Virus record (IMG/VR): IMGVR_UViG_2648501235_000003
Coordinates: 1 to 24,792 of that record
Origin: a virus
Lineage: Duplodnaviria > Heunggongvirae > Uroviricota > Caudoviricetes
Reading direction: 5' to 3' (one strand)
Length of the DNA: 24,792 nt
This document shows, one piece after another, positions 1-24,792 of this stretch. The notes beneath the pieces were generated by a model. The model was not told where the DNA came from. It saw nothing but the letters and a program-made list of their open reading frames with translations, and searched no databases. Made by a program: the position numbers and the translations under genes. How positions within the stretch are numbered: the first letter of the stretch is position 1; each line of letters opens with the position of its first letter.

Positions 1-8673: not shown

Positions 8674-11600
8674 TCAGCATTCCTCCGTCACGTCGCATGG
8701 ACAGCATCACCGCCTGCACCCGCTGGTCAATCAGCTGCACAAGACTGCCTGCCGCCTCCGGCCCTATCTGGCCATTAGTCCCGTCATTCTGAATGGCGAT
8801 ATGGTAGACCGGGGAATACACCAGACCCGCACTACCGTTCATACTGCCCACCGCTCGCACACCCAGCGAGCCATCCGCCGCCCGGGTCAGGGGCATAATG
8901 GCTTCAGGACCGGCCTCCCCCATCAGTCCCGCCCCTTTTGCAAAGGCAAAGTACGTGGGCGTATCCACAATACTGTTGCTGTACGCACTCAGGTTTGCCG
9001 AGGTATACACGCCGCCTTTTGCATTGGCCACCGCTCCGCCCAGCCAGTCACCAATGCTGCCGAGAAATCCTCCCGCACCGGACATACCGTTTGCCGCCGT
9101 CTTAATTCCGTTGACAATCGCGGCATTCATAAGAACTTTTGATATTTCCTGCAGGATTGATGCAGCCCAGCTGCGCCATTCCACTTTATTTCCGTTCAGC
9201 ATCTCCGTGATGTTATTCACCATCCCTGAGATACCGTCTGTCGCAAGCTGTGCTGCCTGTGAGGCGTAATCGGACGCATTATCCACCCAGTTACTGAATC
9301 CCTCCTGCAGCCCTTTCTGCCAGTCCGCACGCTGCACATCCGATTCGGCATAAAAGGCTTCCTGCTCTTTCAGACGTTCACTCAGATACTGTGCATTCTG
9401 CGCCAGCGCCTGTCTGTAAAAATCCTCACTGATATCCCCGGTCTGATACTGAGACTGAAGGTCCGCATCCTTCTGGCGGAAGCTGTCGCGGATCTGCTGC
9501 AACTCCCGCATGCGTTCCCTGGCCCGTTCTCCCTGCCCGTACCCCAGCAGTTCGGCTTCATTTGATGCACGCGCAGCCACATTCTCATTCTTCAGGGTCT
9601 CTTCCCGGGATCGCAACTGTTCCCGGATTTTTTGCTGGTCAATCAGGGCCGCGTTACGCAGCAGCTCCTGCTTCTGTATCTCCGACAGGGTTTTCAGTTC
9701 ACCCAGCGCTGTCTGGTACTTCAGCTTCGCCAGCTCCGTGTTCTGACCGGCCAGTGCCAGTTGCTCTTTCTGCTGCTTCAGCAGCCGGGAAAAACTGTCT
9801 TCCGCTTTTTCCGTTTCTGATTTTCCACCCCGGGATTTAGGTTTGTTCGCCTCGTTATTACGCCAGGCTTCCAGAGCATTACTGATATAACGCTGTCTCG
9901 CCTCCTGATACGGATCCCCCACAAAACCGAGGTCATCCGCCGCATACCCCAGCCGGGCACGCTCTTTTTCTTCCCCTTTCAGTCTGGACAGGGCCAGCTC
10001 ACGCTCTGTTTTTGTCAGGGCACTCTGCTGTTTATCATCCAGAGTGGCCTGTGGCAGCCGTAACGGCACATTCACCAGTCCCTGCCGCTGCTGAAGCAGT
10101 TCATTACCCAGCCCCAGCAGACGGTTGAATTCCGTATGCTGACCGTTCATAACCAGCATGGACTGGTACACCTTATTCTGCTCTGCCGCCTGCTGACGAA
10201 TTAACGCCACACGACGGTCTTCCAGCCCGGCAAGCACATCCTGAATGGACTGCGCTTTTTCCTGCATCTGTGCCAGACGGGACTGCTCAACGGCAAGCTG
10301 CTCTGTTGCCTGAGCAAGCCCTTCCGTTACGGTCTTCACCGAGGTCAGATGGTTTATCATGAATCCGTCACCGGTCGTCCAGCCCGGGTTCGCCAGAACA
10401 TACTGATATCCTGCGATTTTTTCCTGCAGGGATTTCACCCGACTGGCCTGTTCATCAATCAGCCGGTTCTGCTCTGTCAGCGCCGCCCGTGTTCGTCCTT
10501 CATTATCTGAGGCTTCAGGCAGAGACATTGACGGCGTTTTATGCGCGATTTCATCTATCGTCAGTGCATACTGGCGCGCAGACTCCCTGGCCTGCTCCTG
10601 ATTCTGGTACAGCGTGTACCATGCTGCAGCCCCCAGCATCACCAGTCCGGGTACGCCACCAACCAGCCCCAGCGCACCGCTCATCAGACGTGAGCCCACC
10701 GCCGTTGTACTGTTCAGCGCATTCTGGGCGGCGCTTCTGGCAGCAATATTTCTGTTCAGGCGTTCCTGTGTGGCCGCCAGACGGGCCTCTGCAGCAATCT
10801 GCATCTCCGTCCCGCGGGCTGCCGCCACGGCCTGCTGAGCACGGTACACGGCTGCCCTTGCCCGCGCCGTGGCAATCTGCGTTCCCCTGAACTGTGCTTC
10901 CGCCAGTGCAACTTCATTACGTGCAGCCGTCACAAGTCCTGCCGTGGCAGACATCGCTCCGGAGGCCATATTGCCAAAGTACCGGGCCACCCCGACGGCA
11001 ACCAGTGCCCCCACGGCTGTTGCCACATTATCAATCTGTCCGGCAACACCGTTCAGCATGCCGGAGAGCGTTTTTGTCACCCCGCTGGCCTCATTCGCAC
11101 CGCCCACCCAGGCCATAAAGGCGTTTTCCACCTTTGTGATCCCGTCAGAGACCGTTTCTGGCATGGCGGCATATTCATCACGCAATGTCCCCAGCTGGCT
11201 GATTAACGCGGGCACGACTTTATCCGCCGTCAGTTGACCATCGTCCGCCATCGCCTTCAGATCTTTACGGGCCACGCCCATGCCTGCAGCCAGTGCACGA
11301 ATGATCCGGTCACCACTTTCATTGACCGAATTAAATTCCTCACCGCGCAACACACCCTGTGCCAGCGCCTGGCTGAACTGGGTGATCACCGAACCCGCCT
11401 CAGCCGTACTGGCACCGGAGATTTTCAGCCCCGTGGAAATGGCCTCCGTCACCTTCAGTACATCACCGGCACTGTAACCATATTCACGCATCGAGGCTGC
11501 CGAACGGGCAAACAGGGCCGCATTATCCGAAAAAGCGGTACCTGTCCGCTGACTGATATCCATCAGCACTTTCTGTGATGACGAAAATTCATCGGATGAC

Positions 11601-11908
11601 TGTGATGCCTGTTTCAGACGGGCATTCACGGAACTCCACTCATCAGCCAATGAAATCAGGTGTCCGGTGGCAAAGGCACCGGCAAATGCGCCAGCCATTC
11701 CGACAGCCGAAGCGCGGATTTCCGTCAACTGGCTGTTCAGTTCTGCCAGGGCACGTCGCTGCTCCCGGGCTGCCGCAGCGGCCTGACGCCCGCCATTCTG
11801 CAGGGTCCGGTAATATTCACTGCCCATACGGGAAGCCCGCTGGATCTCCGACTGGAATGACTGTGAATTTGCCGAAATTTTGATAATCAGTTCACGTAAC
11901 GTCGCCAT
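8666..11908 (-). CDS. H: Tail tape measure protein H
   Basis: 1080 aa, MATLRELIIKISANSQSFQSE..., coiled-coil and Gly/Ala-rich segments typical of tape measure proteins; ATG at 11908 preceded by GGAGAAAGGTGA. Confidence 0.92.
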   Translation of the reverse strand: MATLRELIIKISANSQSFQSEIQRASRMGSEYYRTLQNGGRQAAAAAREQRRALAELNSQLTEIRASAVGMAGAFAGAFATGHLISLADEWSSVNARLKQASQSSDEFSSSQKVLMDISQRTGTAFSDNAALFARSAASMREYGYSAGDVLKVTEAISTGLKISGASTAEAGSVITQFSQALAQGVLRGEEFNSVNESGDRIIRALAAGMGVARKDLKAMADDGQLTADKVVPALISQLGTLRDEYAAMPETVSDGITKVENAFMAWVGGANEASGVTKTLSGMLNGVAGQIDNVATAVGALVAVGVARYFGNMASGAMSATAGLVTAARNEVALAEAQFRGTQIATARARAAVYRAQQAVAAARGTEMQIAAEARLAATQERLNRNIAARSAAQNALNSTTAVGSRLMSGALGLVGGVPGLVMLGAAAWYTLYQNQEQARESARQYALTIDEIAHKTPSMSLPEASDNEGRTRAALTEQNRLIDEQASRVKSLQEKIAGYQYVLANPGWTTGDGFMINHLTSVKTVTEGLAQATEQLAVEQSRLAQMQEKAQSIQDVLAGLEDRRVALIRQQAAEQNKVYQSMLVMNGQHTEFNRLLGLGNELLQQRQGLVNVPLRLPQATLDDKQQSALTKTERELALSRLKGEEKERARLGYAADDLGFVGDPYQEARQRYISNALEAWRNNEANKPKSRGGKSETEKAEDSFSRLLKQQKEQLALAGQNTELAKLKYQTALGELKTLSEIQKQELLRNAALIDQQKIREQLRSREETLKNENVAARASNEAELLGYGQGERARERMRELQQIRDSFRQKDADLQSQYQTGDISEDFYRQALAQNAQYLSERLKEQEAFYAESDVQRADWQKGLQEGFSNWVDNASDYASQAAQLATDGISGMVNNITEMLNGNKVEWRSWAASILQEISKVLMNAAIVNGIKTAANGMSGAGGFLGSIGDWLGGAVANAKGGVYTSANLSAYSNSIVDTPTYFAFAKGAGLMGEAGPEAIMPLTRAADGSLGVRAVGSMNGSAGLVYSPVYHIAIQNDGTNGQIGPEAAGSLVQLIDQRVQAVMLSMRRDGGMLSG

Positions 11909-11955
11909 TCACCTTTCTCCGGGCGTAAAAAAACCGCCTCAGCGGTTCTCATCAT

Positions 11956-12635
11956 TCATGACTGTGCTGCAAAGCTCAGCGCGTCTTCCAGCGCCGCAAA
12001 CGGATCCACCTCCGGCTTATCCTCATCCTCGCCCCAGCAGAGCATGGCGTCCTTCAGTGCAACATTCATCCCCTGTGCCCCGAAAACCGCTTTCACGATC
12101 TGTGCATTACGGATATCCCCGCGCTCATCACCCAGCGGGGACACCCTGTCAAACTCCATCCACATCATCGCCTCGCTCGCACTCAGGCTGTGCCGCAGTT
12201 CGGATAAGGTGCGCCCCAGACGGAGCGCAAGTCGCATCAGAAAGCGAATTTCCGGGCGGGCTACTTTTTTCTGGCCGACTCTGCATCAGCGATCAGTTCC
12301 AGTGCCTGACGCAGCAACCGGGCATGTACCGGACCATAGACGGCCAGCACCTGCTCACGGTCGTCCGGAGTGAACACCCGTTGCAGGTCAGTATCACACA
12401 GGACATCGCAGAACAGCGTCACATCCGCTTCCAGGTTACGGCGGGTTTTCGCCACCACCGACAGGGTATCGTCATCCTCTCCATCACCATTGAGCACTTC
12501 CTGCCACAGATACCAGGCCTCTGCCGAAGGCTCCCGCAGCACCACGCTGACATTTCCCCATTCCGGCACCTTCACCGTTTTATGACGGAACCCTGACAGT
12601 CTGGCCAGCGCCAGTGTTTTCAGATCTTTTGCCAT
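11956..12635 (-). CDS. GT: G-T tail assembly chaperone fusion made by -1 programmed ribosomal frameshift; T-frame part is 11956-12270
   Basis: The ORF downstream of G (MRLALRLGRTLSE...) is in the -1 frame relative to G and is reachable by slipping at the A_AAA_AAG heptamer at the end of G. Confidence 0.7.
12261..12635 (-). CDS. G: Tail assembly chaperone G
   Basis: 124 aa, MAKDLKTLALARLSGF...ADAESARKK; sits between the major tail protein and the tape measure as in lambda; ATG at 12635. Confidence 0.85.
   Translation of the reverse strand: MAKDLKTLALARLSGFRHKTVKVPEWGNVSVVLREPSAEAWYLWQEVLNGDGEDDDTLSVVAKTRRNLEADVTLFCDVLCDTDLQRVFTPDDREQVLAVYGPVHARLLRQALELIADAESARKK
12264..12270 (-). other. Slippery heptamer A_AAA_AAG for the G to GT -1 frameshift
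   Basis: Minus strand reads GCC AGA AAA AAG TAG; the heptamer A AAA AAG is in the G zero frame immediately before its stop codon. Confidence 0.7.
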
Positions 12636-12640
12636 AAGCC

Positions 12641-13357
12641 TTATCCGCCCGCACCATTAACCGTTACTGTACACGCATCAGAGGTAATGCTCTGCGGCTG
12701 TTCTGCAGAATCCGTTACCTCGCAGGTATAAGCCCCCTTATCACCTGACTGCGTATTGGCTTTACTGAAAGTGTCAGTAGTCTGTCCCTCTACCGGCTGA
12801 CCATCCTTCTTCCAGGCGTGTTTATAAGGCGGCGTTCCCCCGTTGACACTGACTGACATTGTCAGCAGCGCACCGGTATTCACGGTAAGTGTCTTCTCCA
12901 GATTTTTCACAAACGCCAGCGGTACCACATAGGACACCGGTTTACCCTTCAGGCGAAGTGAAAACGTTGCAGCCACCACGCCGTTGGTACCGGATGACCA
13001 GGTGTGCTGACGCACTTCCGCCAGGAACTTAAAGCCCTTACCGGACGGAAACTGCACCTTAAACGCATACACCGTGTCATTGTCATAGGCATCACGCAGG
13101 GCGTTCTGGGCCTGATTCAGATAAAAATTACCCGACATGGAAATCTCGGACGACGCCCCCAGACCGTTGATGTTCTCCTGCTCCGTGGAGCAGAGCGTGG
13201 TCACATCAATATCCTGTTTCTGCCCGGCGGTGAACTGGACTTCCTTGATGGTGCAGTCCAGGCGCAGATATTCCGCCTTATCCATAGTTTCAGCAGTCGC
13301 CGGGGCAGATGAAATCATCACCTGCGTCAGCTGTGAGCGTTCATACAAAGCAGACAT
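12641..13357 (-). CDS. Major tail tube protein with C-terminal Ig-like domain
   Basis: 238 aa immediately upstream of G/GT; C-terminal region (...GTPPYKHAWKKDGQPVEG...GDKGAYTCEVTD...) has an Ig-like sequence pattern; ATG at 13357 with AGGAGG 5 nt upstream. Confidence 0.8.
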   Translation of the reverse strand: MSALYERSQLTQVMISSAPATAETMDKAEYLRLDCTIKEVQFTAGQKQDIDVTTLCSTEQENINGLGASSEISMSGNFYLNQAQNALRDAYDNDTVYAFKVQFPSGKGFKFLAEVRQHTWSSGTNGVVAATFSLRLKGKPVSYVVPLAFVKNLEKTLTVNTGALLTMSVSVNGGTPPYKHAWKKDGQPVEGQTTDTFSKANTQSGDKGAYTCEVTDSAEQPQSITSDACTVTVNGAGG

Positions 13358-13373
13358 TCTGCCTCCTGATAAT

Positions 13374-13393
13374 AAAAAAACCGCACGCGGCGG
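13374..13393 (-). promoter_or_regulatory. Short hairpin plus U7 leader element immediately upstream of the major tail gene Shine-Dalgarno
   Basis: Minus strand CCGC-cgcgt-GCGG TTTTTTT ATTATCAGGAGGCAG A ATG; closely resembles the leader upstream of the capsid gene at 19478-19500. Confidence 0.4.
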
Positions 13394-13423
13394 GGTATGG
13401 GTTTTGTAGAAAAAAAGAAAAAG

Positions 13424-13768
13424 TCACACCGTGACCTGAAACTCCAGGGTTGCACGGTAACAGCGGTTTTCCGGAATATAGTCCTGCATTTCACTGACGG
13501 ATCCCGGGGCCAGCAGCATTATGGCTTCACGGGCGTCCTGACGTATCTGACGCGCCTGCGTCACAGTCCCGGCATAAACGTCTATCTGCACCGACACTGA
13601 GGACTCCGCCTGCCCGCCCATCACGTCCGCAGACACCGATGAAATCAGGCTGAAAACCACCCACGGAAGCGCCACCGACGGCCTGCCATCCAGCAGGGGG
13701 ACCACATACGGGTACACCTGCCCGCCGGCAAGATGCGCCAGATGAGGATACAAATCCGCCTCCGTCAT
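13424..13768 (-). CDS. Tail terminator / tail completion protein (DUF3168-like)
   Basis: 114 aa; position directly upstream of the major tail gene; ATGA overlap with the upstream gene; sequence pattern resembles DUF3168 as I recall it. Confidence 0.6.
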   Translation of the reverse strand: MTEADLYPHLAHLAGGQVYPYVVPLLDGRPSVALPWVVFSLISSVSADVMGGQAESSVSVQIDVYAGTVTQARQIRQDAREAIMLLAPGSVSEMQDYIPENRCYRATLEFQVTV

Positions 13769-14211
13769 CGTCTCAGTACCTCATCAATGGCCCGGTTCAT
13801 CCGAGCAATCGCCACCTGTGCTGCCTGTTCACTGCGCACATCAAATGCCGGACGCACAAACGGGTGCGGTGGCATATTCACGGTCCCCATTTCCACAAAC
13901 CGCCAGTAGAAAGCATTGCGCGGGTTATCCGCCTTCATGGTGTTATCGCTGTTACCGGTGTCCGGATTAACACCACGGATATGGACACCGGATTCCATCC
14001 CGCCATCGCGGGAGCGCCGGGAAAGGACCACCACATTGCGGCGCAGTTTCCCCCTGCGTACCGGTGCCCGTGACACCACTTCTTCTTTCAGCACATTCGC
14101 CCCCGCACGGGTTGCCTCACGCAGCACCCGGTTATTTTCTGCACCACTCAGAAGCTGCAAATCGCGGCTGATGTCCTCCAGCCCCGAAAAATCCAGCAGG
14201 GTTTCGATCAT
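13765..14211 (-). CDS. HK97 gp10-like tail component protein
   Basis: 148 aa with C-terminal ...FVEMGTVNMPPHPFVRPAFD motif typical of the HK97 gp10 family; ATGA overlaps at both ends. Confidence 0.7.
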   Translation of the reverse strand: MIETLLDFSGLEDISRDLQLLSGAENNRVLREATRAGANVLKEEVVSRAPVRRGKLRRNVVVLSRRSRDGGMESGVHIRGVNPDTGNSDNTMKADNPRNAFYWRFVEMGTVNMPPHPFVRPAFDVRSEQAAQVAIARMNRAIDEVLRR

Positions 14212-14558
14212 TTTTCACCTCCCAGCCGACAGAGAATTTCCAGACGTCCGCCGGTCGCATCCGGCACGGGCAGCCCGACAACGTTCAGGATCCGGTCACG
14301 CCAGGGACCACTCAGCACATGAAGTCGTGACGCTGCCGTGATTTCCCGACCGGACTGACCGCGCACCCAGATGCGGATTTCCGCCTGCGCCATTTCCGCA
14401 CCGGACTGCATCCGCTCCCGGCTGCTCCTGCCACGGATATCCGCATGAATTTTCCCGCATGACACCCATTCTTCCGTCATTTCTCCGGCAGCATTACGGG
14501 TTAACACCGGGTTCAGAACACTTATCATCTGTGTCAGACGACCTGCAGATATTGCCAT
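14208..14558 (-). CDS. Head closure / head-tail joining protein
   Basis: 116 aa; position between connector and gp10-like genes; strong GAGGAGGGGG Shine-Dalgarno before ATG 14558. Confidence 0.6.
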   Translation of the reverse strand: MAISAGRLTQMISVLNPVLTRNAAGEMTEEWVSCGKIHADIRGRSSRERMQSGAEMAQAEIRIWVRGQSGREITAASRLHVLSGPWRDRILNVVGLPVPDATGGRLEILCRLGGEK

Positions 14559-14567
14559 TCCCCCTCC

Positions 14568-14894
14568 TCATAACACCGTCGGACAACGCAAATCGTAAAT
14601 CAGCACGGAAACAGAAAACGGCAGCTCCCCCTGAATCAGTTCTTCCCGCTCCGCAAGATCCGGATTCCGGTACAGCATCCCGGTCAGTCGCATGGCAGCC
14701 CCCTTCATCCGGGTTAATGCCTCGCCCGGGATCAGTTCACCGTCCTCACGAATCACCTTATCCCGGCTGCCCTGAATGTAGGCCAGCAGCACGGCGGTAG
14801 CCTGACGAACCTTGTCCATCAGCATGTCATCATCCGCGTCATGGTCGACACGCAGATGTGCCTTGATCTCTTCCAGTGTCAGTAATGCCGTCAT
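14568..14894 (-). CDS. Head-tail connector protein (HK97 gp6-like)
   Basis: 108 aa starting MTALLTLEEIKAHLRVDHDADDDMLMDKV, a characteristic gp6-like N-terminus; ATGA overlap with the upstream gene. Confidence 0.7.
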   Translation of the reverse strand: MTALLTLEEIKAHLRVDHDADDDMLMDKVRQATAVLLAYIQGSRDKVIREDGELIPGEALTRMKGAAMRLTGMLYRNPDLAEREELIQGELPFSVSVLIYDLRCPTVL

Positions 14895-15952
14895 TTTCCG
14901 CCTCCAGCATCCCGTCCCCGTTTGGCAGCCAGCGTCCAGCCAGATGCATGCGCATCCCCCGGTTTATCGGCGGTCATACTGTTGCAGTGCCACAGCGAGC
15001 CCCCCCACGTCACCGTATCGCCGGGGTGGTAGGTTTCACCGGCTCTGAACACTCCGCGGTAGAGCATCACCGGCAGGGAAAATGTTTTTTCCGTACACTG
15101 GCCACTGCTCTGCCGGATCACCACAGAGAACAACCGCTCACCCGTCATACTGACGTCAATATCCGCCACCCCGTCAACCAGGCATTCCCATCCCCGCATC
15201 CCGTGCGTTTTTTCATACGCCCGCCAGAGTCCTCCAAGGTGTGTGGCATACGTGCCCCGGGGAAAGGATTTTTGATCGTCAATGGCGGGGAGCACTTCCA
15301 GTGCCGTGGCATCACGCCCGTCCTGCGGAGCCGGCAGGGCATTCACCGCCTCCAGAACCGCCTTCCGCAGAACATCGGGATCGAAGTCACGACCATCACG
15401 CGGAACGGGAATATGGCTTACAGCCTCTTTCACCATCTGCTCAAGCATCGGACGCACATCATCGGGGGTGATACTTTTGCCGTCCGCCGGTACCGGAATT
15501 CTCCCGACCGCATCATTCACCGCCTGCTTCAGTACTTCCGGATCGTAATCACGACCATCGCGGGGAGCTGGAATATGGCCCACTGCCTCCGCCACCATCT
15601 GCTCAAGCATCGGACGCACATCATCGGGGGTAATACTTTTGCCGTCCGCCGGTACCGGAATATTCGCAACCGCATCATTCACCGCCTGCTGCAGTACATC
15701 CGGATCATAATCACGACCATCACGCGGTACCGGAATGGCCCCCACAGCGTCATCCACCATCGCCTGCAGAACCGGACGCACCTCATCCACCGTCACATGC
15801 TTCTGTAATACCGCCGACAGGGAAGTCAGTTTCTCTTCAAACGCTTGTGCCTGCGAGGCCATCTTCCCCTCAAATGTGCGCTGTAAATCCGCCAGCACCG
15901 TGGAGAATTCTTCACCCAGCGCACGGATAATGGACAGTTCACGCTCTGTCAT
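14891..15952 (-). CDS. Hypothetical head-module protein with three tandem 54-aa repeats
   Basis: 353 aa; ATG at 15952 overlaps the portal stop (ATGA); coiled-coil-like N-terminus, three repeats with motif IPVPRDGRDYDPDVL...AVNDAV...IPVPADGKSITPDDVRPMLEQMV, then a Trp/Gly-rich C-terminal domain. Confidence 0.7.
   Translation of the reverse strand: MTERELSIIRALGEEFSTVLADLQRTFEGKMASQAQAFEEKLTSLSAVLQKHVTVDEVRPVLQAMVDDAVGAIPVPRDGRDYDPDVLQQAVNDAVANIPVPADGKSITPDDVRPMLEQMVAEAVGHIPAPRDGRDYDPEVLKQAVNDAVGRIPVPADGKSITPDDVRPMLEQMVKEAVSHIPVPRDGRDFDPDVLRKAVLEAVNALPAPQDGRDATALEVLPAIDDQKSFPRGTYATHLGGLWRAYEKTHGMRGWECLVDGVADIDVSMTGERLFSVVIRQSSGQCTEKTFSLPVMLYRGVFRAGETYHPGDTVTWGGSLWHCNSMTADKPGDAHASGWTLAAKRGRDAGGGK
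15302..15787 (-). repeat. Tandem 162-bp in-frame coding repeats (about 3 copies)
   Basis: caccatctgctcaagcatcggacgcacatcatcggggg occurs at 15431 and 15593 (period 162 nt); a third, more diverged copy lies upstream. Confidence 0.8.
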
Positions 15953-17313
15953 TTTCGCAGTATCCCCCTCAACATCGCTTTCACCGCACCATGCTCTGTT
16001 TCACTGATTGCCTTATTACCGTCAGATGCGCCGTCAGGCAGTTGGGCTGAAACTCTTTTCCCGGACGACGCAAACGGATCTTCACGGGCATCACGACGGG
16101 ACAGCGCCTCCAGACTGTAGTTCTGCTGCTGAAGATACAGTGCATCACCGCCGGCAAGGGGCGGCAGGTTCTCACGTTTACGGGCCTCATTGGGCGTGAG
16201 AAGCGTATTTTTCACCGACTCACCCAGCGTTTTCATGCGCCGTTCGCTGTCCATTCTCAGCAGCGTGGTGACGTCAAACTCCGTACTCTCGTTTTCCCCC
16301 GTTTCCAGCGCCTCATCCAGTAACAGCTCAATGGACTCAATCAGCGTCTGCAGACACTGGGAATAATACTGCTGCTCCAGCGCCTCCACGTTGTCACTGG
16401 AAGGCGGCTGGCCAACGCCAATCTTGTAGGCCGGGACACGGAACACCGAACAGACAATTTCAGCCGTCATCTTCAGTTGTTCCACCGTCTGCGCATCCAC
16501 CGGTGAAAACGTCGTGGGGTTATATTTCGCCCCGTTGCTCAGGATCGCCGTTTTCCCCGCATTTTCGCCGGTATACCCGCTGTCCCAGTTGCTCTTCAGT
16601 TTTTTCGCATTTTCTTCCGTTATACTGCCGGGGATCTCAATCACCCCGGACGGCCTGCCGCCATTTCTGAAAAAAGACGTTGAATTTGCCTGAATATGAT
16701 GCCCCTGCGTGGCCGCCAGCCCGGCGGCATACACCGGCGGCAGCCCCACAAGCGGATGAAAAAAACAGTTAAACCGGTCGTGGATCACTTCCCTGGCAGG
16801 CACCGTCACCGCCTCCGTGATCCCGCAGTTCCGGTCCGGCGTGATGCGGTAGAACACCTCGCCGTCATCCGCCACCAGAGGTTCAACCCGGCTCCAGTCC
16901 AGAATACGCAGTTCTTTGATCTGCCCCCGGGAGTTACGGATTTTCAGCACCACCGTATTGCCGTGACGCAGTTTGGCGTTCAGCCACAGTTCAAAAAACT
17001 GGATACGATTCTGCTGTGCATTGGGACGACGACAGAGACGGGCAATATCCCCCTGCCGTTTTTCACGGCGGATCCCCTGTGTATCCGTCTGCATCAGGCG
17101 CAGCCGCATTTTGGCGATATCCTGGGATATCAGCGAAATGCAAGAAAACACCGCATGAAAGGAGAGGACACTTTCCGGATCGGCTTTCACCCCCTGCTGC
17201 CAGGCGCCGGCAAAGGGCTCAGCCACCGCCTGAAACAGGCTGGTCCAGCCCACCTCTTTTACATCACGTCCTGATTTCTGGTTTTTTCGGGTTCGTCGCA
17301 AAAAGTTCCACAT
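15949..17313 (-). CDS. Portal protein (HK97-family)
   Basis: 454 aa with FFRNGGRPSGVIE and flanking motifs characteristic of HK97-type portals; ATG at 17313. Confidence 0.85.
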   Translation of the reverse strand: MWNFLRRTRKNQKSGRDVKEVGWTSLFQAVAEPFAGAWQQGVKADPESVLSFHAVFSCISLISQDIAKMRLRLMQTDTQGIRREKRQGDIARLCRRPNAQQNRIQFFELWLNAKLRHGNTVVLKIRNSRGQIKELRILDWSRVEPLVADDGEVFYRITPDRNCGITEAVTVPAREVIHDRFNCFFHPLVGLPPVYAAGLAATQGHHIQANSTSFFRNGGRPSGVIEIPGSITEENAKKLKSNWDSGYTGENAGKTAILSNGAKYNPTTFSPVDAQTVEQLKMTAEIVCSVFRVPAYKIGVGQPPSSDNVEALEQQYYSQCLQTLIESIELLLDEALETGENESTEFDVTTLLRMDSERRMKTLGESVKNTLLTPNEARKRENLPPLAGGDALYLQQQNYSLEALSRRDAREDPFASSGKRVSAQLPDGASDGNKAISETEHGAVKAMLRGILRK

Positions 17314-17524
17314 TCGCTATGCTCCGCATCATGTTTCTTTTTCTGACCCGCCGGACGTCGCGCTGTGATGTACTCCGCCTTCCTCAGGCGAACCAGCACC
17401 TCCGCACACGGCTGTGCGACATCCCGGATATCCCCGGGCCGGGCATCATGTGTACCCTGCAGATATCGGATTTTTGCCATCAGTTACTGCGGGACGCTCT
17501 CACCTCCCGCCCTCCTCATCAGAC

Positions 17525-24792: not shown

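What the first reader, a model, noticed from the sequence alone, without database searches (positions are those of the whole stretch)
12241..12275. G to GT frameshift uses an A_AAA_AAG heptamer placed directly before the G stop codon
The -1 frame ORF downstream of G is reachable through the dnaX-type slippery heptamer A AAA AAG, positioned so that the zero-frame stop TAG follows immediately. The mechanism is the conserved tail chaperone frameshift, but the heptamer differs from the one I recall for lambda (G GGA AAG), and a stop codon directly after the slip site may itself stimulate shifting.
Basis: partly seen in the sequence, partly recalled or inferred. Interest (0 to 1): 0.4.

Follow-up and report, generated by a model that had tools for sequence, protein, structure and literature searches.

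The report
Known phage tail-chaperone G–GT frameshift site
This is the ordinary programmed -1 ribosomal frameshift that makes the G–T tail-assembly chaperone fusion of an HK97-like E. coli prophage; this exact sequence was already catalogued and measured at about 7% frameshifting in a published reporter assay.

Summary
Gene G (12635..12261) ends AGA AAA AAG TAG, so an in-phase A_AAA_AAG (12270..12264) sits directly before the stop (12263..12261). The -1 frame is open from there to 11956 and encodes a lambda-T-type domain.

A 75-nt cassette identical to window 12290..12216 gave 7% ± 0.79 -1 frameshifting in an E. coli GST–MBP reporter (Antonov et al. 2013, Table S2). Sharma et al. 2014 list the same gene (ECs1801, 123/124 aa identical) as a "true" A_AAA_AAG case.

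In 67 informative homologous loci (41–64% identity to the window's G):
- All keep an in-phase A_AAG.
- 42 have A_AAA_AAG.
- 45 have the stop directly after AAG.

This arrangement is therefore typical of the family. HK97 and lambda, whose stop lies 5 codons later, are the variants. I found no conserved RNA structure, no upstream Shine-Dalgarno (SD)-like sequence and no Rfam element. The internal ATG at 12237 has no SD and is not conserved.

One question stays open: is the adjacent stop a functional part of the signal? Codon-usage evidence suggests it is selected. Published data on another heptamer show a stop lowering, not raising, frameshifting.

The parts
12261..12635 (-). Gene G, tail assembly chaperone (124 aa), the zero-frame product
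   Evidence: ORF, translation. Pfam PF06222 Phage_TAC_1, E=1.7e-61, full length. 123/124 aa identical to ECs_1801 of O157 Sakai prophage Sp9.
12264..12270 (-). Slippery heptamer A_AAA_AAG (zero-frame codons AGA AAA AAG)
   Evidence: Read directly. Only heptamer in the 25-nt frameshift box. In-phase A_AAG kept in 67/67 informative homologous loci, and A_AAA_AAG in 42.
12261..12263 (-). Zero-frame stop TAG of G, directly 3' of the heptamer (next base C)
   Evidence: The stop is directly adjacent in 45/67 diverse loci: TAAA 25, TAGC 17, TAAG 2, TAAC 1.
11956..12270 (-). -1 frame ORF (T part). After the slip it reads K K V A R P E I R F L M ... and stops at 11958..11956. Predicted GT fusion is 226 aa
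   Evidence: Pfam PF06223 Phage_tail_T, E=6.4e-19. GT length.
12261..12285 (-). Frameshift box: the only stretch where a -1 shift can join G to T. It is bounded by the -1-frame TGA at 12288..12286 and by the G stop
   Evidence: In several homologues the box shrinks to the 7 nt of the heptamer itself (L093, L095, L134, L145, L149, L151, L152).
12238..12263 (-). Linker translated only in the -1 frame (V-A-R-P-E-I-R-F-L), upstream of the internal ATG
   Evidence: Val and Pro are conserved at the protein level across the family, and the Pro codon varies at its third base (CCG/CCC/CCT/CCA).
12235..12237 (-). Internal ATG used by annotation pipelines as the start of a stand-alone T. Most likely just an internal Met of GT
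   Evidence: Anti-SD pairing is -3.5 kcal/mol, equal to the median of all 527 ATGs on this strand. Real gene starts nearby give -5.8 to -12.8. The Met is replaced by Leu in L103 and L115, and the FLM motif is not kept in L149 (FFKL). PGAP annotates T from this ATG.
12210..12229 (-). Local hairpin UGCGCUCC-GUCU-GGGGCGCA, 34 nt 3' of the heptamer. Probably a by-product of coding for A-L-R-L-G-R, not a stimulator
   Evidence: Fold (z=-1.8 for 64 nt). The 134-nt fold has z=+0.17. Only 64% of cells pair across 52 homologues, with no convincing covariation, and slid controls score as high. RNAalifold finds no consensus structure.
12641..13357 (-). Major tail protein gene immediately upstream (tail tube domain plus C-terminal Ig-like domain)
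   Evidence: Pfam hits. Annotated as major tail subunit in related records.
8666..11908 (-). Tape measure protein gene immediately downstream (1080 aa)
   Evidence: PF06120, PF20155 and PF09718.

Best explanation
The window carries the late operon of a lambdoid E. coli prophage with an HK97-type tail. The operon is on the minus strand. Ribosomes translating the tail assembly chaperone gene G mostly terminate at TAG 12263..12261 and release the 124-aa G protein. A minority, about 7% in a published reporter assay, slip back one nucleotide on A_AAA_AAG (12270..12264). The single E. coli tRNA-Lys pairs weakly with AAG and re-pairs better with the overlapping AAA. These ribosomes then read GTA GCC CGC CCG... 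in the -1 frame and add the 102-residue T part, giving a 226-aa GT fusion. By analogy with lambda, G and the G part of GT coat the tape measure protein, and the T domain recruits the major tail protein. The fixed low G:GT ratio is what the frameshift provides. What is shown: the sequence anatomy, family-wide conservation of the in-phase A_AAG, protein-level conservation of the -1 frame upstream of the internal ATG, and published frameshifting of the identical cassette. What is inferred: the role of G and GT in tail assembly (from lambda), and the route of slippage. The route could be a two-tRNA slip during translocation, or a P-site (E/P) slip of tRNA-Lys while UAG waits in the A site for RF1. 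No RNA structure or SD-like stimulator appears to be involved.
For: Sequence and frames. Domain identities: PF06222 for G, PF06223 for T, flanked by the major tail and tape measure genes. HK97, whose G homologue is in the same Pfam family (PF06222), carries a curated joined CDS 'translated due to a -1 frameshift' at the homologous position, with the same 20-nt spacing to TTTCTGATG. Published measurement: Antonov et al. 2013 (PMC3711429), Table S2, cassette 'Phage_TAC 15618692', 7% ± 0.79. The cassette matches window 12290..12216 exactly. Sharma et al. 2014 (PMC4066793), Tables S4/S7, list cluster A_AAA_AAG_25 = ECs1801 'tail assembly chaperone [true]'. ECs_1801 is 123/124 aa identical with an identical junction. 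Family survey: 67/67 informative loci keep in-phase A_AAG, the -1 ORF is always 89-103 aa, and the +1 frame is short. The frameshift box is as small as 7 nt in several loci. The -1-frame linker has conserved Val and Pro, with third-base variation in the Pro codon. The internal ATG has no SD. A_AAA_AAG is among the shiftiest heptamers in E. coli (Atkins et al. 2016, PMC5009743; Sharma Table S3).
Against: No direct detection of the GT protein or its junction peptide from this prophage was found. The published assay used a short cassette between GST and MBP, not the native operon. That assay cannot by itself separate ribosomal from transcriptional slippage. The function of G and GT in this tail type is inferred from lambda, whose G belongs to a different Pfam family (PF06894). 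BLASTP finds no alignment between the two T parts, although both match PF06223.
Confidence: 0.9

Rival explanations
1. T is made on its own by initiation at ATG 12237 (or by translational coupling to G termination), as RefSeq annotates it, and no fusion is needed.
For: PGAP and several phage records annotate a separate 93-aa or 69-aa 'tail assembly protein T / minor tail protein / DUF4035' CDS. An ATG lies 24 nt after the G stop.
Against: No SD: -3.5 kcal/mol, the median for random ATGs on this strand, against -5.8 to -12.8 for neighbouring real starts. The Met is not conserved (FLL in L103 and L115, FFKL in L149). The -1 frame is open and conserved at the protein level (K-V-x-x-P) upstream of it, right back to the heptamer, in 67 loci. 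The identical cassette does frameshift at 7%. In lambda the T domain works only as part of GT (Atkins 2016 review).
Confidence: 0.03
2. The fusion arises from transcriptional slippage: RNA polymerase adds one A in the A-run, giving an mRNA that encodes GT in one frame.
For: An extra A in AGAAAAAAG would give exactly the same protein. The reporter assay of Antonov et al. does not separate the two routes, and the same paper saw efficiency rise with A-run length in another cluster. Some family members have 8-9 consecutive A (L089, L093, L150).
Against: The run here is only six A. By my recollection of the literature (not checked here), productive polymerase slippage needs about 9 or more A/T. Family members with GCA AAG, GAA AAG or G_GGA_AAG have only 3-4 A and keep the same architecture. 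The G_GGA_AAG member gave 6% in the same assay. The strict phase conservation of A_AAG, and of AAG rather than AAA as the last codon (67/67), is expected for ribosomal slippage but not for polymerase slippage.
Confidence: 0.05
3. Sub-question within the main model: the adjacent stop is only a by-product of the overlapping code (Val GTA in the -1 frame, and the natural end of the G domain) and has no effect on shifting or lowers it.
For: HK97-type, Serratia/Yersinia-type and lambda sites work, or are conserved, with the stop 1-8 codons later. The G_GGA_AAG CCG TAA member gave 6%, almost the same as 7%. In E. coli, putting a stop after the HIV heptamer lowered frameshifting, and RF2 overproduction abolished it (Horsfield 1995 as described in PMC4373837).
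Against: 45/67 loci, and 25/38 clusters at 80% identity, have the stop directly adjacent. GTA is 45/57 (79%) of the -1-frame Val codons there, against 64/263 (24%) at four conserved Val columns of G in the same loci. That points to selection on the zero-frame stop rather than on Val. Bare A_AAA_AAG without a stimulator gave 0.29% in a lacZ system against 7% for the native cassette, and no other stimulator was found. One-tRNA P-site slippage on A_AAA_AAG with a vacant A site needs no structure (Korniy et al. 2019).
Confidence: 0.5

Closest known systems
Phage lambda G / GT programmed -1 frameshift (Levin, Hendrix & Casjens 1993; Xu, Hendrix & Duda 2004, 2013, 2014, as cited in PMC5009743)
   Same: Two overlapping ORFs lie between the major tail gene and the tape measure gene. 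A -1 shift occurs near the end of G, with an A_AAG second half of the slip site decoded by tRNA-Lys. The yield is a low percentage. The T part belongs to the same Pfam family, PF06223.
   Different: Lambda uses G_GGA_AAG with the stop 5 codons downstream. Lambda G is PF06894, not PF06222. The T parts share no BLASTP-detectable similarity.
Phage HK97 gp13 and its -1 frameshift extension (NC_002167: HK97p12 and joined CDS HK97p11)
   Same: Same G family (PF06222) and T family (PF06223). The slip position is homologous, with identical 20-nt spacing to the TTTCTGATG motif. It is annotated as a -1 frameshift.
   Different: The HK97 site is CG G_GAA_AAG TCT CAA CCC CCG GCG TAA. This is a hexanucleotide-type GAA_AAG motif, not a full X_XXY_YYZ heptamer, and the stop is 5 codons later. 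The window's A_AAA_AAG-plus-stop form is the commoner state in the family.
GeneTack 'Phage_TAC' cluster 862991913 (Antonov et al. 2013) and cluster A_AAA_AAG_25 / ECs1801 (Sharma et al. 2014)
   Same: It is the same sequence. The tested 75-nt cassette is identical to window 12290..12216. ECs_1801 is 123/124 aa identical with the same junction.
   Different: Nothing material. Those papers did not discuss the adjacent stop codon or its conservation.
E. coli dnaX tau/gamma frameshift signal
   Same: Same heptamer A_AAA_AAG, and the same tRNA-Lys wobble basis for slippage.
   Different: dnaX has an upstream SD-like element and a downstream stem-loop, reaches about 50%, and gives a shorter product. 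Here there is no SD-like element, no conserved structure, about 7% shifting and a longer product.

Membership tests
Tail assembly chaperone G/GT programmed -1 frameshift of long-tailed phages (Xu et al. 2004 type) | Two overlapping ORFs located between the major tail protein gene and the tape measure gene | tested here: met
   Order on the minus strand: major tail 13357..12641, G 12635..12261, T frame 12270..11956, tape measure 11908..8666.
Tail assembly chaperone G/GT programmed -1 frameshift of long-tailed phages (Xu et al. 2004 type) | The downstream ORF is in the -1 frame, overlaps the end of G and has no translation start of its own | tested here: met
   The -1 frame is open from 12285. 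ATG 12237 has background-level SD pairing and is not conserved.
Tail assembly chaperone G/GT programmed -1 frameshift of long-tailed phages (Xu et al. 2004 type) | In-phase slippery sequence inside the overlap, conserved among homologues | tested here: met
   A_AAA_AAG at 12270..12264. In-phase A_AAG in 67/67 informative loci at 41-64% identity to the window's G.
Tail assembly chaperone G/GT programmed -1 frameshift of long-tailed phages (Xu et al. 2004 type) | A fusion protein is actually produced at a low fixed ratio | not testable with these tools
   Published reporter data for the identical cassette give 7% ± 0.79 (PMC3711429, Table S2). Native GT protein from this prophage was not found in the literature searched.
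Tail assembly chaperone G/GT programmed -1 frameshift of long-tailed phages (Xu et al. 2004 type) | G and GT are required for tail assembly and absent from virions | not tested
   Known for lambda only (review PMC5009743). Inferred here.
Pfam PF06222 (Phage_TAC_1) + PF06223 (Phage_tail_T) | Score above the curated gathering threshold | tested here: met
   G scores 206.1 bits against a cut-off of 25. The T part scores 68.6 bits against 25.9.
dnaX-type tripartite frameshift signal | Heptamer A_AAA_AAG in phase | tested here: met
dnaX-type tripartite frameshift signal | SD-like sequence 6-17 nt upstream of the heptamer | tested here: not met
   The upstream 20 nt, GCUGAUGCAGAGUCGGCCAG, contain no 4-nt match to AGGAGGU (read). 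Sharma Table S8 lists no SD for cluster A_AAA_AAG_25.
dnaX-type tripartite frameshift signal | Stable stem-loop or pseudoknot starting about 5-9 nt downstream, conserved | tested here: not met
   The only local hairpin starts 34 nt downstream. The 134-nt fold has z=+0.17. There is no consensus structure and no covariation in 52 homologues, and no Rfam frameshift element.

The most novel reading that the evidence does not exclude
The stop codon placed directly after A_AAG is a selected, working part of the signal in the PF06222 chaperone family. With UAG or UAA in the A site, peptidyl-tRNA-Lys on AAG (with tRNA-Lys on AAA in the E site) would slip to the -1 frame in kinetic competition with release factor. 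This would replace the RNA structure that other -1 signals need. It would also make the G:GT ratio depend on termination efficiency (stop identity, the following base, RF1/RF2 level). That would account for a native cassette giving 7% when the bare heptamer gives about 0.3%.
Probability: 0.35. Interest if true: 0.35.

Novelty: already known. Interest (0 to 1): 0.12.

Why it matters
The site itself adds nothing new. The conserved G–GT frameshift has been known since 1993 and 2004, and this exact sequence was catalogued and assayed in 2013–2014.

Two practical points remain:
- **Annotation.** Current automatic annotation still splits the gene into a chaperone and a stand-alone 'tail assembly protein T' or 'DUF4035' protein starting at an internal Met. 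The 801-nt G–T region occurs at ≥90% identity in 1,246 of 5,426 complete E. coli genomes, with up to 7 copies per genome. The mis-annotation is therefore widespread.
- **The adjacent stop.** It is the majority state of this chaperone family and appears to be under selection. It is a cheap, testable candidate for the unidentified feature that raises frameshifting about 20-fold above the bare heptamer.

Tried and rejected
- **IMG/VR scan with the G protein.** It returned 80 loci at 98–100% identity. They confirm invariance but carry no information on variation. I replaced them with a profile scan of one genome per species.
- **Downstream RNA stimulator.** I tried single-sequence folds, pair counting on 52 homologues and RNAalifold. 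The GCGCUCC/GGGGCGC hairpin is 34 nt away. It is broken in lineages where Arg-Thr becomes Lys-Thr, with no compensating change, and it scores no better than slid controls. Rejected as a conserved stimulator.
- **Rfam scan of 11850..12700 at E ≤ 10.** No frameshift element was found. It gave only a sub-threshold isrK-like hit in the T–H intergenic region.
- **Antisense ORFs 11880..12596 (+) and 12044..12373 (+).** No Pfam match. Treated as shadows of the G/T genes.
- **Promoter and terminator scan of 11800..12800.** Nothing relevant to the junction.
- **BLASTP of the window's G and T against lambda G and T.** No alignment. The relationship of T is visible only through the Pfam profile.
- **Chance occurrence of AAAAAAG.** The string is over-represented in the window, so the string count alone is not evidence. 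Phase and position are.
- **Papers on stop-adjacent -1 frameshifting in bacteria.** They gave one negative precedent (HIV heptamer) and one permissive mechanism (one-tRNA slip with a vacant A site). There was no direct test on A_AAA_AAG followed by a stop.

Full report
**What is in the sequence**

The genes in this part of the window run on the minus strand. Read as the reverse complement, an ORF of 124 codons starts at ATG 12635 and ends ...GCC AGA AAA AAG TAG.
- The heptamer A_AAA_AAG occupies 12270..12264, in the X_XXY_YYZ phase relative to that ORF.
- The zero-frame stop TAG (12263..12261) follows it without a gap.
- From the first A of the heptamer the -1 frame reads KKVARPEIRFLMRLALRLGRT... 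and stays open for 104 codons, to a stop at 11958..11956.
- The stretch in which a -1 shift could join the two frames is 25 nt (12285..12261). It is bounded by a -1-frame TGA upstream and the G stop downstream.
- That stretch contains no slippery motif other than this heptamer and the A_AAG inside it.

**Is it more than chance?**

The string AAAAAAG alone is not informative. It occurs 12 times in the window on both strands, against 2.5 expected. What matters is phase and place.
- Of the copies on the coding strand, only this one and one in the tail-fibre gene (1322..1316) are in the slippery phase.
- In the tail-fibre copy the -1 frame closes after 9 codons.

**What the genes are**

- The upstream ORF is a full-length match to Pfam PF06222, Phage_TAC_1 (E=1.7e-61).
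- The -1 ORF matches PF06223, Phage_tail_T (E=6.4e-19).
- The flanking genes are a major tail protein with an Ig-like C-terminal domain (13357..12641) and a 1080-aa tape measure protein (11908..8666).
- The rest of the window is a lambdoid late operon. It holds Rz, HNH, small and large terminase, a protease–capsid fusion, portal, connectors and tail completion proteins. These are followed by M/L/K/I/J homologues, Lom and a tail fibre.
- The 801-nt G–T region is 98.5–99.8% identical to the best-matching Stx1a- and Stx2c-converting phages.
- It is found in 1,246 of 5,426 complete E. coli genomes, with up to 7 copies per genome.

**It is already known and already measured**

- Antonov et al. 2013 (PMC3711429) cloned candidate frameshift cassettes between GST and MBP in E. 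coli. Their text reports 6% and 7% frameshifting for two members of an HK97-like 'phage tail assembly chaperone' cluster.
- This string is found exactly at window 12290..12216 on the minus strand.
- Sharma et al. 2014 (PMC4066793) list cluster A_AAA_AAG_25, representative ECs1801, 'tail assembly chaperone; [true]'. They cross-reference it to the GeneTack cluster.
- I fetched ECs_1801 from O157:H7 Sakai prophage Sp9. It is 123/124 aa identical to the window's G and has the identical junction.
- Phage HK97, whose G is in the same Pfam family, has a curated joined CDS 'translated due to a -1 frameshift' at the homologous position.

**Family survey**

I aligned G homologues and used the profile to fetch 69 loci from one-genome-per-species contigs, at 41–64% identity to the window's G. 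Two loci are disrupted and were set aside. In the other 67:
- The -1 frame is open for 89–103 codons, while the +1 frame is short.
- All 67 keep an in-phase A_AAG at the homologous place.
- 42 have A_AAA_AAG. The rest have GCA_AAG, GAA_AAG, GTA_AAG or G_GGA_AAG.
- In 45 of 67 the zero-frame stop follows AAG directly: TAAA 25, TAGC 17, TAAG 2, TAAC 1.
- Clustered at 80% identity, 25 of 38 clusters are stop-adjacent.
- In several loci a -1-frame stop lies just before the heptamer, so the permitted shift window is exactly the 7 nt.

The window's arrangement is therefore the commonest state of this family. HK97 is a minority variant, reading CG G_GAA_AAG TCT CAA CCC CCG GCG TAA. Lambda reads GC G_GGA_AAG TGT TCG ACG GTG AGC TGA. 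In both, the stop lies 5 codons later.

**Independent translation of T is unlikely**

- The 20 nt before ATG 12237 pair with the anti-SD at -3.5 kcal/mol. That is exactly the median of all 527 ATGs on this strand. Neighbouring real starts give -5.8 to -12.8.
- The Met is replaced by Leu in L103 and L115, and the FLM motif is not kept in L149.
- Upstream of that Met, the -1 frame shows protein-level conservation back to the slip site (K-V-x-x-P-x-x-x-F-L-M).
- The Pro codon varies at its third base (CCG, CCC, CCT, CCA).
- RefSeq nevertheless annotates T as a separate CDS, or as a 'DUF4035' protein.

**Stimulators**

- There is no SD-like sequence in the 20 nt upstream (Sharma Table S8).
- The only local hairpin (12229..12210) begins 34 nt after the heptamer.
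- The 134-nt downstream fold is no more stable than shuffles (z=+0.17).
- Across 52 homologues the hairpin pairs in 64% of cells, without convincing covariation, and slid controls score as high.
- RNAalifold finds no consensus structure.
- Rfam has no frameshift element here.
- Yet the bare heptamer without a stimulator gave 0.29% in Sharma's lacZ system, against 7% for the native cassette. The reporters differ, so this comparison is rough. It does suggest that something in the native context helps.

**The adjacent stop**

This is the one open point.

Evidence for a role:
- It is the majority state in the family.
- The -1-frame Val codon that creates the stop is GTA in 45 of 57 cases (79%). 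At four conserved Val columns of G in the same loci, GTA is 64 of 263 (24%). This points to selection on the zero-frame stop rather than on Val.
- One-tRNA P-site slippage on A_AAA_AAG with a vacant A site needs no RNA structure (Korniy et al. 2019).

Evidence against a stimulatory role:
- In E. coli a stop placed after the HIV heptamer lowered frameshifting, and RF2 overproduction abolished it (Horsfield 1995, as described in PMC4373837).
- The family member with G_GGA_AAG CCG TAA gave 6%, nearly the same as 7%.

I rate a functional role for the stop at about one in three to one in two. The direction of any effect is unknown.

**Transcriptional slippage**

This is a minor rival.
- The A-run here is only six.
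- Family members with three or four A keep the same architecture.
- Strict conservation of phase, and of AAG as the last codon, fits a ribosomal mechanism.

**Verdict**

The feature is already known and ordinary. The residual interest lies in the widespread split annotation of GT and in the untested role of the adjacent stop.

Noticed in passing
window 11927..11994 (-): Sub-threshold match to Rfam isrK (RF01394, a Salmonella prophage Hfq-binding sRNA): 27.1 bits against a gathering score of 50, E=2e-4 on 161 nt, covering the whole model. It spans the 3' end of T and the T–tape-measure intergenic region. That region contains a terminator-like hairpin AACCGC-TGAG-GCGGTT followed by seven T. It could be a diverged prophage sRNA or attenuator between T and H.
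   Followed up: partly
window 1316..1322 (-), inside tail-fibre gene 1927..608 (-): The only other in-phase A_AAA_AAG on the coding strand. The -1 frame closes after 9 codons, so a slip would give a truncated fibre. Probably incidental.
   Followed up: partly
window 11956..12237 (-) and related RefSeq records (L004, L155): Annotation pipelines call T a stand-alone CDS ('phage tail assembly protein T', 'DUF4035 domain-containing protein', 'phage minor tail protein'), with different starts in different records. None joins it to G. The sequence occurs in 1,246 of 5,426 complete E. coli genomes.
   Followed up: yes
window 22777..23118 (-): A 113-aa ORF with a TonB C-terminal domain (E=9.7e-15) sits between the Rz lysis gene and the HNH/terminase genes. 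This is an unusual, moron-like passenger in a late operon.
   Followed up: no
window 17525..19462 (-): A single 645-aa ORF combines a prohead serine protease (S78) domain with an HK97-type major capsid domain. The portal gene (17313..15949) lies downstream of it rather than upstream.
   Followed up: no
L085–L153, junction region: Where the stop is TAG, the next base is C in 17 of 17 loci (-1 frame Val-Ala). Where it is TAA, the next base is A in 25 of 28. Lineages with the stop 4–8 codons downstream mostly also lack the GCGCUCC/GGGGCGC hairpin, because Arg-Thr is replaced by Lys-Thr.
   Followed up: partly
L004 2273..3801 (NZ_CP180600.1): In an E. coli genome with a G–T region 100% identical to the window's, the adjacent tape measure gene is flagged as a pseudogene with an internal stop. 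In the window it is intact at 1080 aa.
   Followed up: no

Follow-up and report, generated by a model that had tools for sequence, protein, structure and literature searches.

Putative terminators have been marked inside the late operons of lambdoid phages since the HK97 genome (NC_002167; Juhala et al. 2000), where they lie at 3309-3335 before the protease-capsid pair, at 6692-6719 between the tail terminator gene and the major tail subunit gene, at 8398-8422 before the tape measure gene and at 15107-15129 before J. In lambda, hairpins occupy the D-E and I-J gaps of the Q-antiterminated late operon: GGCCGC-CTGT-GCGGCT with T7 stands 9 nt before the start of the major capsid gene E, and AACCGCC-TGCG-GGCGGTT with a T-rich tail precedes J. 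A Rho-independent terminator has likewise been predicted at a module end of the P22-like phage L, within a late operon that has a single promoter and is antiterminated; the authors of that work state that it is not known what terminators inside late operons do, and propose that they either act partially or stop spurious transcription that is not antiterminated (PMC8022706). The leader element analysed here is real, conserved and largely ordinary, being of this already known kind. What we add is modest, namely its fixed positions, the covariation of its stem, its spacing from the upstream stop codon and a naturally weakened allele.

The window, that is, the whole stretch of DNA that was analysed (24,792 nt; IMG/VR record IMGVR_UViG_2648501235_000003), represents the late region, with virion and lysis genes, of an EHEC-type lambdoid prophage, and its tail region is 99% identical to those of Stx1a- and Stx2c-converting phages. 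All structural genes are carried on the minus strand, in the following order:

Head part, minus strand: small terminase, large terminase, a 645-aa fusion of prohead protease and HK97-type capsid protein, a 73-aa ORF, portal.
Middle part, after the portal gene, minus strand: a 353-aa repeat protein, connector, head completion, gp10-like, tail completion.
Tail part, minus strand: tail tube, G, T, tape measure, M, L, K, I, J, lom, fibre.

T is reached only via a frameshift, and the slippery AAAAAAG of the G/T frameshift lies at 12270-12264. Q and pR' lie outside the window, and the placement of these genes downstream of Q is taken from the Stx1a phage LC567831 (tail region 99% identical), in which Q, stx1, lysis, terminase, capsid and tail genes are arranged on one strand. 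A search of the coding strand from 5000 to 24792 returned no sigma-70-like promoter matching at least 10 of 12 positions, the sole coding-strand match reaching 9/12. Six of the seven operon gaps of at least 44 nt hold a unit of hairpin and T-run, and the remaining junctions are overlaps or gaps ranging from a few bases to 23 nt.

The tail-tube leader and its surroundings comprise the following features:

13424-13768, minus strand: tail-completion gene (gp17-like), whose stop precedes the tail leader.
13421-13437, minus strand: upstream hairpin GGTCAC-GGT-GTGAC(TT), overlapping the tail-completion TGA.
13408-13420, minus strand: U-rich tract T5CT7, after the upstream hairpin.
13358-13423, minus strand: intergenic tail-tube leader.
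13381-13393, minus strand: proximal hairpin CCGC-CGCGT-GCGG, with 4 bp in the window.
13374-13380, minus strand: T7 abutting the proximal hairpin, at once a terminator U-tract and an A/U-rich tract before the Shine-Dalgarno (SD) sequence.
13358-13373, minus strand: ATTATC, the SD AGGAGG (13367-13362) and CAGA, that is, spacers and SD.
12641-13357, minus strand: tail tube (major tail) gene, 238 aa, with its ATG at 13357.

Read 5' to 3' on the coding strand, the leader opens with GGTCAC-GGT-GTGAC over the TGA, followed by TTTTTCTTTTTTT and CTACAAAACCCATAC, and continues with CCGC-CGCGT-GCGG, TTTTTTT, ATTATC, AGGAGG, CAGA and the ATG, so that AGGAGG stands 4 nt from the start codon. The encoded protein has Phage_TTP_11, Phage_tail_2 and Ig domains, and its relatives are annotated as major tail protein. 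A second hairpin with a U-rich tract over the upstream stop, described in an earlier note on this DNA, was found as claimed (stem 13437-13421, TGA 13426-13424, T5CT7 13420-13408). It folds at -6.3 kcal/mol (z -2.3; 5/200 shuffles equally stable), and one compensatory change, G-C to A-U, occurs in the relative L064; since it is lost in L018-type relatives and is not present in other genera, this upstream hairpin is lineage-specific.

The GC hairpin that the note had placed directly before the tail gene is also present, but with only 4 bp in the window compared with 5 bp in relatives. At -5.2 kcal/mol it is matched in stability by 53/200 shuffles, whereas the consensus tail hairpin of relatives has 5-7 bp and -8.5 to -10.6 kcal/mol, and that of HK97 reaches -16.1 kcal/mol. 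Among 80 close relatives, all leader variants spanning the proximal hairpin have the 5-bp stem CCCGC/GCGGG. The stem-weakening G-to-T variant of the window (GCGGT) was matched in 1 IMG/VR contig only, and none of the complete E. coli genomes is identical to the window across the weakened stretch. With 4 bp and a stability no better than that of shuffled sequences, this copy may therefore be a poor terminator. The initiation regions are otherwise mostly unstructured, and the 3' half of the SD in the tail leader can pair with codons 2-4. A conserved hairpin around the tail-tube start codon was considered and rejected: in the window this region folds as GAGGCAGA-AUG-UCUGCUUU at -10 kcal/mol, distant relatives showed no significant structure at this place (nearly all z between -1.7 and +1.3), and it is lineage-specific at best.

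The capsid leader is built in the same way:

19526-21187, minus strand: large terminase gene, whose stop lies 24 nt before the capsid leader.
19484-19501, minus strand: capsid-leader hairpin GAACCGC-TGCG-GCGGTTT, 7 bp, -10.8 kcal/mol.
19480-19486, minus strand: T7 of the capsid leader, its first three T paired in the stem.
19463-19479, minus strand: ATTTTC, AGGAGG (19473-19468) and CTGAT, that is, spacers and SD.
17525-19462, minus strand: prohead protease-major capsid fusion gene, 645 aa, with its GTG start at 19462.

From 5' to 3' it reads TAA, 24 nt, GAACCGC-TGCG-GCGGTTT(TTTT), ATTTTC, AGGAGG, CTGAT and GTG, with 5 nt between AGGAGG and the GTG, and in the predicted fold the A/U tract is unpaired 3' of the hairpin. 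The hairpin claimed for this leader was thus recovered, and the T5 claimed after it is in fact T7 (19486-19480). Similarly, the gene is a capsid gene, as had been said, and is more precisely a GTG-started protease-capsid fusion with Peptidase_S78 and Phage_capsid domains, whose 645-aa homologues are named major capsid protein. A hairpin lacking a U-run is also seen 3' of the capsid gene, at 17512-17489.

The striking similarity that the earlier note had reported between the two leaders is borne out. The sequence GCGGTTTTTTTATTWTCAGGAGGCWG is common to 13359-13384 and 19465-19490 on the minus strand, with 24/26 positions identical; this 26-mer has exactly 2 matches in the window, had 0 in 100 dinucleotide-preserving shuffles and was recovered also as repeat family D12. 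A third copy, and similar units of hairpin and T-run, occur on the same strand:

11927-11950, minus strand: third hairpin, GAGAACCGC-TGAG-GCGGTTTTT, with T7 (11933-11927), 9 bp, -10.4 kcal/mol (repeat D20).
6095-6128, minus strand: hairpin GCAGGCACC-CGGTGA-GGTGCCTGT with a T-rich tail, before J, with counterparts in lambda and HK97.
2606-2634, minus strand: hairpin with T6, between J and lom.
1928-1960, minus strand: hairpin with T6, between lom and the tail-fibre gene.

The third hairpin, which in full reads GAGAACCGC-TGAG-GCGGTTTTTTT (11950-11927), lies 5 nt 3' of the T-gene stop and is followed by the tape-measure GGAG (11920-11917) and ATG (11908). Its GAACCGCTGAGGCGGTTTTTTT is identical to the capsid hairpin at 22/23 positions. 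The string GCGGTTTTTTT (GCGGT7) occurs four times on the minus strand of the window and not at all on the plus strand, and in the tail, capsid and tape-measure copies, all on the coding strand, T7 directly abuts the stem and the loop measures 4-5 nt. In describing a terminator-like structure joined to a strong ribosome-binding site, the note was right: stem, abutting T7 and AGGAGG are all there. The notion of a cassette reserved for the two virion proteins of highest abundance does not hold, because the hairpins also precede the low-copy tape measure, J, lom and fibre genes. Only 2-3/200 shuffles were as stable as the capsid (7 bp) and tape-measure (9 bp) hairpins.

We then asked where such leaders occur among relatives, sampling tail-tube loci (one genome for each species), IMG/VR capsid loci and long loci with both genes. 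The leaders came from E. coli, Salmonella/Enterobacter-type phages, Klebsiella, Serratia, Symbiopectobacterium, Kosakonia, Brenneria and Providencia, and we counted distinct leaders of Enterobacterales relatives with a terminator-like hairpin no more than 70 nt upstream of the gene. Such a hairpin was found in 32/33 capsid, 48/49 tail-tube and 40/42 tape-measure leaders, so the recurrence before structural genes of related phages, which the note had put forward as a check, was observed. By the same count, no leader of TerL, p73, portal, p353, connector, gp10-like, tail completion or T had one. All diverse tail-tube homologues (56-84% amino acid identity, nine genera) have a GC hairpin, a T-run and GGAG upstream, and homologues of the capsid fusion (about 75% identity) and of the tape measure are likewise preceded by a hairpin and T-run. 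The leader is present in 1245/5426 complete E. coli genomes, Shiga-toxin phages included. The Sakai prophage Sp15 has a lambda-type head/tail module without these leaders. No hairpin was found in the Burkholderia phage vB_SBP33, whose capsid protein has 39% amino acid identity and whose terminase and protease genes overlap, so that the capsid-leader element is confined to the enterobacterial lineage sampled.

The stems themselves vary among relatives (CCCGC/GCGGG, CCGCC/GGCGG, CCCGGC/GCCGGG, CCACC/GGTGG), and the capsid hairpin is kept as ACCCGC-N4-GCGGGT at about 75% amino acid identity. A covariance model (R1) built from tail leaders only finds the capsid leader of the window at 42.7 bits; tape-measure leaders score lower and antisense sequences at most 15 bits. 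Across the 50 best model matches, 93.4% of cells were paired, compared with 38-49% when the 3' partner column was slid; this alignment was fitted to the model structure, which favours that structure, and the raw leaders show the same compensations by eye. Compensatory double changes were seen in 5/7 stem pairs, and 0/500 shuffles attained the observed value. The position-specific presence of the element, together with these compensatory changes, indicates that the unit of hairpin and ribosome-binding site is maintained by selection.

This pattern bears on the idea that the hairpins are DNA-level linkers or scars of moron insertion at module boundaries, which would promote or record recombination and have no RNA function. 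The sites do fall at mosaic joints, one capsid module being combined with tube genes of 47-83% identity; the homology of L066 ends just upstream of the hairpin, and the HK97 tape-measure terminator follows the gp15 moron. However, what is conserved is the pairing and not the sequence, the opposite of what a homology-based linker needs, and strict strand orientation and the U-tract are left unexplained. The window, moreover, has no moron between T and the tape measure gene, yet the hairpin is there. We regard this explanation as highly improbable.

The elements occupy the sizeable intergenic gaps and are oriented with late transcription. We think it reasonably probable that they are intrinsic (Rho-independent) terminators kept within the lambdoid late operon, with translation starting de novo right after each of them. 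Because a GC stem with an abutting U-run is found on the transcribed strand only and its pairing is kept by compensation, the predicted identity as intrinsic terminators has good support in the family as a whole and less in the mutated tail copy of the window. The likeliest role on this evidence would be insulation from non-antiterminated transcription. Polymerase without Q modification, arising from leakage past tR', read-in or spurious starts in the lysogen, would stop at the hairpins, and the virion genes would thereby stay silent; during lytic growth, Q-modified polymerase would pass through. According to the StxS report, pR' is constitutive in lysogens and halted at tR' (PMC7547250), and Q-loaded polymerase is described as passing terminators (PMC9388147). 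Since pR' is constitutive, the stems are short (5-9 bp) and Q-modified polymerase reads through, the insulator role appears the most economical. The lysis genes lie upstream of these hairpins in the relative LC567831, so the hairpins cannot guard against the most lethal leak. A Term-seq dataset for E. coli O157 Sakai is available from the StxS work (GSE143631; PMC7547250).

An alternative is that the sites are partial attenuators, at which even Q-modified polymerase would terminate modestly, so that mRNA dosage steps down along the operon and helps to set virion stoichiometry. For phage L, one of the two suggested roles is partial termination (PMC8022706); from the tape measure gene on through J, lom and fibre, the hairpins stand before genes of ever lower-copy products; and HK97 and some relatives have a hairpin after the tail-tube gene too (12/43 G leaders). 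Two of the three conserved sites, however, precede the highest-copy proteins and follow low-copy ones (terminase, tail completion), which is the wrong direction for such a gradient. The stems of 5-9 bp are also short, and resistance to processive antitermination depends on stem length, as described for one Gram-positive system only (PMC10325885). We therefore find attenuation doubtful. What tracks protein abundance, judging from the leaders, is SD strength and not the hairpin: capsid genes have AGGAGG or GGAGG, tube genes GGAG(A), with AGGAGG in the E. coli lineage, and tape-measure genes GGGTG, GGTG or GGAG. As SD strength drops from capsid to tube to tape measure, abundance appears to be encoded in the SD.

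The spacing between the upstream stop and the hairpin is consistent with a working terminator. To fold, a hairpin must lie beyond the stretch covered by a terminating ribosome. Where the upstream gene (terminase, tail completion) is fully translated, the hairpin starts a median of 17-18 nt past its stop, and at the T-to-tape-measure junction, a small sample of 11 distinct leaders, it starts 1 nt after the T stop; this stop-to-hairpin spacing fits a terminator that has to fold clear of the terminating ribosome. On the other side, 17-24 nt separate the end of the hairpin from the start codon at each of the three junctions, which places the U-tract directly 5' of the SD. Translational coupling across a 60-nt gap is ruled out, and the downstream gene must therefore have a start site of its own. 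The tracts directly 5' of the SD, UUUUUUUAUUAUC and UUUUUUUAUUUUC, are A/U-rich; U7AUUAUC and U7AUUUUC are 12/13 A/U and abut AGGAGG. In the read-through mRNA, the U-tract would thus occupy about positions -23 to -16 relative to the start codon, immediately before AGGAGG, and the two together would make an initiation region of A/U-rich enhancer plus optimal SD. Vimberg et al. 2007 (PMC2176067) rank AGGAGG as the most efficient SD in E. coli and report that strong SDs and A/U-rich enhancers cooperate. The U-tract and AGGAGG are compatible with a near-optimal start site of this type.

These features could also be read as a translation-initiation device, in which the U-tract serves as an S1/standby site, the hairpin keeps it single-stranded and shields it from the coding RNA upstream, and the likeness to a terminator is incidental. 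The tight distance of 17-24 nt between hairpin end and start codon at three junctions, the 12/13 A/U tracts abutting AGGAGG, the cooperation of A/U-rich enhancers with strong SDs (PMC2176067) and the mostly unstructured initiation regions all agree with it. Such an enhancer, though, needs no abutting GC-rich stem, and yet the stem is invariant and covarying; hairpin and U-run also precede the weak-SD, low-copy tape measure gene (GGGTG/GGTG) and occur where no start site lies immediately downstream, for example after gp5 of HK97. We consider this reading quite improbable.

A broader proposal, which we regard as possible but unlikely, treats each element as a dual-use module that combines a prophage fail-safe terminator, an S1/standby platform after Q read-through, ribosome-tuned spacing, and exchange or convergence between junctions. 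In other phages, capsid- and tail-type proteins are sensed by abortive-infection systems. Serial fail-safe termination in the prophage would silence the costly capsid, tail-tube and tape-measure genes; after Q read-through, the U-tract would act as a platform for translation at a very high level. The distance from stop to hairpin, about 17 nt behind translated genes and about 1 nt behind the frameshift-only T, would be tuned to the footprint of the terminating ribosome. Exchange of the module between junctions, or convergence, would explain the 24/26 identity.

Under the preferred terminator reading, that identity would simply reflect two copies near a composite consensus and not a dedicated two-gene regulator. 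In Salmonella/Enterobacter-type phages, the capsid leader and the tube leader of one genome resemble each other no more than leaders taken from different genomes do. We accordingly rejected concerted evolution and a phage-specific factor binding both leaders as unsupported, and the absence of special same-genome likeness in other lineages argues against a dedicated regulator of the two genes.

A processing or stability function has also to be weighed, with the hairpins acting as 3' exonuclease barriers or 5' stabilisers that split the late transcript of about 25 kb by half-life. The hairpins do flank functional blocks (terminase; head; tube-G-T; tape measure onward), and the hairpin after the capsid gene at 17512-17489 has no U-run. 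A 3' barrier, however, would protect the upstream low-copy genes and not those of the capsid or tube, the invariant adjoining U-tract would be unnecessary for a stabiliser, and no Rfam processing-site family was matched. We hold this very improbable. The Rfam search of the whole window gave 0 matches at the gathering score. Identity with isrK (RF01394), which alone came up below threshold in permissive searches, was rejected, its scores being 27.1 bits for the tape-measure leader and 15.4 for the capsid leader against a gathering score of 50, mostly from the terminator stem; it is further disfavoured by the fact that IsrK is a pR'-proximal RNA adjoining antQ and does not lie between structural genes. 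The prophage Pas sRNAs (Storz lab preprint) were set aside as well, being located in the Q/lysis region and not at these junctions. In the Hfq-CRAC table of Tree et al., only peaks lying antisense to coding regions or over 100 bp away from them are listed, so these leaders fall outside it.

In summary, where the earlier note had listed attenuation, stability and enhancement without choosing among them, identity as a terminator is what we retain, an enhancer contribution is compatible with it and a processing site found no support. The family offers a clean test bed for the terminator role, with its three fixed positions, natural stem covariation, weakened allele and occurrence in 1245/5426 genomes. 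Knowing whether such hairpins insulate or shape expression would improve the annotation of transcription units in prophages, and knowing the terminator role would help in designing expression constructs based on phages; the present view of late gene control would stay unchanged.

Compared with the systems described, the elements resemble several and coincide with few. At tR' of Stx phages, Q is reported to override an intrinsic terminator in the late unit (StxS; PMC7547250), and the products terminated at such sites can be Hfq-binding RNAs, as reported for StxS (PMC7547250) and Gifsy-1 IsrK (PMC4825925). The tR' and IsrK terminators, however, lie right after pR', beside Q, and yield a short RNA, whereas the window elements lie 9-25 kb downstream, between structural genes. 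In Tn916 (PMC11658703) and conAn (PMC8191782), terminators are reported to block premature expression, and element-encoded antitermination passes several of them; these are Gram-positive conjugative elements with unrelated antitermination factors, and their terminators are not known to be coupled to ribosome-binding sites. The A/U enhancer with AGGAGG of Vimberg et al. 2007 (PMC2176067) is matched by the 13-nt tract, 12/13 A/U, before AGGAGG, but in the window this tract doubles as the U-tail of a predicted terminator hairpin.

Among phages, the terminator of phage L belongs to a podovirus with unrelated genes and is a prediction made without conservation or covariation analysis. Lambda differs in having no hairpin before V (7-nt gap) or H, so the element is not essential for a lambdoid tail operon; its E gene has a weak SD and then a second T7, and its record has no annotation at the hairpin sites. 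HK97 differs in having separate protease and capsid genes, portal and not terminase upstream, extra putative terminators after the capsid and tube genes, and GGAGA as the tube SD where the window has AGGAGG. Its tail site nevertheless reads AACCCGCC-AGAT-GGCGGGTT, TTCTTTTT, CCAGGAGACAGCT and ATG, and scores 50.8 bits with the tail-leader model R1. By position and by sequence, the tail-tube hairpin of the window is orthologous to the HK97 putative terminator at 6692-6719.

Analysis of the tail and capsid leaders, in which a terminator-like hairpin with a U-run precedes the Shine-Dalgarno (SD) sequence, found that 15-30 nt of spacer separate the upstream stop codon from the hairpin; in most lineages this spacer appears C/A-rich and almost devoid of G, as in CCCACACCATCACCATCC and CACACCATCAGCC. 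Window positions 13394-13407 and 19502-19525 and the relatives' loci collected for leader comparison (L161-L183) provide examples. Such a spacer could help the C-rich 5' arm of the hairpin to fold cleanly.

Three further sites in the window carry a hairpin or a leader-like motif:

24429-24461, minus strand: hairpin with a 15-bp stem, AAAACCCCGTTTGTTGGCAGCAAGCGGGGTTTT, and a T-rich tail, located between ORFs on the 5' side of the terminase genes
17489-17512, minus strand: GCGGGA-N10-TCCCGC, a hairpin lacking a U-run, directly 3' of the capsid gene in a gap of 44 nt
19533-19543, minus strand: fourth copy of GCGGTTTTTTT, inside the codons for the large terminase C-terminus (...EYAVFFI*)

The first of these is the top terminator-like site of the whole window and, because A- and T-runs lie on its flanks, is possibly bidirectional. 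The hairpin behind the capsid gene could act as an mRNA 3' stabiliser. No convincing hairpin was found at the fourth GCGGTTTTTTT copy, and relatives have GAGGTTTTTTT at this position of the large terminase 3' end.

The 239-nt gap between genes I and J (window 6063-6301) is homologous to the same gap of prophage Sp15 of E. coli O157 Sakai (NC_002695, 2902691-2902930), within which a published Hfq-CRAC peak, EcOnc22, lies at Sakai 2902714-2902774. In Sp15, EcOnc22 runs antisense to the late operon and coincides with the position of the J-leader hairpin; a northern blot sized it at ~85 nt, and loss of hfq destabilises it. Two plus-strand features were located inside the gap in the window:

6166-6193, plus strand: promoter-like site
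6273-6299, plus strand: hairpin followed by a T-run

Within the coding regions, the G-like chaperone gene carries AAAAAAG (12264-12270, minus strand) directly 5' of its TAG stop. The T ORF lies in frame -1, and this heptamer is expected to be the G/T programmed frameshift site. Repeats were observed as follows:

14891-15952, minus strand: 353-aa ORF flanked by the portal and connector genes
842-1171: collagen-like 9-nt periodic repeats coding for Gly-X-Y, within the tail-fibre gene
1-50 and 142-191: exact 50-nt direct repeat at the left end of the window

At 15345-15830 the 353-aa ORF, which had zero matches in Pfam, carries a 162-nt (54-aa) unit three times in tandem (identity 100/83/63%), and its 1224-nt homologue in the Stx1a phage LC567831 is longer by exactly one repeat unit.

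In the window's lineage, the tail-tube start region (13340-13367, minus strand) is predicted to fold as GAGGCAGA-AUG-UCUGCUUU at -10 kcal/mol, so that a 3-nt loop holds the start codon and the 3' half of the SD is paired. The distant relatives compared showed no counterpart of this fold, and HK97-type leaders have a weaker one, AGACA-GCUA-UGUCU.
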